A stretch of 64,000 nt of DNA from positions 64,001 through 128,000 of the forward strand of contig CAMTVK010000021.1 in assembly GCA_947085185.1 (NCBI GenBank), read 5' to 3'. Shown here piece by piece: positions 1-64,000 of the stretch. Below the pieces are notes generated by a model. It had not been told where the DNA came from, searched no databases, and worked only from the letters and a program-made list of their open reading frames with translations. The position numbers and the translations under genes are program-made. The first letter of the stretch is position 1. The number at the start of each line of letters is the position of its first letter. The DNA comes from Candidatus Fraserbacteria bacterium (lineage in GTDB: Bacteria; Bipolaricaulota; Bipolaricaulia; RBG-16-55-9; DRXL01).

Positions 1-1091
1 CTCGAAATAGTTTTGGGACTAGCCTCGGCAGTTAAGCCGTGGGGGTAGAGCACTGGATGGATGCGGGGCAACCCAATTCCAACCAAACTCCGAATACCAT
101 GGCGCACCTGCCGGGAGTCAGACGATAGGGGATAACCTTTATCGTCGAGAGGGAAACGGCCCAGATCGTCGGCTAAGGCCCCAAAGACCGAGCTAAGTCA
201 GGAAGGATGTGCCCCTGCTTAGACAGCTGGGAGGTTGGCTTAGAAGCAGCCATCCTTTAAAGAGTGCGTAATAGCTCACCAGTCGAGCGGGAGTGCGCCC
301 AAGATTCAGCGGGAGTTAAGCTCGGCGCCGAAGCCACGGGAGAGTCTCCGTCTCCGACGGAGGCTACGGTAGAGGAGCATTCCGCCTTAGGCCGAAGTCG
401 TGCCGGAAGGCACGGCGGACGAAGCGGAAGAGAGAATGCAGGAATGAGTAGCGCGAGGTGAGCGAGAAACTCACCCACCGTAAGTCTCAGGGTTCCTGGG
501 GAAGGCTCATCCACCCAGGGTTAGGCGGCCCTAAGCTCAACCCGCAAGGGGTAGGCGATGGACAGCCGGTTAATATTCCGGCCCCTCTCTGTGGCGATGA
601 CCAAAGGGGGGACGCATCAGGTCGCTTCAGCGGGCGGACGGATGTGCCCGTGTCAAAGACGAGGCATCCGGGCGTAGGCAAATCCGCGCCCGGGTCAAGT
701 CGAGTCGAGACGGAGGTCCTACGGGACCGAAGGAAGAGCGATCAGGTGCCGAGAAAATCCTCTAGGGAGCCACAGAGAGCCCGTACCGCAATCCGACACA
801 GGTAGACGGGCAGAGTATGCTCAGGTGGGCGAGAGAACCATGGTCAAGGAACTCGGCAAAATGCTCCCGTACGTTCGCAAGAAGGGAGGCCCCGCGTAGG
901 GCAGCGATGTCCGAGGGGGCCGCAGAGAGCAGGCTGGGGAGACTGTTTATCAAAAACACAGCACCCTGCTAACTCGAAAGAGGACGTATAGGGTGTGAGA
1001 CCTGGCCACTGCTGGAAGGTCAAGGGGAGGGGTTCACGCCCCAAACTGAAGCCCCAGCGAAGGCCGGCGGTAACTATAACTGTCCTAAGGT

Positions 1092-1362
1092 TCAAAGCGA
1101 GCCTTAGTAAAACCCGGCTATATGCTGGAAACTCCGGTGAGTATCCCACGCTACCTTCTCTACATGGCGAAGGTGACAATGCGATGGGTGCGGACAACCA
1201 GCAGGAAAGGTTGCCGCTTGAACGGCAACTTCCTCAGAGACTGTACGCCGGGCTCCGCGAAGAGCGGATGAAGATACAGTCCGAGCTGCACGGCGACGTG
1301 CAGAGTCTGGTTCGCGCCAGACCGCCTTGCCAAAAGCAAGGTCAACCAAAGTAACAGATCTG
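1092..1362 (+). mobile_element. Group I intron at 23S position ~L1931 (IB-like core), ORF-less, 271 nt
   Basis: Splits CCTAAGGT^AGCGAAA. Exon ends in U, intron ends in G. P1: CTAAGGT pairs with GCCTTAG (1101-1107), U.G at the splice site. Core motifs TATGCTGGAAA, AACCAGCAGG, TCAGAGACTG, AAGATACAGTCC. Confidence 0.93.
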
Positions 1363-1382
1363 AGCGAAATTCCTTGTCGGGT

Positions 1383-1719
1383 AAGTTCAGTTGCCCGTAC
1401 CGGCTTATAACGGTGAAGCCCTCACTCGTTGCGGTCGCAAGGAGCCGTGCTCAAGAGTGGGTAACACCGTGGGAAGTCGGACTCAAGAGAGTCTTGACCC
1501 CGTAACGACTGAGGTCGCAAGACCGAGATAGCAGCCCTGTCTCGACAGAGACAAATTTAAGCTGCTATAATACGCCGGCACTGCTTTGAGTTTGCTTGGC
1601 CAGTGAGGTGAGGTCGAGATCATCGAGCTGATCTTCACCATTAACACTGGCAAGCGGAAATATCCAAAAGAAGCAGTGAAGATATAGTCTACGCCTCTGG
1701 AGAACAGAGGGAGAACGTG
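1383..1719 (+). mobile_element. Group I intron at 23S position ~L1951 (IA3-like core), ORF-less, 337 nt
   Basis: Splits GTCGGGT^AAGTTCCGAC. P1: CGGGT pairs with GCCCG (1393-1397). Core CGGTGAAGCCC..GGGTAACACCG, GTAACGACT, extra P7.1/P7.2 hairpins, AAGATATAGTCT. Terminal G at 1719. Confidence 0.92.
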
Positions 1720-2030
1720 AAGTTCCGACGCGCATGAATGGTATAACTATCCCAGCGCTGTCTTGACCATGGGCTCGGTGAAATTGAAGCACCGGTGAAA
1801 ACGCCGGTGACTCGCGGCAGGACGGAAAGACCCCGTGGAGCTTTACTGGAACTTGGCATTGGGTCTCGACGTTCGTTGTGTAGGATAGGTGGGAGCCGGA
1901 GAAGTCTCCGCGCTAGCGGGGATGGAGGCGTCCTTGAAATACCACCCTTCGTTCGTTGCGACTCTAACCCACGGCTGTACAGCAGTCGGGGGACCGTGCT
2001 AGGTGGACAGTTTAACTGGGGCGGTTGCCT

Positions 2031-2932
2031 CAACAGTGGGGCAACGCAAATCCGGCTATATGCTGGGAAGTCCGTCCCCTCACAGGGGTGCAGTGTCCGG
2101 CGCTACTAGTCTGAGACTAGTGAAAACGCGCGCGGCGCGGACAATCAGCAGGGAAGTCTTGGGAAGACCCCTCAACGACTGCACGCCGGACGGCACAGGT
2201 GTGCCGATGATACAGTCTGAACTTCCCGGCGACGGGAAGCCGTCTTAGGACGGGGTTCGGTCTAAAGAGGTGAGCTGCGTGCGGTCTCGACAGATCGAGA
2301 TGTATAAGCAGAAGCTCGCCCTCACAGATATCCAACGAGAGATACTCGTTGGCCTGCTGCTTGGCGATGCCTGCCTTGAAACACAGAATCGGGGCAGGAC
2401 CTATAGGCTCAAGATCGAGCACAGCGTTGCTCAAGCCCAGTATGTGCAGCACCTCTATGAAGTTTTTCGGGAGTGGGTGCTGGGTGGACCGCAGGTCAAG
2501 AGCCAACGGATCGCGGGCAAGATCTATCACAAGCTGTGGTTCAATACTGTGAGCCATAGCGCCTTCCGATTCTATGCTCAGCAGTTCTATCGGAACGGGG
2601 TGAAAGTCGTGCCTAAGCTGATCCATCGGTTTCTGACTGCACGGGGCTTGGCATACTGGTTCATGGACGATGGCTCGATCAAGTCGAAGGAGTCCAAAGC
2701 AGTGCTCTTCAACACCCAGGGTTTTGGCAACCACGATATAGCCAGGCTCATTGGGGTGTTGCAAGGGAAGTTTGGGCTGGAGGCCAAGCGCAGGTCTCAG
2801 CCGGAAGGGCAGCAGATCTATCTCTCTGGGAGATCCTATGAGCGTTTCTGTACGCTCGTCGAACCCTATGTGATCCCCCAGATGCGCTACAAGCTGCCTG
2901 AAAAAAGAAGCAGACCGAACTTAACGGAATTG
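2031..2932 (+). mobile_element. Group I intron at 23S position ~L2262 (IB-like core) with homing endonuclease ORF, 902 nt
   Basis: Splits GCGGTTGCCT^CCTAAAGAGTAACGG. P1: GTTGCCT pairs with GGGCAAC. Core TATGCTGGGAA, AATCAGCAGG, TCAACGACTG, ATGATACAGTCT. Terminal G at 2932. Confidence 0.93.
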
Positions 2933-2944
2933 CCTAAAGAGTAA
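2270..2944 (+). CDS. Double-motif LAGLIDADG homing endonuclease (I-SceI-like, LAGLIDADG_2)
   Basis: Motifs LVGLLLGDACL and LAYWFMDDGS. Lies downstream of the intron core. Start uncertain (GTG 2270 or ATG 2300). Confidence 0.92.
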   Translation: MSCVRSRQIEMYKQKLALTDIQREILVGLLLGDACLETQNRGRTYRLKIEHSVAQAQYVQHLYEVFREWVLGGPQVKSQRIAGKIYHKLWFNTVSHSAFRFYAQQFYRNGVKVVPKLIHRFLTARGLAYWFMDDGSIKSKESKAVLFNTQGFGNHDIARLIGVLQGKFGLEAKRRSQPEGQQIYLSGRSYERFCTLVEPYVIPQMRYKLPEKRSRPNLTELPKE

Positions 2945-3096
2945 CGGAGGCGCGCAAAGGTCGGCTCAGCCGGGTTGGCGATCCGGCGGGGAGTGCATGG
3001 GCATAAGCCGGCTTGACTGTGACCCCGACAGGGGGAACAGGTGCGAAAGCAGGCCCAAGTGACCCGGTGGCTCTGTGTGGAAGGGCCATCGATCAT

Positions 3097-3127
<31 letters not shown>

Positions 3128-3614
3128 AGTACCGCCCGAGAGTACACATCGACGGCGGTGTTCGGCACCTCGATGTCGGCTCAACTCATCCTGGGGCTGA
3201 AGCAGGTCCCAAGGGTCCGTCTGTTCGCCGGTTAAAGAGTTACGTGAGCTGGGTTCAGACCGTCGCAAGACAGGTCGGTCCATATCCGCCGCGAGCGCAA
3301 GAGGCTTGAGGGGCACTCTCCCTAGTACGAGAGGACCGGGAGGGCTGGACCTCTGGTGTACCAGCTGTTCTGCCAAGAGCACCGCTGGGTAGCTATGTCC
3401 GGACGGGATAAGCGCTGAAGGCATCTAAGCGCGAAGCCCACCCCAAGATGAGGCCTCTGAGAGCCCTGGGAGAACACCAGGTTGATAGGCCGCAGGTGTA
3501 CGCGCAGCAATGCGTTCAGCCGAGCGGTCCTAATCGCTCCGTCGTTTGCGCGACGCACTCTATTCACTTTTGAGGGATCGAGGCGCCTGGGGGGCGTGGC
3601 GGTCCCTAAGAGAT

Positions 3615-3734
3615 TTCAGGTGGCCCAATAGCGGCGGGGAAACACCCGTTCCCATCCCGAACACGGCCGTTAAGCCCGCCTGCGCCGATGGTAGTGGGCT
3701 CGCGAGGGCCCGCAAGAGTAGGGCGCCGCCTGGA
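3615..3734 (+). rRNA. rrf: 5S rRNA
   Basis: CACCCGTTCCCATCCCGAACACGG..GTTAAG..GCCGATGGTAG motifs, paired termini, directly after 23S. Confidence 0.96.
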
Positions 3735-3789
3735 TTTTTTTCTGAGCAAAGTCATGGTGTCAGTGGCTCGATTGCAAGCATACCTTCGC

Positions 3790-4134
3790 CATAGTGCTCA
3801 ACAGCAATAAGAATTGGGATCTGAAATCGAAAATCTTGTGCTGCGAGGCGTCTTGGAGAATCTCTTCACTTTTGATGGTCGGCTGGGACATGAGATCGTA
3901 TTTGTGTACGAAGGCGAGCTTGTAGATAAGTCTCTGTACGCCCTTGATCAATTCCAAGCCCAAGAGAACGGGCAGCCGTTCATGGCGATCTGGCTCGATC
4001 TGAAGGAGCTAGGAACAGGCGCGCTCGAGCTCGTCCCTGAAGGGCTTCTTCCCTTAGTACAAGGCGGGACAGGCGAAGAGTACCGCCCATCTTCCCAGAC
4101 TTCCCCAAGAGCAGCCGCTCCATCGGGCGTGTAG
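3790..4134 (+). pseudogene. NUDIX hydrolase remnant (C-terminal half)
   Basis: ELGSEIENL..GVLENLFTFDG..GHEIVFVY resembles the post-Nudix-box region. An in-frame TAA lies just upstream and there is no recognisable N-terminus. Confidence 0.6.
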
Positions 4135-4260
4135 ACCCGCTCTTCGCCCCGGCGGTCCAAGGTCTTGGGTCTTCTCCCGTTCCGAAGGAGCCGGATGGCG
4201 GACTATGGTAACCGGTCGGTAACAGTTTCAATGAGTCAACTCGCCCCCTTGCCCATTCCC
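4066..4260 (-). ncRNA. Candidate ~195-nt structured ncRNA (6S-like size, family unassigned)
   Basis: On the minus strand the 5' end GGGAATGGGCAAGGGG pairs with the 3' end CTCTTCGCCTGTCCC using G.U pairs. Further internal stems are present, and a TATAGT -10-like box lies just upstream. Confidence 0.35.
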
Positions 4261-4307
4261 CACACTATACGCTATAATCTTTCAAATTCTCTAGTGCCGG
4301 AGGTGCT

Positions 4308-5090
4308 ATGAGCTCGGAGGTCTTGCTCGAGGTGCGCGAGCTCGTGAAAGACTTTGGCGGCCTGCGCGCCGTCAACAAGTGCTCTCTCGCAGTGAAGCGC
4401 GGCACGATCACAGGCTTGATCGGCCCAAACGGCGCGGGCAAGACCACGCTGTTTAATCTCATCACGGGCTTCTACAAGCCCGATAGCGGGCACGTGATAT
4501 TCCGGGGGGAAGAGATCACGGGATTACCTCCTCATCGAATCTTTCACAAGGGGCTCTGCCGCACCTTCCAGATCCCTCGGGAATTCAAGCAGATGACGGT
4601 CCTGGAGAACTTAATGTTGGTGCCGGCGGGGCAGCGCGGAGAGAATATCTTCTACTCATGGTTTCTGCCCCATCTGGTGCGCCGCCAAGAGCGCGAGATT
4701 CGCGAGAAAGCGCTCTCGGTCTTAGAGTTCGTCAATCTTATTCACTTGAAAGACGAGTATGCGGGGAACCTCTCAGGGGGGCAGAAGAAGCTCTTGGAGC
4801 TCGCGCGCACACTGATGGCTGACCCCCAGTTGGTCTTATTAGACGAGCCCGGTGCGGGGGTCAATCCCACTCTGATGAAGCGCCTAGCAGCGAATATTCA
4901 ATATCTGTGCGAGGAGAAAGGCATTACTTTCTTATTGATCGAGCATGACATGGACTTGGTGATGAATCTCTGCAATCCCGTCATTGTAATGAGCGAGGGG
5001 AGCAAGCTCGCGGAGGGCACCCCCGAGGAGATCAAAAAGAATCAGAGCGTCTTAGAGGCTTATCTGGGAGGGCAGTATGTCGCCCAATAA
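4308..5090 (+). CDS. livG: Branched-chain amino acid ABC transporter ATP-binding protein (LivG-like)
   Basis: Walker A GPNGAGKTT, LSGGQ signature, LLDEP. Confidence 0.9.
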   Translation: MSSEVLLEVRELVKDFGGLRAVNKCSLAVKRGTITGLIGPNGAGKTTLFNLITGFYKPDSGHVIFRGEEITGLPPHRIFHKGLCRTFQIPREFKQMTVLENLMLVPAGQRGENIFYSWFLPHLVRRQEREIREKALSVLEFVNLIHLKDEYAGNLSGGQKKLLELARTLMADPQLVLLDEPGAGVNPTLMKRLAANIQYLCEEKGITFLLIEHDMDLVMNLCNPVIVMSEGSKLAEGTPEEIKKNQSVLEAYLGGQYVAQ

Positions 5091-5829
5091 TACAGTTAGC
5101 AAGTTGGCAAGTTGGCAAGTTGGCAAGAATTTGCTCAAGGTTGAAAAAGTCACCGGCGGCTACGGCGATATGGAGGTGCTCCACGAGGTTTCCATTGAAG
5201 TGAAAGAAGGCGAGATCGTCTCGATCATCGGCCCTAACGGGGCAGGCAAATCAACTCTGATGAAGATGATCTTCGGTCTGCTTCGTCCCTGGCAGGGACA
5301 CATCTCTTTTAACGGCAGAGAGATCACGGGGTTGGAACCCGATCGAATCGTGCGCCTTGGATTATGCTACGTGCCCCAGATCGAGAACGTCTTTCCTTCG
5401 CTGACCGTGCAAGAGAATTTAGAGATGGGGGCCTTTATTTTAGACGGCGATATCACAGATAGATTGGAGCGGGTTTTTGCTCTCTTTCCATTACTCAAAG
5501 AACGTCGCAAGCAGCGGGTGGGCAAGATGTCCGGAGGGGAGCGTCAGATGGTGGCCATGGGGCGTGCGCTCATGCTTGACCCCAAATTATTATTGCTCGA
5601 TGAGCCCTCGGCGGGCCTGGCGCCCAAGCTCGTGGAGATGATCTTCGAAAAGATTTTAGAGATTAACAAGAGCGGAGTAGCGCTCTTAATCGTGGAGCAG
5701 AACGCCAAGAAATCACTAGAGCTAGCCCATCGCGGCTATGTGCTGGCCAACGGACAGAACCGCTTCGAAGGCACGGGCAAAGAATTATTAAACAATCCCG
5801 ACGTGGGGCGGCTGTATCTGGGGGGCTGA
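5077..5829 (+). CDS. livF: Branched-chain amino acid ABC transporter ATP-binding protein (LivF-like)
   Basis: GPNGAGKST, MSGGERQM, LLDEPSAGLAP, VEQNA. The start may instead be TTG 5131. Confidence 0.9.
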   Translation: MSPNNTVSKLASWQVGKNLLKVEKVTGGYGDMEVLHEVSIEVKEGEIVSIIGPNGAGKSTLMKMIFGLLRPWQGHISFNGREITGLEPDRIVRLGLCYVPQIENVFPSLTVQENLEMGAFILDGDITDRLERVFALFPLLKERRKQRVGKMSGGERQMVAMGRALMLDPKLLLLDEPSAGLAPKLVEMIFEKILEINKSGVALLIVEQNAKKSLELAHRGYVLANGQNRFEGTGKELLNNPDVGRLYLGG

Positions 5830-6888
5830 ATGAAGCGCAAGTCTAATCCCGCGGCAGCCCAGATAGAGAGACGGGCGCGCTATGAGCTTGGTCTCAGGGG
5901 CCTCAAAAAGGCGTTGGGGGCGCTTTTGTTGGCGGCGCTTATAGGACTGTTAGTCTGGGCTGCGCGGATCCAGGGAACCAGCGCCGAGCTACTGCTGTCG
6001 CTTAGCGTCTGGGGGGTGATGCTGGGCAGCATCATCGCTTTGGGTGCAATCGGGCTGTCTTTAGTTTATGGGGTTTTGCGGTTTGCCAACTTCGCCCATG
6101 GGGACCTGATGACGGTGGGGGCCTATGCGGCTTTTGCCATCATGCCCCTCTTGCCTCAGGGGGCGCCGCTGGCGCCTTTTTCATTCGGCTGGGAGTTTTT
6201 AGTGGCGCTGCTTTTGGCCATGCCGATCGCGGGGCTGGTGGCCTTTGGGGCAGATCGGGTGCTTTATAAGCCGTTGCGAAGGCGGAGAAGCTCTTCGGTG
6301 ATCTTAGCGATGGCCTCGCTGGGAGCGGCCTTCTTTGTGAGAAGCATAATCTATTTGGCTTGGGGGGCCGACTTTGAGTTCTATTATCAGCGGCCGAGAC
6401 CCGCGCTCGAGCTGCCCTTAGGCGTTCGGGTCCGGCCGGATCAGTTCTTCATTCTTGGGCTGGCCCTGCTTTTGATTTTTTTGATCTATCTTTTGCTCGA
6501 GAGAACCAAGATGGGCAAGGCGATGCGGGCCACGGCGGACAACCCCGAGCTGGCTCGTGTCACGGGCATTAACACCGAGCGCGTGATTCTGTGGACGTGG
6601 GTAATCGGAGGGGCGCTGGCCGGGGCCGGCGGGGTGATGCTCGCCCTCGATTCGTCGCTTCGCCCAGAGATGGGCTGGTCCTTCCTTTTGCCGATGTTCG
6701 CCGCCGTCATCTTAGGCAGCATCGGCAACCCTTATGGAGCACTAGTAGGCGGACTGATCATCGGGGTCGTGATTCAAGTCTCGGCCGCCTTCTTAAACCC
6801 CGCCTACGGGCCGGGAGTGGCCTTTCTCATCATGATCATCATTCTCTTAGTGCGCCCCCAGGGGATCTTCGGCAAACCGGGAGGTTAA
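5830..6888 (+). CDS. livH: Branched-chain amino acid ABC permease (LivH-like)
   Basis: GLSLVYGVLRFANFAHGD, GKAMRATADN, multiple TM helices. Confidence 0.9.
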   Translation: MKRKSNPAAAQIERRARYELGLRGLKKALGALLLAALIGLLVWAARIQGTSAELLLSLSVWGVMLGSIIALGAIGLSLVYGVLRFANFAHGDLMTVGAYAAFAIMPLLPQGAPLAPFSFGWEFLVALLLAMPIAGLVAFGADRVLYKPLRRRRSSSVILAMASLGAAFFVRSIIYLAWGADFEFYYQRPRPALELPLGVRVRPDQFFILGLALLLIFLIYLLLERTKMGKAMRATADNPELARVTGINTERVILWTWVIGGALAGAGGVMLALDSSLRPEMGWSFLLPMFAAVILGSIGNPYGALVGGLIIGVVIQVSAAFLNPAYGPGVAFLIMIIILLVRPQGIFGKPGG

Positions 6889-6892
6889 TTGA

Positions 6893-8089
6893 ATGGAACC
6901 TATCGTGAAGATCTTTCTCATCGCGATTCCGCTGGCTATCCTAGCTGGGCGTCTCCTCCCTCTGAAGTGGGTTTGGCGGCTGCCGCTTGGGGCCGCCATC
7001 GGCTTGGGTTTAGCCTTCCTCTTCACTTGGCTGGTGCCCCCAGGGATCACAGCCTATCTGGTCTCGTTTGCGATCATGGCCTCTATCTTTGCGATCTTCA
7101 GCCTGGGGCTCAACGTGCAGTGGGGCTACACGGGGCTGTTTAATATTGGGATTGCGGGCTTCTTTGCCATTGGGGCCTTCACATCGGCCTTGTTTACGAA
7201 GGCCATGCCTCCCCCTGAACTCGCGCCTTGGGTCAAACAGGCCTTCGGGCTAGAGATGCCGTTTTTAGTAGGGGTTTTAGCTGCCGCGGTCGTCTCAGGC
7301 CTAATTGCTCTCCTCATCGGGATCCCCACGCTCAAACTTCGCGAGGACTATTTGGCCATTGCCACCATCGGGATCGCGGAGATTATTCGTTTGATCTTTC
7401 AGAACGAGCGCTGGTTGGCCAACGGCCCCCAGCCCTTGATCGGCATCCCCCAGCCGCTGTACTGTCTCGTGCAGGATCCCCCGTGCGCTTGGCTACCCGC
7501 GCCCTTGCAAACTTTGTTTGCGCCCCTGGAGCCTCGTGACTACACCTACATCTATCTCGCGATTGTGGTGCTCTTTGTGGTACTCATTTATTTAGCCATC
7601 GAGCGGGCCATTCGATCTCCCTGGGGGCGAGTGCTCAGAGCCATCCGCGAAGAAGAGACTTCTGCCGCCATGAGTGGCAAGGCGATTTTCGCCTTCAAGA
7701 TGCAGGCTTTGATCATCGGGGCCATGATCATGGGGATGGGCGGGGCGCTCTATGCCCACTACATTGCCTCGATCGACTATGGGCACTTCACCCCGCTCTA
7801 TGCCACATTTATTATTTGGGTCATGCTGATGCTGGGGGGCAGCGGCAACAACAAAGGGGCCATGTTGGGGGCATTCGTCATCTGGGGGGTGTGGATGGGC
7901 AGCGCGTTTCTCACGGATTGGCTGCGGCCACTTTTGCAGGCCATCTCGCCCGATCTACCTGCCCGCAGCCCCTATATTCGCTATCTTTTGATTGCGGTGC
8001 TTTTGGAGCTTATTTTGCTCTTTCGGCCCCAGGGGCTTTTAGTGGAGGAAAAGCGGGTGTCAAAGCTCCTCGAAGAGAAACGGGGCTGA
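6893..8089 (+). CDS. livM: Branched-chain amino acid ABC permease (LivM-like)
   Basis: GLNVQWGYTG, LREDYLAIAT, SPWGRVLRAIRE. Confidence 0.9.
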   Translation: MEPIVKIFLIAIPLAILAGRLLPLKWVWRLPLGAAIGLGLAFLFTWLVPPGITAYLVSFAIMASIFAIFSLGLNVQWGYTGLFNIGIAGFFAIGAFTSALFTKAMPPPELAPWVKQAFGLEMPFLVGVLAAAVVSGLIALLIGIPTLKLREDYLAIATIGIAEIIRLIFQNERWLANGPQPLIGIPQPLYCLVQDPPCAWLPAPLQTLFAPLEPRDYTYIYLAIVVLFVVLIYLAIERAIRSPWGRVLRAIREEETSAAMSGKAIFAFKMQALIIGAMIMGMGGALYAHYIASIDYGHFTPLYATFIIWVMLMLGGSGNNKGAMLGAFVIWGVWMGSAFLTDWLRPLLQAISPDLPARSPYIRYLLIAVLLELILLFRPQGLLVEEKRVSKLLEEKRG

Positions 8090-8187
8090 AGTCAGCGCAC
8101 CCACAGCATCGCCACGCTTATGATAGGCCAGATCGCGAATGAGCTGCTTTGCCGGAGGATTGGAGAAGCTTTGGGTAAGAAAACCAA

Positions 8188-8215
8188 AGCGGGGGCCTCG
8201 CTTGAGACCCCCGCT
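8188..8215. terminator. Hairpin between convergent genes, probable intrinsic terminator
   Basis: AGCGGGGG..CCCCCGCT stem, followed by T-rich sequence on the minus strand. Confidence 0.55.
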
Positions 8216-8247
8216 CACTCGATTCCGTCCGTTGGGTCTATTTGAGC

Positions 8248-9561
8248 TTACTCCGGCGGGATCTCGTCGGCCTTTCTGATTAGCACCGTCTTGATGGTGC
8301 CGCCGGTGTACATCCAGATCGCTTGAGGCGTGACCACGTCGCCGTTTTTGTCGAAGTCCTGCTCTCCCGCCGCGCCGGAGTAGTTAATGTCTGCCGGTGG
8401 CGTCTTCTTAAGCTCATCGAAGGCTTTCTTGAACTCGTCTACGCCCACAATCGCCCCAGGCGGGTTAGAGACGATGCGCAGCCGGTCACGCAGAGCCGTC
8501 CCCGTAATGGCAGCTCTGTCTACGATGGCCTTGGCGATAGAGAGCCCGATGACCGCCACGGCGTCGTAGGCCGAGTCCATGAAGGGCAACGGAGGCTTGG
8601 TGCCATACTTCTTCTCATAAGCCCCTGAGAACGCCTTGAAGCCTCCCCGCTCGGGGTCGGAACCTGGAGACGTCCCCAGCTTGCCTTCTAAGTCCTTGGC
8701 TCCGATCGCCTTGATGATCTCCTCTGACTGCGTGCCGTCCACAAACTGCCAGCTCGTGTATTTGAAGATGTCGCGGGACTCCTTCAAGTAGACGGTGGCA
8801 TGGCCCGGATAGCCGATGGCCAAGAGCACTTCGGGATCGTCCTTTAAGGCCAGTGCTAGCTCTGACGTGTAAGTGGGCTTGGGCTCCTCAGGGTGAGGCA
8901 CCTGAGCCGTCACCACGCCGCCCCTAAGCTGGAAGGAGCGAGCGAAGACGTTGCTCAACCCCTGGCCGTATGGGTTGTTCACGTATATCGTCGCAGCGGT
9001 CCTGTACTTCTTGCCGATGGGCAGGAACTCGCCGCGGGCCAGCTGGGCGGCTACGACGCCCTGAAACGCATCGGAGGCTGTGGTGCGGAACAGAAAATCT
9101 TGGCCCACATCGGCGGGCAGGATGGTGATGAGCGGCGAAGTGGATGCGGGTGAGATTTGCAACACCTTATTCGGGATCGTCACTGTCGTGGCAATAGGGA
9201 TGGTCACACCGCTGGCGAGTGAGCCCACGATGGCCGGAACCTTATCGACCTCCACGAGCTTCTTGGCCTTGTCAACGCCGATGGCCGCTGTGGTGCCTGA
9301 GTCCTCGTGGATCAGCCTGATGATCGGTCCGCCGAGGACGGCTCTGGCGGCTTCGTTGATCTGCTCCGCTGCCAGCTCAGCAGCGTTGCGGAAGGGCGGG
9401 CCGAACTCTGCCAACGCTCCCGTATAGTCAAATAGCGTACCCACGGGCACGACCGGCGGCTGGGCGGCGAAGATCGGCCCTCGCAAGACCCCGCTCAACG
9501 TGGCCGTCCCAACAGCAAGCCCAATCCCCTTCAAGAACGTACGGCGTTTGAGAGCTTTCAT
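8248..9561 (-). CDS. Tat-exported ABC substrate-binding protein (LivK-like)
   Basis: Twin-arginine signal KRRTFLK; periplasmic binding-protein motifs (ISPASTS, FLFRT, YDAV). Confidence 0.88.
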   Translation of the reverse strand: MKALKRRTFLKGIGLAVGTATLSGVLRGPIFAAQPPVVPVGTLFDYTGALAEFGPPFRNAAELAAEQINEAARAVLGGPIIRLIHEDSGTTAAIGVDKAKKLVEVDKVPAIVGSLASGVTIPIATTVTIPNKVLQISPASTSPLITILPADVGQDFLFRTTASDAFQGVVAAQLARGEFLPIGKKYRTAATIYVNNPYGQGLSNVFARSFQLRGGVVTAQVPHPEEPKPTYTSELALALKDDPEVLLAIGYPGHATVYLKESRDIFKYTSWQFVDGTQSEEIIKAIGAKDLEGKLGTSPGSDPERGGFKAFSGAYEKKYGTKPPLPFMDSAYDAVAVIGLSIAKAIVDRAAITGTALRDRLRIVSNPPGAIVGVDEFKKAFDELKKTPPADINYSGAAGEQDFDKNGDVVTPQAIWMYTGGTIKTVLIRKADEIPPE

Positions 9562-9802
9562 CAAAACACCCCCTAAAGTTTTGGCGTTGGAGCCGTCGAG
9601 CACCGCAAAAAATAACTACACTCAGATTCCTCCATTATTTTTTGCCAACCACCTCCTGGCATCTGATTTTCGTCAGCTGTTCTTCCGGCGCTCGACGGCT
9701 TTTTGAGTGAGCAATATTATATATCTGTCCCTTTGGGGAGTCAAGACCCCCCCTGAGCGTCATTTGCTAGTTGAGCCTCGGCTATGCTATGCTTAAATAT
9801 CA

Positions 9803-10366
9803 ATGAAAGAACACAAAGCGATAGCTGATCTCGTGCGGCGTTTGCTCGCTCATATTGGGGAGGATCCCCAGCGCGAGGGCCTGCGCCAGACCCCACAACG
9901 CTTCACAGAGATGCTCGAAGCGCTCACCATGGGCTATCGCCAAGATCCAAAAGAGATCATCTCCGGGGCGATCTTCCCCGTAGCCTACGACCAGATGATC
10001 GTCGCCAAAGATATTCTCTTTTACAGTTTGTGCGAGCATCATATCCTGCCCTTCTTCGGCAAAGCTCATGTGGGCTATATCCCCGACGGCAGGGTGCTGG
10101 GCATGAGCAAGATCCCCCAGATCGTCGAACACTTCTCGAAGAGGCTGCAAATACAAGAGCGCATGAGCGAGGAGATCGCCGATTTCTTAATGGAAGCGCT
10201 CACTCCCAAGGGGGTCGGCGTCGTCGTCGAGGGCTTTCATCTGTGTATGGCCATGCGAGAGCTCCAAAAAGACGCATGGCTTGTCACCAGCGCTGTCAGG
10301 GGCCTCTTCAAGAGAGATCCGCGCACCCGCGCGGAGTTCATGGAGCTTATTGGGCGACGCTTATGA
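9803..10366 (+). CDS. folE: GTP cyclohydrolase I
   Basis: GEDPQREGL, SLCEHHILPF, RLQIQERM, HLCM. Confidence 0.95.
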   Translation: MKEHKAIADLVRRLLAHIGEDPQREGLRQTPQRFTEMLEALTMGYRQDPKEIISGAIFPVAYDQMIVAKDILFYSLCEHHILPFFGKAHVGYIPDGRVLGMSKIPQIVEHFSKRLQIQERMSEEIADFLMEALTPKGVGVVVEGFHLCMAMRELQKDAWLVTSAVRGLFKRDPRTRAEFMELIGRRL

Positions 10367-10746
10367 GACGGCATCAAGACTGGCTTCGTCAAGCCAAGCG
10401 CAAGCTGGAGTCAGCTCAGTGGGCTATCCAAGGGCAGTTCTACGAAGATGCGTGCTTCGCTGCCCAGCAAGCAGCAGAGCTCGCCGCCAAAGCCCTTTTA
10501 GAGAGCCAAGGACGGATCGAGCTCGGCCATTCTGTGCTGCAACTGCTCAAGGCTGCCGGAGTGCGCCAGCGCAAGATCCTCGCCGCGGCTCGCCTCCTGG
10601 ATCGGTATTATATACCCACACGATACCCTAACGGCTTTGCTCAAGGGGCTCCTATGGATTATTATGATAAGCCCACAGCCCAGGAGGCGGTACGCCGTGC
10701 GCAGGATATCGTGGACTTCGTGGAAACCCAGATTAGCAGCGTATAA
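10363..10746 (+). CDS. HEPN domain protein
   Basis: ACFAAQQAAE..KA, GHS, LDRYYIPTRYPN; ATG overlaps the folE stop. Confidence 0.85.
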   Translation: MRRHQDWLRQAKRKLESAQWAIQGQFYEDACFAAQQAAELAAKALLESQGRIELGHSVLQLLKAAGVRQRKILAAARLLDRYYIPTRYPNGFAQGAPMDYYDKPTAQEAVRRAQDIVDFVETQISSV

Positions 10747-10750
10747 GCAC

Positions 10751-11161
10751 GTGGCAGCGCTCGAGGCCTTCCTGCAACGCGCCCAAAGCCACCTCCACCC
10801 AGCTGCCCTCATTCTCTTCGGCTCGCTTGCTAAAGACGATTATCACCAACAGAGCGACGCCGATGTCTGCGTCATCTTAGATCACCCCTCGGTGGACTTC
10901 TTTGCAGGGTACGATCGCGTCGCACGCTTAGACCCAGAGGGCATCGTCCAGCCCGTCGTCTTTGGCACAAAGCAATTTCTTGAGCAGATATCTGCGGCCA
11001 ACGCGCTCGCCTTGGAGATCTGTCATGATGGCATCGTCTTGGCTGGGCGTGAAGACTATCTCGATCAAGTAGCGTTGAGCTTCGCTCGTGTCCGCTACGC
11101 CAAGACTGCTACGGGCTGGATTAAAATCCCGCACCGTCGCTCGGCGTATACGAGATCGTGA
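10751..11161 (+). CDS. Minimal nucleotidyltransferase (MNT), HEPN partner
   Basis: LFGSLAK..SDADV motif. Start (GTG 10751) uncertain. Confidence 0.8.
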   Translation: MAALEAFLQRAQSHLHPAALILFGSLAKDDYHQQSDADVCVILDHPSVDFFAGYDRVARLDPEGIVQPVVFGTKQFLEQISAANALALEICHDGIVLAGREDYLDQVALSFARVRYAKTATGWIKIPHRRSAYTRS

Positions 11162-11798
11162 ATTCTGCTAAAAATCCACTAAAATCCCGAGGCGGCCCAG
11201 GGACTCTCTCAGAGAAATGCTCCCATGCCCCAGACCAGGGCGACCAACTGTACCCCAGCGACGCCCTCAGCGTAATCACATCGGTCAGCACGAACTCGAT
11301 CCCACCCCGCAGCACTATCGCCAAGAACATGCGACGTAAGAGCGTGTCGTGGGCCGTCTGCAGGAGACTTTCAAACGTCTCTTCAGTGATGGCACGCACC
11401 CCCAAGAGCAACGTCGCCGTGCCCACACCAAGACCGCCGCTCCCAAAGGCGCGCAGCGCCGGAACTCTCTCCGAGAGCGCCCAACGACGATCTACAAACG
11501 CACTAAAATAGAAGAGCGTGAGGCTCACCCGGCGCGCTCCGCGCTCCGCGCCCACAGAACCCTCGGCAATAGACAATCCTAAGGGAAGCCATGCGACTGC
11601 GCGCACCCGCGTCCAGCTCCCTGTCATGGCGATGGGCGCAGAGATTTTCGGGAAGTCACTCTTCTCCAAAAGCCCATTGAGATCGCTCAGATTCACATAG
11701 AACAGCGCGGAGACCGGCTCAAAAGTCGGCCACGGCTCTTGGGCGCAGGCAGCCCCCGCCCACACGAGAACCCCCAACAGACCGAGCAGCTTGTTCAT
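11121..11798 (-). CDS. Secreted hypothetical protein, possible outer-membrane beta-barrel
   Basis: Signal peptide, alternating hydrophobic strands, GGAGG SD upstream. Confidence 0.55.
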   Translation of the reverse strand: MNKLLGLLGVLVWAGAACAQEPWPTFEPVSALFYVNLSDLNGLLEKSDFPKISAPIAMTGSWTRVRAVAWLPLGLSIAEGSVGAERGARRVSLTLFYFSAFVDRRWALSERVPALRAFGSGGLGVGTATLLLGVRAITEETFESLLQTAHDTLLRRMFLAIVLRGGIEFVLTDVITLRASLGYSWSPWSGAWEHFSERVPGPPRDFSGFLAEFTISYTPSDGAGF

Positions 11799-11848
11799 GA
11801 TCGAACCTCCTTCAACTTGGAACTTCGAACTTGCAACTGTGAACTGTT

Positions 11849-12739
11849 CTAATGCTCATACCCCCGATCGGGCAGAGTATAGCTTTCTGGGCCAAGCTGT
11901 AGAGTTATGCCCTGGTCTTTGGACACGACTCGCCCGATCACCGTGAATTCACAGACCCGCCGCGCCTCAAAGAGTTTCTCTTGAGGGAGCGTAAAGAGCA
12001 GCTCAAAGTCTTCCCCGAAAAAGAGCCCCATCTCGAAGATCTCGTCTTGATCGCGCGCCAGCTCTTCGACTTCGAGGGCGAACGGGATCGCCGTCGCGTC
12101 AATCTTGAACCCAACTTGACTGGCTTCGCCAAGCTGATAGAGCGAGCGCGCCAGCCCGTCAGAGATATCTATCATACTGCTGGCGAGGGGTGCGAGGGCC
12201 TGACCCTGGCGCACTCGGGGCAGAAAGCGCAACAGCTCATTGGCTTGCTCAAAGTCCTTCTCTGTGAGGAGCTGCAAGGCTGCCGCCGTCCGCCCCAGAT
12301 CGCCCGTCACGCAGACTAAGTCCGCGACGCGAGCACCGGAGCGCAAGACGGGTCTGGGCGCCTCCCCAAGTGCCGTCGTCACAACTGTGAACTCACTATG
12401 CCGATCAGTGTCCCCGCCCAAAAGGGGAGTCTGGCACGCGGTGCAGCACGCCAGCGCTCCATCCAAAAACTCCTTGAGAAATTTCCGATCAAACTGCGGC
12501 GCCCCAAGGGCGATCACAACCCCTATGGGCCGCCCGCCCATCGCGGCGATGTCGCTCAACGAGACAGCTACAGTGCGCCACCCCATCGTATAGGGCGCCA
12601 TCCCTTCGGGAAAATCCGTCTGACGGTGGAGCATATCGGTGGTCAGCAAGAGATTGGTCTTCTTAAACGGAACGACGGCGCAATCGTCGCCGATGGGGAG
12701 TCTCTCGCGTAAGAGCTTGATGACGTCGCGCTCGCGCAT
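11849..12739 (-). CDS. thiL: Thiamine-monophosphate kinase
   Basis: IGDDCA, SLSDIAAMGG, GGDT, DISDGL, GEDFEL. Confidence 0.93.
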   Translation of the reverse strand: MRERDVIKLLRERLPIGDDCAVVPFKKTNLLLTTDMLHRQTDFPEGMAPYTMGWRTVAVSLSDIAAMGGRPIGVVIALGAPQFDRKFLKEFLDGALACCTACQTPLLGGDTDRHSEFTVVTTALGEAPRPVLRSGARVADLVCVTGDLGRTAAALQLLTEKDFEQANELLRFLPRVRQGQALAPLASSMIDISDGLARSLYQLGEASQVGFKIDATAIPFALEVEELARDQDEIFEMGLFFGEDFELLFTLPQEKLFEARRVCEFTVIGRVVSKDQGITLQLGPESYTLPDRGYEH

Positions 12740-12754
12740 GGGCTTACTATACAC

Positions 12755-13513
12755 TCACGGCGACCTCTTGTCCATGTCGCCCATAATGGCCGCGATGTGC
12801 CTCTCTAATTTGGGGTAGTGCGTGCCGCGCCAGTAGGGCTTCTGGCAGCTTGTACAGATAAGAAACTCATCGTGCTCGACGGCGACCCGCGGGGGGATGT
12901 GGGAGAGAATCTGTTCTTTGGCGATGGGCTCAAGCAGCCCGTTGCACACCAAGCACCGTCGGAACGGGTCGATGAGCGCTTCTAAGTTGAAGCGTCGCAC
13001 GACGGCACGGGCTTGCTTGAGGGGATCGGTCGAGCGCAGCCAATAGCCGTGAGTGACGGCGTTGTGCTTGAGCAGATCGCGGTCGCGCGTGAGTACGATC
13101 CGCCCCTCTGCCGCCGCGATAGCTACAAGCTCCCTGTCTTCGTAGGAGTTTGAGTGCAGGGTGTCGAACCCCAAAAGCCGCAACAGACGCGCCAACTTCC
13201 CCAAGTGCACATCAGCAATGAACGCCATCTGTCTGAGTGGCTTCTCCCGCAGCTGCACGATGGGCGAGATGTCGAAGCTCTCGAAGACTGGGTAGACCGC
13301 AACGCGATCCCGATCGCTCAAACGATACAAAAACCCTACGGACTGCCCATTGACAATGATGAGATCAACTTCGGTGTGCGGCACCCCTAGGGCTTCAATA
13401 GCGTCCTTCACTGCCGGAGTGTTCTGAAATCTGTACTCGATATCACACTGGCGGTGTTTGGGCGGGAGGAAGTCGTTGAGTTCGCCGTAGAACCGAAAGA
13501 CTGCTGTACTCAT
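12755..13513 (-). CDS. Mut7-C RNase (PIN) protein with ubiquitin-like N-terminal domain
   Basis: FRFYGELNDFL..IEALGVPHTEV; DVHLGKLARLLRLLGFD; RCLVCNG..CTSC zinc ribbon. Confidence 0.88.
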   Translation of the reverse strand: MSTAVFRFYGELNDFLPPKHRQCDIEYRFQNTPAVKDAIEALGVPHTEVDLIIVNGQSVGFLYRLSDRDRVAVYPVFESFDISPIVQLREKPLRQMAFIADVHLGKLARLLRLLGFDTLHSNSYEDRELVAIAAAEGRIVLTRDRDLLKHNAVTHGYWLRSTDPLKQARAVVRRFNLEALIDPFRRCLVCNGLLEPIAKEQILSHIPPRVAVEHDEFLICTSCQKPYWRGTHYPKLERHIAAIMGDMDKRSP

Positions 13514-14381
13514 GGTCTGGGATGTATTTTACCAAGTTGGCACGCGTGAGCACAGTACGCTACACTCAATTCAGTGCAGGGCGGTCTTCCTTGACCGCTG
13601 GGATGGCACGTGTCCGCCGTGCGATGCAGCCATCAGCGCGGGATTGCAGCTGATTCTCACCGTGCGTGCCAACGGCGGCCCCCGCCTTCCCACAGCACCC
13701 CCAGCTCATCTTCATGCCTACCAAACGGCTCTTGCGGCGGTCCTCGATCGGTATCGCCCTGCAGTGCTCGTTGTGGAGAACGAAGAGAATTCGGCCCTGT
13801 TTTACTCCGGCACCCCGGAAGAATACGGCGTCCAAGTGCAAGCGGCCTGCGACGTTGCCCATCACAAACATATCCCCTGCACCAACGGAGGCTTGGTGAG
13901 TACGTTGGTAGCTCTCTTAGTGTACGATTATTACTTGTCCACAGGGCAGCTTTCTGCGGCTCGGGACTTTGCCTCACGAGCGTTCACCGCGGAGCAGCAA
14001 CAGCAGCTTGGGAGTGCCCAAGCTCAGGAGCAGATTCGCAAGGGCAAGGCACTACTTGCGGCTTACCGCGCCGCAGGTGTGGATTTTGTGAACTTTCATT
14101 GGTACATAGCCGATCCGGGCGCGCTGAAAGAAGCCGTAACGTATCTGCGGGCTCAGCTTGGCCGCCCTGTCATCACGAACGAAGTCGGGCAATTCACTGA
14201 TGATCCCACTGAGACGTGGAGCAAGATGAATACGATTGTGGAGCTGGGCCTGCCCATGGCCGTGTGGTTTGCCCAAGACGGGCCACAGGCCCGCGGGCTC
14301 GTCAACCCAAACGGCTCTCTGCGCCCAACAGGCGAAGCATTCCGACGCTTCATCGCCCAGACTTTTGGGACCAAACCATGA
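13512..14381 (+). CDS. Hypothetical protein, glycoside-hydrolase TIM-barrel-like, possibly 5'-truncated
   Basis: VENEE, NFHWY and ITNEVG resemble clan GH-A catalytic motifs. Its start overlaps the divergent gene's start. Confidence 0.5.
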   Translation: MVWDVFYQVGTREHSTLHSIQCRAVFLDRWDGTCPPCDAAISAGLQLILTVRANGGPRLPTAPPAHLHAYQTALAAVLDRYRPAVLVVENEENSALFYSGTPEEYGVQVQAACDVAHHKHIPCTNGGLVSTLVALLVYDYYLSTGQLSAARDFASRAFTAEQQQQLGSAQAQEQIRKGKALLAAYRAAGVDFVNFHWYIADPGALKEAVTYLRAQLGRPVITNEVGQFTDDPTETWSKMNTIVELGLPMAVWFAQDGPQARGLVNPNGSLRPTGEAFRRFIAQTFGTKP

Positions 14382-14422
14382 CGCTTGACAGAGCTCGCTC
14401 AGAGAGCTACAGTAAGAGTGCT

Positions 14423-15019
14423 ATGGGAGAGTCGGCCAAGACCAGGCTCAGCTACGAGGAGTTCTTAAAGCTCTACGACGAAGACGTCCACGCCGAGTGG
14501 ATGGACGGCGAGGTGATTCTGTTGTCCCCAGCATCGAGTCGTCATCAAGATCTCTCAGATTTCTTAACAGCCATCTTGAGAGCGTATGTGGAAGCCAAGC
14601 GGCTTGGTGTCGTGCGATCAGCACCCTTCCAGATGCGCCTTGGGCTTTCTGGGCGCGAGCCCGATCTGCTCTTTGTAGCCCAAGAACATATAGAGCGCCT
14701 CCAAGAGAACTATCTTGACGGCCCAGCAGATCTCGTCATTGAGATCGTCTCACCGGAGAGCCGCCTGCGCGACCGAGGCGAAAAATTAGCTGAATATGAG
14801 CTCTCTGGCGTGCGTGAGTATTGGCTCATTGACCCCGAGGAGAAGCGCGCCGATTTTTATATTCTCGGCGATGACGGGCGCTATGACCGCCGTCGGTCTG
14901 GACCTGAGGGGCGCTATCGCTCCGAAGTCTTGAAGGGCTTTGAGCTGGACACAAACTGGCTCTGGCGTTCTCCTCTGCCCCCGGTGCTCGAGGTCCTGCG
15001 GGAGCTCCGGCTCGTCTAA
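14423..15019 (+). CDS. Uma2 family endonuclease (DUF820)
   Basis: EWMDGEV, REPDL, PADLVIEIVSP, DRGEK..Y..GVREYWLIDP. Confidence 0.9.
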   Translation: MGESAKTRLSYEEFLKLYDEDVHAEWMDGEVILLSPASSRHQDLSDFLTAILRAYVEAKRLGVVRSAPFQMRLGLSGREPDLLFVAQEHIERLQENYLDGPADLVIEIVSPESRLRDRGEKLAEYELSGVREYWLIDPEEKRADFYILGDDGRYDRRRSGPEGRYRSEVLKGFELDTNWLWRSPLPPVLEVLRELRLV

Positions 15020-15043
15020 AGCTCGCGTGTTCCCCTCAAACAC

Positions 15044-15087
15044 TTGACAAAATCTTTGTTTGCCCATATAATTAGGACTCCTAATTA
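15044..15087 (+). promoter_or_regulatory. Sigma70 promoter with overlapping palindromic operator
   Basis: TTGACA(15044)-17 bp-TATAAT(15067); perfect 9-1-9 inverted repeat TAATTAGGA-C-TCCTAATTA at 15069-15087. Confidence 0.8.
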
Positions 15088-15114
15088 AATCTCGCAACGC
15101 TCAGGAGGTTCGCT

Positions 15115-15693
15115 ATGACGACTATTCCCGGCTACGCCTACGGGAGCGCCGCTCCCTCGCCCGTCACAATGAAAGAGCTCAATGAGCTCAAGCAAGCCGT
15201 GCTCTTCACCCCCGAAGACGAAAGATATCTCAAGATGGCCGGCGAAGTCCTCAAAGACCAGATCGAAGAAGTGCTCGATCTGTGGTACGGCTTTGTGGGG
15301 TCCCATCCCCACCTGGTCTATTATTTCTCTGGGCCAGACGGCAAGCCCGACGCAAATTATCTTGCTGCGGTGCGCAAGCGCTTCGGCCAGTGGATCTTGG
15401 ACACGTGCACCCGTCCGTATGATCAGACTTGGCTGAACTATCAGCACGAGATCGGGCTGCGCCACCACCGCACCAAGAAGAACCAAACAGATAGAGCTCG
15501 TTCAGTGCCCATCGTCCCATTACGATATCTCATTGCGTTCATCTATCCCATCACGGCGACGATCAAGCCCTTCTTGGCCAAGAAGGGGCACAGTCCCGAA
15601 GATCTTGAGAAAATGCATCAGGCATGGTTCAAGTCGGTGACGCTCCAAGTGGCGTTGTGGAGCTTCCCCTATGCGAAAGATCGAGATTTCTGA
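15115..15693 (+). CDS. Protoglobin
   Basis: IPGYAYG N-terminus, WYGFVGSHPHL, RFGQWILDT, IGLRHHRTKKNQTD, WFKSVTLQ; closely resembles archaeal protoglobins. Confidence 0.92.
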   Translation: MTTIPGYAYGSAAPSPVTMKELNELKQAVLFTPEDERYLKMAGEVLKDQIEEVLDLWYGFVGSHPHLVYYFSGPDGKPDANYLAAVRKRFGQWILDTCTRPYDQTWLNYQHEIGLRHHRTKKNQTDRARSVPIVPLRYLIAFIYPITATIKPFLAKKGHSPEDLEKMHQAWFKSVTLQVALWSFPYAKDRDF

Positions 15694-16283
15694 TGAGTGA
15701 ACTCGACGAGAAGCTGGTGGCGGCGCTGGAGCGGCTCTCGCATGTGATGCGAACGCTTCTGTGGGAAGAGGCTGTGCAGAGCCGCCTCAGCCCCATTCAG
15801 ATTCAGACGCTGATCTATCTGAGTTCACATCCGGAAGAGCTTTGCCGGGTAGGGCAGCTCGCCCACGAGTTCGGGCTCACCCCAGCGACCATCAGCGATG
15901 CTGTGGATGCCCTCGCAGAGAAGGGTCTTCTTGTACGTCGGCCCTGGCCTGAAGACGGGCGCGTCTTGACGTTGTGCTTAACGACCGAGGGCCAGCGTCA
16001 AGCGCAAAGGCTTTCGCGTTGGACCGAAGCGCTTCAAGAGCAGATCGCGCCCTTCCCCCTCGCAGAGAAGGAGCGTGCCTTGAGGTTCTTCTTGGAGCTC
16101 ATCGAGCGGCTCTATCGCGCGGGGATCATCACAGTTGCGCGGGTGTGCTTGACGTGCCGGTTCTTCCGCGCGAACGCCCATCCCAACTCGCAGACCCCGC
16201 ACCATTGCGCATTAATGGACAAGCCCTTGGCCGAGAGCAAGCTGCGCGTCGATTGCCCCGAGCATGAAGCGGCTCATTGCTGA
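15693..16283 (+). CDS. MarR-family regulator with C-terminal Cys cluster
   Basis: wHTH region (LSPIQIQ..TISDAV..L..KGL..DGR) plus CLTCRFF..HHC..DCPEH; ATG overlaps the protoglobin stop. Confidence 0.85.
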   Translation: MSELDEKLVAALERLSHVMRTLLWEEAVQSRLSPIQIQTLIYLSSHPEELCRVGQLAHEFGLTPATISDAVDALAEKGLLVRRPWPEDGRVLTLCLTTEGQRQAQRLSRWTEALQEQIAPFPLAEKERALRFFLELIERLYRAGIITVARVCLTCRFFRANAHPNSQTPHHCALMDKPLAESKLRVDCPEHEAAHC

Positions 16284-16831
16284 GCGCTCCTAGAGCTTTT
16301 TGCCAACAGCCAGATCACTCCCACCCCTAACAGCACATCCCCCACGCTGAACGCATTAGCAAACGGCACCCAGCTTGGCACCCAAAAGATATCTCCCAAA
16401 AGATTGAGCTTCGTCTGATCGCTCATCATGATGACATTCCCGAAGACGCCTTCTGTCAGCAATCTCTCGACTGTGGCTGTTCTGCCCGCAGCCCGCAGGG
16501 CTTCAAGGGACGCTGGCATATGCCCCCCATTGACGGTAATGACAAGAAAATTCGAGAGCATCCCCAGGGCCATCAACCACAGGGCCTTCTCGCGATAATT
16601 GAGCCCCACAAAGAGCAGTAAGAGCAGATACGACCCTATGTGTAAAAACTCCATGCCCCAAGTGACGAGGGGCTTCGATCCTGCCCCTAGGGGCAGGATC
16701 AGAATTTGCACGAGCACAGCGAGCAGCACCAGCCAGCTTGCACGCAGTTTCAGCTCTGCTAAATGGGCTATCCCTCGATGGCGTACTAGTCCAACGAGAA
16801 GCCCTAAGAGAATCGCCCAGAGGAGAACCAT
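16274..16831 (-). CDS. DUF5317-like membrane protein
   Basis: N..VI..NGGHMP and LGD..P......FSVGD motifs, several TM helices; overlaps the HD-GYP 3' end. Confidence 0.78.
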   Translation of the reverse strand: MVLLWAILLGLLVGLVRHRGIAHLAELKLRASWLVLLAVLVQILILPLGAGSKPLVTWGMEFLHIGSYLLLLLFVGLNYREKALWLMALGMLSNFLVITVNGGHMPASLEALRAAGRTATVERLLTEGVFGNVIMMSDQTKLNLLGDIFWVPSWVPFANAFSVGDVLLGVGVIWLLAKSSRSAQQ

Positions 16832-18111
16832 AGGGGTTCTTTCAGTTCATCGGAGATGACGCGCACGAGCGCCTCGACGACCTTTGGGTCGAACTGGCGG
16901 CCGCTTTCTGCTTGGATGAGGCGCACGGCCTCGGCGGGCTCGTAGTGTCTGGGTTTCCCTTGGGATTCGCGATACAGACGATCGCTCGTCAGAGCATGGT
17001 AGACATCAGCGACGTGGATGATGCGTGCGCCCAGGGGGATCTGTTCGCCCTTGAGGCCGTCGGGGTAGCCGGAGCCGTCCCAGCGCTCATGTTCGTATTT
17101 GACCAAGTGGGCGGCTTCGCTGTACATCTCTAAGTTTTTGAGCAGATCGAAGCCGATGACGGTGTGTTGTTTGACGAGCTGCCATTCGGGGTCATTGAGG
17201 GGGCCGGGCTTATTGAGGATATCGTCGGGGATGCCGACCTTGCCGATGTCATGGACGAGTGCGGCGGTGCGGATCGTCTCGATTTGGTCTTCGGGGAGTT
17301 CCATCTCGCGCGCGATCTTTTCGGCCAAGTCCGCGACTTCTTCGGAGTGTTCTGCCGTGTAGGGATCGCGCTCGTGGAGCATTTTGACCATGGTTTCGAT
17401 GGTGCGTTGGGTTTCCCTGCGGAGCTTGGAGTAGCCGCGCAGGGTGAGGTGGACGCCGACGGCAGGGATGAGCACCAAGAGCGTCTGCCAGGGAGCTTGG
17501 ACGTAGACGACAGCAGTCAAGATCGCAATGATGCCGATAGCAAGAACTTGGAAGGGGAGATGACGAATATGGAAGGTCACGAGTTTTGAGAACCTGATGC
17601 GCTGAGTTAGGTGAAGGATCCCAGAAACGAGGATTGTATTTGTTGCCGCGTAGCCGGCATAAGCGAGAACGAGCGGAACTATCTCAGCCAACGATTTATA
17701 CGGTGGCGAATGGCCGCCAAATGCCTGAAAGATCAAGACAGCTGCCCAACTGCTGAGTACTATTTGGCTTGTGTTGAAAGCAACACGAGAGAAAAAATAT
17801 AGCGGATCCTCTCGTAAACGATACCATCGCAAGACGATCTCAGCAAAGAGCGTTCCTAGTAGGACGCTCCAGAGCATTGCTGGCGGCCCGGCGATGAACA
17901 GTACGGCACAGTATATGATCTCAGATGTTGACATACTGCGCCGTGAAGCAATTTCGACTTCGAAGAGGTCAGCCAAAAACGCAAGGATCGTAGCGATCAG
18001 CACCAGCATTATCGGTGTCGGATCGTTCTGGATGCGAGGCAAATAGAAACTAAGCGGGGCAAAACTTAGAAGGACGACAAACCAGACATACACTCTTACT
18101 TGCCAACTCAT
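16804..18111 (-). CDS. HD-GYP cyclic-dinucleotide phosphodiesterase with multi-TM N-terminal sensor
   Basis: RDPYTAEHS, HDIGK, HERWDGSGYP, ADVYHAL, QFDP. Start ATG 18111 is preferred because 18150 lies in a terminator. Confidence 0.92.
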   Translation of the reverse strand: MSWQVRVYVWFVVLLSFAPLSFYLPRIQNDPTPIMLVLIATILAFLADLFEVEIASRRSMSTSEIIYCAVLFIAGPPAMLWSVLLGTLFAEIVLRWYRLREDPLYFFSRVAFNTSQIVLSSWAAVLIFQAFGGHSPPYKSLAEIVPLVLAYAGYAATNTILVSGILHLTQRIRFSKLVTFHIRHLPFQVLAIGIIAILTAVVYVQAPWQTLLVLIPAVGVHLTLRGYSKLRRETQRTIETMVKMLHERDPYTAEHSEEVADLAEKIAREMELPEDQIETIRTAALVHDIGKVGIPDDILNKPGPLNDPEWQLVKQHTVIGFDLLKNLEMYSEAAHLVKYEHERWDGSGYPDGLKGEQIPLGARIIHVADVYHALTSDRLYRESQGKPRHYEPAEAVRLIQAESGRQFDPKVVEALVRVISDELKEPLWFSSGRFS

Positions 18112-18134
18112 GTTGGCAGCATTATATGCAAAAT

Positions 18135-18163
18135 AAAAAAGGGAGTCCAATCCGGACTCCCTT
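18135..18163 (-). terminator. Intrinsic terminator after the small peptide gene
   Basis: AAGGGAGTCC-GGATT-GGACTCCCTT followed by TTTTATTTT on the minus strand. Confidence 0.8.
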
Positions 18164-18184
18164 GGGGAATTTCAGAGTTTGAGC

Positions 18185-18328
18185 TTATGTCCACTTCTGA
18201 CCGGCACCGCTCATGAGCACGAAGGCGCTGATGATAGCGAGAATATAGAGCACCCGCGCCCCGATCTTCTCCTTCACCCAACCGGCTACTCGCTCTGCTA
18301 CCTGCCCGTTGTATTCTCCCCACTTCAT
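18185..18328 (-). CDS. 47-aa peptide MKWGEYNGQVAERVAGWVKEKIGARVLYILAIISAFVLMSGAGQKWT (absent from the ORF track)
   Basis: AGGAGG SD 8 nt upstream, dedicated consensus promoter, downstream terminator. Confidence 0.8.
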   Translation of the reverse strand: MKWGEYNGQVAERVAGWVKEKIGARVLYILAIISAFVLMSGAGQKWT

Positions 18329-18364
18329 GGTCGTTGCCTCCTTTATGTTGTTGTTGATGGCCAT

Positions 18365-18393
18365 ATTTTATATGCACTTGTATGTTTTGTCAA
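18365..18393 (-). promoter_or_regulatory. Sigma70 promoter of the peptide gene
   Basis: TTGACA-17 bp-TAAAAT on the minus strand. Confidence 0.75.
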
Positions 18394-18425
18394 GAGCTAT
18401 AACAAAAATCGCGAGTGATTCTTTT

Positions 18426-19811
18426 TTAAGAGGGCCGAAATTCCCGCCGAAAGACCCGCTCACCCCCAGTATCAATGTACTCCACCGTGAGCCGCCCGTC
18501 GCCTAAGACCGTGATCTGCCCGAAATTCCAATGCTGATTGCTCCCGAAAATCCGCGTGGGATTGAGCGTTTCATCGAGCTGCCCCATGTACGACGTCAGG
18601 GCGCTCAGCGGCCCCGCAGTAAACTCATAAAAGTCTATCGCCCCATCGCGATTGGGATCATAGTGAATGACATCGATGAGGTGCTCGTCCCCGGTGAGCC
18701 AGACGACGTTCTTGATCTTGTTCTGCATGATGAAATCGCTGATCTCGATGAGCTCGCGCTCAAAGCCCGTCTCGCTCTCGCCGTTGGCCCAGCTGTCGCA
18801 CGCCGCCGGACAATCCGAAGGGAACGAGAGCTTGACTGTCGAGGCAATGAACTTCCAGGTCGCGTTGGAGGTGCGCAGGCTCTCTTTGAGCCACGCAAGC
18901 TGCTCTCGGCCGAGCATGGTCTTATCTGGGCCATCGGGGCGCTTATTGTCGCTACGGTACTGCCGTGTGTCCAAGATAAAGATCTCGACGTGCTGGCCCC
19001 ACCGGAACGAACGATATAAACGATGGGGATCTTGGGGGTTCACCGTGATGGGGAAGAACTCGAAGAAGACTTGCCGACCGATAGCTAATCTCTGGGGATC
19101 TACGGTCGTGCCCGAAAAGTTATTGATCACCTCGTGATCGTCCCAGATCATATACAGGCTCGTAGCGGCGCGCGCTTTTTGATAGGGCTTATCGGCAAGC
19201 TGATATTTCTGCTTGGCCCGATATTCTTCTAGCGTGTTGGCGACGAACTCACTGCCGGGGGCATTGGGCGGACTAGGGCAGCGCTCGTCGTTATACACCG
19301 TGTCGCCGAGGAAGAGAAAGAAATCGGGCTGGGCTTCAGTCAAGTGATTGAAGATAAAATACTCTGGGCGGCGGCACATGCCCTGACCCCCCAAGTCAGC
19401 GCTCCAGGCGAATTTCACGGGACTAGGGGCGTTGGCTTGTGGAGCCGTGATGAACGTCCCGGCGACGGGCGCGCTCTGCTCACTCCCCAATACTTGGCGC
19501 ACGCGATAGGAATAGCGTGTCGCTGGAGTAAGCCCCGTGAGCACGACCTTGCCGGTGAAGTCCGACTCTGGCTTGAGGACAACAGGCTCGGCGCGCTGCA
19601 CGTCGCGGAAGTCCTCGCTGGTGCTGTACTCCACCACGAGCGTTGAGTTGGGGGCTTCCGCCCCGCGCGCCCAGATGATCGCGCTCTGGGGGGTGACGTC
19701 GCCGGAAGAGACCCCATGGGTGATCGCAAGTTTGGCGCCCGCTCCCACACTGAAAGGAGCAAGAGCCCCGCCGATGAACAACAGAACCCCGACTCTGAAG
19801 AGATTTTTCAT
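18426..19811 (-). CDS. phoD: Alkaline phosphatase D family protein
   Basis: HGVSSGD, FLGDTVY, WDDHE, LDTRQYR, LTGDEH; signal peptide. Confidence 0.9.
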   Translation of the reverse strand: MKNLFRVGVLLFIGGALAPFSVGAGAKLAITHGVSSGDVTPQSAIIWARGAEAPNSTLVVEYSTSEDFRDVQRAEPVVLKPESDFTGKVVLTGLTPATRYSYRVRQVLGSEQSAPVAGTFITAPQANAPSPVKFAWSADLGGQGMCRRPEYFIFNHLTEAQPDFFLFLGDTVYNDERCPSPPNAPGSEFVANTLEEYRAKQKYQLADKPYQKARAATSLYMIWDDHEVINNFSGTTVDPQRLAIGRQVFFEFFPITVNPQDPHRLYRSFRWGQHVEIFILDTRQYRSDNKRPDGPDKTMLGREQLAWLKESLRTSNATWKFIASTVKLSFPSDCPAACDSWANGESETGFERELIEISDFIMQNKIKNVVWLTGDEHLIDVIHYDPNRDGAIDFYEFTAGPLSALTSYMGQLDETLNPTRIFGSNQHWNFGQITVLGDGRLTVEYIDTGGERVFRREFRPS

Positions 19812-19900
19812 AGTCCTGCACCTCCTGAGAGAGATTATAGCCATACTGTGGCGATCTGCCAAATGAGTCGGCAGCCCAATGGAGCATGCGCTCATAAGCT

Positions 19901-20110
19901 TCATAAATATTTTTTGAACTCTTCTTCAGTCATGCCGATCTGCTTCAGGATAGCCCGATAGAGCCCAGACTTTAGCTCTCGGCTATGGACTGGCACGGTT
20001 GTCCATCGTCCATCAGGATGGGCATAGATAGCCTCACTGCCCTTCTGGCGTTTGCGGCGAAACCCCAGCTTTTCTAGGGCCTTCTGCACCTCAGGGGAGC
20101 GCGGCGGCAT
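19901..20110 (-). CDS. hicA: HicA family toxin
   Basis: LEKLGF..RQKGSE..Y.HPDGR.T.VPVH. The usual GSH histidine appears as Glu, so activity is uncertain. Confidence 0.82.
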   Translation of the reverse strand: MPPRSPEVQKALEKLGFRRKRQKGSEAIYAHPDGRWTTVPVHSRELKSGLYRAILKQIGMTEEEFKKYL

Positions 20111-20306
20111 AGTCTGGTTCTGGGATGGGCTGCCCAGCTTCCCTCAAATGCTCGATGACAAGCTCCATCGCATCAAGGACGTTCTGCAAGGTCTCTTCAT
20201 ATGTTTCGCCCTCAGCGAAACATCCTGGAAGTGCAGGGACTTCCGCCCAAAAGCCCCCCTCTGGCGCAGGGTGAATGACGACTCTATACCGGCGCTCGCT
20301 GCTCAT
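20091..20306 (-). CDS. hicB: HicB family antitoxin
   Basis: EGGFWAEVPALPGCFAEGETYEE. Confidence 0.88.
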   Translation of the reverse strand: MSSERRYRVVIHPAPEGGFWAEVPALPGCFAEGETYEETLQNVLDAMELVIEHLREAGQPIPEPDYAAALP

Positions 20307-20319
20307 GTATGATCATCTC

Positions 20320-21228
20320 CTAGCGCATCAAGAGCACGAGCACAGCTTTTTGCGCGTGGAGTCTGTTTTCGGCTTCGTCGAAGATCGCGCTCTGCGGCCC
20401 GTGCGCGACTTCGTGCGTGATCTCCTCCCCATAGTGCGCCGGCAGACAGTGCATAACTAGAGCATCGGGCTTGGCCAGCTTGAGCAGCTCTTGATTGATC
20501 TGAAAGTCTCTAAATCTCTTGCGGCGCTCTTCGGCTTCACGCTCTTGGCCCATCGAGGTCCACACGTCGGTGTAGAGAATATCGGCTCCTTGAGCAGCCA
20601 GCTTGGGAGCGTGAACGATCTCGACTCTGCCCAGGCGCCGCGCTCGATCTAAGATCTGTGCGTTCGGCTCATGCCCTGTAGGGCACGCGACTATGATCTC
20701 CATGCCGAGCTTGGGCCCGGCTTCCAGCCAGGAATTGCACACATTGTTCCCGTCGCCGATCCACCCGAGCTTCAGCCCCTCCAATCTGCGCTTCTTCTCA
20801 TAGACCGTCAGCAGATCCCCCAAAATCTGACAGGGGTGCAGCAGATCCGAAAGCCCGTTGATCACGGGCACGTCAGAGTATTTCGCAAGCTCCTCGACGA
20901 TCTCATGGCCGAAGACCCGCGCCATGATCCCGTCGCAGTACCGAGAGAGCACTTTGGCGATATCCTCGATCGTCTCGCGCTGGCCGAGCTTAATATCGTC
21001 TGGGCCCAGATAGATCGCATGGCCTCCAAGCTGGGTCATGCCCACTTCGAACGAGACCCGTGTGCGCAGTGACGGCTTCTGAAAGATCATGGCGAGCGTC
21101 TTGCCCGCCAGCATGCTATGGGCGATGCCGGCGCGGTGCTCCCGCTTGAGCTGCACCGCCGTCTCCAGAAGCTCCCACACGTCTTCAGCCGTATAGTCAG
21201 CAAACGAGATGAGATGCCTATGGCGCAT
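20320..21228 (-). CDS. argF: Ornithine carbamoyltransferase
   Basis: SLRTRVSF, HPCQ, SMG, HCLP. Confidence 0.95.
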   Translation of the reverse strand: MRHRHLISFADYTAEDVWELLETAVQLKREHRAGIAHSMLAGKTLAMIFQKPSLRTRVSFEVGMTQLGGHAIYLGPDDIKLGQRETIEDIAKVLSRYCDGIMARVFGHEIVEELAKYSDVPVINGLSDLLHPCQILGDLLTVYEKKRRLEGLKLGWIGDGNNVCNSWLEAGPKLGMEIIVACPTGHEPNAQILDRARRLGRVEIVHAPKLAAQGADILYTDVWTSMGQEREAEERRKRFRDFQINQELLKLAKPDALVMHCLPAHYGEEITHEVAHGPQSAIFDEAENRLHAQKAVLVLLMR

Positions 21229-21331
21229 ATCTCGCCTCCTTCTGCTAGGATGATACTGGAATCCGACCGAGGCGCCAAGTTGATTTTTTCGCGCCCGTGC
21301 TTTAGAGTGAAATCTCAGAAGGAGGCGAGCG

Positions 21332-22210
21332 ATGAAGGTCTATCTCAACGGCGAGTTCGTCCCCGAAGAAGAAGCAAAGATTAGCGTCTTCGATCACGGC
21401 TTGCTCTACGGCGACGGGGTCTTTGAGGGCATCCGAGCCTATGACGGCTACGTCTTCAAGCTCGAGCGACATATGGATCGGCTCTACGACAGTGCTCAAG
21501 CTATTGCGCTGGAGATCCCGCTTGGTCGAGAGCAGATGACCCAAGCTATCCTTGAGACGTTACGGGTCAACAGGCTGCGCAGCGCGTATATTCGCCCGAT
21601 CGTGACGCGCGGGCCTGGAGACTTAGGGGTGGACCCACGCCGCTGCCACGGCAAGCCCTCAGTGATTATCATCGTCAAGGAATGGAGATCGCTCTATGGG
21701 GAAGAAAAGATGCGCACCGGCCTGCGAGCGATCGTTGCCCACACCCGCGCCCGCTCCCCTGATAGCCTCTCGCAGAATATTAAATCTCTGAATTACTTAT
21801 CGAACATTATGGCCAAGATCGAGGCCAATCACGCCGGAGCTGATGAGGCGATCATGCTTGATAGCAACGGCTTTGTTGCCGAGGGCACTGCCGACAACGT
21901 CTTTATAGTAAAGCGCGGCACGATCTTCGTGCCCCCAACAGTCACGAATCTCCCCGGCGTCACCCGCGAGACGGTGATCGAGCTTGCCCAAAGAGAGCAG
22001 ATTCCCGTGCGTGAGGAGTTCTTCGGGGTCCCAGCGCTCTATGGGGCTGATGAGTGTTTTATCACCGGGACGGCCGCGGAGATCGCACCGATCGTCGAGA
22101 TCGACAAAAGAGTGATTGGGACGGGCAAGCCCGGTCCGATCACGCAAAGGCTGATGGAGCGATTCCGAGCGATCACGGGCATCCCTGAGACAGGCACGCC
22201 CATCTATTGA
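21332..22210 (+). CDS. ilvE: Branched-chain amino acid aminotransferase
   Basis: [28 protein letters not shown]. Confidence 0.94.
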
Positions 22211-22260
22211 AAGCGCTGCTGGGCTTGGAATCTCAAAGTGCACTGTGTATACTTCATCCT

Positions 22261-22503
22261 ATGAAGGCGAAGGTTCAGAAGTGGGGCAATAGTTTGGCTC
22301 TACGCATTCCGAAGGCTTTTGCTGCCGAGGTCGGCTTGTTTAACGAAGCCACGGTCGAAGTGACAGTTAAAGGCCGTAAACTCATCGTTGAACCACTGAA
22401 GCAGCCGGGCTGGACCCTGCACCAGCTTCTCAAAGGAGTTACGAGAAAGAACTTGCACGCAGAGATTGCCACCGGCCTGCCTCAAGGGAATGAAGCGTGG
22501 TAA
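22261..22503 (+). CDS. mazE: MazE/AbrB antitoxin
   Basis: KVQKWGNSLALRIP. Confidence 0.9.
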   Translation: MKAKVQKWGNSLALRIPKAFAAEVGLFNEATVEVTVKGRKLIVEPLKQPGWTLHQLLKGVTRKNLHAEIATGLPQGNEAW

Positions 22504-22841
22504 CGGGTGTGTCTCCAGTGCCTGATCGTGGCGACATCGTCTGGATCTTACTGAGTCCGCAAGTAGGTCATGAACAAGCAGGGAGGCGACCGGCGCTGGT
22601 GCTCTCACCTGCGGCTTATAATCGCAAAGTAGGCTTGGCGCTCCTTTGCCCTATAACAAGCCAGGTCAAGGGCTATCCTTTTGAAGTGCGCCTACCTCAA
22701 GGATTGCCCGTGGCTGGTGTGATCTTATCTGACCAAGTCAAAAGTCTAGATTGGAGGGCGCGAAAGGCTGAGATAGTTTGTAAAGTACCTGATGAGATCG
22801 TCCAGGAAGTGTTGTTGAAGTTAGGGACCCTGCTCTCTTGA
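22497..22841 (+). CDS. mazF: MazF endoribonuclease toxin
   Basis: GHEQAGRRPALVLSP, PITSQVKGYPFEV, DQVKSLDWRAR. Confidence 0.92.
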   Translation: MVTGVSPVPDRGDIVWILLSPQVGHEQAGRRPALVLSPAAYNRKVGLALLCPITSQVKGYPFEVRLPQGLPVAGVILSDQVKSLDWRARKAEIVCKVPDEIVQEVLLKLGTLLS

Positions 22842-22862
22842 GAGCGAGCTAGGAGGTGATCT

Positions 22863-24308
22863 ATGGGGGTTCGAGTTCGGTTTGCCCCAAGCCCAACGGG
22901 GGAATTACACGTCGGGGGAGCGCGCACCGCGCTCTTCAATTGGCTCTTCGCACGCAAGCACCAGGGCGTCTTTATTCTGAGATTCGAAGATACTGATATT
23001 GAGCGCAATCGCCTGGAGCTGATCGAGCCCATCTTAGAAAGTTTGCGGTGGCTTGGACTGCTCTGGGACGAAGGGCCGTACTTCCAGAGCCAACGCTTGA
23101 GCCTCTATCAAGAGTGGGCCAAGCGACTGCTCTCCGAGGGGAAGGCGTATAAGTGTTACTGTACTCCTGAAGAGCTGGAGAAGAAGCGCCAAGCTGCGCT
23201 CGCTGCCAAACAGAAGCCTCGCTACGACGGGCACTGCCGAGCTCTCACCCCCTCCCAAGAGCAGAGGTTCATCAGCGAAGGGCGCAAGCCCGCTCTGCGA
23301 CTGAAGATCCCTCAATCGGGCACGATCGTCGTCGAGGACGTCATTCGCGGGCGGGTCGAGTTCGATCTCGCCGAGCTCGACGATTTTATCATCCTTCGTT
23401 CTGATGGCCGGCCGACATATAATTTTGCCGTCGTCGTAGACGACGTCACGATGGGCATCACCCACGTCATCCGCGCCGACGAGCATCTCAACAACACTCC
23501 AAAACAGATCCTGATCTATCACGCGTTTGGAGAAGGTCTGCCCGTCTTCGCTCATGTTCCCATGGTCTTGGCCAAAGATCGGAGTAAGCTGTCCAAGCGC
23601 CACGGCGCGACGGCGGTGTTTGAGTTTCGCGACCGTGGGATTTTGCCAGAAGCGCTCGTCAATTATCTGGCTCGTTTAGGCTGGTCGCACGGCGACCAAG
23701 AGATCTTTACTGTCCAAGAGCTGATCGAGAATTTTTCGCTTTCGGCTGTCCACCCCTCCGCGGCAATCTTCGACGAAGAGAAATTATGTTGGGTGAATCA
23801 GCACTATCTCAAGACGAGCGATCCCCATGGTCTGGGGGAGCTCTTACGCCCGTTCTTGGTGAAGCTCAATATTATGAGCGAGGCTGAGGCCCACGCTGTG
23901 CCCAGTGGAAGACTCGCGCAGATCGTGGTGCTCTTTCGGGAGCGGGCCAAGACGCTCATCGAGCTGGCCGAGCCGGCTCGGTATCTGCTGACAGATACTG
24001 TTTCGTATGAACCGGAGGCGGTGCAGAAGTTTCTCACCCCAGAGAAGATTGAGCTTGTGCGTGGGCTGGCGGAGGCGCTCGCTGTGGTGGAGCCGTTTAC
24101 GGCGTCGGAGCTAGAGAGGGCCACGCGGGCATATCTTGAGCAGCAAGGCAAGGCGCTCAAAGATATGGCGCAGGCGTGTCGGGTGGCGCTGACGGGGCGA
24201 ACGGCAGGGGCGGGGCTCTTCGAGACGATGGAGCTGATCGGGCGAGAGCGAGTCATTGCCCGACTGCGGCAGGCGAGCGCCAAGCGGCTAGAGCAGTTTC
24301 ACGTATAG
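22863..24308 (+). CDS. gltX: Glutamate--tRNA ligase
   Basis: RFAPSPTG, HVGG, KLSKR. Confidence 0.96.
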   Translation: MGVRVRFAPSPTGELHVGGARTALFNWLFARKHQGVFILRFEDTDIERNRLELIEPILESLRWLGLLWDEGPYFQSQRLSLYQEWAKRLLSEGKAYKCYCTPEELEKKRQAALAAKQKPRYDGHCRALTPSQEQRFISEGRKPALRLKIPQSGTIVVEDVIRGRVEFDLAELDDFIILRSDGRPTYNFAVVVDDVTMGITHVIRADEHLNNTPKQILIYHAFGEGLPVFAHVPMVLAKDRSKLSKRHGATAVFEFRDRGILPEALVNYLARLGWSHGDQEIFTVQELIENFSLSAVHPSAAIFDEEKLCWVNQHYLKTSDPHGLGELLRPFLVKLNIMSEAEAHAVPSGRLAQIVVLFRERAKTLIELAEPARYLLTDTVSYEPEAVQKFLTPEKIELVRGLAEALAVVEPFTASELERATRAYLEQQGKALKDMAQACRVALTGRTAGAGLFETMELIGRERVIARLRQASAKRLEQFHV

Positions 24309-24616
24309 ACAATGCCGTCGCGGGCGGCATTTTCTAAGAAGGCCCACTCCCCATGCGCCCACTCCTCGGGCGTGACCCCAAAAGCTTCAATGGGCTCTAA
24401 GATGCGCGCTGCGGCTACTCCCAACAGCTCTAGGCGCTCCCGCAAATCCTTGCCTGCAAAGTCTTGAGAGATGACGACGAGATCAATGTCACTCCAGGCC
24501 TCATTGTGACCGCGTGCACAGGAACCGAATAAGATCAAACGCTCAGGCCGCACACCCATGATGATCAATTGTTGCTTGAACCGCTCGAGGACTGAGGCAA
24601 TTGTGTCTTCAGCCAT
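24299..24616 (-). CDS. Minimal nucleotidyltransferase (MNT)
   Basis: LFGSCARG..SDIDLVVIS. Confidence 0.87.
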   Translation of the reverse strand: MAEDTIASVLERFKQQLIIMGVRPERLILFGSCARGHNEAWSDIDLVVISQDFAGKDLRERLELLGVAAARILEPIEAFGVTPEEWAHGEWAFLENAARDGIVYT

Positions 24617-24975
24617 CGTAGTACCTCCTTGGTTTTCTTGAGATATTCTTGAGTCACACGCCGGGGATAGGCTCGTATAGCTTTTTGCAGGTCTTCCGGG
24701 TAGCGTGTCACCACACTGGCGTCATTGAGCTTACCGATGAAATCGAGCAGTTCTTGGGGCACGAGCAAAGCCAACTCTTTGATGAAAAAGAGCAAGCTAT
24801 GCGTCCTGGGTGGAAACCGCCCTGTGAACTCCCAATAGAGTGCCTTGAGCGCTTTCTCAGTTGCCAGATGGCACATAAAGATGCAGTACACATAGCGTCG
24901 AGAACGGAACATCACCTGAGCCGTTTTCCAGTCGTAGTCAGACATCTCCAGCCATTTGCGTGTCTGTTCTTTCAT
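24565..24975 (-). CDS. HEPN domain protein
   Basis: FMCHLATEKALKA, PRTHSL, TRYP. Confidence 0.87.
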   Translation of the reverse strand: MKEQTRKWLEMSDYDWKTAQVMFRSRRYVYCIFMCHLATEKALKALYWEFTGRFPPRTHSLLFFIKELALLVPQELLDFIGKLNDASVVTRYPEDLQKAIRAYPRRVTQEYLKKTKEVLRWLKTQLPQSSSGSSNN

Positions 24976-25028
24976 ACCGGAGCCTTCTTGCATTTGCAAT
25001 AAGATCATGACGGATCGGGTAGGCTTTG

Positions 25029-25301
25029 TCAAACTTCAGGCGAGAGCGAGTCATTGCCCGACTGCGGCAGGCGGGGGCTTGAGCACAGCAAAAGGCGCTT
25101 TTGTAAGCGCTTAACCTCTTTTTGGCGAATGCGAATCTCTTTCTTCCAGTAGGTGATAAGCCGTTGATTGGGGTGAGCTTTTTTCTGCTCTTCTGAGAGC
25201 TTGCGTTGGTGCTCCCGGATGGTCTCTTGCAAGCCTGCTATGCGTTTTTTGAGTGCCTTGCGGCGTCGGTGTTGGTCACGCTTGCTCAAAGCTCTCCTCA
25301 C
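25029..25301 (-). CDS. Small basic coiled-coil hypothetical protein
   Basis: Lys/Arg-rich, EH..K..E...P...LI.YW.KEI pattern. Start may be TTG 25289. Confidence 0.6.
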   Translation of the reverse strand: MRRALSKRDQHRRRKALKKRIAGLQETIREHQRKLSEEQKKAHPNQRLITYWKKEIRIRQKEVKRLQKRLLLCSSPRLPQSGNDSLSPEV

Positions 25302-25309
25302 AGAGCGAA

Positions 25310-25552
25310 TTAAGCTTCAAGTTCAACGCGGTCCCACTCCTTGATGAGGGTGGACAGATCATGCTGTAGAGAGATGAGGCGGCCGTAGAGAGAACTTTCA
25401 AGTCGTTGGTGAAGCTTGCTGTTTGGCTTTGTCTTCTTCAGTTGCTCGAGCAACCGAAGGGTTTCTCGGCATTCGCTTTCAAATTCCTTGACCAAACCGT
25501 CGAGGAACTCATGAGAAGTAGAGAGCACCTGGCATGGTGAGTTTGCAGCCAT
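25310..25552 (-). CDS. Small helical hypothetical protein
   Basis: GAGGTG SD upstream; 8-nt gap to the next ORF. Confidence 0.6.
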   Translation of the reverse strand: MAANSPCQVLSTSHEFLDGLVKEFESECRETLRLLEQLKKTKPNSKLHQRLESSLYGRLISLQHDLSTLIKEWDRVELEA

Positions 25553-25675
25553 TGTGTGTCACCTCGCGCTGATATTGTGTCAAAGAGGAGGGCCGTTGTC
25601 AACTTCAAAAATCCGCCATCGGCTCGTCGGTTGCATCTCCGCCCTACTCAAGCTACAATGACCTCCTGAACGACT

Positions 25676-27373
25676 ATGAGCCAAGCCCCCAAAGACTTCA
25701 TCCGCGAGATCATCGAAAACGATAGAAAAATGGGCAAGTACGGGGGAAGAGTCCACACGCGCTTTCCCCCTGAACCCAATGGATACCTGCACATCGGCCA
25801 CGCCAAAAGCGTCTTGCTCAATTACTGGATCGCCCAAGAATTCGGAGGCAAGTTCAACCTGCGCTTCGACGACACCAACCCCGAAAAAGAAGAGCAAGAG
25901 TACGTGGACGCCATCAAACGCGACCTGCGCTGGCTTGGCATCGACTGGGAAGATCGCGAATTCTACGCCTCGGATTATTTCGAGCAGCTCTATCAGTGGG
26001 CCGAAGAGCTCATCAAGAAGGGCAAAGCGTACGTGTGCGATCTCTCCCCACAAGAGATCAGCGAATACCGAGGCAAAGCGATCGTTCAAGACGGCAAGAT
26101 CATCACCCCGCCGGGCAAAGAGAGCCCCTATCGGAATCGCTCCGTCGAAGAGAATCTCGAGCTGTTTCGGCGAATGCGCGCCGGAGAATTCCCCGACGGT
26201 GCCAAAACGCTGCGCGCCAAGATCGACATGGCCCACCCGAACTTAAATATGCGCGACCCCGTCATGTATCGCATCATGCACGTCCCACACTATCGCACCG
26301 GCACGCAATGGTGCATCTATCCGACCTATGACTGGGCGCACGGACAGTCGGACTCCATCGAAGGGATCACGCACTCCATCTGCACGTTAGAATTCGAAGA
26401 TCATCGGCCCTTGTACGACTGGTTCTTGGAGCAGTTGGGGATTCATCATCCGCGACAGATCGAGTTCGCCCGGCTTAATCTCACGTATACCGTGATGAGC
26501 AAACGTCTGCTCTTGCAGCTCGTGCAGGAGGGCTACGTGCGCGGCTGGGATGATCCCAGAATGCCCACGCTCGCCGGGATGCGCCGGCGCGGCTACACCC
26601 CCGAAGCAATCCACGAATTTGTCCGACGCGTTGGGGTCTCCAAGCGCGAGAGCATCACCGAGATAGAGCTGCTGGAGCACTGCGTCCGACAAGACTTAAA
26701 TAAGCGCGCCCCGCGTCGCCTGGCCGTGCTCGACCCGCTCAAAGTCGTCATCACCAACTACCCCGACGGCCAAGTCGAATGGCTCGAGGCTCTCAATAAC
26801 CCCGAAGACCCTGGGGCCGGCACACGCAAGGTCCCGTTCTCTAAAGTCTTATATATCGAACGCGACGATTTTATGGAGAACCCACCGAAGGACTTCTATC
26901 GCTTGGCCCCCGGACGCGAAGTGCGCCTGCGCTATGCGTACTTCATCACGTGCGTGGACGTCCTCAAAGATTCCCAAGGGAACGTGATGGAGCTGCTCTG
27001 CACCTACGATCCGGCGACGCGCGGGGGAGACGCGCCCGACGGGCGCAAAGTGAAAGCGACGATTCACTGGGTCTCAGCGCAGCACGCCGTCGACGCTGAA
27101 GTTCGTCTGTATGACCGTCTCTTCACCAAGCCCGATCCGTTGGATGTGCCCCAGGGCCACGACTGGAAGGAGAATATCAACCCCAATTCGCTCATAGTGC
27201 TGCAAAACTGCAAGCTCGAGCCAAGCCTCACCGACGCCACAGTCGGAGATCGCTTCCAGTTTGAGCGCAAAGGGTACTTCTGCGTCGATCCGGATTCGAC
27301 GGAGAAAAGGCTCATCTTCAACCGCACGGTGACGCTCAAGGGGGAATGGGAGAAAGTCAAACAGTCCAGCTAG
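25676..27373 (+). CDS. glnS: Glutamine--tRNA ligase
   Basis: [39 protein letters not shown]. Confidence 0.96.
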
Positions 27374-27406
27374 CCCCGCGCGCTTCTTTGGAGTACAATA
27401 CCCTCG

Positions 27407-28174
27407 ATGCGTGCGATCTCGATTGCCCCTGGACTGACACTGATAGACCTGGCGCTCTTCTTGCCCACCGAGGGAGTGCTGGCCATTGCCGACGTGCATT
27501 TGGGAATCGAAGACGCCCTTCGAGACGAGGGCATCCTCGTGCCCAGAGCCCATCTTGCTCAAGTGCAGCAGCGACTGGCGCGGATCTTCCAGGAGCTGCA
27601 CATCACGCCCTCGCATCCTCTGCGCAAGATTCTTATCAACGGCGACCTGCGCCATCAGTTTGGGCCATGGTCGCGCATCGAACACCGGGAGTCCCAAGAA
27701 TTCTTGCGTTGGCTGGAGCACTGGGCAGACCAGATCATTCTCGTTGAGGGCAACCATGATCGCTCGCTCCAGAGATGGGGCAGCGAGCGTGTGACCGTCG
27801 TCAAGAGTCATATCGAGAACGATTGTTGGTTCGTGCATGGGGATGGGGAAGTCTCCCCTCCCCGTGTCAGGGAGGGGCTGGGGGAGAGGTCTCCATGGAT
27901 CGTCATCGGCCATGAGCATCCCGCCGTCGGATTGAGAGACCCCATCACGCGGCGCGTCGAAGTCTACAAGTGCTTTCTTGTCGGAAGATTTGCGCAAAAA
28001 AATCTCGTGGTGTTGCCCTCGTTCAATCAGCTCGTTCGGGGAAGCGACGTGCTCACAGAACAGCCCCTCTCGCCGTTTGTGCAGCAGAGCGATCTCGAAG
28101 ATTTTTCGGTCTACGTCGTCTCTGACGCCGGGGATATCTATGAATTTGGCCCGCTGCGCCGATTGCTCTTATGA
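27407..28174 (+). CDS. Metallophosphoesterase (calcineurin-like)
   Basis: DVHLG, NGD, GNHD, HG, GHEHP motifs. Confidence 0.88.
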   Translation: MRAISIAPGLTLIDLALFLPTEGVLAIADVHLGIEDALRDEGILVPRAHLAQVQQRLARIFQELHITPSHPLRKILINGDLRHQFGPWSRIEHRESQEFLRWLEHWADQIILVEGNHDRSLQRWGSERVTVVKSHIENDCWFVHGDGEVSPPRVREGLGERSPWIVIGHEHPAVGLRDPITRRVEVYKCFLVGRFAQKNLVVLPSFNQLVRGSDVLTEQPLSPFVQQSDLEDFSVYVVSDAGDIYEFGPLRRLLL

Positions 28175-29439
28175 CCTACGAAGCGATGTTCCAGAAGCTC
28201 TATAATCTTAAGGGGGCTGGGCTGGATCTGGAGCGCATCTTAAGCGCTCTTGGCGCCCCACACAAGAGCTTTCGCGCGGTGCGCGTGGCGGGCACGAACG
28301 GGAAGGGCTCCGTCTGCGCGTTTCTCGCTCAGATCCTCCAAGAGTCTGGGTTCCGAGTAGGGCTCTTCACATCGCCCCATCTGGTGCGCCCTGAGGAGCG
28401 CATTCGTATCAACAATCGCGAGATCTCACCCCAAGAGTTTCACGCGCAGTTCGAGCGCATCTGGGCAGCAATTGAAGCGTTCTATGGGAGCGCCAGTGAA
28501 CACTATGCGCGCTTCTTTGAAGTGCTTACGTTGATGGCCTTAGATTACTTTCGCAGCCAGAGCGTAGACTGGGCGGTGATCGAGTGTGGGGTGGGGGCGC
28601 GCAAAGACGCCACGCGCGTCGTCTCTTCTGCAATCTCGGTCTTGACCAACGTCGAGCTCGATCATCGCGATTCGCTGGGGGAGACGATCGCGCAGATCGC
28701 TTATCAGAAAGCTGCCGTGGTCTCTCAGGGGGGGATACTGATCACAGCCGAGACCAAGCCCGAAGCGCTGAGAGAGATCGAGCGCGAGTGCCATCTCAAG
28801 AATGCTCAAGTGATTCGGCTTGATCTTTCAGGGCTGCACCCCACATCTTACAGTTGGGATGGCCAACGCTTCGCGTGGCGGGAATGGGACGATCTAGAGA
28901 TCTCACTGTTGGGGAGCTATCAGCTTGGCAATGCCGTCTTGGCGTTGGAGGCCGCGCGCCTTTTGGGGATCTCAGAGAGCGCGATTCGGGCGGGGCTCCG
29001 CAAGACGCGCTGGCCCGGACGGATGGAGTTGCTCCAAAAAAATCCCTATGTTATGCTAGATGGCGCGAAGAACCCTGCTGGGGTTCGGGCCCTGGTGAGC
29101 GCGTTAGAATCGCTAGAGTATAAGAGACTGATCGTGATTTTAGGGATATCAGACCGGAAGGATGCCGAAGCGATGATCCGGGAGATCGCACCGCGGGCGT
29201 CGTCGGTGATCGTCACGCGCGCGGCCTATCGTGGGATTGATCCAGCGCAGCTGGCTCTGCTCATCCGCCCCTATGGGGTGCCCTATGCGTGTGCGGCTAC
29301 GTGCGACCAAGCGCTCCAGAGCGCGTTATCCCAAGCTCATGAGGACGATCTCATCTGCGTGACCGGCTCGCTCTTTGTTGTTGGCGAGATCCGAGCGCGT
29401 TGGAAAGGACTGACACATTCTGTCAAAAATCTCCATTGA
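28171..29439 (+). CDS. folC: Folylpolyglutamate synthase / dihydrofolate synthase
   Basis: VAGTNGKGS, FTSPHL, WPGRME, TGSLF. Confidence 0.93.
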   Translation: MTYEAMFQKLYNLKGAGLDLERILSALGAPHKSFRAVRVAGTNGKGSVCAFLAQILQESGFRVGLFTSPHLVRPEERIRINNREISPQEFHAQFERIWAAIEAFYGSASEHYARFFEVLTLMALDYFRSQSVDWAVIECGVGARKDATRVVSSAISVLTNVELDHRDSLGETIAQIAYQKAAVVSQGGILITAETKPEALREIERECHLKNAQVIRLDLSGLHPTSYSWDGQRFAWREWDDLEISLLGSYQLGNAVLALEAARLLGISESAIRAGLRKTRWPGRMELLQKNPYVMLDGAKNPAGVRALVSALESLEYKRLIVILGISDRKDAEAMIREIAPRASSVIVTRAAYRGIDPAQLALLIRPYGVPYACAATCDQALQSALSQAHEDDLICVTGSLFVVGEIRARWKGLTHSVKNLH

Positions 29440-29782
29440 GAACTTGCAGCTTTTTGGGCATCACGGCGTGCGCGACGACGAGCGCGAGCGCGGCCAGCTC
29501 TTCTCTATTGACGCTGAGATTGAATTCGACTTCCCTCAACACGATGATCTCTCTGAAACAGTAGACTATACTCACGTGATCGAGCGCATCTGTGAGCTCA
29601 ACGAAACGCACACGTTTCGCTTGATCGAGACGTTCGCACACGCGATCGCTGAGAGAATTCTGAGAGATTTTCGGCAGATACGGAACGTCCGAATTCGGGT
29701 GAGGAAGCTCAATCCGGCGATAGCTTCTGGGATCACTCTCGACGCCGTAGCTGCCGAAGTGATACGAACGAGTTCCACCTGA
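29420..29782 (+). CDS. folB: Dihydroneopterin aldolase
   Basis: GHHGV..ER..GQ, TVDY, LIETFA. Homology extends upstream of TTG 29444 to CTG 29420. Confidence 0.88.
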   Translation: MSKISIENLQLFGHHGVRDDERERGQLFSIDAEIEFDFPQHDDLSETVDYTHVIERICELNETHTFRLIETFAHAIAERILRDFRQIRNVRIRVRKLNPAIASGITLDAVAAEVIRTSST

Positions 29783-29793
29783 GCACCGTCTGT

Positions 29794-30300
29794 ATGAGAG
29801 TATTTATCGGCCTGGGGTCGAACCTGGGCAAGCGGGAGGATTTGATCGAGAGGGCTCTTCTGTTGCTGGCGCAGACGCCCGGGATTGTGCTGCGTCGGCA
29901 AGCTGGGCTCTATGAGACCGAGCCCGTGGGCGTGCCTGATCAACCCTGGTTTCTCAATACGGTCATCGAGATCGAGACCGGCTTGGCTCCCCGTGAGCTC
30001 TTGGCGGTGTGCAAGCAGATCGAGCGTTCGTTGGGCAGAGTCCCCCGAGAGCGAGGGGGCCCACGCGAGATCGATCTAGATATCTTGCTCTACGACGACC
30101 TCATCGTGGACGAAGAAGACCTTCAGATTCCCCATGCGCAGCTGCACCGGCGGCGCTTCGTGCTCGTGCCGCTATGTGAGATCGCCCCGAGGGCCGTTCA
30201 TCCGATCTTGCACCAGACGGTCGCTCAATTGCTCCAGAGCTTGGACGACCCCAAGGAGGTGAGGCCCCTACGATCACGGAGATCCTTATCGAAACAGTAG
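29794..30300 (+). CDS. folK: 2-amino-4-hydroxy-6-hydroxymethyldihydropteridine diphosphokinase
   Basis: IGLGSNLG, FLN, PREIDLDIL, IPH...RRFVL.P. Confidence 0.94.
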   Translation: MRVFIGLGSNLGKREDLIERALLLLAQTPGIVLRRQAGLYETEPVGVPDQPWFLNTVIEIETGLAPRELLAVCKQIERSLGRVPRERGGPREIDLDILLYDDLIVDEEDLQIPHAQLHRRRFVLVPLCEIAPRAVHPILHQTVAQLLQSLDDPKEVRPLRSRRSLSKQ

Positions 30301-31484
30301 CCCCAACGACACGCATCGCGCTGCTGGAGGATGGGCGCCTCATGGAGATTCACTATGACGACCCCAAGCGCATCTTGGGCAATATTTATAAGGGCATCGT
30401 GCGGGATATCTTGCCGGGGATCAACGCGGCGTTCGTGGATGTGGGGCTCGATGAAAAGCTCTTTCTCTCGATGAAAGAGCTCAGTGACAATCTCTGGCGC
30501 GAGCATCGTCTGCGCAAAGGGCAGAGCCCGCAGATCCAAAAACTACTCCAGAGCGGCCAACAGATCATTTTGCAAGTGAGGCGTGAGGGGATCGGCACGA
30601 AAAACCCCCAAGGGACGATGAAGATCAGTCTTCCTGGGCGCTACTGGGTCTTCCTGCCCACGGACAAGCGCTTAGGGGTTTCGCGGCGCGTAACGGACGA
30701 CCATGAGAGCCGACGGCTCAAGCGCATCGCGAAGAAGCTCAAGCGTGAGGGCGAGGGACTGATCGCACGCACCGCAGCTCAAGGCGCTTCTGAAGAAGAC
30801 CTCGAGCGAGACTTTAACTATTTGCTAGGGACGTGGAAGGGGATTGAGGAGCAGGCGCAGCGTGCTCAAGCTCCAGCGCTGCTCTATCGCGGGCTCGATC
30901 TCGTGCGCGCGTTCTTGCGGGATCGCCTGCTTGACGACGTGCAGCGCGTCGTAGTGGATAGCGAGAAGACGTACCAAGAGATCAAAGATTTTTTGAACTA
31001 TATGCACATGGAGGAGTTTCTCGATCGCATCGAGCTCTATCGTGGGAAGCGGCCGCTCTTTGAAGCCCGTGGGGTGGAGGAACAGCTGCGGGAGAGCTTA
31101 CAGCCGCGGGTGCGCTTGCCGGGGGGCGGCTCGCTCGTGATCGCCGAGACAGAAGCGCTCACAGCGATTGACGTCAACACCGGCAGCGATATTAAGTATC
31201 CCAACCAACACCAGGCGATCCTCAACACCAACTTAGAAGCAGCGGTGGAGATCCCCCGACAATTGCGGTTGCGCAAGCTGAGCGGGATCATCATCGCCGA
31301 TTTTGTGGACATGAAGCGAAAAGATCACATTGAGAGAGTGATTAAAAAACTCCAAGAGGAGCTGAAGAAGGATCGCGTTCCTGCGGACTTTGTGGACATC
31401 ACGAAGCTGGGGCTGATCGAGATGACGCGCAAGCGCGAGGGGGAGAGTTTAGCAGGGATGCTCGAGGAGGAAGACGAGTCTTGA
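30270..31484 (+). CDS. rng: Ribonuclease E/G family protein
   Basis: GNIYKG..AAFVDVG (S1 domain), TEALTAIDVNTG, GIIIADFVDM. Homologous N-terminus extends upstream of ATG 30342. Confidence 0.9.
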   Translation, partial: TITEILIETVAPTTRIALLEDGRLMEIHYDDPKRILGNIYKGIVRDILPGINAAFVDVGLDEKLFLSMKELSDNLWREHRLRKGQSPQIQKLLQSGQQIILQVRREGIGTKNPQGTMKISLPGRYWVFLPTDKRLGVSRRVTDDHESRRLKRIAKKLKREGEGLIARTAAQGASEEDLERDFNYLLGTWKGIEEQAQRAQAPALLYRGLDLVRAFLRDRLLDDVQRVVVDSEKTYQEIKDFLNYMHMEEFLDRIELYRGKRPLFEARGVEEQLRESLQPRVRLPGGGSLVIAETEALTAIDVNTGSDIKYPNQHQAILNTNLEAAVEIPRQLRLRKLSGIIIADFVDMKRKDHIERVIKKLQEELKKDRVPADFVDITKLGLIEMTRKREGESLAGMLEEEDES

Positions 31485-31545
31485 AAGTGCTGACAAAACA
31501 CGCTAAGATATCTGGCCTTGAACTGGAGACTCAGAACTGTCTCTT

Positions 31546-31620
31546 GGGCGCATAGCTCAGCGGGAGAGCGCCTGCTTCACACGCAGGAGGTCCGAGGTTC
31601 AAGTCCTCGTGCGCCCACCA
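31546..31620 (+). tRNA. tRNA-Val (CAC)
   Basis: Acceptor stem GGGCGCA/TGCGCCC, D-arm TAGCTCAG, anticodon arm CCTGC-TTCACAC-GCAGG, GGTTCAAGTCC, encoded CCA. Confidence 0.97.
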
Positions 31621-33173
31621 TACTCATGCTCGCGGGCTGTCCCTTTGGGCAGAAAGAGCGTCACGATCAGGGCTAAGGCTGCCACAACGAGCCCAACGAC
31701 AAATACCCAGTGGAGCGCCGTCGCGAGGGTCTGTTGGAGCGCTTCTAAGACGGGAGGCGGAAGCTGCGCCCGCGCCGCAGGGCTCAGGAGCGCATCGGGA
31801 TGATGCAAGAGATCCATAAGCTTCTCCGGGAATGCGTTCGCTTGCACGCGCATCTGCGCGCTCAAGACCGCGCCCATCACTGCAACCCCAACGGCGCCGC
31901 CAATGGACCGAAAGAAGACTGTGCCCGAAGTCGCGATCCCCAACTGATCGCGCGGCACAGAAGTCTGAACAGCAATGAGCAACGTGACCATCGAGAACCC
32001 CATGCCCGCCCCAGCTATCGCCAAGTACCCCATCACGGCCAGCCGGCTCGCTTGAGCGCCCAGCGTAGCCAGCCCTATGAAGCCCACTACTAATAAGCCA
32101 ACGCCAAGGAGCGCCGTGGTGCGGTAGCCGATCTTGAAAATCATACGACTCCCCACGATAGAGAACCCCACCCAGCAAAGCATGAACGGCGTCAGTGCCG
32201 TGCCCGCTTCGGTCGCAGTCGTCCCGATCACCCCTTGGACGAAGAGCGGGATGAACGAGAGCGAGCCGAACATCGCCATGCCCACAAAGAAGCCGTTCGC
32301 ACAGGAGACGCTAAAAATTCTGTGACGAAAGAGCGAGAGCGGCACAATGGGCTCTGCGGCGCGCCGCTCCAGAGCAAGAAAGAGCACCATGAAGAGAGCA
32401 CAGACGCTCCAGAGCCCCACCATGACTGCCTCCCCCAAACCCTGCTGCCCTAAGGTGATCAAGAGCAACGTCACAAGGGCCGTGAGCGTGAGAGCTCCGG
32501 CGTAGTCTATAGAGACGTTCTGTCGATGGTCGCGCGGCTCGACGAGCGCCAGGCCGATCAGCAGGGCTGCCGCGATCCCAAAGGGAATATTGATATAAAA
32601 GACCCAGCGCCACGAGAGCTGGTCCGTGATAAATCCGCCAATAAGCGGCCCGATCATGCTCGCCAGCCCCCAGACGCCGCTGAAAAACCCTTGCATCCGC
32701 GCGCGCTTCTCTAGGGGATAGATCTCGCCAATGATGGTCATGCCCAAGGGCAAGAGCGCTCCCGCGCCCAAGCCTTGGATCGCACGGAAGAGCACGAGCT
32801 GGGCCATTGAGGTCGCCGCGCCTGAGAGCGCCGATCCCACAAGAAAGATGGCAATGCCCGCGAGGATAAAGCGCTTGCGCCCATAGAGATCCGACAGCCG
32901 CCCCCACAACGGAACAGTGACCGTGGACGTCAAAATATACGCGGAGAAGACCCAGCTGTAGATGCGCAAGCCCCCTAAACTCGCGATGACCGTGGGCATG
33001 GCCGTGCCCACGACGGTCAACTCCAGAGCTCCCAAGAAGAGCCCAAGCATGACGCCGAGCGTGACGATCTTCTGCTGGGAAGGCGTCAGCGGGACTGGCT
33101 CAGCAACAGCCCTCTCGACGGCAGCCTTCGACTTTGAAGAAGCAACTTCTGTGGGCGATGACGATTCGTTCAT
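31599..33173 (-). CDS. MFS drug:H+ antiporter (DHA2 family)
   Basis: GRLSDLYGRK, FRAIQGLG, WRWVFYINIP; ~14 TM. Confidence 0.92.
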   Translation of the reverse strand: MNESSSPTEVASSKSKAAVERAVAEPVPLTPSQQKIVTLGVMLGLFLGALELTVVGTAMPTVIASLGGLRIYSWVFSAYILTSTVTVPLWGRLSDLYGRKRFILAGIAIFLVGSALSGAATSMAQLVLFRAIQGLGAGALLPLGMTIIGEIYPLEKRARMQGFFSGVWGLASMIGPLIGGFITDQLSWRWVFYINIPFGIAAALLIGLALVEPRDHRQNVSIDYAGALTLTALVTLLLITLGQQGLGEAVMVGLWSVCALFMVLFLALERRAAEPIVPLSLFRHRIFSVSCANGFFVGMAMFGSLSFIPLFVQGVIGTTATEAGTALTPFMLCWVGFSIVGSRMIFKIGYRTTALLGVGLLVVGFIGLATLGAQASRLAVMGYLAIAGAGMGFSMVTLLIAVQTSVPRDQLGIATSGTVFFRSIGGAVGVAVMGAVLSAQMRVQANAFPEKLMDLLHHPDALLSPAARAQLPPPVLEALQQTLATALHWVFVVGLVVAALALIVTLFLPKGTAREHEYGGRTRT

Positions 33174-33208
33174 AGGGAGAGCGAGTATAGCGGAAAGAGC
33201 TCGAGCGC

Positions 33209-34027
33209 TCAAGTCCTAAAGCGATTGATCTCATCTCGAAGGGCCAGCGCTGCTGTTCGGGCGGCTTGCGCAAAATCTTCGCCCTGGGACGCAAAAAGCA
33301 CGCCGCGCGAGACCGCAATAATCCCGAGCTCTTTTTGGGAGTTTACGCTGTTTTTGACAGCGTGCTCAAGGTCGCCCCCCTGCGTGCCCACGCCCGGCAC
33401 TAAGATGGACATCTCGTCGCCGATGATCTGCCGAACAAGAGAGAGCTCGTGCGGGGCCGTCGCCCCAACGACAACACCTACGTTCTTGCGGGTATTCCAG
33501 TGGCGAGCTTTCTCGGCTATGTGCTGATAGAGGGGCTTGCCCCCACAGGTGAGCTCTTGGAAATCCCGCGCTCCGGGGTTGGACGTGCGCACCAAGAGAA
33601 ACGTGCACTTCTCTGAGTATTCAAGAAACGGCGCGACCGAATCGAAGCCCATCAAGGGGTTGACGGTCACGGCGTCGAAGCGATAGTGTTCAAAGAGCGC
33701 TCTGGCGTAAGCGCGCGCAGTGTGCTCAATGTCGCCGCGCTTGGCGTCGGCAATGACTGGGATCTCAGGGGGTATCAGCTCGCGCGTGCGAGAGAGCATC
33801 TCTAATCCTAGGGGGCCGAGCATCTCATAGAACGCCAGATTGGGCTTGTACGCACAGACGAGATCGGCCGTCGCTTCGATGATCGCTCTATTAAATTCTA
33901 AGAGGGCTTTGACGCCGTGGCGCTCGCGCAAAAATGCAGGAAGTCTCGACAGCTCTGGATCGAGCCCGACACAGAGCCAACTGTTATTTCGATGTGCTGC
34001 AGCGCGAAGCTTTTCCACAAAGATCAT
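33209..34027 (-). CDS. pyrF: Orotidine-5'-phosphate decarboxylase
   Basis: LCVGLDP, YKPN, DAKRGDI, RTSNPG, LVPGVGTQGG. Confidence 0.94.
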   Translation of the reverse strand: MIFVEKLRAAAHRNNSWLCVGLDPELSRLPAFLRERHGVKALLEFNRAIIEATADLVCAYKPNLAFYEMLGPLGLEMLSRTRELIPPEIPVIADAKRGDIEHTARAYARALFEHYRFDAVTVNPLMGFDSVAPFLEYSEKCTFLLVRTSNPGARDFQELTCGGKPLYQHIAEKARHWNTRKNVGVVVGATAPHELSLVRQIIGDEMSILVPGVGTQGGDLEHAVKNSVNSQKELGIIAVSRGVLFASQGEDFAQAARTAALALRDEINRFRT

Positions 34028-34091
34028 GGTCGCTCTCCCCGGACCAGAGTATAACTTGTAACTTGGAACTTTTCACTTTAAACTCTCTCGT

Positions 34092-35402
34092 ATGCGTGTG
34101 GTGATCATTGGGGCGGGGGAGGTGGGGCGGAGCATCGCTGCCGCCCTGCAAACAGATCACGATGTCGTGGTCATCGAAAAAGACCCGGAACGACTTCAGC
34201 TTCTGCAAGAGCTCGACGTGCTAGGAATTTCTGGGAACGGCGCGAGCTTAAAGACCCTCAAGGACGCCGGGGCCGACAGAGCCGATCTTGCGATCGCGAG
34301 CACAGATATTGATGAGGTCAACATCGTTGCCTGCGCCGCGGCCAAGCAATTGGGCACAAAAATTACCGTTGCCCGCGTCCAAGACGCCGAGTATCTGCAG
34401 ACCTGGAAGCGCGGCTATCTCGGGGTCGACGAGATGGTCTGCAGTGAACTGATCACATCTCACGCGATCGCTGATGTGATTGGGCTGCGCGGGGCGAGGC
34501 TCTCTGATGAGTTTGCCAACGGGAAGATCTTAATGACCGAGACCGTCGTTGAAGAGAACTCGCCGCTCATTGGGCTGCGCCTGCGCGAAGCTCTCATTCC
34601 CCCCCAGTGCAACGTGGCCAGCATCATTCGGGGAAATTCTGTGATCATCCCCCATGGGGACGACCTCTTGCTTGCGGCCGATCGGCTGGTGCTCATTGGG
34701 ACACCAGAAGCCGTCCATGAGTTTCACCGTCGGCTGAGTCTCTCTCCCCCGGCAAAGGAGGTGCTGATCGTGGGAGGGGGTCGGATCGGCTTCCGGTTGG
34801 CTCAGACTTTGCAGACCCGCGGCTTAAAACCCAAGCTCATCGAGCCTGACGAGGAGCGCAGCCGTTGGCTTGCCGAGAACCTCCCCCACACTCTAGTCTT
34901 TCATGGTGACGGCACAGATATAGAACTGCTCGAGCGCGAGGGGCTCCATCGTTGCGACGTCGCGGTGAGCGTCATTGGAACGGACGAGCGCAATCTCCTC
35001 TGTGGGCTGCTGCTCAAGCGCATGGGCGTCTCGCAAGTGATCGTCCGCGTGGAAGACCCGAATTTCATAGCGATCTTTGAGCGCGTCGGCATCGATATTG
35101 CGATCAACCCTCGGCGGCTGATCGCAGAGGAGATCATTGGGTTTACGCGGGGGCGGATCGAGCGCGCGCTCTCTCTTGAAGAGGACCGCGCGGAAGTGCT
35201 GGAGATCGAAGTCTCTCAACAAAGCCCGCTGATCGGAGTGAAGCTTGCGCGTGCTCCGCTGCCTGTCGGGGTGCTGATCGGCGCGATCGTCCGTGAAGGG
35301 CGCGTGATCATTCCGCGTGGGACCGATGCGCTCCAGCCCGGAGATCACGTGATCGTCTTCAGCACCAAAGAAGCTGCCCCTCAGATTGAGAAGCTCCTAT
35401 GA
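34092..35402 (+). CDS. trkA: Trk potassium uptake protein TrkA
   Basis: Two RCK_N (GAGEVG, GGGRIG) plus RCK_C pairs. Confidence 0.92.
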   Translation: MRVVIIGAGEVGRSIAAALQTDHDVVVIEKDPERLQLLQELDVLGISGNGASLKTLKDAGADRADLAIASTDIDEVNIVACAAAKQLGTKITVARVQDAEYLQTWKRGYLGVDEMVCSELITSHAIADVIGLRGARLSDEFANGKILMTETVVEENSPLIGLRLREALIPPQCNVASIIRGNSVIIPHGDDLLLAADRLVLIGTPEAVHEFHRRLSLSPPAKEVLIVGGGRIGFRLAQTLQTRGLKPKLIEPDEERSRWLAENLPHTLVFHGDGTDIELLEREGLHRCDVAVSVIGTDERNLLCGLLLKRMGVSQVIVRVEDPNFIAIFERVGIDIAINPRRLIAEEIIGFTRGRIERALSLEEDRAEVLEIEVSQQSPLIGVKLARAPLPVGVLIGAIVREGRVIIPRGTDALQPGDHVIVFSTKEAAPQIEKLL

Positions 35403-36865
35403 TACGCCAGTGGGATCTCTCTGTGGACGTGCGGGCGGCGCTGCATTATGTGGGAGGGGTGATCAAATGGTTCAGCGTCGCCTTTGTCGTGCCCCTGATC
35501 TATGCGATTGGTGCTCGTGAGCCCTGGTGGCCGTATGCTCTCTCAGGAGCGATAGCATGGGCAGGTGGCTGGGCTCTTGAGCGCGTTTCGTTCACTGATA
35601 GGGACATTCGAACGCGCGAGGGGTTTTTCGTCGTCGCTTCGGCATGGTTGATCGTTGCCGGGTTGGGAAGCGTGCCCTTCGTGAGCTTGGGAGTTTTGGA
35701 CTTTCTTGATGCGTACTTTGAAGCGATGAGCGGTTTCACGACCACCGGTGCGACGATGATCGCGCACGTGGAGGGGGTGCCCAAGGCGTTACTCTTGTGG
35801 CGAGCGTTCACCCAATGGCTTGGGGGGATGGGGATCATCGTCTTGGCGGTGGCGCTCTTGCCCAAGCTCAGAATTGGCGGCTCCCAACTGATGGACGCCG
35901 AAGCCCCAGGGCCAACGCTGGAGAGACTGACCCCACGCATCCGCGAGACCGCGCGATTGCTGTGGGGCATCTATGTCGGTTTGACCGCGTTAGATGTGCT
36001 CTTGCTCGTCTTTGTCGGGAGGCTCAGCTGGTTCGACGCGGTCGCCCATGCGTTCACCACGCTCTCCACAGGAGGGTTCTCCACGAAAGATAGGGGGTTC
36101 GAGAGCTTCTCCGCTGCAGCCCAATGGATCACCGTGCTGTTTATGGTTATAGGAGGGCTCAACTTCGCGCTGCTCTATAGAGCTCTCATGTGTCGTCAGC
36201 TGCGCGCTCTGGTCACCGACACAGAAGCACGCTTCTATGGGGCGCTCTTGCTGGGAGCCGCTGGAGCTCTTCTCGTGAGTGTGGGGGTCGGGCTCGAAAA
36301 TCTTAGACATAGCGTATTTCAAGCCGTCAGCATCATGACCACAACAGGATATGCGAGTACGGATTTTGAGCACTGGACCCCCGCAGCGAAGATGATCTTG
36401 CTCGTCTTGATGTTTCTTGGGGGGTGCGCAGGGAGCACAGCGGGTTCGATCAAAGTGATTCGGACGTGGCTGGTCTTCCGGTTCATCATTCGGGAGACAA
36501 GAAACGTCATTCATCCCCAAGCGGTCTTGCCCATCCGGGTCAGCGGACGGGTGGTGAGCGAAGAGATCGCGCGAGCGGTCACAGTCTTCGCGATTTTGTA
36601 TGTGACGATCTTTGCTTTGGGAAGTGTGGTGCTCTTGTGGGATGGGGCACGTGCTGGGCTGAATATCAGTATAGTTGAAGCAGCCAGCGCGGTGGCGGCG
36701 ACATTGGGCAACGTCGGCCCGGGGTTTGGGGTCGTCGGGCCGATGGGGACCTATGCCCCGCTGCCGGCGACTTCGAAAGCCCTGTTAATATTTCTCATGT
36801 GGGCCGGCAGATTAGAGCTCTTCCCCGTCATTGTGCTCTTTGTACGCAGCTACTGGAAGGGATAA
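35399..36865 (+). CDS. trkH: Trk potassium uptake membrane protein
   Basis: SGFTTTG, QWLGGMG, STGGFS, TTTGY, GNVGPG, GRLE. Confidence 0.94.
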   Translation: MIRQWDLSVDVRAALHYVGGVIKWFSVAFVVPLIYAIGAREPWWPYALSGAIAWAGGWALERVSFTDRDIRTREGFFVVASAWLIVAGLGSVPFVSLGVLDFLDAYFEAMSGFTTTGATMIAHVEGVPKALLLWRAFTQWLGGMGIIVLAVALLPKLRIGGSQLMDAEAPGPTLERLTPRIRETARLLWGIYVGLTALDVLLLVFVGRLSWFDAVAHAFTTLSTGGFSTKDRGFESFSAAAQWITVLFMVIGGLNFALLYRALMCRQLRALVTDTEARFYGALLLGAAGALLVSVGVGLENLRHSVFQAVSIMTTTGYASTDFEHWTPAAKMILLVLMFLGGCAGSTAGSIKVIRTWLVFRFIIRETRNVIHPQAVLPIRVSGRVVSEEIARAVTVFAILYVTIFALGSVVLLWDGARAGLNISIVEAASAVAATLGNVGPGFGVVGPMGTYAPLPATSKALLIFLMWAGRLELFPVIVLFVRSYWKG

Positions 36866-36866
36866 G

Positions 36867-37478
36867 ATGCGCGCGTTTATCGTGTTAGGACATAAAGCCC
36901 CGGTGATGCCCCAGTTCTCCCTGAATGATCTGCCCGGCAGTGCCGGACGATTAGATATTCTCTGTCGGTGTGTCACGGCCGCGTTCTGTCTGTCGCACGG
37001 GATCCGCCGCGATGTCGCAGTCTATCTTGTCTTACAGAATCAAATTATGCTGCGCTTTGAGGGGGCTTCGTTAAGACATCTCAACCCCGATGAGCGCTCC
37101 ACCGCCGCGCTCATTCAAAGAGCTCTCAAATCGTTCATCGAGCGCACGGGCTCCACGCGAGAGCTCGAGAGCACACCGGGGATCTTTATCTCTGCGGGAG
37201 GGCTCTCCGACGCGCTGGCGCGCGTGACGAGCTTAGGGCTGACGGCCTATTGGCTGCACGAGCGGGGCGTCCCCATCCGTCAGAGTGAGCTCGAGCCCAA
37301 CGCGGCGTTCGTCTTGAGTGACCATCTTGAGTTTTCCCCTGAAGAGGCCGCGATCTTAAGGGGGCTGCCCCAGCTGAGCTTGGGGCCCCTGTCGCTCCAT
37401 GCCGATCACTGTATTGTCATTGCGCATAACGAGCTGGATTTGCGAGCGGGGCTTGCATCTTCCAGCCCTTTGGTCTAA
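36867..37478 (+). CDS. trmY: tRNA (pseudouridine54-N1)-methyltransferase TrmY-like SPOUT protein
   Basis: FSLNDLPGSAGRLDILCRC, LSHGIR, LNPDERS, LSDH, SLGP..LHADHCI...HNELD. Confidence 0.85.
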   Translation: MRAFIVLGHKAPVMPQFSLNDLPGSAGRLDILCRCVTAAFCLSHGIRRDVAVYLVLQNQIMLRFEGASLRHLNPDERSTAALIQRALKSFIERTGSTRELESTPGIFISAGGLSDALARVTSLGLTAYWLHERGVPIRQSELEPNAAFVLSDHLEFSPEEAAILRGLPQLSLGPLSLHADHCIVIAHNELDLRAGLASSSPLV

Positions 37479-37490
37479 GATTAAGAAAAT

Positions 37491-37877
37491 ATGAGGGAAC
37501 ACGAAGGATCGGGCTTCATGGAAGTGCGCGAGGTCCCGCTCGATCTGTTGCATGAGCATGAGCAGATCGAGAGCGAGCGCCTCCGCCAGATCCGTGACGA
37601 GATTCAACGAGAGGGCAAGCTGCGCCATCCCATCTTGGTTGATAAGCGTTTCTTCGTGATCCTTGATGGGCACCATCGCTTTCGCGCTTATAAAGAGCTG
37701 GGGTTCGAGACGATCCCCTGTCTCTTGGTAGATTATCAGTCGGAGATCGTCTCGGTGCGGCCGCGCCGGCCCGATATAGCTGTCTCCAAAGACGAAGTGA
37801 TCCGGCGCGCCTTGGAGGGCAGGCTCTTTCCCCCCAAGACCACCCAGCATATTCTGCACGTCTCTGTGCCCTCATGA
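37491..37877 (+). CDS. ParB/Srx N-terminal domain protein
   Basis: L..HE, PILVD, ILDGHHR, PPKTT.H. Confidence 0.8.
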   Translation: MREHEGSGFMEVREVPLDLLHEHEQIESERLRQIRDEIQREGKLRHPILVDKRFFVILDGHHRFRAYKELGFETIPCLLVDYQSEIVSVRPRRPDIAVSKDEVIRRALEGRLFPPKTTQHILHVSVPS

Positions 37878-37920
37878 TCGAGTTGTCTTGCCCCATGGGA
37901 TGGGAGTACAATAAAGAGAG

Positions 37921-38628
37921 ATGCACAACGGAGATGATCTCTTGAAGGACGTTTCATCGAGCGGATCGCCCCAGAAAGATCGCGTGGAGATGGTGCGACG
38001 CCTCGAGGCACAAGGCATCACCGATCAGAAAGTCTTAGAGGTTATGCGTCGCATCCCACGGCATCTGTTCATCGCTAACGCTCTGTGGGATCATGCGTAT
38101 GCCGATCATCCCGTACCCATTGACCGGGGGCAGACGATCTCTCAGCCGTATATTGTCGCCCTGATGACCCAAGCGCTCCGTCTAGAGAAGACCGATCGAG
38201 TGCTGGAGATCGGCACGGGCTCGGGGTATCAAACGGCGATCTTAGCCGAGCTCGCTCAACACGTCTACACGATCGAGCGCTTTGCGGAGCTCTCCGAGAA
38301 AGCACAAAAGCTCTTAGCCGACGCAGGGTATACGAACATCAGCTTTCGTGTGGGTGACGGGACGTTGGGGTGGCCGGAAGAGGCACCATTTGACAAGATC
38401 ATCGTCACCGCAGCTGCGCCGGAGGTGCCAGCGGCCCTGCTTGAGCAGTTGGCGGAGGGAGGGCGCCTGGTCATCCCCGTGGGAGGGCGCCAGCTCCAGA
38501 CGCTCCTTGCTCTCACAAAAGAGCATGGGAAGCTTCAGAAAGAGGAGCTCTGCGCGTGCAGCTTCTTGCCACTCATCGGGAGAGAGGGCTGGCCGGATCA
38601 AGAAACATGGCTGCAGCAGCTCCTGTAG
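37921..38628 (+). CDS. pcm: Protein-L-isoaspartate O-methyltransferase
   Basis: GQTISQP, VLEIGTGSGY, APFDKIIVTAA, GGRLVIPVG. Confidence 0.94.
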   Translation: MHNGDDLLKDVSSSGSPQKDRVEMVRRLEAQGITDQKVLEVMRRIPRHLFIANALWDHAYADHPVPIDRGQTISQPYIVALMTQALRLEKTDRVLEIGTGSGYQTAILAELAQHVYTIERFAELSEKAQKLLADAGYTNISFRVGDGTLGWPEEAPFDKIIVTAAAPEVPAALLEQLAEGGRLVIPVGGRQLQTLLALTKEHGKLQKEELCACSFLPLIGREGWPDQETWLQQLL

Positions 38629-38714
38629 GCAGGGAAGGGGGATACACAGAAAGAACTCAAGAGTGCTATCTACATTCTCAATCTCAAGAAACACCAGGGA
38701 GGTAAAGATAGCAT

Positions 38715-39674
38715 ATGAAAACCGTGAAGAAGACGCAGTTCTTTGTGATTGGGATACTCTTCGTTATTGGGACGCTCTTGACGGGCTGTGGTGGCAGAGT
38801 CAAGCCGCCGACGGCTGTTATCACCAGCCCGCAGAGCGGCGCTCAGTTCACAGTCAATCAATCTATTGAGTTTAGCGGATCGGCCAAGGACGACGCGGGC
38901 AAAGAAGTCACCAAAGATATCGTCTACGAATGGGATTTTGGCGACGGCACGAAAGGAACCGGCCAGACCGTCTCTCACGCCTACAGCACCAGTGGAACGT
39001 ACACCGTGAAGCTGACGGTGAAGACGACAGCGCAAGCGAAAGAGACGAGCCCCAGGCTCGAATCAAAGCAGACGGCTCAGATCGAGATCACCGTGACGCC
39101 AGCGCTCTCGGTGGCGATCTCGGCGAGCGTCACTGAAGGGCCGGCGCCGTTAGAAGTGTCGTTTACTGCAGAAGTCCAAGGCACGGCAGCAAGCTATACC
39201 TGGGACTTCGGCGATGGCACGACGAGCACTGAAGCCAACCCCAGGCACACGTTCACAACTGAGGGCACGTACACGGTGAAGCTTGTCGTGACTGGCTCTG
39301 ACGGCACCACAGCTTCTGCTGAAAAGACGATCACGGTGACGGCGCCGCAGCAGTCCTCCCAAGGGCAGCTGCACATCGTCAAGATGGTCAGCACCAAAGA
39401 CGGTCGTCAGTTCTTCGATCCGGCGGAGCTGACCATTAAAGTCGGCGACACGGTCCGGTGGGTGAACGAGTGTGAGCCGGGCGTAGCGTGTGTCCATTCG
39501 GCTCAAGCCTATCCTGACAAGATCCCCGCGGGGGCAGAAGCGTTTGACTCCGGGTTGTTGACGGAGCAAGGCCAACAATATGAGCACACGTTCACCGTCC
39601 CTGGGGAGTACGAGTACTTCTGTTTGCTCCATGAAGCCCTGGGGATGAAAGGGAAGGTCATTGTGCAGCCATAG
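38715..39674 (+). CDS. Lipoprotein with two PKD domains and a C-terminal blue-copper (cupredoxin) domain
   Basis: Lipobox LLTGC; WDFGDG twice; H...YFCLLH...GM type-1 copper ligands. Confidence 0.85.
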
Positions 39675-39687
39675 GAGAGTAGAGAAG

Positions 39688-39721
39688 CCCCTCATCCCAG
39701 TTGTGGGGTGAGGGCCTTTTT
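39688..39721 (+). terminator. Intrinsic terminator-like hairpin
   Basis: CCCTCATCCCA-GTTG-TGGGGTGAGGG followed by a T-run. Confidence 0.6.
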
Positions 39722-39723
39722 CT

Positions 39724-40746
39724 ATGGTCAAAATAATAGACTTGCGCAGCGATACGGTCACCAAGCCCACGCCCGCGATGCGGCGCGCCATGGCCGAAGC
39801 CGAGGTCGGCGACGACGTCTTCGGGGAAGACCCGACCGTCAACGCCCTGCAAAGACGCGCAGCCGAACTCTTCGGCTGCGAAGCAGCGCTCTTTGTCCCT
39901 TCAGGGACGATGGGGAATCAGATCGCCATCAAAGTCCACACCCAGCCCGGCGACGAAGTTATTCTCGAAGAAGCTTCGCATATTTTTAATGCAGAGATGG
40001 CCATGATGGGGGCGTTTTCGGGAGTGATCCCGCGCCCCATCCCCAGCGAGCGGGGGTTCTTGCGCTGGGCTCAGATCGAAGCTGCTATTCGCCCTAAAGT
40101 CTATTACTACGCCCAGACACGACTGATCTGTCTAGAGAACACCCATAACTTCAAGGGCGGAGGGGTCTATCCCCTGGAGTGGGCCGGGGAGATCATAGAG
40201 AGAGCCCATGAGCGCGGCTTGGCTGTGCATCTAGATGGAGCGCGCATCTTTCATGCTGCGGTCGCGACGGGGCTTTCGGTCAAAGAGCTCACGGAGGGCT
40301 TTGATTCCGTGATGTTTTGTCTCTCCAAAGGGCTGGGAGCGCCGGTGGGCTCGATGCTTGTGGGGTCAGCAGAATTTATCGAGAAGGCCCGAAGGGTTCG
40401 CAAGATGCTCGGCGGCGGGATGCGCCAAGCTGGGATGCTCGCGGCCGCGGGGCTCTATGCGTTAGAGCATCACGTCGAGCGTCTTGCGGAAGATCACGAG
40501 AACGCCAAACTCTTGGCACAAGCCCTGCAAGAGATTCCCGAGGTGCACGTGGAGCCCGTTGAGACAAATATTGTTATCTTTGAGCTGGCCAAGACGCCTG
40601 CTGAAAGGCTCATCGCCGAGCTGAAGAAGCGCTCTATCTTGGCGTTGGCGATCGGGTCGCGGCGGGTGCGCTTGGTGACGCATCTTGACGTGTCACAAGA
40701 CGACGTCCTCCACGCCGCTCAAGCCATCCGAGAGATCCTCAGCTGA
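39724..40746 (+). CDS. ltaE: Low-specificity L-threonine aldolase
   Basis: [41 protein letters not shown]. Confidence 0.93.
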
Positions 40747-40861
40747 AGAGACACAATCGCATTGAAACTTTTGTCCGTCTCAATAGTATTTATATCGGTC
40801 CAGCCCTCTAGGCATGAAGAGCGCTTCGTGCTATAATGGGTCGGACCGAAGGAGGCCATCT

Positions 40862-42127
40862 ATGCGCGCAGCCATGAGCCGACGTACGTTTCTGCACGCC
40901 CTGGGCGTGACAGTGGGGGCTTTGCTTGTAGGGCGCACTGGGGGCTACGGCCAGCAGACGCTCACCCTTGGGGTTTTAGGCAGCACAAGCACGCCATTGG
41001 GACAGGGGATCATCACCGGGGCGCAGCTCGCTGCCGAGGAATTGAAGTTCAGAGTTCTCGTGGGAGACTTGGGAAGCGAGACCGATCCTGCGCGCGCCCG
41101 CGCGGTGCTCGGCGAGCTCACTAGCAAAGGGGCCGACGCCATCGTAGGCCTCTCTCGCTCAGAGACGATACCAGAGCTCTTGAAAGACATCCCGACCTTG
41201 AAGAAGCCGCTGGTGATCACAGGGACACCGCTGTTGGGCACTGACGCTGTCGCGGGGGACTTTGCTAAGTACAAATATATCTTCCGCGCAGGCATCGTCA
41301 ATAGTGCTGCGCAAGCTTTCGATGGCGGCGAGTTTGGTCGAGAATTTTTAGTTGGGGAACTGATCAAGAAAAAAGTGCTGCCGTCGAACGCCGTTGCCCT
41401 GGTGGGCGACTCCTCCAAGCAGAGCGCAGACTTTCGCGCGGCGCTCTTGCCCAGGCTGACGCGAGCAGGCTTGGACGTCGTGGGCAATCTTGCCGATGGC
41501 CAAGCTGCCCCTCTGTTGGAGCGCCTGCAGAAGATCAATGTGCCGGCAGCGATCACGGCATTCTTCGACGCGAAAGTTGGGGCAGAGTTCGCCCGAGGCT
41601 GGTCGGCCAATAGAGTCAAAGTTGCCCTCTTTGGCTGGAACGAAGCGTTGCTCTCTGATGACCTCAAGGGCGCTGCCGCCGGCTCTGTTCTAGTAGACTT
41701 TGTCGGCGAGACCGCCAAAGTGGGCCCCAAGACCCTCGAGTTCTACCAAAAATACCAAGCGAATTTTCGAGCACGACCGGCCTTTACGGCAGCTACAACG
41801 TATGATGCTGTCTATGCGCTCGCTGATGCGCTCGCGCGCGCTCGCACGACCGACGCCGAGGCGCTCGTCACGGCCCTAGAAGGCGCGAAAGTGCATGGCG
41901 TCGTGGGTCTGATCCGGTTCTATAGTGTCGAAGAGCAGCAGCGGGACCCGCTCAAATTGGCGGTCGCCCACGATCAAGTCTATGGGATCAACAAGACGGG
42001 CGGGACCCCAGCGTTTGACGGCGTGCGTCCCTTTTATACCCAGCTCACACCGGACGGGCGGCGGATCGTGCTCTATCCCTATGAGTATGCAACCGGCTCG
42101 TACGTTCTGCCGCCGCATTTTAGATAA
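40862..42127 (+). CDS. Tat-exported ABC substrate-binding protein (periplasmic binding protein type 1), divergent
   Basis: SRRTFL signal, YIFR, TYDAVYALADA. Confidence 0.75.
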   Translation: MRAAMSRRTFLHALGVTVGALLVGRTGGYGQQTLTLGVLGSTSTPLGQGIITGAQLAAEELKFRVLVGDLGSETDPARARAVLGELTSKGADAIVGLSRSETIPELLKDIPTLKKPLVITGTPLLGTDAVAGDFAKYKYIFRAGIVNSAAQAFDGGEFGREFLVGELIKKKVLPSNAVALVGDSSKQSADFRAALLPRLTRAGLDVVGNLADGQAAPLLERLQKINVPAAITAFFDAKVGAEFARGWSANRVKVALFGWNEALLSDDLKGAAAGSVLVDFVGETAKVGPKTLEFYQKYQANFRARPAFTAATTYDAVYALADALARARTTDAEALVTALEGAKVHGVVGLIRFYSVEEQQRDPLKLAVAHDQVYGINKTGGTPAFDGVRPFYTQLTPDGRRIVLYPYEYATGSYVLPPHFR

Positions 42128-42158
42128 AAAGATTTAAAGATTTGAGGAGGTCGAACGT

Positions 42159-44054
42159 ATGGGACGCAGGGGAAATCGCGTCGGTCGGGTGCTCCTTGCT
42201 GCTTTTCTTGTGGTCGTCATTGGTCTGAACACGCCAGGGCTGCTGTCGCAATCGCAGATTGAAAGTCCTGAAGCCCCGCGCGTGACCTATGTGCTTCTCC
42301 CCAAGACCCGGTGTGTGGTCGCGCCGCCGGGGTTGCCTGCTGACAATTGCCCTCCAGGGACCCTCCCCCCACGAGAGACGTCTATCAACTGGATCGCCGC
42401 CGACGGAAGCGACTTTGAGGGAGCTATCGGATACCGAGATATAAATAGAGATATCGTCAAAGTCTCTTTCCGCGTGCTTGAGGCAACGGACGTGAAAGAC
42501 GCCCCGCCTGGGACGTTTAAAGTCGGGCAAATCTTCAGCTTTGAGCCCCCGGCCCAGCCCAGCGACACAGGAGAGTTCGGCTTCCGCATCTTCACCAATG
42601 TGCCGCAGGACGTCACCCTCGAAGTGACCCTCGAAGACGCCAAGAAGAACGTCAGTCAGCCCAAGGTCTTCTCGTTCAAGACCGTTGGCCCGGAGCCCAT
42701 CATCAGCAAGATCATCTTCCCTACGGAGATCCCCTTGGGAGCAAAGCAGAATATCTCGGTGGGATTTGTAGATCGTGAGGGCCAGCTGAGTCGGGTCTAT
42801 TTTCAGCTGGTCAACTTCGATCCCCAGCGCGTGGGGGATTGCGACCTTCCCATCGACCCTAGCGGCATCGACGTGAGCGAGAAGGTCCTGGGCGACAAGG
42901 AGGGTGAACTGAGCTTCTCTCTCGTATGCAACAGCGCGCAGCGCCTCAAGCTCAACGTCGTTCTCGTAGATCGCCAAGGCAATCGCAGTGAGCGGAGCGT
43001 CCTGCGCCAACAGAGCATCTTCGAGTTTATCGCAGGGCGCAAGATCGCCGACGGACTCTTCTTCCTTGATCAATTTGGTCGAGACGGCGCTGAGCCTGGG
43101 ACGTTTCGTCGCCCCCAAGGGATCGCCGTGGACAGCAAAGGGTCCATCTACGTCGCTGATACGGAGAACCATCGGATTCAGCGATTCGATCCTGCGACGT
43201 TCAAGCTGAACGAGAAGCTCCCTACTGTTGCATGGGGCAGTCAGTGCCTCTTGCGCACAGGAGATGGTTGTCGTGATCCCGATGGCGGTGGCCCGCTCAT
43301 CCCTGGCGACGGGCAGTTTAATGGCCCAACAGATGTCGTCGTCGATGCGGCAGGCAATGTCTATGTCGTGGACAGCGGCAATCATCGCATTCAGAAGTTC
43401 GACTCGACGGGAAAGTTCTTGGGCAAGTGGGGCACGCGCGGCAGCGGCCCTGGGCAGTTTGAGACCCCCATCAGCATCGCTCTCGATAGCTCAGGGAGAT
43501 TCGTCTACGTTGTCGATAAAGGGAACCATCGCGTGCAAAAATTTGACGTCAGCAGGTCTCCCGTGCAATTTGTGACCCAATGGGGAAGCCCGTGCAACCT
43601 CACGGTGACGCCTCCCACGGGACGCTGCGTGGACCCCGATGGCTCCGGCCCACTCCAAGTGGGCGACGGTCAGTTCTATGAGCCCCAGGCTATCGCCGTA
43701 GACAGCGCCGGGAATATCTACGTCTCCGATACGGGCAACCATCGCATACAGAAATTCGACGCGAATGGAAAGTTCTTAACCAAGTGGGGGCGCAATGGCA
43801 TTGCCCCAGGGCAGTTTGACGTCCCCCGTGGACTGGCGTTCACCCAACAAGGGGTCTTGCTCGTCGTGGATCAGAACAACCATCGTGTTCAAGAGTTCAC
43901 TCTCGACGGCACTTTTGTGCGCCAGTGGGGGGAACAAGGCTCTGGGGAAGGAGAATTCAAAGCCCCTCAAGACATCGCAGGAGACAGCGCCGGCAATCTC
44001 TATATCGTTGAGCTCTTGAATAACCGTGTGCAAAAGCTTGGGGACTTAAAATAA
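42159..44054 (+). CDS. Secreted NHL-repeat (6-bladed beta-propeller) protein
   Basis: Six F..P.GIAVD..G.IYV.D..NHRIQ.F repeats; N-terminal signal/TM segment. Confidence 0.88.
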   Translation: MGRRGNRVGRVLLAAFLVVVIGLNTPGLLSQSQIESPEAPRVTYVLLPKTRCVVAPPGLPADNCPPGTLPPRETSINWIAADGSDFEGAIGYRDINRDIVKVSFRVLEATDVKDAPPGTFKVGQIFSFEPPAQPSDTGEFGFRIFTNVPQDVTLEVTLEDAKKNVSQPKVFSFKTVGPEPIISKIIFPTEIPLGAKQNISVGFVDREGQLSRVYFQLVNFDPQRVGDCDLPIDPSGIDVSEKVLGDKEGELSFSLVCNSAQRLKLNVVLVDRQGNRSERSVLRQQSIFEFIAGRKIADGLFFLDQFGRDGAEPGTFRRPQGIAVDSKGSIYVADTENHRIQRFDPATFKLNEKLPTVAWGSQCLLRTGDGCRDPDGGGPLIPGDGQFNGPTDVVVDAAGNVYVVDSGNHRIQKFDSTGKFLGKWGTRGSGPGQFETPISIALDSSGRFVYVVDKGNHRVQKFDVSRSPVQFVTQWGSPCNLTVTPPTGRCVDPDGSGPLQVGDGQFYEPQAIAVDSAGNIYVSDTGNHRIQKFDANGKFLTKWGRNGIAPGQFDVPRGLAFTQQGVLLVVDQNNHRVQEFTLDGTFVRQWGEQGSGEGEFKAPQDIAGDSAGNLYIVELLNNRVQKLGDLK

Positions 44055-44096
44055 TCTGCCCCGTCTGAGAGAAGCTGGGGCGACAAGGAGGCGGCC

Positions 44097-45374
44097 ATGC
44101 GCCATACTATGAGAGTGCTCGCCGTCGCTGTTGTAGTGGGCGCGCTCAGCGCCATGGGGGTAGCGCAAAGCACGCTCTTACAATTAGTCTTCCGTGTGCC
44201 CGACGGCAGCCCCATTCGGTCTTCACCCGTGATCGATCTTGCCAAGAACGCCATCTATTTTGGGGCCGATGACGGCAATCTCTATGCGATCCCTTTAGAG
44301 AGCGCCGAGCAACCGCGACGCCCTAAGTGGGTCTTCTCCCCTGACCCAGACCCCACCAAACGTCGTCCCATGCGCACTCCACCGGTCATTGACGAGGCGC
44401 GCAACAGAATCTATATCGGAGCTGATGATGGCAAACTCTATGCTGTAGACCGAGACACCGGACAACCCGTTGAGGGGTTCAATGCCCTTGCTCGATCTGC
44501 TCCTATCCGTGTGCCTCCGACTTTAGATCAGCCTCGTGGCGTGCTTTATGTGGGTGCAGACGATCAACAAGTGCTGGCGCTCAAAGCTGTCGATGGCGCA
44601 TTAGCGCCTCAGGGGAACCCTACGTTCAACGCCGCCAAAGGGGCCATCCGCGCCGCGCCCGTGATTGACTTCGTCAAAACAGCAGTCTATTTTGGCTCCG
44701 ACGACGGCAAATTCTACGCCATTGATCGAGAGGACTTTACGCGCAACCGTTTCAGCCCTGTAGAAATCAATAGTCCCATCCGGGGCTCCCCGCTCTTGGA
44801 TCTTCTTCTTGGGACGGAAGCTGCGATCTACTTCGGTGCGGACAACGGCGTCTTCTACGCGATTGATCGTGAAGGGAAAGAGCTCTATAAGTTCGAGACG
44901 CGCGGGCCGGTGCGCACCAGAGCGACCGTAGACCCTGTCAAGAATGCCGTCTACTTCGTCTCCGACGACGGCAAGCTCTACGCGCTCTTCCGCACCGATG
45001 AGAAAGATAGCAGGGGCCAAGTCATCCCCGGCCGGAAGCACGGCACGCAAAAATTCGCGTTCACCGTCGTCACCGATGGCAGCCCCAATCCCTTCGATGG
45101 CGACCTGCCACGCTCTTCTCCGGTCGTAGACCGCCGTCTAGGAGCCACAGGGACGGGAACGATCATCGTCGGCTCGGTAGACGGCAATCTCTACGGGGTT
45201 GATCCCGACAGCGGGCGCTTGCGCTTTCTGCACTCGGTGCCCGGCGCGGGCACCGATCCGCGGGCGGCCATCCGCACCACCCCGGCTCTCTACGTCCGTG
45301 GGCCTGGGTCATTCTTGGATATCTATGTCGGTGCCGACGATGGGGGGCTCTATATAGTCACGCGGCGCCCTTAG
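44097..45374 (+). CDS. Secreted PQQ/BamB-like beta-propeller protein
   Basis: Repeated IR.SPVID...IYFGADDG.LYA units; signal peptide. Confidence 0.85.
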   Translation: MRHTMRVLAVAVVVGALSAMGVAQSTLLQLVFRVPDGSPIRSSPVIDLAKNAIYFGADDGNLYAIPLESAEQPRRPKWVFSPDPDPTKRRPMRTPPVIDEARNRIYIGADDGKLYAVDRDTGQPVEGFNALARSAPIRVPPTLDQPRGVLYVGADDQQVLALKAVDGALAPQGNPTFNAAKGAIRAAPVIDFVKTAVYFGSDDGKFYAIDREDFTRNRFSPVEINSPIRGSPLLDLLLGTEAAIYFGADNGVFYAIDREGKELYKFETRGPVRTRATVDPVKNAVYFVSDDGKLYALFRTDEKDSRGQVIPGRKHGTQKFAFTVVTDGSPNPFDGDLPRSSPVVDRRLGATGTGTIIVGSVDGNLYGVDPDSGRLRFLHSVPGAGTDPRAAIRTTPALYVRGPGSFLDIYVGADDGGLYIVTRRP

Positions 45375-45408
45375 GGGCTAAAATAGCTCTGAGAAAATCT
45401 TTCAGGAG

Positions 45409-48400
45409 GTGGCATGCATGAGCACAGGGTACATGAGGGGCAGAGCGATGCTGGGTCTAGGGATCATTACGATCGTCGGTATTTTGTTGTGGGGAGTTGG
45501 GTCGAGTCGTCTGACGGGATGGAGCCAAGGGGGAGCCCCGGCCTTGCCCGAGCTGCACCCTATCAGCTTAGTGCTCAGCCCCGCCTCCCCGGTTGATAAG
45601 GGCGTCTCTATAGCGGCTCGCACCAAGATCGTCAACACCGGCGGCAGCGCCGCGCCACGCTTCTCTGTAGAATTTTCTTATCGGGTCAAGAGCGATCCCC
45701 CTCGCCCGTGGGTGAGCTTCCCCGACGGCAAAGGGCTCATTATACTCTCGGCCGGGCTTGCCCCTCGTGACCAAGCGATCACCGTCGAGGGGACGCTGGA
45801 CACCTCAAAGGCCGAAATCGAGCCAGGCACTTATGAAATTCGAGTCTTGGTCGATTCCACCAATCAGATCTCTGAAGAGGACGAGACGAACAACGAGTTG
45901 ATCGTGGGGGTACAGATACGTCCGTCGCAGCTGAACAAGCCCGATCTTGTCCCGATCGCGCTCTCCTTCACCCCGCCATCCCCCCTTGATATTGATGGTC
46001 GGACAACCGTGACGGTGACGCTGCGCAACAGCGGTCCTGTAGACGCGGGTGCCTTCGAAGTGCAGTATCTCTTCTGCAAGCTCCCCACGCCGCGCAGCAC
46101 CTGCACGCCGGCTCAGCTCATCGAGTTCGGGCGGGCGAGCGTTTCAGGGCTAAAATCAGGAGAAGAACGCTCAGAAAAGACAGAATTCCCCAACCCCCGC
46201 GACCCCAGCACCGTCAAGCTCGATCCCGGCACATATCTTATCCAAGTGCGAGTAGACCCCACAAGCAAAGAGCAGCCCAACGGCGCTGTCGAAGAGCAAG
46301 ACGAAGCGAATAATACCCTCACAGCATCTCTGATGGTCAAGGGTCCGGAGCTCCACCCTGAGAGCATCATGCTCACTCCCACGCCGCTGCGCACCGGCGA
46401 TGAGGCGCTCATCACCGTACAAATTGCCAACGCGGGCATGGCTCCAGCGGAGAACGTCACAGTAGCGTTCTCTGTCGATGGGCGGCGCTTCGCGACCGCG
46501 ACCGTGCCCCAGATACCCGCAGCCTCTCCCAATGAGCCCGCTCGTCAAGCTGTCCAAGTCAGCCTCAAGACAGCGGAGCTCTCGTTGCAGCCTGGCGCAC
46601 ACGAGCTACGGGTCGTCGTCGACCCTGATGATCGCATCAGTGAGCTTGATGAGTCAAATAATACGCTGGCGACGGCGCTGACTCTCCAGCCCCCCTTGCC
46701 CCAGCTGCCCGAGCTCACCCCCAAGAGCCTCCTCGTGACCCCGGCCTCACCCGTTGAGCAAGGGAAGGGCACAGTCACAGCGGAGCTCATCAACACCGGC
46801 TTGCGGGTCGCTGAAGCGTTCGACATTGAGTTTTCTGTGCGCGAGGCCGGGCGAGCCCGCTGGAACCCCATACCGTGTATAGCCAACTGCACCAATAATA
46901 AGCTCAATCCCAATGCTGAGCTGACCGCCCAAGCGCAGCTACCTTCGCTGGCCCCAGGGGCTTATGAGGTCCGCGTCGTTGTGGACCCCCAGGGGCGCGT
47001 CGCTGAACTCGACGAGACGAATAACGAAATGCTCATAGGCTTCCGTGTCATTCGACCGCGCCGGCCCGATCTGACGATCACGGAGCTCGCGTTCGATCCG
47101 CCCTCGCTGGCGGCGCACCGTGGGCAGCCCGTCCGTATTCTCTTCACCGTCGAGAACATCGGCGATGCCCCAGCTGACGCCTCAGAAGCTCAGTGTACGT
47201 ACCGTCGCCTAGAGGACATCACAAGCATACCCGTTCCCTTTGCGAAGGTCTCCGTGCCGGCCCTCATCGCGGGCGGCAAGTTTGCCGCAGCGTGTCGGCT
47301 GGAGACGGGGCCGCCGCTGCGCCCGGGCTTCTATGAGCTCACGGTAACGGTAGATCCCCAGAACCGTATAGAAGAGCAAAACGAAGGGAATAATATTGCG
47401 ACCAGCGGCACAGGGATCCCGGGCCAACCGGGCCAGGGGCAAGCTCTCCTCATCTTCGGGCCTGATCTCATCCCCGATCGCGCCACGTTCAAAGCCAAGC
47501 GCCCCAAGACCCCAGAGACTATAGCCATGCCGCTCAGCCTTGAAATCACCCAAGGCGAGCTGCTCGAGCTTGAAGTGACCGTCAGAAATGTCGGACAAAT
47601 CCCGGCCGGCGGCTTCGACGTCGCCTTCTGCATTCGAGAATATTTCTCTCAGCAACCGTGCACAGAAGTCGGAACGCGATCCCGCACGACGGGCTTAGGG
47701 CTGACCGATGAGTTCATCGCCAAGACTCAAGTGAGCACTGAGCCCTTGGCGCCGGGAGTCTACGAGCTCGGGGTCCTCGTTGACCCGCCCACGCCGGAGC
47801 AGCCCTTTGGACGCGTCGAAGAAGTCAGCGAGCACAACAATAGTATCGGCGGGCCTCGGGGCACCCGTGGCTTCCAAGTCCTCATAGTCGGGAAACCCGA
47901 TCTGACCTTCCGCGAGTCGTTGGTCTTCCAGCCCAGCGGAGCCGTGCCCATTGGCACACCGTTGGGAGTCTTCGCTGATGTCCAAAACATCGGAGCAGGA
48001 CGGACAACCCGCGACTTTAAGGTCGAATACGCCTTCCGACGCGTGGACGACCCTGCTCAGCCCACCCCAGACTTTACGGTCTTTGGCACAGCGACGATCA
48101 CCGAGCTTGATGTAGGCCCGGAGAAGGCCAAGCAAGTCAAGGCCGAGCTCGATACGCGCAATCTCGCCCCAGGACTCTACGAGATCCGCGTCACGCTCGA
48201 TCCGGATAATCTCATCCCGGAGCTGAACGAGACGAATAACATACAGACAGCTCGGGTGGTCATCGGCGGAGGTGTTGGATTGGTGGACCTCGCCGCGGTC
48301 AGCTTGACTATGACCCCCAATCAACCAATAGTATCTCGTGGGCAGATCGTGCGGTTCTCTGCAGTGATCGCCAATCTGGGGTCTGCTCCTTCGGGGCCGT

Positions 48401-48639
48401 TCACGGTTGAGTTCAGCTATCGCGATCTGATGGGGGCGTCAGGGACGGAGCCGGTCTTCAGCCGTCAAACGGTGTCGAACTTAGAAGGTGGAGCACGGAC
48501 GACGCTCGTGGCCCATCTGAACACGATCTCGCTCTCCCCTGGGACGTATGAGATCGCCGTCACTGTAGATCCGGAGAACCGCATCTCCGAGCCGAATGAG
48601 ACCAACAATCGCCTGGTGATCTTTCTCACTGTTAACTAA
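45409..48639 (+). CDS. Secreted protein with ~8 tandem CARDB (Ig-like) domains
   Basis: Eight repeats ending PG.Y...V.VDP....E.DE.NN; N-terminal hydrophobic segment. Start uncertain. Confidence 0.85.
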   Translation: MACMSTGYMRGRAMLGLGIITIVGILLWGVGSSRLTGWSQGGAPALPELHPISLVLSPASPVDKGVSIAARTKIVNTGGSAAPRFSVEFSYRVKSDPPRPWVSFPDGKGLIILSAGLAPRDQAITVEGTLDTSKAEIEPGTYEIRVLVDSTNQISEEDETNNELIVGVQIRPSQLNKPDLVPIALSFTPPSPLDIDGRTTVTVTLRNSGPVDAGAFEVQYLFCKLPTPRSTCTPAQLIEFGRASVSGLKSGEERSEKTEFPNPRDPSTVKLDPGTYLIQVRVDPTSKEQPNGAVEEQDEANNTLTASLMVKGPELHPESIMLTPTPLRTGDEALITVQIANAGMAPAENVTVAFSVDGRRFATATVPQIPAASPNEPARQAVQVSLKTAELSLQPGAHELRVVVDPDDRISELDESNNTLATALTLQPPLPQLPELTPKSLLVTPASPVEQGKGTVTAELINTGLRVAEAFDIEFSVREAGRARWNPIPCIANCTNNKLNPNAELTAQAQLPSLAPGAYEVRVVVDPQGRVAELDETNNEMLIGFRVIRPRRPDLTITELAFDPPSLAAHRGQPVRILFTVENIGDAPADASEAQCTYRRLEDITSIPVPFAKVSVPALIAGGKFAAACRLETGPPLRPGFYELTVTVDPQNRIEEQNEGNNIATSGTGIPGQPGQGQALLIFGPDLIPDRATFKAKRPKTPETIAMPLSLEITQGELLELEVTVRNVGQIPAGGFDVAFCIREYFSQQPCTEVGTRSRTTGLGLTDEFIAKTQVSTEPLAPGVYELGVLVDPPTPEQPFGRVEEVSEHNNSIGGPRGTRGFQVLIVGKPDLTFRESLVFQPSGAVPIGTPLGVFADVQNIGAGRTTRDFKVEYAFRRVDDPAQPTPDFTVFGTATITELDVGPEKAKQVKAELDTRNLAPGLYEIRVTLDPDNLIPELNETNNIQTARVVIGGGVGLVDLAAVSLTMTPNQPIVSRGQIVRFSAVIANLGSAPSGPFTVEFSYRDLMGASGTEPVFSRQTVSNLEGGARTTLVAHLNTISLSPGTYEIAVTVDPENRISEPNETNNRLVIFLTVN

Positions 48640-48784
48640 GATGAGAGCGGGCCTTAACCTGGTGATCGAACCGCGCCTTCAGGGAGATATTCAGGGAGAC
48701 CCCGCCCAGGCCCTGAAGGGAAGGATGCATCAACCCGTGGTTAAGGCCCTCTCTTCACTTTTAGATGAGAACAAGGAGGCCATC

Positions 48785-49357
48785 ATGAGACGCACACTCG
48801 TGTTCTTCATACTTGTGGGGATCGCCACAGGAGCGCTCGCCCAACAGGGCGGCTTCTTTCAGAACTATCCCGGCGGCGCAAGCAAGTCCGTCTACAAGAT
48901 CACCCAAGAGAAATCAAGCTATCCCATTCTCCTCACGATGGAGATCCAACCGAGCTCTTCGGATACGTTCACCGTGAAGACAACGAACGAAGTCACGGGC
49001 ACCCGGGCAGACCTAGAGCGCGGCGTGCTCGAAGGGTTGGCGCGCGCTCAGCTTGAGGTCAACAGCGAATCTCTCACGGCCCTGAGAAGATTCCTCCCCG
49101 ATATTCAGCCCAATACAGTCTATGTGCTCCCCAACGGGGCGCGCTTTGAAGCGGGCGAACGCGATAAGATCGCGGGGGTGGACGTCATCCGTGGGGTGCT
49201 CACCGACCCCAAAAAGCCCAATCAGCGCACTCTGTTAGCCCTGACGCTCAACAGAGCCGTGCCGTTCCCCCCGCTCTTGCAGATTGACGAGCGCCGCGGA
49301 TTGCTCTTTGTAAGAGTGTTTACGCTCGAACTGATAGAGTTTTCGATACGCCCGTGA
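48785..49357 (+). CDS. Secreted hypothetical protein
   Basis: AGGAGG SD before ATG 48785; signal peptide ending ALA. Confidence 0.65.
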   Translation: MRRTLVFFILVGIATGALAQQGGFFQNYPGGASKSVYKITQEKSSYPILLTMEIQPSSSDTFTVKTTNEVTGTRADLERGVLEGLARAQLEVNSESLTALRRFLPDIQPNTVYVLPNGARFEAGERDKIAGVDVIRGVLTDPKKPNQRTLLALTLNRAVPFPPLLQIDERRGLLFVRVFTLELIEFSIRP

Positions 49358-49358
49358 T

Positions 49359-50525
49359 ATGCTGCGCGATCTGACGCTCTTAGCTGTGCGCAATCTTGCG
49401 GCGCGCAAAGCCCGCAGCGCGCTCACGCTGATTGGGATCGCCATCGGCATCACGGCCGTAGTGTCGCTGGTCTCGCTGAGTTTAGGAGCGCAACGCGCGA
49501 TTGAACGAGAGTTTGCCAAGCTGGGCGCCGATGTCGTTCTAGTCGTACCCGCGGGGAGCTTGGGCGAGCCCAGGCCGGTCCAGCTTGATCTGGCTTTGTT
49601 CAAAGATATCTCCGGGGTGAGGAGCGTCGGAGCAGTGCGGCGCGAGATACTCTCTGTCAAGAGCGCGTCAACCCCAGGATTTCTCAACGTCGTGGGAATT
49701 CTCACAGAAAGAGGGCTTTCAGGAGAGCTCTTTGGCGGACTTGAGATAGCTTCAGGGAGGCTCTTTGCGCCCGATCAAGACGAAGTCGTGCTCGGCGAGG
49801 GCGCCGCGCGCGATCTGAAAGTAACACCCGGCGAGAGCGTTACTATTCAGGGTCGCCCGTTTCGCGTCGTTGGCCTTCTTAAGCGCACGGGCAATGACCA
49901 AGACGACCATGCACTGTATCTAGCGCTGGGGAAGCTCGAAGAGCTCGTGGACGAGAAGGGCTTGATCTCGCTCGTGTTTGTGCGAGCCGCCCCAGAGAGA
50001 GATCCAACAGCGTTGGCCCAAGAGATCCAAAGAGTGTTGAGAGAGTCTGTTGCCGAGCGAGAGTTTGTGGTGCGGTCGTCGAAGCAACTCAGCGACTTGG
50101 TGAGCGGGGTGTTGACAGTGCTGCGGTGGACGCTTGGGGCAATTGCAGGGATCTCCCTGCTGGTGGGTGGGATCGGGCTCACGAATACAATGCTCATGGT
50201 GATCGTGGAGCGCACGCACGAGATCGGGATTCTCAGGGCCATGGGCGCCAGGCGCAGTCACATTATGGTGCTTGTTCTCATAGAATCGGGCATGCTGGGG
50301 CTGGCGGGGGGGCTCGTTGGGCTGCTTGTTGGCGGAGCGATGGCCCAGTCTGTCGCTATCGCTGCTCAGCAGCTTCTCAGAACAGATCTAGTCAGTGCTG
50401 CATTGGACGGGGTGCTCATCCTAGGGGCTTTGGGGCTTTCGGCGTTCTTGGGAGCAGCGGCGGGGCTATGGCCGGCATGGCAGGCGGCACGACTTGATCC
50501 TGCGCAAGCTCTGCGCTATGAATAA
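49359..50525 (+). CDS. MacB/FtsX-family ABC transporter permease
   Basis: RSALTLIGIAIG, GGIGLTNTM..ERTHEIGILRAMGA, AARLDPAQALRYE. Confidence 0.9.
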   Translation: MLRDLTLLAVRNLAARKARSALTLIGIAIGITAVVSLVSLSLGAQRAIEREFAKLGADVVLVVPAGSLGEPRPVQLDLALFKDISGVRSVGAVRREILSVKSASTPGFLNVVGILTERGLSGELFGGLEIASGRLFAPDQDEVVLGEGAARDLKVTPGESVTIQGRPFRVVGLLKRTGNDQDDHALYLALGKLEELVDEKGLISLVFVRAAPERDPTALAQEIQRVLRESVAEREFVVRSSKQLSDLVSGVLTVLRWTLGAIAGISLLVGGIGLTNTMLMVIVERTHEIGILRAMGARRSHIMVLVLIESGMLGLAGGLVGLLVGGAMAQSVAIAAQQLLRTDLVSAALDGVLILGALGLSAFLGAAAGLWPAWQAARLDPAQALRYE

Positions 50526-50555
50526 TTATGAATAATATAGTATAATAAACTCCCT

Positions 50556-50843
50556 ATGGCCGCAGCGAAGGATCGTCAGATACGCTCTATACTTGAGGCG
50601 CTTGGCGCACCCAACGGGCGCGATCTTCTCACCCGCACTGACGCACTCCTGCGCACCTTAGGCGTCTGGGAAGTTGCCCATCGCCTGCGCCCACTTCTGT
50701 GTGAACGCCCTCAGGAAGCGTCAGCGTTTTTAGAATATCTGGCCCAAGAATATCCAGCAACAGCGGATCGCATCCAAATTCTGCTTACGGCCACTAAGGG
50801 CGAGGATAAAGACTTGCTCAAGCGCGAGTTCGGTGGAGATTAA
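50556..50843 (+). CDS. Hypothetical protein
   Basis: 95-aa ORF filling an intergenic gap, TATAAT just upstream; no motif recognised. Confidence 0.45.
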   Translation: MAAAKDRQIRSILEALGAPNGRDLLTRTDALLRTLGVWEVAHRLRPLLCERPQEASAFLEYLAQEYPATADRIQILLTATKGEDKDLLKREFGGD

Positions 50844-50865
50844 ACACTACAGGAGGTTACGCTCT

Positions 50866-51540
50866 ATGCAGATCACATTCATCGGTCACGCCGCCGTCGA
50901 GATCAAAACAGATCAGCACTCCATACTCATAGACCCGTTCATCACCGGAAACCCAGTTGCCAAGCACAAACCAGAAGATTTTCACCCCGATGCTATTCTC
51001 TTAACCCATGGCCACAGCGACCATCTTGGGGACGCCATTGCGATCAGCAAGCGCACTGGCGCCCCAATCATCGCGATCTTTGAGCTCGCCACATACTGTC
51101 AGTCTCAGGGGGCCAAAGCCATCGGGATGAACATGGGCGGGCCGGGTCGCTTCTCCTTCGGAACCGTGCAGCTCACCCCTGCTTTCCATAGCTCCAGCCA
51201 TGACGGACATTACTTGGGCGACCCCTGCGGGATCGTGCTCACGACCCTTGAGAACCGCAAGATTTATCACGCGGGCGACACTGCGCTCTTTGGCGACATG
51301 GCCCTCATCGGAAAACTCGGACTGGATATAGCGTTTCTCCCCATCGGCAGCTACTATACTATGGACCCTGAGGCCGCTGGAGAAGCCGTGCAGTTGCTCA
51401 AACCCAAGACGGTCATCCCCATTCACTACAACACCCTGCCCGCGATCCAGCAGGACCCCCAACAGTTCAAAGCAAAAGTGGAGGCACAGACCAAAACACA
51501 CGTGATCATCTTGCGCCCCGGCGAAAGCTGGACAGTTTGA
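50866..51540 (+). CDS. Metallo-beta-lactamase fold hydrolase (UPF0173)
   Basis: THGHSDH, HSS, YHAGDT, PIHY. Confidence 0.9.
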   Translation: MQITFIGHAAVEIKTDQHSILIDPFITGNPVAKHKPEDFHPDAILLTHGHSDHLGDAIAISKRTGAPIIAIFELATYCQSQGAKAIGMNMGGPGRFSFGTVQLTPAFHSSSHDGHYLGDPCGIVLTTLENRKIYHAGDTALFGDMALIGKLGLDIAFLPIGSYYTMDPEAAGEAVQLLKPKTVIPIHYNTLPAIQQDPQQFKAKVEAQTKTHVIILRPGESWTV

Positions 51541-51585
51541 GTGAGGGAGCCCGCTGTTATTGAAAAGCTGTGACGGCTGTCGCCC

Positions 51586-51614
51586 TTGACACGGTGAGGG
51601 CACTGCCCCATAAT
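51586..51614 (+). promoter_or_regulatory. Sigma70 promoter upstream of nrdJ
   Basis: TTGACA-17 bp-CATAAT. Confidence 0.6.
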
Positions 51615-51793
51615 GCTCTGATGAGCGACAGAAGACGCCCAAGCGGAGTGCGCATCACGTTGCGGCACGCCGCGAAAGCGTTATAATCTCCATGAGAAGG
51701 GACTTCTCGTTCCAGCGGCCCGCTCAGCGTGTGACCGATTGGAGTCAGACGTCCAAGAAAGTTTAAGAGAAAGAGATTGAAGAAAGGGGAACG

Positions 51794-54700
51794 ATGGCGC
51801 AGAAGACTCGCACGACCAAGACCACGCCGACTGCCAACGAGACGGTCGAGTTCTTCGGGGGCGACGAGCTGCGGATTCGCTGTTTTTTAGATAAATATGC
51901 CCTGCGCGATCTGTCGGGAAAGATCATAGAGAAGACACCACTAGAGATGTGGGAGCGTGTGGCGCGCGAGATCGCGTCAGTAGAGACTGATCCCAAGAAG
52001 CGTCGCGAGTGGGAGAAGAGATTCTCTTGGCTCTTGGAAGACTTTCGGTTTATCCCTGGGGGACGGATTATGTTTGGTGCGGGGCAGCCCCGACGCGCTA
52101 CGTTGCTCAACTGTTACGTCATTCCCATTAAAGAAGATTCTATTGAAGGAATCTTCGAGTGGTGTAAAGAAGCCGCGCGAACATATTCTCTTGGGGGCGG
52201 CGTCGGCACGGATATCTCTATCTTGCGCCCCAAAGGCTCCCCCGTCAATAACTCGGCGATCTATTCTTCAGGTTCAGTCAGCTTCATGGAGCTCTTCTCG
52301 ACCACAACGGGGACGATCGGACAAAGCGGCCGGCGCGGCGCCCTCATGATCACCATCAGCGTCGACCATCCTGATATATTAGATTTTATCGAGATCAAGA
52401 ACGATCCGGAGCGTCGCAAAGTCCAGTATGCCAATATCAGCGTGCGGGTCACCGACGAGTTCATGAGAGCTGTGGAGCGCGACGAAGAGTTCCTGCTGCG
52501 TTATGAGAGTGAGCGAATCGGGCGGTTTGAGAAGAGGGTTCGGGCGCGCGAGATCTGGGAGAAGCTCGTGAAGAACGCGTGGGCCTCTGCCGAGCCGGGG
52601 GTGATCTTCTGGGACACGGTCAAGCGCGAGTCTACTACCGAATATAACGGCATGGAAGTGATCACGACCAACCCGTGCAGCCTCACAGGGGAGACGCGGG
52701 TCTTCACCCCACAGGGGTTGATACGGCTCGATGAACTTGTGCTCTCCGCGACGCTGACACGCCAGATGCCGCGCGTTCTCATTGACCGTCGCGCTCAAGA
52801 CAAGAGGGGCATTGAGGCAGTCGCCGCCGATCGCGTAGCCTTCACAGGGATCAAGCCGATCTGGCGAGTCGAGACCTCTTCGGGGTTCACGCTGAGGGGT
52901 ACGTGCGAGCACAAGGTCAAAGTCCTCAACAGCTCAGAGTATGACCCGGAGCACCAGTCATATGGCTGGAAGCGCATAGACGAGCTACGCCCCGGCGATC
53001 TCTTAGCTTTGCCTGATCTGAACGATGAGACTTGGATAGAGCAGGTCTTCAGCGGTCGTTCCTGGGAGCTCCACATCGATGAGAGCTATGTCCAGCCGCG
53101 TCGGCGAGATGCCCACTATCGCTTCATAAATATCCCCAAGCGCTGGACAGAGGACTTGGCGTATCTGTTGGGATATGCTGTGGGCGATGGCCGGCCTCAC
53201 AGCAAGCGTCTCGATTTTGCTGCACCGTTCCAACGCCTGCTCCAGCAGCTAGGGCTTCACCCGGAGAAGGGCGTGGCCAAGCATGTGCCGGAGACGATCT
53301 TCCGCGCCCCACAGGAGATCACCGCAGCGTTCTTGCGTGGGCTCTTCGACGCCGACGGCACAGTCTCCAATCCCTCCCAGCGCCCCATGATCTCACTCTC
53401 CTCGATCTCGCGACAGCTCATCGAAGAGGTGCAGCTATTGCTCCTGCAATTTGGCATCTTCTCCAGCATCACTATCTACAAAGCTGCTGACAAGAACAGA
53501 TGCCGGACGACGCCGTTTTGCTATCGTACAGTCAGCGGAGAAGAGCGCATCTATCAAGCGAAGCACGATCTCCATAAGCTTTGCATCACGAGCTATCCGT
53601 GCTTGGAGCGCTTCTCTCGGTATATCGGGAGTGCGCTCACGGCCCGAAAGCACAAGATCGCGGCACTGCTCGCGCACCGCACCATGCCGCTCCGCCCTGT
53701 GACGACCACTACCAAAGTCACGCGAGTCGTTCCAGAAGAAGTCTGCGAACCCGTCTACGATCTGACGGTCCTCGATACAAAATCTTTCTTGGGGAACGGG
53801 CTCATCGTGAGCAATTCGGAGATCCCCCTTGAAGCCTACGGCGCGTGCTGTCTGGGCAATATCAATCTTGCGAAATTTGTGCTCGACAGCTTCACTCCCA
53901 CTGCTCGGGTCGATTGGCCCACCTTAGAAAAAGCCCTGCGCTACGCGGTGCGCTTTTTAGACAACGTGCTCGACTACAACGCCGACAAACACCCGCTGCC
54001 GGCGCAACGCGAAGCCTCGCTGAGATCACGCCGGATTGGCGTGGGCTTCACAGGCTTTGGCGATATGCTCATCAAGCTCAATCTCAAATATGACTCCGAG
54101 GAAGCTCTCAAGTTCACAGATAAACTCTTCGAGCGCATCAAGCACATCGTCTACGATGAGAGCACAGAGTTAGCTGTGGAAAAGGGGGTTTTTCCGGCGT
54201 TCGACTGCGAGCAGCATCTGGGGAGCGCGTTCATCAAGCGTCTCGATCGGGCTCTCATTGAGAAGATCAAGAAGAACGGCTTAAGAAACGCGGCGCTGCT
54301 CACGGTGCCGCCGGTGGGGTCCGGATCGGTCTTGGCCGGCTGCTCCTCGGGGATCGAGCCGATCTTTAGTCTGAGCTATGTGAGAAAGTCCAAGTCGCTC
54401 AGCAAGAGCGAGTTTGAGGTCAGCCACCCTCTGGTGCGCGCGTACCTGGAGAAGACAGGACTTTCCAGCATCAATGAGCTTCCCCAGACGTTCGTCACGG
54501 CGCACGAGATCGAGCCTATGATGCGCGTGCGCATGCAAGCGACCATTCAGAAGCACATTGACCATGCGATCTCCAGCACCGTGAATTTAGCCAAGGACGT
54601 CTCGCCCGAGACTATTGGGGATATATACTTTGAAGCGTGGAAGGCCGGGTGCAAGGGGATTACTGTGTATAGAGAGGGCTCGCGCGAGGGAATCCTGCTC

Positions 54701-55255
54701 ACACAAGCAGAGGCCAAAGAGCGCGAAAAACCCGGACGCGCGACGCTCGTGCCGCGCCCACGCCCTAGAGTCGCCAAGGGCAAGACCTACAGAATGAAGA
54801 CCGAGCTGGGCACAGTCTTCATCACCGTCAACGAAGACGAAGAGGGGATCTTTGAAGTGTTTGTGCAGGGGCTGGGCAAGTCTGGCACTTCAACCGCCGC
54901 GTTCACTGAGGCGATCGGACGTTTGATCTCACTGGCGTTGCGCTCTGGGGTCAAGCCCAGCGCGATCATCGATCAATTGAGCTTGATTCGTGGCTCGCGC
55001 CCAGTCGTCCAAGAGGACGGCACCGTGGTCTTCTCTGTGCCCGATGCGATCGCGAAAGCACTCGCAGAATATCTCAAAGGTGGGGAGCAGCTGACGCTGC
55101 TGGCAGAAGTGAAGCCGCGGCTGCCGCAACCAACGGAGATCAACGGGCACGATGCCAAGCGCGACGTCGAGCTCTGCCCCAGCTGCGGCGGCGTGCTGAT
55201 GTTCACCAACGGCTGCTATATCTGCAGCGACTGCGGCTTCTCCGAGTGCGATTAG
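51794..55255 (+). CDS. nrdJ: Adenosylcobalamin-dependent (class II) ribonucleotide reductase, intein-containing
   Basis: LNCYV, RRGALM, TNPC/SEIPL split by an intein, SSGIEP, KGITVYR, C-terminal TSCPD-like and Cys-ribbon domain. Confidence 0.93.
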   Translation: MAQKTRTTKTTPTANETVEFFGGDELRIRCFLDKYALRDLSGKIIEKTPLEMWERVAREIASVETDPKKRREWEKRFSWLLEDFRFIPGGRIMFGAGQPRRATLLNCYVIPIKEDSIEGIFEWCKEAARTYSLGGGVGTDISILRPKGSPVNNSAIYSSGSVSFMELFSTTTGTIGQSGRRGALMITISVDHPDILDFIEIKNDPERRKVQYANISVRVTDEFMRAVERDEEFLLRYESERIGRFEKRVRAREIWEKLVKNAWASAEPGVIFWDTVKRESTTEYNGMEVITTNPCSLTGETRVFTPQGLIRLDELVLSATLTRQMPRVLIDRRAQDKRGIEAVAADRVAFTGIKPIWRVETSSGFTLRGTCEHKVKVLNSSEYDPEHQSYGWKRIDELRPGDLLALPDLNDETWIEQVFSGRSWELHIDESYVQPRRRDAHYRFINIPKRWTEDLAYLLGYAVGDGRPHSKRLDFAAPFQRLLQQLGLHPEKGVAKHVPETIFRAPQEITAAFLRGLFDADGTVSNPSQRPMISLSSISRQLIEEVQLLLLQFGIFSSITIYKAADKNRCRTTPFCYRTVSGEERIYQAKHDLHKLCITSYPCLERFSRYIGSALTARKHKIAALLAHRTMPLRPVTTTTKVTRVVPEEVCEPVYDLTVLDTKSFLGNGLIVSNSEIPLEAYGACCLGNINLAKFVLDSFTPTARVDWPTLEKALRYAVRFLDNVLDYNADKHPLPAQREASLRSRRIGVGFTGFGDMLIKLNLKYDSEEALKFTDKLFERIKHIVYDESTELAVEKGVFPAFDCEQHLGSAFIKRLDRALIEKIKKNGLRNAALLTVPPVGSGSVLAGCSSGIEPIFSLSYVRKSKSLSKSEFEVSHPLVRAYLEKTGLSSINELPQTFVTAHEIEPMMRVRMQATIQKHIDHAISSTVNLAKDVSPETIGDIYFEAWKAGCKGITVYREGSREGILLTQAEAKEREKPGRATLVPRPRPRVAKGKTYRMKTELGTVFITVNEDEEGIFEVFVQGLGKSGTSTAAFTEAIGRLISLALRSGVKPSAIIDQLSLIRGSRPVVQEDGTVVFSVPDAIAKALAEYLKGGEQLTLLAEVKPRLPQPTEINGHDAKRDVELCPSCGGVLMFTNGCYICSDCGFSECD
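52679..53815 (+). mobile_element. Intein (379 aa) with LAGLIDADG endonuclease domain
   Basis: Block A SLTGETRV, block B TCEHK, EN motifs LLGYAVGDG and FLRGLFDADG, block F VYDLTV, block G NGLIVSN/S. Removal restores TNPCSEIPL. Confidence 0.93.
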
Positions 55256-55394
55256 ACTGCTCTGGTGCTGGCGGGGAGCCCTCACCCCCAGGCTTCGCCT
55301 GGACCGTACGCCGTGCCGCCGTAGGCGGCACGATGAACAGTCCAGACGGAGTCTGGCGAAGCCTGGGGGGAAGGCCGCGCACCGGTGGGTGACG

Positions 55395-56198
55395 ATGCCT
55401 GAGCTTCCCGAAGTCGAAACTCTCTGTCGCGCGCTCGCCCAAGAGCTTAAGGGGCACACGCTCATAGCCCTAAAAATCCACGAGCCGCGCTTGCTCCAGA
55501 ACGCCTCAGAGCGCGAGTTTCAACGCGCGCTCGTCGGCTGTCGTCTGCGCACGATCAAGCGTCGGGCAAAGTTCTTGCTCTTCGACTTTGGGGAGTACAC
55601 AGCGGTGTTGCACCTGCGCATGACGGGATGGCCGACGCTGCACCCCATAGAGCGCCCACGCTTCATCTTTGAGTTCGACCAAGAGAAGACCCTTTACTTC
55701 AGCGACACGCGACGCTTGGCCACGCTGCATCTGATCGAGAGCGCGCGCTTACATAGAGTGCCCCCGTTGGGAGAGCTTGGGATAGAGCCGTTTCAGCCCA
55801 CGTACACTTTTGAAAACTTTTGGGCACTCTTGCAAACAGACCAAGAGATCAAGAGGCTCTTATTAGATCAGCGCAAGATCGCGGGAGTGGGGAATATTTA
55901 TGCGTGTGAAGCGCTCTTTGCGAGTAGAATTCACCCGCAGCGTCCGGCGCAAAGCCTTTCACGTGGTGAAGCGCGACGGCTCTTCATCCAGATCGAGAAG
56001 ATTCTCGCGCAGGCGATCGCCGAGCAAGGGACGTCAGTGCGAACGTATCGGGTGTTGACGGGGGAGCCCGGAAATTTTCAGAATTTTTTGAGAGTCTACG
56101 ATCGTGCAGACAAGCCGTGCGTAGAGTGTAAGACTCCCCTTGTGCGCATCGAGCAAGGCGGACGTGGGACATATCTGTGCCCCACGTGCCAGAGATAG
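55395..56198 (+). CDS. mutM: Formamidopyrimidine-DNA glycosylase
   Basis: PELPEVE, HLRMTG, GVGNIYA.E, C-terminal CxxC..CxxC zinc finger. Confidence 0.95.
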   Translation: MPELPEVETLCRALAQELKGHTLIALKIHEPRLLQNASEREFQRALVGCRLRTIKRRAKFLLFDFGEYTAVLHLRMTGWPTLHPIERPRFIFEFDQEKTLYFSDTRRLATLHLIESARLHRVPPLGELGIEPFQPTYTFENFWALLQTDQEIKRLLLDQRKIAGVGNIYACEALFASRIHPQRPAQSLSRGEARRLFIQIEKILAQAIAEQGTSVRTYRVLTGEPGNFQNFLRVYDRADKPCVECKTPLVRIEQGGRGTYLCPTCQR

Positions 56199-56220
56199 GG
56201 CCCTCACCCCCTGTTTAGAC

Positions 56221-58350
56221 TTACACGCTCTTCGATCTCAAGTCTACATACAGAACATTCCCGCATGCCGTCACGGTATTGCTCGCCGGCACGTCATACT
56301 CTATGACCGTGCTTCCGTCAGGCAGCGTCACTTGGATGCGCTGCGTTTCGGAACTATTATTGGTATACACCAAGCACCCGTCGCGCTCGCTGCGCATCCA
56401 CACCGACGGATTGACAAACTCTAACTTACTGAAGAAGAGGGTGATGAGCGCTGCGGGCGGCCCCTCGGTGATCTGAATTTCTACGGGTACGGTGAGCGGG
56501 CTGTTTTGGGCGTTCTCTGCGGTAATGATGATCGCGCTCTCGTAGGTGCCCACGGCTAGATTACCGAGATCTAGGCTGACTTGGATGAGCGCCCGCCCTA
56601 CGCCTCCAGATGATGAGAGCTTGAGAGAGTCCGTTTGCGCTTGCGCCGACCAAACGAACTCCCCTGACCCAATGTTGGCAATCTCAAGCAGCTGCGGTGC
56701 GGGAGCCGGGCCATTGACCTGTGCGACAAACTTCAAGCGCTCTGGAAAGACCCCAATGGTGACGGCTTGGGGCTGCTCTTCCTTGAGGGGCTCGCCCAGT
56801 GCGATGCGCCCCTTCCCGTAGGTGTTGTCTGGGCCGTCCTCCCCACGATCAGCGGCGCGCGACGCGAGAAAATCCGCGATCTCCTTAGGGCCCCAGGCAG
56901 GGCGAATGCTCTTGACGAGAGCCGCAGCGCCCGCTGCGTGCGGGCTGGCCGCTGAAGTGCCGAAGAACGGCCTAAACGTCACGGTGCGCACGCCATCGGG
57001 GGCGGAAAAATCGGGCTTGATGCGCCCGTCTTTAGTCGGCCCGCGCGAACTATACCGTCGCGCAGCATCATTGCGAAAGTCCACTGCTCCGATGCTGAAC
57101 GCGCTAGGAGATACAGCCGGCTCGAAGACCCCAACGCTTCCCTCAAAGACTAAATATTCCGGCTCGATGTTTATAAGAGAGATATCAAGCCGAGCGGGCT
57201 TGGTCCCAGTGCGCTGGCGAATCTTTAAGTGATATCTTCCCGAATCGCGCGCGGTGAAGAAGAGCACTCGCGACGGCCAGCCGAAGCGCAACTGACCCCC
57301 GCTGGCGCGCCGCCGCCCCGCGTTGTCAAAGAGCAAGAGCTCATAGTTCTCTGTAGCCCGGCCGCACTTGTCCTCCCAGCTGAGCACGGCGATCACAGCG
57401 CCGACTTCGTCAGCGTCTACATCAAACGAAAGATCTTCGTCGTCACCTAAGAAATTGTGAAATCCGTCTTTGTCGGGATCGTCGAAGACCCCTTGCCAAT
57501 GCTCGGTCGCGTGATTGCCCACCGAGACCGCCCAGAAGATCCCGGCGTCGCGCGCGCGCTTCACAATGGGCTCGATCAGCCCGGTGCCCTCCCATGGGCA
57601 GCCCGTGCCCAAGAAATTAAAAGAAGTGTTGATGACTTGAACGCCCTCGGAGATGAGAAAGTCTACGGCGCGCCCAAGATCAACGTCGGTGTCAAAGTTC
57701 ACTAAATAGAGGGTCGCTTCTGGGACCATGTCGTAGACGATCTCGGCAACGGCTGTGCCGTGGCTCTTCCCAGCTTCGATGTCTTCATCCCGGGTGAACG
57801 ACCGCACGATGACGCGCTCAGCCGGGGGCAGCTCGCCCCCCAAGAGCCTCTGATAGCCTCTAAAGCCCGCGTCTATAATAGCAACCTTGACTCCTTGGCC
57901 CTTGATCCCCGCGCTGTGCCAAAAGTTAGCCCCCAGCACCCGCACGCCCTCACTGATAGTGTTCCCCTGCTCCCACACGGGCGTAAGAGGCGTGCGCACC
58001 CACGCGACCGAGTTCACAGACGCCAGAGCGTTCACAGCTCTCATGGGGACGAACGCTTGCACAAGATTCTGATAGACGGCCTCGACGCGCCCTCCCAGAG
58101 CCGTCACGCGCGCTTGCAGCGCTGGCACCTCTGAGGCTCCGGTCGCTTCAAGCACGATCCGCACTCGCCCAGATCGTACGTCTTCGGGCTTATTGGCGGG
58201 CAAGAAGGGCATCTCCATGCCCGACTCAAACGCCGTCAAGCTCTCGGCAAGCAGATCTTGAATCTTGGGCGGACGCACATCTTGAGCCTGAGGACTGAGA
58301 GACCCTCCCACGACAAAAAGCAACACTCCCACAATCAAGAGCCTTTTCAT
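56221..58350 (-). CDS. Secreted S8 subtilisin-like protease with propeptide and C-terminal BACON-like domain
   Basis: Catalytic triad motifs IIDAG, HGTAVA, GTSAASP; signal peptide. Confidence 0.9.
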   Translation of the reverse strand: MKRLLIVGVLLFVVGGSLSPQAQDVRPPKIQDLLAESLTAFESGMEMPFLPANKPEDVRSGRVRIVLEATGASEVPALQARVTALGGRVEAVYQNLVQAFVPMRAVNALASVNSVAWVRTPLTPVWEQGNTISEGVRVLGANFWHSAGIKGQGVKVAIIDAGFRGYQRLLGGELPPAERVIVRSFTRDEDIEAGKSHGTAVAEIVYDMVPEATLYLVNFDTDVDLGRAVDFLISEGVQVINTSFNFLGTGCPWEGTGLIEPIVKRARDAGIFWAVSVGNHATEHWQGVFDDPDKDGFHNFLGDDEDLSFDVDADEVGAVIAVLSWEDKCGRATENYELLLFDNAGRRRASGGQLRFGWPSRVLFFTARDSGRYHLKIRQRTGTKPARLDISLINIEPEYLVFEGSVGVFEPAVSPSAFSIGAVDFRNDAARRYSSRGPTKDGRIKPDFSAPDGVRTVTFRPFFGTSAASPHAAGAAALVKSIRPAWGPKEIADFLASRAADRGEDGPDNTYGKGRIALGEPLKEEQPQAVTIGVFPERLKFVAQVNGPAPAPQLLEIANIGSGEFVWSAQAQTDSLKLSSSGGVGRALIQVSLDLGNLAVGTYESAIIITAENAQNSPLTVPVEIQITEGPPAALITLFFSKLEFVNPSVWMRSERDGCLVYTNNSSETQRIQVTLPDGSTVIEYDVPASNTVTACGNVLYVDLRSKSV

Positions 58351-58424
58351 ACCTTCGACCCCTTTCACAATCAATCGTGTCGCTATTATATCAGATCAAT
58401 GGGGATGGCTGACAGTAATGGGGC

Positions 58425-58877
58425 TTACTTGGTGTCGGGCTTGGGCCGGACCGGCAGACGGATGAACTCAATATGGGGATGGGTCGCGAGCTTCAGCAGC
58501 GCTTTGATGGGAACGAGCGCTTGCAACTGATTCTCATAATCCGTCTCTACCCTGCCCTCTAGGGCTTCTTCTATAGCCCAGCGAAGTTCTTCGAGCGCCT
58601 CGGAGTTTATTGCTTCAATCACGACGACGACTTTGCCATCTTGGAGATCTTGCTCAAAGCCGTTCTCCTTGGCGAACTTTGCGGGATCAGGCGCGACAAT
58701 CAGCCCGACCAACCGCTCTTGCAGCTTCGGGTAATCATCAGGATTGAGAGTCATCGTTGGCTCCGGCTGAGAGATGGGGGACGAGCTTGGGCGCGGCGCC
58801 ATAGCGATATACCAGAACGCCCCAGCCACAAGCACAAGCACGACCAACGCTAAAAAAAATCCCGGCGTCCTCGGCAT
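58425..58877 (-). CDS. Membrane-anchored protein resembling the S8 propeptide domain
   Basis: N-terminal TM; C-terminal ~60 aa align by eye with the neighbouring protease's prodomain. Confidence 0.7.
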   Translation of the reverse strand: MPRTPGFFLALVVLVLVAGAFWYIAMAPRPSSSPISQPEPTMTLNPDDYPKLQERLVGLIVAPDPAKFAKENGFEQDLQDGKVVVVIEAINSEALEELRWAIEEALEGRVETDYENQLQALVPIKALLKLATHPHIEFIRLPVRPKPDTK

Positions 58878-58890
58878 AGCGTGACCTCCT

Positions 58891-60210
58891 TTAGGCTCTC
58901 CGGACGATGAGCGTGCCGTTCTCAATGCGCTCGACGCGCACTGATTCACCAGGCTTGATCGGTCCGTCTACCGCCGTCGCTCTCCAGTACTCGCCCGTGA
59001 TAAAGACCATCCCCGTGGGGTTGAGCTCGTCGCGCGCGGTGCCCACCGCGCCGATCATCCCTTCTTTGCCCGTGGCTACGGGCTTGCGCTGAATCAATAA
59101 GCCCTTCGTCACCATGAAGACAAAAAGTGCCGTGATCGTCCCAACGGTCGCAAAGATACTGATGGGCGAGATACTGAGCGCCGGAGCTTCGAAGCTCTCA
59201 AAGTTAAAGAGCATAAACGACCCGATCAACAGCGAGATCACTCCACCAATAGTCAATGCTAGATGCGTCGGCGTAAAGAGATCGATGACCATTAACGCTG
59301 CTCCCAAGAGCATGAACGCGAGCCCTGCGACGTTAAAGGGCAAGACCTGCAAGCCCAATAGCGCCAGCAACAGACAGATCGCGCCGCCGATCCCCACCCC
59401 AAAGCCGGGCGTGAAAAACTCTGCGATCAGTGCGTAAATCCCAATAGTCAGCAACAGATAGACCACATTAGGGTCGGCCAAGTAATTCATCACTAGTTCT
59501 TTGAAGGTGCGCTCGTAGGTCTTGAGCGCCACGCCGGACGTCTGCACGCGTATCGTCTGGCCGTCGCGCTGGAGCTCATAGCCGTCCAGACGCGCAAGAA
59601 GCTCTTCGCGGCTGTTGGCGATCAGATTAATAATATTATTCTGCAGGGCTTCTTTGGCGGTGAGCGACTTGCCTTCCAAGACGAACTTCTCGGCCCATTC
59701 TTTGGAGCGCCCGCGTTTTTCTGCGATCTTCCGTGCTTCCGAAGCCACGAATTCTAAGATCTTTCTGCGGGCGGGGTCTTCTGAGCTGGGCTGCTCGCCC
59801 TCGCCGGGGCCCATGGAGATTGGGGTCGAAGAGCCGATATTAGTCCCTTCGGCCATGGCGGCGATATCCGCGGCCATGGTGATAAATGCTCCAGCAGAAG
59901 CAGCGCGCGCGCCTGCAGGTCCCACCCAGACCACTATGGGGATTGGGGCATTCAAGATCGCCGTGACCATGTCTTTGGTGGACTCGAGCAATCCGCCGGG
60001 GGTGTCCAGACGAATCACTAACAGCGATGCGCCATCGCGATGGGCTTCAGCAATGATGCGCAGCAGAAAATCTTTGGTGATGGGGTTGATGGAGCTTTCC
60101 AGCTCGGAGTAAGCGACCAATGGGGTAGGGGCTTGGGGCTGGCCCAGCGCGAGGGCGACTCCCAAGCCCAGCGATATCAACCCGAGCCCGACTCGTATGA
60201 CGTGGCGCAT
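58891..60210 (-). CDS. nfeD: NfeD family membrane serine protease (ClpP-like domain, TM region, OB fold)
   Basis: LDTPGG, ARAASAG, GEYWRA. Confidence 0.9.
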   Translation of the reverse strand: MRHVIRVGLGLISLGLGVALALGQPQAPTPLVAYSELESSINPITKDFLLRIIAEAHRDGASLLVIRLDTPGGLLESTKDMVTAILNAPIPIVVWVGPAGARAASAGAFITMAADIAAMAEGTNIGSSTPISMGPGEGEQPSSEDPARRKILEFVASEARKIAEKRGRSKEWAEKFVLEGKSLTAKEALQNNIINLIANSREELLARLDGYELQRDGQTIRVQTSGVALKTYERTFKELVMNYLADPNVVYLLLTIGIYALIAEFFTPGFGVGIGGAICLLLALLGLQVLPFNVAGLAFMLLGAALMVIDLFTPTHLALTIGGVISLLIGSFMLFNFESFEAPALSISPISIFATVGTITALFVFMVTKGLLIQRKPVATGKEGMIGAVGTARDELNPTGMVFITGEYWRATAVDGPIKPGESVRVERIENGTLIVRRA

Positions 60211-60234
60211 ACTACAATGGTGGAGGTGGCGGGA

Positions 60235-60944
60235 CAGCATTTCCAGTCCTTTCGAACTGGGCTGGACTATGCCTTCATCCCTTGCGGGATGCGGGGCGTG
60301 TTAGCGCTTGCATGAAGCGCTCCTAGTACCCACCCTCCCCACAAAGAAGAGTGGAGTCGGTGGGCCTATGAGTCTCTACAGGGCCGGCCTGAGGTTAGCC
60401 CCCTTCCGACCCCTCGGCGTTGCCATCGTGTGTTTGGGCACACAAGCAGGCTTCGCCGATGTGAGCCCCGTTGTCACCTAGACATCGCTGCCTAGGGCGA
60501 CCTTGTGAGGTTATGGCGAAGAATTCTTTAATAAACTGCTCTCGTTGCTTTAATAGCTCGGCAGAGTATCTGCCGTTGCGGGGTGTAAGAGCTCGATAGC
60601 GATATAGCACCAGCTCTGCTCGGTGTCGTTTGTAGCTTCGCAAATGAGACGCAACTTGCTTAAGAAGAGCAAGAGCTTGGGCGTTAGATATGGCATACGT
60701 ATAGCTAGGCGTATGCTCAGGCTTATAGACGCGCTTCGTTGTAATCCGACCGGCGCCAACCACCTTCTGCACCCACGCCAGCACTGAGTGCTCCGTACTG
60801 CTGATCGAAACCAGCAGATGTCGATGGGCGCCTCGGTACTTACGAGTGAGGGTGATGGTGCCCTCACCGTCAATTAATCCGGCAAGATAAGCGCGTTCAG
60901 CTGTGGTCAGCTCTCTGACACCCTGCACCATAACCTCGATGTTG
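60235..60944 (-). mobile_element. Group I intron (IA3-like core) in the tmRNA T-loop, 710 nt
   Basis: Exon ends in U, intron ends in G. Core ATCGGCGAAGCC..GGCAACGCCGAG, GTAGAGACT, P3 GGGGC/GCCCC, P8 CATCCC-GCAA-GGGATG, AAGGCATAGTCC, P9 hairpin. Confidence 0.9.
60395..60931 (-). CDS. Single-motif LAGLIDADG homing endonuclease inside the tmRNA intron
   Basis: AYLAGLIDGEGTI motif followed by a typical LAGLIDADG beta-sheet pattern. Confidence 0.9.
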   Translation of the reverse strand: MVQGVRELTTAERAYLAGLIDGEGTITLTRKYRGAHRHLLVSISSTEHSVLAWVQKVVGAGRITTKRVYKPEHTPSYTYAISNAQALALLKQVASHLRSYKRHRAELVLYRYRALTPRNGRYSAELLKQREQFIKEFFAITSQGRPRQRCLGDNGAHIGEACLCAQTHDGNAEGSEGG

Positions 60945-61317
60945 ATCGAACCCGCGTCCGGAGATGCTTTCGCTTGGCATCTACAGGCTTAGTTCGGTGT
61001 TTTGCTTTGAGATCAGCCGCTCCCACCGAACAGGATCGGCTGATCCGAGCTCCATTGAGAGATTCCCACGCGCCCCAGAGCTGAGCGCGCGGTCAGCCCG
61101 TTTTGTCGGTCCCTTGCGCGAGCCAACGGGCAAAGCTCCGCGCAAGAGATGCCTCCCTTAGTTCAGAGAAGCAGTAGCGTAAGCAAAGTTGTTGGCACTT
61201 ATGGGCCATCGGCCGTTTTTGGGAGGTGGCCGCAACTCCGCCTGCAGCCTCCCTGCCGCATCCCCGTCGAATCCAGTGCACCCCCATGTCAAAGACCATG
61301 CGCGCTGCGCACCTTAT

Positions 61318-61345
61318 ATTATAGCAGAAGATTGTGCGCCTTCAA
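61318..61345 (-). promoter_or_regulatory. ssrA promoter
   Basis: TTGAAG-16 bp-TATAAT with extended TG, about 30 nt upstream of the mature 5' end. Confidence 0.6.
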
Positions 61346-61348
61346 CTA

Positions 61349-62308
61349 TTACGGGCGCTCCAGCTGGAGCGTCGCCTCCGGGAAGGCTTCTAAGACCGGG
61401 ATGCCCAGCCAATCCGAAGGAATGACCAATCCCAACGCGGCCAGCACCGTTGCTGCCGTATCGTAGATACGAATGGGCTGAGCGAGCTCGCGCCCGATCT
61501 CGATCCGTGAGGTCCACAATATCCAAGGGATCGTCAGGTCTCTGGGGTCGTCGGTGCCGTGGATGCGCCCATGCCCCCCATGATCGGCTGTGACGATGAT
61601 CACGGAGTCATTGAGGATCTTTAAGTCTTCGAGATTCCTGAGCAAAAGCCCAATCGCCTTGTCCACCCGCTCAATCGCTTGGAGCTGCCGCACGGTCATC
61701 CAGCCATAGCGATGGCCCACGTCGTCCACGTCCGACAGATGCAGAAAGACCAATCGCGGACGGTGCTCTGAAATATATTCTATCGCTTCTTTGATCAGGG
61801 TTTGCGCATCGCTATTGATGACAAAGAGCGGGGTCTTTGGTGGGAAGAGCTGCTCGAGCTTGCGCTTGCTCACAAACGCTGCGGTCGAGATATGGTCTCC
61901 CTGGGCGATCTCAAAGATAGTGGGCACGGTGATGCGTCCCAGCTCGGGAGCCCAGTAATTCCAAGTAATGCGATGGCGCTCCGGAGGGACGCCGCTCAGC
62001 AGCGACGCTATCGCGGGCAACGTCAAGCTGGGCAGCACCGTCTGGGCGGTCCAACTGTAGAGCCCGGACTGCCAGAGTCTGTCAAGATTTGGAGTCTGAG
62101 CCCGCTGCAGCGCATCAGGGCGCAGCCCATCAACGACGATGACGAAAACAAAATAGTCTTTCACCGTGAAATGGCGTACTTTTGGAGGCAGCGGGGAGAT
62201 CGTCGGAGGAGGCGGCGGGGGCGCCACGACTGAAACCGAAGGGGCCTGAGGAGGCGGCAGGCTCCCCAAGGCGACAAAGAGCAAAAAGAGCAAGAATTCA
62301 AAGCGCAT
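61349..62308 (-). CDS. Alkaline phosphatase superfamily / nucleotide pyrophosphatase-like protein
   Basis: VDGLRPD, PSLTLP, DDVGH, TADHGG. Confidence 0.85.
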   Translation of the reverse strand: MRFEFLLFLLFVALGSLPPPQAPSVSVVAPPPPPPTISPLPPKVRHFTVKDYFVFVIVVDGLRPDALQRAQTPNLDRLWQSGLYSWTAQTVLPSLTLPAIASLLSGVPPERHRITWNYWAPELGRITVPTIFEIAQGDHISTAAFVSKRKLEQLFPPKTPLFVINSDAQTLIKEAIEYISEHRPRLVFLHLSDVDDVGHRYGWMTVRQLQAIERVDKAIGLLLRNLEDLKILNDSVIIVTADHGGHGRIHGTDDPRDLTIPWILWTSRIEIGRELAQPIRIYDTAATVLAALGLVIPSDWLGIPVLEAFPEATLQLERP

Positions 62309-62831
62309 AGAGCTCTGGGCGCAAGCGGGGGATGAGCGCCATCAGCACGGCTTGCTCAGTGAGCTGCTCGCGCGTCAAGAGATTCTTGGAGAGATAGCCA
62401 ATCGCGCCCCCTTTGTGACCGATCTTGTCTATGCCCGTCAGCTCACTCATGACGTCTCCCACGGTCCGTCCCTGAAGCACCTGCTCGATCACTCTGAGCG
62501 GATAGACAAACCCTGAGCCGTGCCCTACCGTAAGCGTGCCATCTTGGCCGATAATCGCACAGAACTGCACGTCGAAATAGAGCTGTAAGCTCTTGTGCCA
62601 CATCAGCCCCGCTTCGATTCCTACGCCAAAGTCGGCGTCTTGGAGGGCTCTTTTGGCGCGTTCGCAGGCCCCTTTCGCGATATCATCGTCGAAGGGCTGC
62701 AAGGGCACGCCCGACTCGACAGAGATCAGACGGACTTCTGTCGGGCCCAAGGCGCGCACAAAGACCCTCTTCACCGCTTGTGCTTTGATGGGGTTGTTCG
62801 ACCCTACATGCACGCGTATCACAGCGTTCAT
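62298..62831 (-). CDS. yjjX: Inosine/xanthosine triphosphatase
   Basis: VGSNNPIK, SGV..QP, GVGIEAG, GAIGYLS..LTR. Confidence 0.88.
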   Translation of the reverse strand: MNAVIRVHVGSNNPIKAQAVKRVFVRALGPTEVRLISVESGVPLQPFDDDIAKGACERAKRALQDADFGVGIEAGLMWHKSLQLYFDVQFCAIIGQDGTLTVGHGSGFVYPLRVIEQVLQGRTVGDVMSELTGIDKIGHKGGAIGYLSKNLLTREQLTEQAVLMALIPRLRPELYAL

Positions 62832-63004
62832 ATTATGACAGAAGATCTCACACGAGGCAATGACACCCTTCTCAGTATCACGGGATTTTCACGCCCTCAC
62901 CCCTTGCGCTCCCCTCTCCCTTCTTAAGGTGAGGGCTCCCTACTAGCCAAAACGCCATCCTTCCGTTACAATAAGCGTCATCCAATACCCTCAAGGAGAG
63001 ACCC

Positions 63005-64000
63005 ATGCTGGACATCAAACCGATCCGTGAGAACCCTCAAGAGATCGAGCGGCGTCTGCGCACCAGAGATGAGACTCTTTCGCTAGGCCCGCTGCTTGCG
63101 CTCGATGAGGAGCGCCGCAGGCTCATCAGCCAAGTGGAGCAGCTCAAGGCGCAGCGCAACAAAGCCACAGAACAGATCGCGCAGCTTAAGCGCTCCGGCA
63201 AAGAGAGTGAAGCACAGAATCTCATCGCCGAGATGGGGCATCTTGCTGATCAGATCAAGGTGCTCGATGGCAAGCTCGCCCAGATCGAACACGAGATCGA
63301 AGATCTCTTGGCACGCCTGCCCAACCTGCCCCACGAGAGCGTCCCCGTCAGCCCCAATAAGGGCGACAAGAAAATCCTGAGAGAGTTCGGGCAGAAGCCG
63401 AATCTTTCGTTCCCGTTTAAGAGTCACGTCGAACTGGGAGAGCACCTAGGGCTATTGGACTTCCCTCGGGCAGCAAAGATCGCCGGCTCGCGCTTCCCCC
63501 TCTATCGGGGCAAGGGCGCCCTCGTGGAGATGGCCCTCGTCTTCTTCATGCTGCGCTACCAGACCGAAAAGAACGGCTACATCCCAATCTTCCCGCCGTT
63601 TTTGGGCAACCCCGAAAGCTTCTTTGCCGCAGGCCAGCTGCCCAAGTTCGCCGACCAAGTCTACTTCTGCCCCGAAGATAAACTCTATCTCAACCCGACC
63701 GCTGAAGTCTTGCTCGCCAATCTCCATCGCGATGAGATCTTAGATGGCGCCCAGCTCCCCCTAAAATATTGCGCCTATACCGCGTGCTTTCGCAGGGAGG
63801 CCGGCACCTACGGCGAAGAAGAGAAAGGGCTCATCCGGATGCATCAGTTCAACAAAGTCGAGCTGTTCAAGTTCACCAAGCCCGAAGAGTCCTACACGGA
63901 ATTAGAGAGCTTGGTCGAGGACGCCGAAGATATTCTCAAAGAGCTCAATGTGCACTACCGGGTCGCGCTGTTGCCCACGTGCGACTTGGCGCAACAGTCA
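63005..64000 (+). CDS. serS: Serine--tRNA ligase, 3'-truncated by the window edge
   Basis: Read manually: MLDIKPIRENP.., LPNLPHESVP, GQLPKF, LNPTAEV, CFRREAG, GLIRMHQFNKVE; AAGGAG SD. Confidence 0.93.
   Translation, partial: MLDIKPIRENPQEIERRLRTRDETLSLGPLLALDEERRRLISQVEQLKAQRNKATEQIAQLKRSGKESEAQNLIAEMGHLADQIKVLDGKLAQIEHEIEDLLARLPNLPHESVPVSPNKGDKKILREFGQKPNLSFPFKSHVELGEHLGLLDFPRAAKIAGSRFPLYRGKGALVEMALVFFMLRYQTEKNGYIPIFPPFLGNPESFFAAGQLPKFADQVYFCPEDKLYLNPTAEVLLANLHRDEILDGAQLPLKYCAYTACFRREAGTYGEEEKGLIRMHQFNKVELFKFTKPEESYTELESLVEDAEDILKELNVHYRVALLPTCDLAQQS

Follow-up and report, generated by a model that had tools for sequence, protein, structure and literature searches.

The first group I intron of a tmRNA gene is said to have been described by Williams in 2002, in Clostridium botulinum. 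A large survey (PMC11915505) counts 883 intron-form tmRNA genes in 21 phyla, 36 of them with a homing endonuclease gene (HEG). Of its founding 23 HEGs, 19 are placed in the P7.1 region and 4 after P9; HEGs are given for 4.1% of tmRNA introns vs 54% of archaeal rRNA introns. The accessible part of PMC4383926 holds nothing on HEGs. A second set of described systems comes under collaborative (trans) homing, in which a free-standing endonuclease and a group I intron lacking an ORF share one site. The accessible part of PMC3984707 gives F-CphI and the cyanophage psbA intron as an example, and it also treats the invasion of introns by HEGs and ORFs that overlap intron cores.

Here we report on a locus in a stretch of 64,000 nucleotides (the window) from a Bipolaricaulota genome, whose ribosomal proteins and SmpB fall into 90% clusters together with proteins named Candidatus Bipolaricaulota. 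The intron class to which it belongs is already catalogued, and for a specialist the split gene would be ordinary on its own. What is unusual is the position of the HEG, in the P1 loop, a site that is not listed in the accessible part of PMC11915505. The earlier note on this DNA held such a gene to be uncommon, which overrates its rarity in view of the 883 genes and 36 HEGs of that survey; it also missed the P1-loop site and the mostly free-standing layout of the family. We are reasonably confident of the following joint reading: a likely self-splicing intron sits in the T-loop, and an intact gene in its P1 loop encodes a predicted two-subunit endonuclease that would home into intron-less T-arms.

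The ssrA gene and its exons

The sole ssrA gene of the host genome lies on the minus strand (61285-60218) and is interrupted within the T-loop. The features are as follows.

61318..61345, minus strand: candidate sigma-70-like ssrA promoter (TTGAAG, 16 nt, TG-TATAAT), by consensus match only
60945..61285, minus strand: ssrA exon 1, with the 5' acceptor strand, tag frame, pseudoknot region and 5' T-arm half to U(-1) (Rfam, ARAGORN)
61158..61196, minus strand: tag reading frame ANNFAYATASLN* (ARAGORN, after in silico joining)
60235..60944, minus strand: group I intron of 710 nt at T-loop position 7 (TTCGAT/T), omega-G at 60235 (joining, fold, covariation)
60944..60948, minus strand: 5' strand of P1 (CGAU/C), pairing with the internal guide GGUCG at 60502-60498
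60926..60937, minus strand: 5' arm of the P1-extension helix, 12 bp, holding the HEG start codon 60931-60929 (fold, alignment)
60395..60931, minus strand: LAGLIDADG ORF of 178 aa (ORF call, Pfam, fold model, selection, dimer model)
60507..60518, minus strand: 3' arm of the P1-extension helix, codons F-A-I-T-S (fold, alignment)
60235..60502, minus strand: ribozyme core (fold, covariation, minimum-energy fold)
Core, first half: guide 60502-60498; P2 60496-60477; P3 60470-60465/60297-60292
Core, continued: P4 60459-60454/60419-60414; P5; P6 60413-60380; P7 60376-60371/60268-60264
Core, end: P7.1 60368-60324; P7.2 60321-60303; P8 60291-60276; P9.0; P9 60260-60243
60218..60234, minus strand: ssrA exon 2, with the last T-loop base, 3' T-stem, acceptor strand and encoded CCA (sequence, in silico joining)

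Exon 1 (341 nt) ends on GGGTTCGAT and exon 2 (17 nt) reads TCCCGCCACCTCCACCA. Between them, the intron (60944-60235, 710 nt) closes on a terminal G and separates T-loop bases 6 and 7, which is position 7 in the numbering of PMC11915505. When the intron is removed in silico, ARAGORN calls a 358-nt tmRNA; the exon-exon junction expected after splicing reads GGGTTCGATTCCCGCC. The joined exons regain the 7-nt T-loop, the acceptor stem with its G3.U70 pair (read from the sequence), the CCA and the tag frame, as expected of an intron-form tmRNA. The split of ssrA in the T-loop and the intron with a terminal G, both proposed in the earlier note, are thereby borne out. Its warning that standard finders miss the gene is right for ARAGORN, which does not call the unspliced ssrA; it does not extend to Rfam RF00023, which finds exon 1 only (134 bits) and gives it wrong ends. 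We found one promoter site, against a mean of 0.5 in shuffled sequences.

In the genome, which is 96.8% complete and has an intact smpB, the RF00023 search detected no second ssrA copy. The 15 other weak matches to this model stay below the cut-off, and those checked are tRNA genes. The intact copy elsewhere that could have undone the note's proposal was thus not found. With smpB present and no other ssrA found in the genome, mature tmRNA requires splicing, which supports the note's view that trans-translation depends on it. DNA contigs from public runs of two different studies bridge both intron-exon junctions: one (X2), of the study from which the genome possibly comes, spans 60685-61450, and the other (X5) covers 60188-60399 with zero differences. 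Altogether, the locus is a real and probably functional intron-form tmRNA gene.

Downstream on the same strand, an NfeD-like ORF (58891-60240) was called from an ATG at 60240, inside the last bases of the intron; an in-frame ATG at 60210, 7 nt past the CCA, more likely serves as its start. The stretch from ssrA to this gene yielded no terminator.

Fold and covariation of the group I intron

All helices from P2 to P9, including P7.1, P7.2 and P9.0, can be drawn in the intron. The P3-P7-P8 and P4-P5-P6 domains are present with the conserved G-binding site in P7, and the 5' splice site is marked by a U.G pair in P1 that is invariant in the nine rows of related introns (the +1 pair is found in eight rows, the remaining one being gapped). 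The two extra stems, P7.1 and P7.2, lie between P7 and P3'; we take them to be the mark of subgroup IA and label the intron accordingly, with IA3 as a candidate finer label.

Across the nine related introns, 97.0% of cells are paired and 27 pairs have changed on both sides; none of the 500 shuffles scored as high, and slid controls reached 35-41%. In an alignment of 58 cores, 54 of which were chosen from 99 distinct ORF-less introns, 93.2% are paired and P7 is invariant (58/58); the window's row begins 10 nt late there, which leaves four of its P2 pairs uncounted. Furthermore, energy minimisation without guidance finds both the nested helices and the P1 extension (z -5.8).

The region falls short of the gathering score of Rfam RF00028 (22.9 bits vs 50, E 8.6e-4, at 60243-60531), and two further Rfam scans gave no match to this model. 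The group I assignment therefore rests on fold and covariation. The covariation outweighs the borderline score, so that the check proposed in the earlier note, a group I model hit at 60235-60500, is answered by the alignment and only marginally by the model itself. As two of the window's 23S introns pass, RF00028 seems to score this intron type, or a copy split by an ORF, poorly.

These 23S introns belong to an rRNA gene on the plus strand (1-3553) with at least three group I introns by RF00028, matched at 1065-1303 (55.9 bits), 2021-2239 (61.6 bits) and, weakly, 1373-1711 (24.6 bits). A 224-aa ORF (2270-2944) follows the third of them and shows two LAGLIDADG-like motifs by eye. Elsewhere in the window, a ribonucleotide reductase gene (51794-55255, plus strand) has an intein-like insert holding a LAGLIDADG domain; the intein model scores 34.8 vs a cut-off of 35.8.

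The 710-nt length is no novelty. The accessible part of PMC11915505 describes tmRNA introns as 'none longer than 700 bp', and similar lengths are implied by its seed rows, which reach about 1087 nt, so we dropped this point.

The RF00028 score below cut-off, the silence of ARAGORN and an assembly in 32 contigs could also be read as signs of a gene broken by an insertion, or of a misassembly, from which no mature tmRNA is made. We regard this as very improbable, and largely refuted already: the copy is the only ssrA beside an intact smpB, both junctions are bridged in DNA contigs, the core covaries, and the same intron occurs at the same site, with its core, in six other genomes of the class.

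Joined tmRNA exons and circles of an ORF-less intron in RNA of a relative

None of six metatranscriptome runs (X15-X20) showed RNA of the window's strain or of any HEG-bearing copy. In four of them (X16, X18, X19 and X20), a tmRNA contig that resembles exon 1 at about 90% follows it to 60945 and then continues directly into exon 2. The same four runs each hold a second contig, a circular form of the intron without the ORF. Depths of the circle and tmRNA contigs stand in a ratio of 23-33 in all four. These runs come from hot springs, were sampled in a single year and may belong to one campaign. In three of the four, omega-G connects with three differing sites close to the 5' end of the intron, and the junction of the X19 circle is without the last three intron bases. 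Intron circles of this sort are known from other group I introns. The varying omega-G junctions would fit circularisation by the ribozyme better than a repeat in the DNA.

The variants of the tmRNA contig best match the intron-less genome G006 (24 of the 28 listed differences), so the joined contig could stem from an intron-less allele; at position -1 it has U, vs C in G006. The two other runs (X15, X17) yielded short tmRNA pieces only, with no intron, and the ORF is covered in none of the six, which says nothing about its expression. Splicing of the window's own copy is very likely.

The P1-loop ORF and its predicted product

The earlier note described a complete group I core and a 178-aa LAGLIDADG ORF. 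Both are there, but they are not separate: the nuclease fold (residues 1-143, 60931-60503) lies within the 441-nt P1 loop region, and the last ~36 codons run through P1-P6, with the stop in P6a. This core-encoded tail varies in length among relatives, and its six differences (ratio 0.6) give no clear sign of selection at the protein level.

The ORF product matches Pfam LAGLIDADG_3 (E 6e-6, 26.8 bits vs a cut-off of 22.5). NCBIfam has no family for it, and a PDB sequence search returned only weak LAGLIDADG matches (best E 0.024). The monomer model (pLDDT 93.8) has the alpha-beta-beta-alpha-beta-beta-alpha fold with a single LAGLIDADG motif (LAGLIDGEG), in which the acidic E23, a putative metal-binding residue, is invariant; its best fold matches are I-CreI, I-CvuI and I-MsoI, with TM about 0.7. 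A homodimer assembled through the LAGLIDADG helix is predicted with a score of 0.80, vs 0.00 for the best control (pLDDT 89). At least 97% of contacts are common to the runs, and the score may be due to resemblance to I-CreI dimers of solved structure; in our benchmark, the mark was reached by 20 of 30 known pairs and by 1 of 23 single chains.

Among 158 homologues, 47 columns are conserved at 85% or more, and the ORF keeps 46 of them, the one departure being R84A. Outside the helix arms, dN/dS is 0.08 vs G007, the closest intact relative (46 synonymous differences). Against the metagenome locus L208, dN/dS is 0.19. Judged by these codon comparisons, the ORF is intact and under purifying selection. 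The product is a putative endonuclease, and its location, selection and patchy distribution would be indirect signs that it cuts the intron-less allele and drives homing.

In one of its 22-nt registers, the spliced ssrA junction agrees with the genome's tRNA-Gly(TCC) (G000:C17:23153-23226) at 20 of 22 positions, and this tRNA gene is a possible off-target of the predicted enzyme. Given so close a match to the presumed target, the enzyme must discriminate finely or stay low.

Intron and HEG in the genus and class

Seven of the 13 other genomes of the genus have an intron-less ssrA, five carry the window's intron and one is truncated at a contig end. Among the five, the HEG is intact in G007 and deleted in G013, G003 and G009, and G002 has an ORF-less intron of 273 nt. 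In the core tree G002 groups with G007 (95/85), which suggests that its HEG was lost or replaced. Two further families have the intron, with the HEG deleted (G025) or cut by a contig end (G027). Over the 184 genomes of the class, eight match the protein and seven the core, the window's genome being counted in each. The HEG of the seven other intron-bearing class genomes is broken or gone in five, intact in one and cut by a contig end in one.

Intron presence is scattered over the exon-1 tree, with seven changes, a number as low as this arising in 140 of 500 shuffles. U at position -1 is found in all nine intron alleles vs 6 of 19 intron-less alleles. A single genus thus holds a natural series of intact, decayed, ORF-less and empty alleles, which would make both the homing cycle and the link between splicing and translation easy to test on short RNAs.

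A probable closing helix that holds the start codon

The ORF begins within the P1 loop, at base 14 of the intron; its start codon is part of the 12-bp helix that closes this loop. The closing helix is worth -22.9 kcal/mol, vs -17.8 for the best of the other placements (of 364); the equivalent helix of 101 free-standing homologues has a mean of -10.4 and a lowest value of -24.0. Over the nine introns, 87% of its cells are paired and one of its 12 pairs has changed on both sides. Both arms are kept in all four decayed alleles; in G025 the helix is no stronger than the best other placement.

A GAGG sits 2 nt upstream of the ATG. Such a spacing is too short for a usual Shine-Dalgarno sequence, so we rejected it as one, and we also rejected the GTG at codon 2 as a start, for it is not conserved. 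With the GAGG too close and the ATG paired, translation of the HEG is uncertain.

The intron might then splice around a HEG that is effectively silent here, its start locked and no usable ribosome-binding site at hand, and that has merely not yet decayed. The pairing of the ATG in a -22.9 kcal/mol helix, the four relatives with a deleted HEG and the one without it, and R84A at a family-conserved column would all agree with this. We nevertheless judge it unlikely, as a dN/dS of 0.08 over 46 synonymous differences points to long-term translation in the lineage, and several close homologues are intact (P0001-P0007, the P0002 cluster alone having 16 members).

Our preferred reading is as follows. 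The T-loop intron would splice itself out of the tmRNA precursor. The helix formed by the first and last codons of the ORF's nuclease domain would close the 441-nt loop, such that P1 can form, and would hide the start codon, the enzyme being made only from nascent or unfolded RNA. The predicted endonuclease would then cut intron-less copies of the same T-arm, into which the intron would be copied. The presumed target, about 22 bp of T-arm around TTCGAT/TCCC, would be split by the intron itself, protecting its own allele. The lineage may thus cycle through the homing stages of gain, decay and loss.

A LAGLIDADG family at the 3' end of ssrA

We found 1645 homologues of the ORF. Among the best 80 of 244 GTDB loci, a set from which the window's near relatives may be missing, 67 HEGs are free-standing behind an ssrA with an ORF-less intron, at a distance of 32-208 nt (63 recognised by pattern, four by eye), and eight lie beside the 3' end of an intron-less ssrA. 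Five are cut or of uncertain layout, and none is in a P1 loop. By record title, the hosts include Pseudomonadota, Nitrospirota, Chloroflexota, Planctomycetota and Verrucomicrobiota; the eight loci beside an intron-less ssrA are mostly from Patescibacteria and their T-arms are often altered. It is because 75 of these best 80 loci lie at the ssrA 3' end that we infer the target.

Metagenomes give a similar distribution: the best 80 of 527 loci, with some near-duplicates, comprise 54 behind an ORF-less ssrA intron, 18 beside an intron-less ssrA, two in loop 1 (L208, L209) and six of uncertain layout. Three further homologues (P0008, P0009 and P0110) end on the same core-encoded tail and are probably loop-1 proteins too; a member of the P0008 cluster carries the label Nitrospira. 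A tree of 55 of the 176 HEG rows has a clade of 13 loop-1 proteins (96/88); this sample leaves L209 and P0008 unplaced and does not fix the backbone, the direction or the number of invasions. The P1-loop HEG may derive from the free-standing family that flanks ssrA, with the direction of the move left unfixed by the tree.

Is the protein instead kept mainly as a maturase, helping the long-looped intron to fold? The Thermotoga neapolitana 23S intron protein, cited in the accessible part of PMC3984707, is a precedent, and the ORF is under purifying selection. This is quite improbable in our view. ORF-less versions exist (G002, and 107 ssrA introns of 250-363 nt) and form circles in RNA, and the family is mostly encoded outside introns, eight of the best 80 GTDB members even lying beside an intron-less ssrA. 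Moreover, the putative DNA-contacting and catalytic columns are conserved.

Intron and HEG also travel together at the level of genomes. The family of G184 has 106 genomes, 29 with the intron and 19 with the HEG; of the 29, 17 have both, 16 of them with the HEG right beside the intron. As relatives, these genomes are no independent cases, and either element can be missed where a genome is incomplete. Such adjacent free-standing HEGs may explain the gap between 4.1% and 54%, since the survey, as far as its accessible part tells, counted only HEGs inside introns.

Three further observations concern these loci. In seven (L082, L089, L101, L105, L111, L137 and L138), a free-standing homologue lies beside an intron-less ssrA whose T-arm is often altered, with an extra or missing base or a changed loop; this would fit self-protection and intronless homing. 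A second ssrA 3' end, its T-loop often unsplit, follows the HEG in 8 of the 111 free-standing loci that have 200 nt of downstream DNA (L114, L115, L125, L130, L142, L150, L152 and L218; L117 is cut short). It looks like a displaced end, as if intron, exon 2 and HEG had entered as one cassette. Finally, among viral loci with 55 distant homologues (23-44%), the patterns used detected none in a tmRNA intron. ARAGORN, run on 40 of these 55 loci, called a tmRNA in five. Homologues at 31-44% adjoin these called genes, four of them permuted (L153, L157, L171, L176, L179), or sit in tRNA arrays (L154, L155, L159, L166, L168, L173).

With somewhat less assurance than for the locus itself, we lean towards a broader joint reading: one LAGLIDADG family would be a specialist of the ssrA T-loop across phyla, found in every state from free-standing to embedded, with the P1 loop as an undescribed state, and with collaborative homing on chromosomes and repeated intron invasion. 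Its route would pass from HEGs beside an intron-less ssrA with altered T-arms to HEGs behind an ORF-less intron, the commonest state, and to HEGs embedded at several sites. In the P1-loop state, the helix of the first and last codons would both rescue splicing and gate translation.

Comparison with known systems

The window shares with described intron-form tmRNA genes the position-7 site, the U(-1).G pair in P1, the terminal G and the core. ORF-less introns of its type are already in the seed alignment of PMC11915505, where L084 and L121 are rows with only the ORF-less intron included. In the accessible supplement, HEG-bearing seed rows show, by eye, AYLAGIIDGEGT or else T-x-RNG[KR]Y on the reverse strand, and because of these motifs the seed HEGs appear to belong to the same broad protein family as the window's ORF. 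Also by eye, several P7-region HEGs there run antisense to the intron, and it is in the second extra stem, P7.2 in our numbering, that the long insert columns lie. The window differs from the surveyed introns, as compared with the founding 23 of the 36 HEGs, in having its HEG in the P1 loop, in the overlap of ORF and core, and in a start codon locked in the closing helix; in the available seed alignment the P1 loop spans only about 65 columns, which leaves no room for an ORF. Our literature search, which covered few subscription papers, turned up neither a paper on tmRNA introns with a HEG in the P1 loop nor one on free-standing HEGs at ssrA.

As in collaborative homing, ORF-less introns and a family of HEGs meet at a single site (67 of the best 80 GTDB loci). 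The layout of a free-standing HEG and an ORF-less intron is not that of the window, where the HEG lies inside the intron; the model predicts an embedded end point, and the window shows the embedded state. Unlike F-CphI and psbA, the putative case here involves bacterial chromosomes, a structural RNA gene, a LAGLIDADG enzyme and several phyla. If our broader reading is true, collaborative homing would extend from phages to bacterial chromosomes, and the embedded P1-loop HEG would be the end stage of the predicted partnership of intron and enzyme.

Finally, the predicted protein resembles I-CreI, I-MsoI and I-CvuI, encoded in rRNA introns, in its fold and its predicted dimerisation through the motif helix. 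It differs from them by an identity of only 17-20% and by a family-specific TPRNG[RK]Y motif. Unlike the targets of the I-CreI group, its predicted target is a tRNA-like T-arm with near-copies in tRNA genes, and a small enzyme predicted to separate the tmRNA T-arm from those of tRNAs would be a useful case for the study of specificity.
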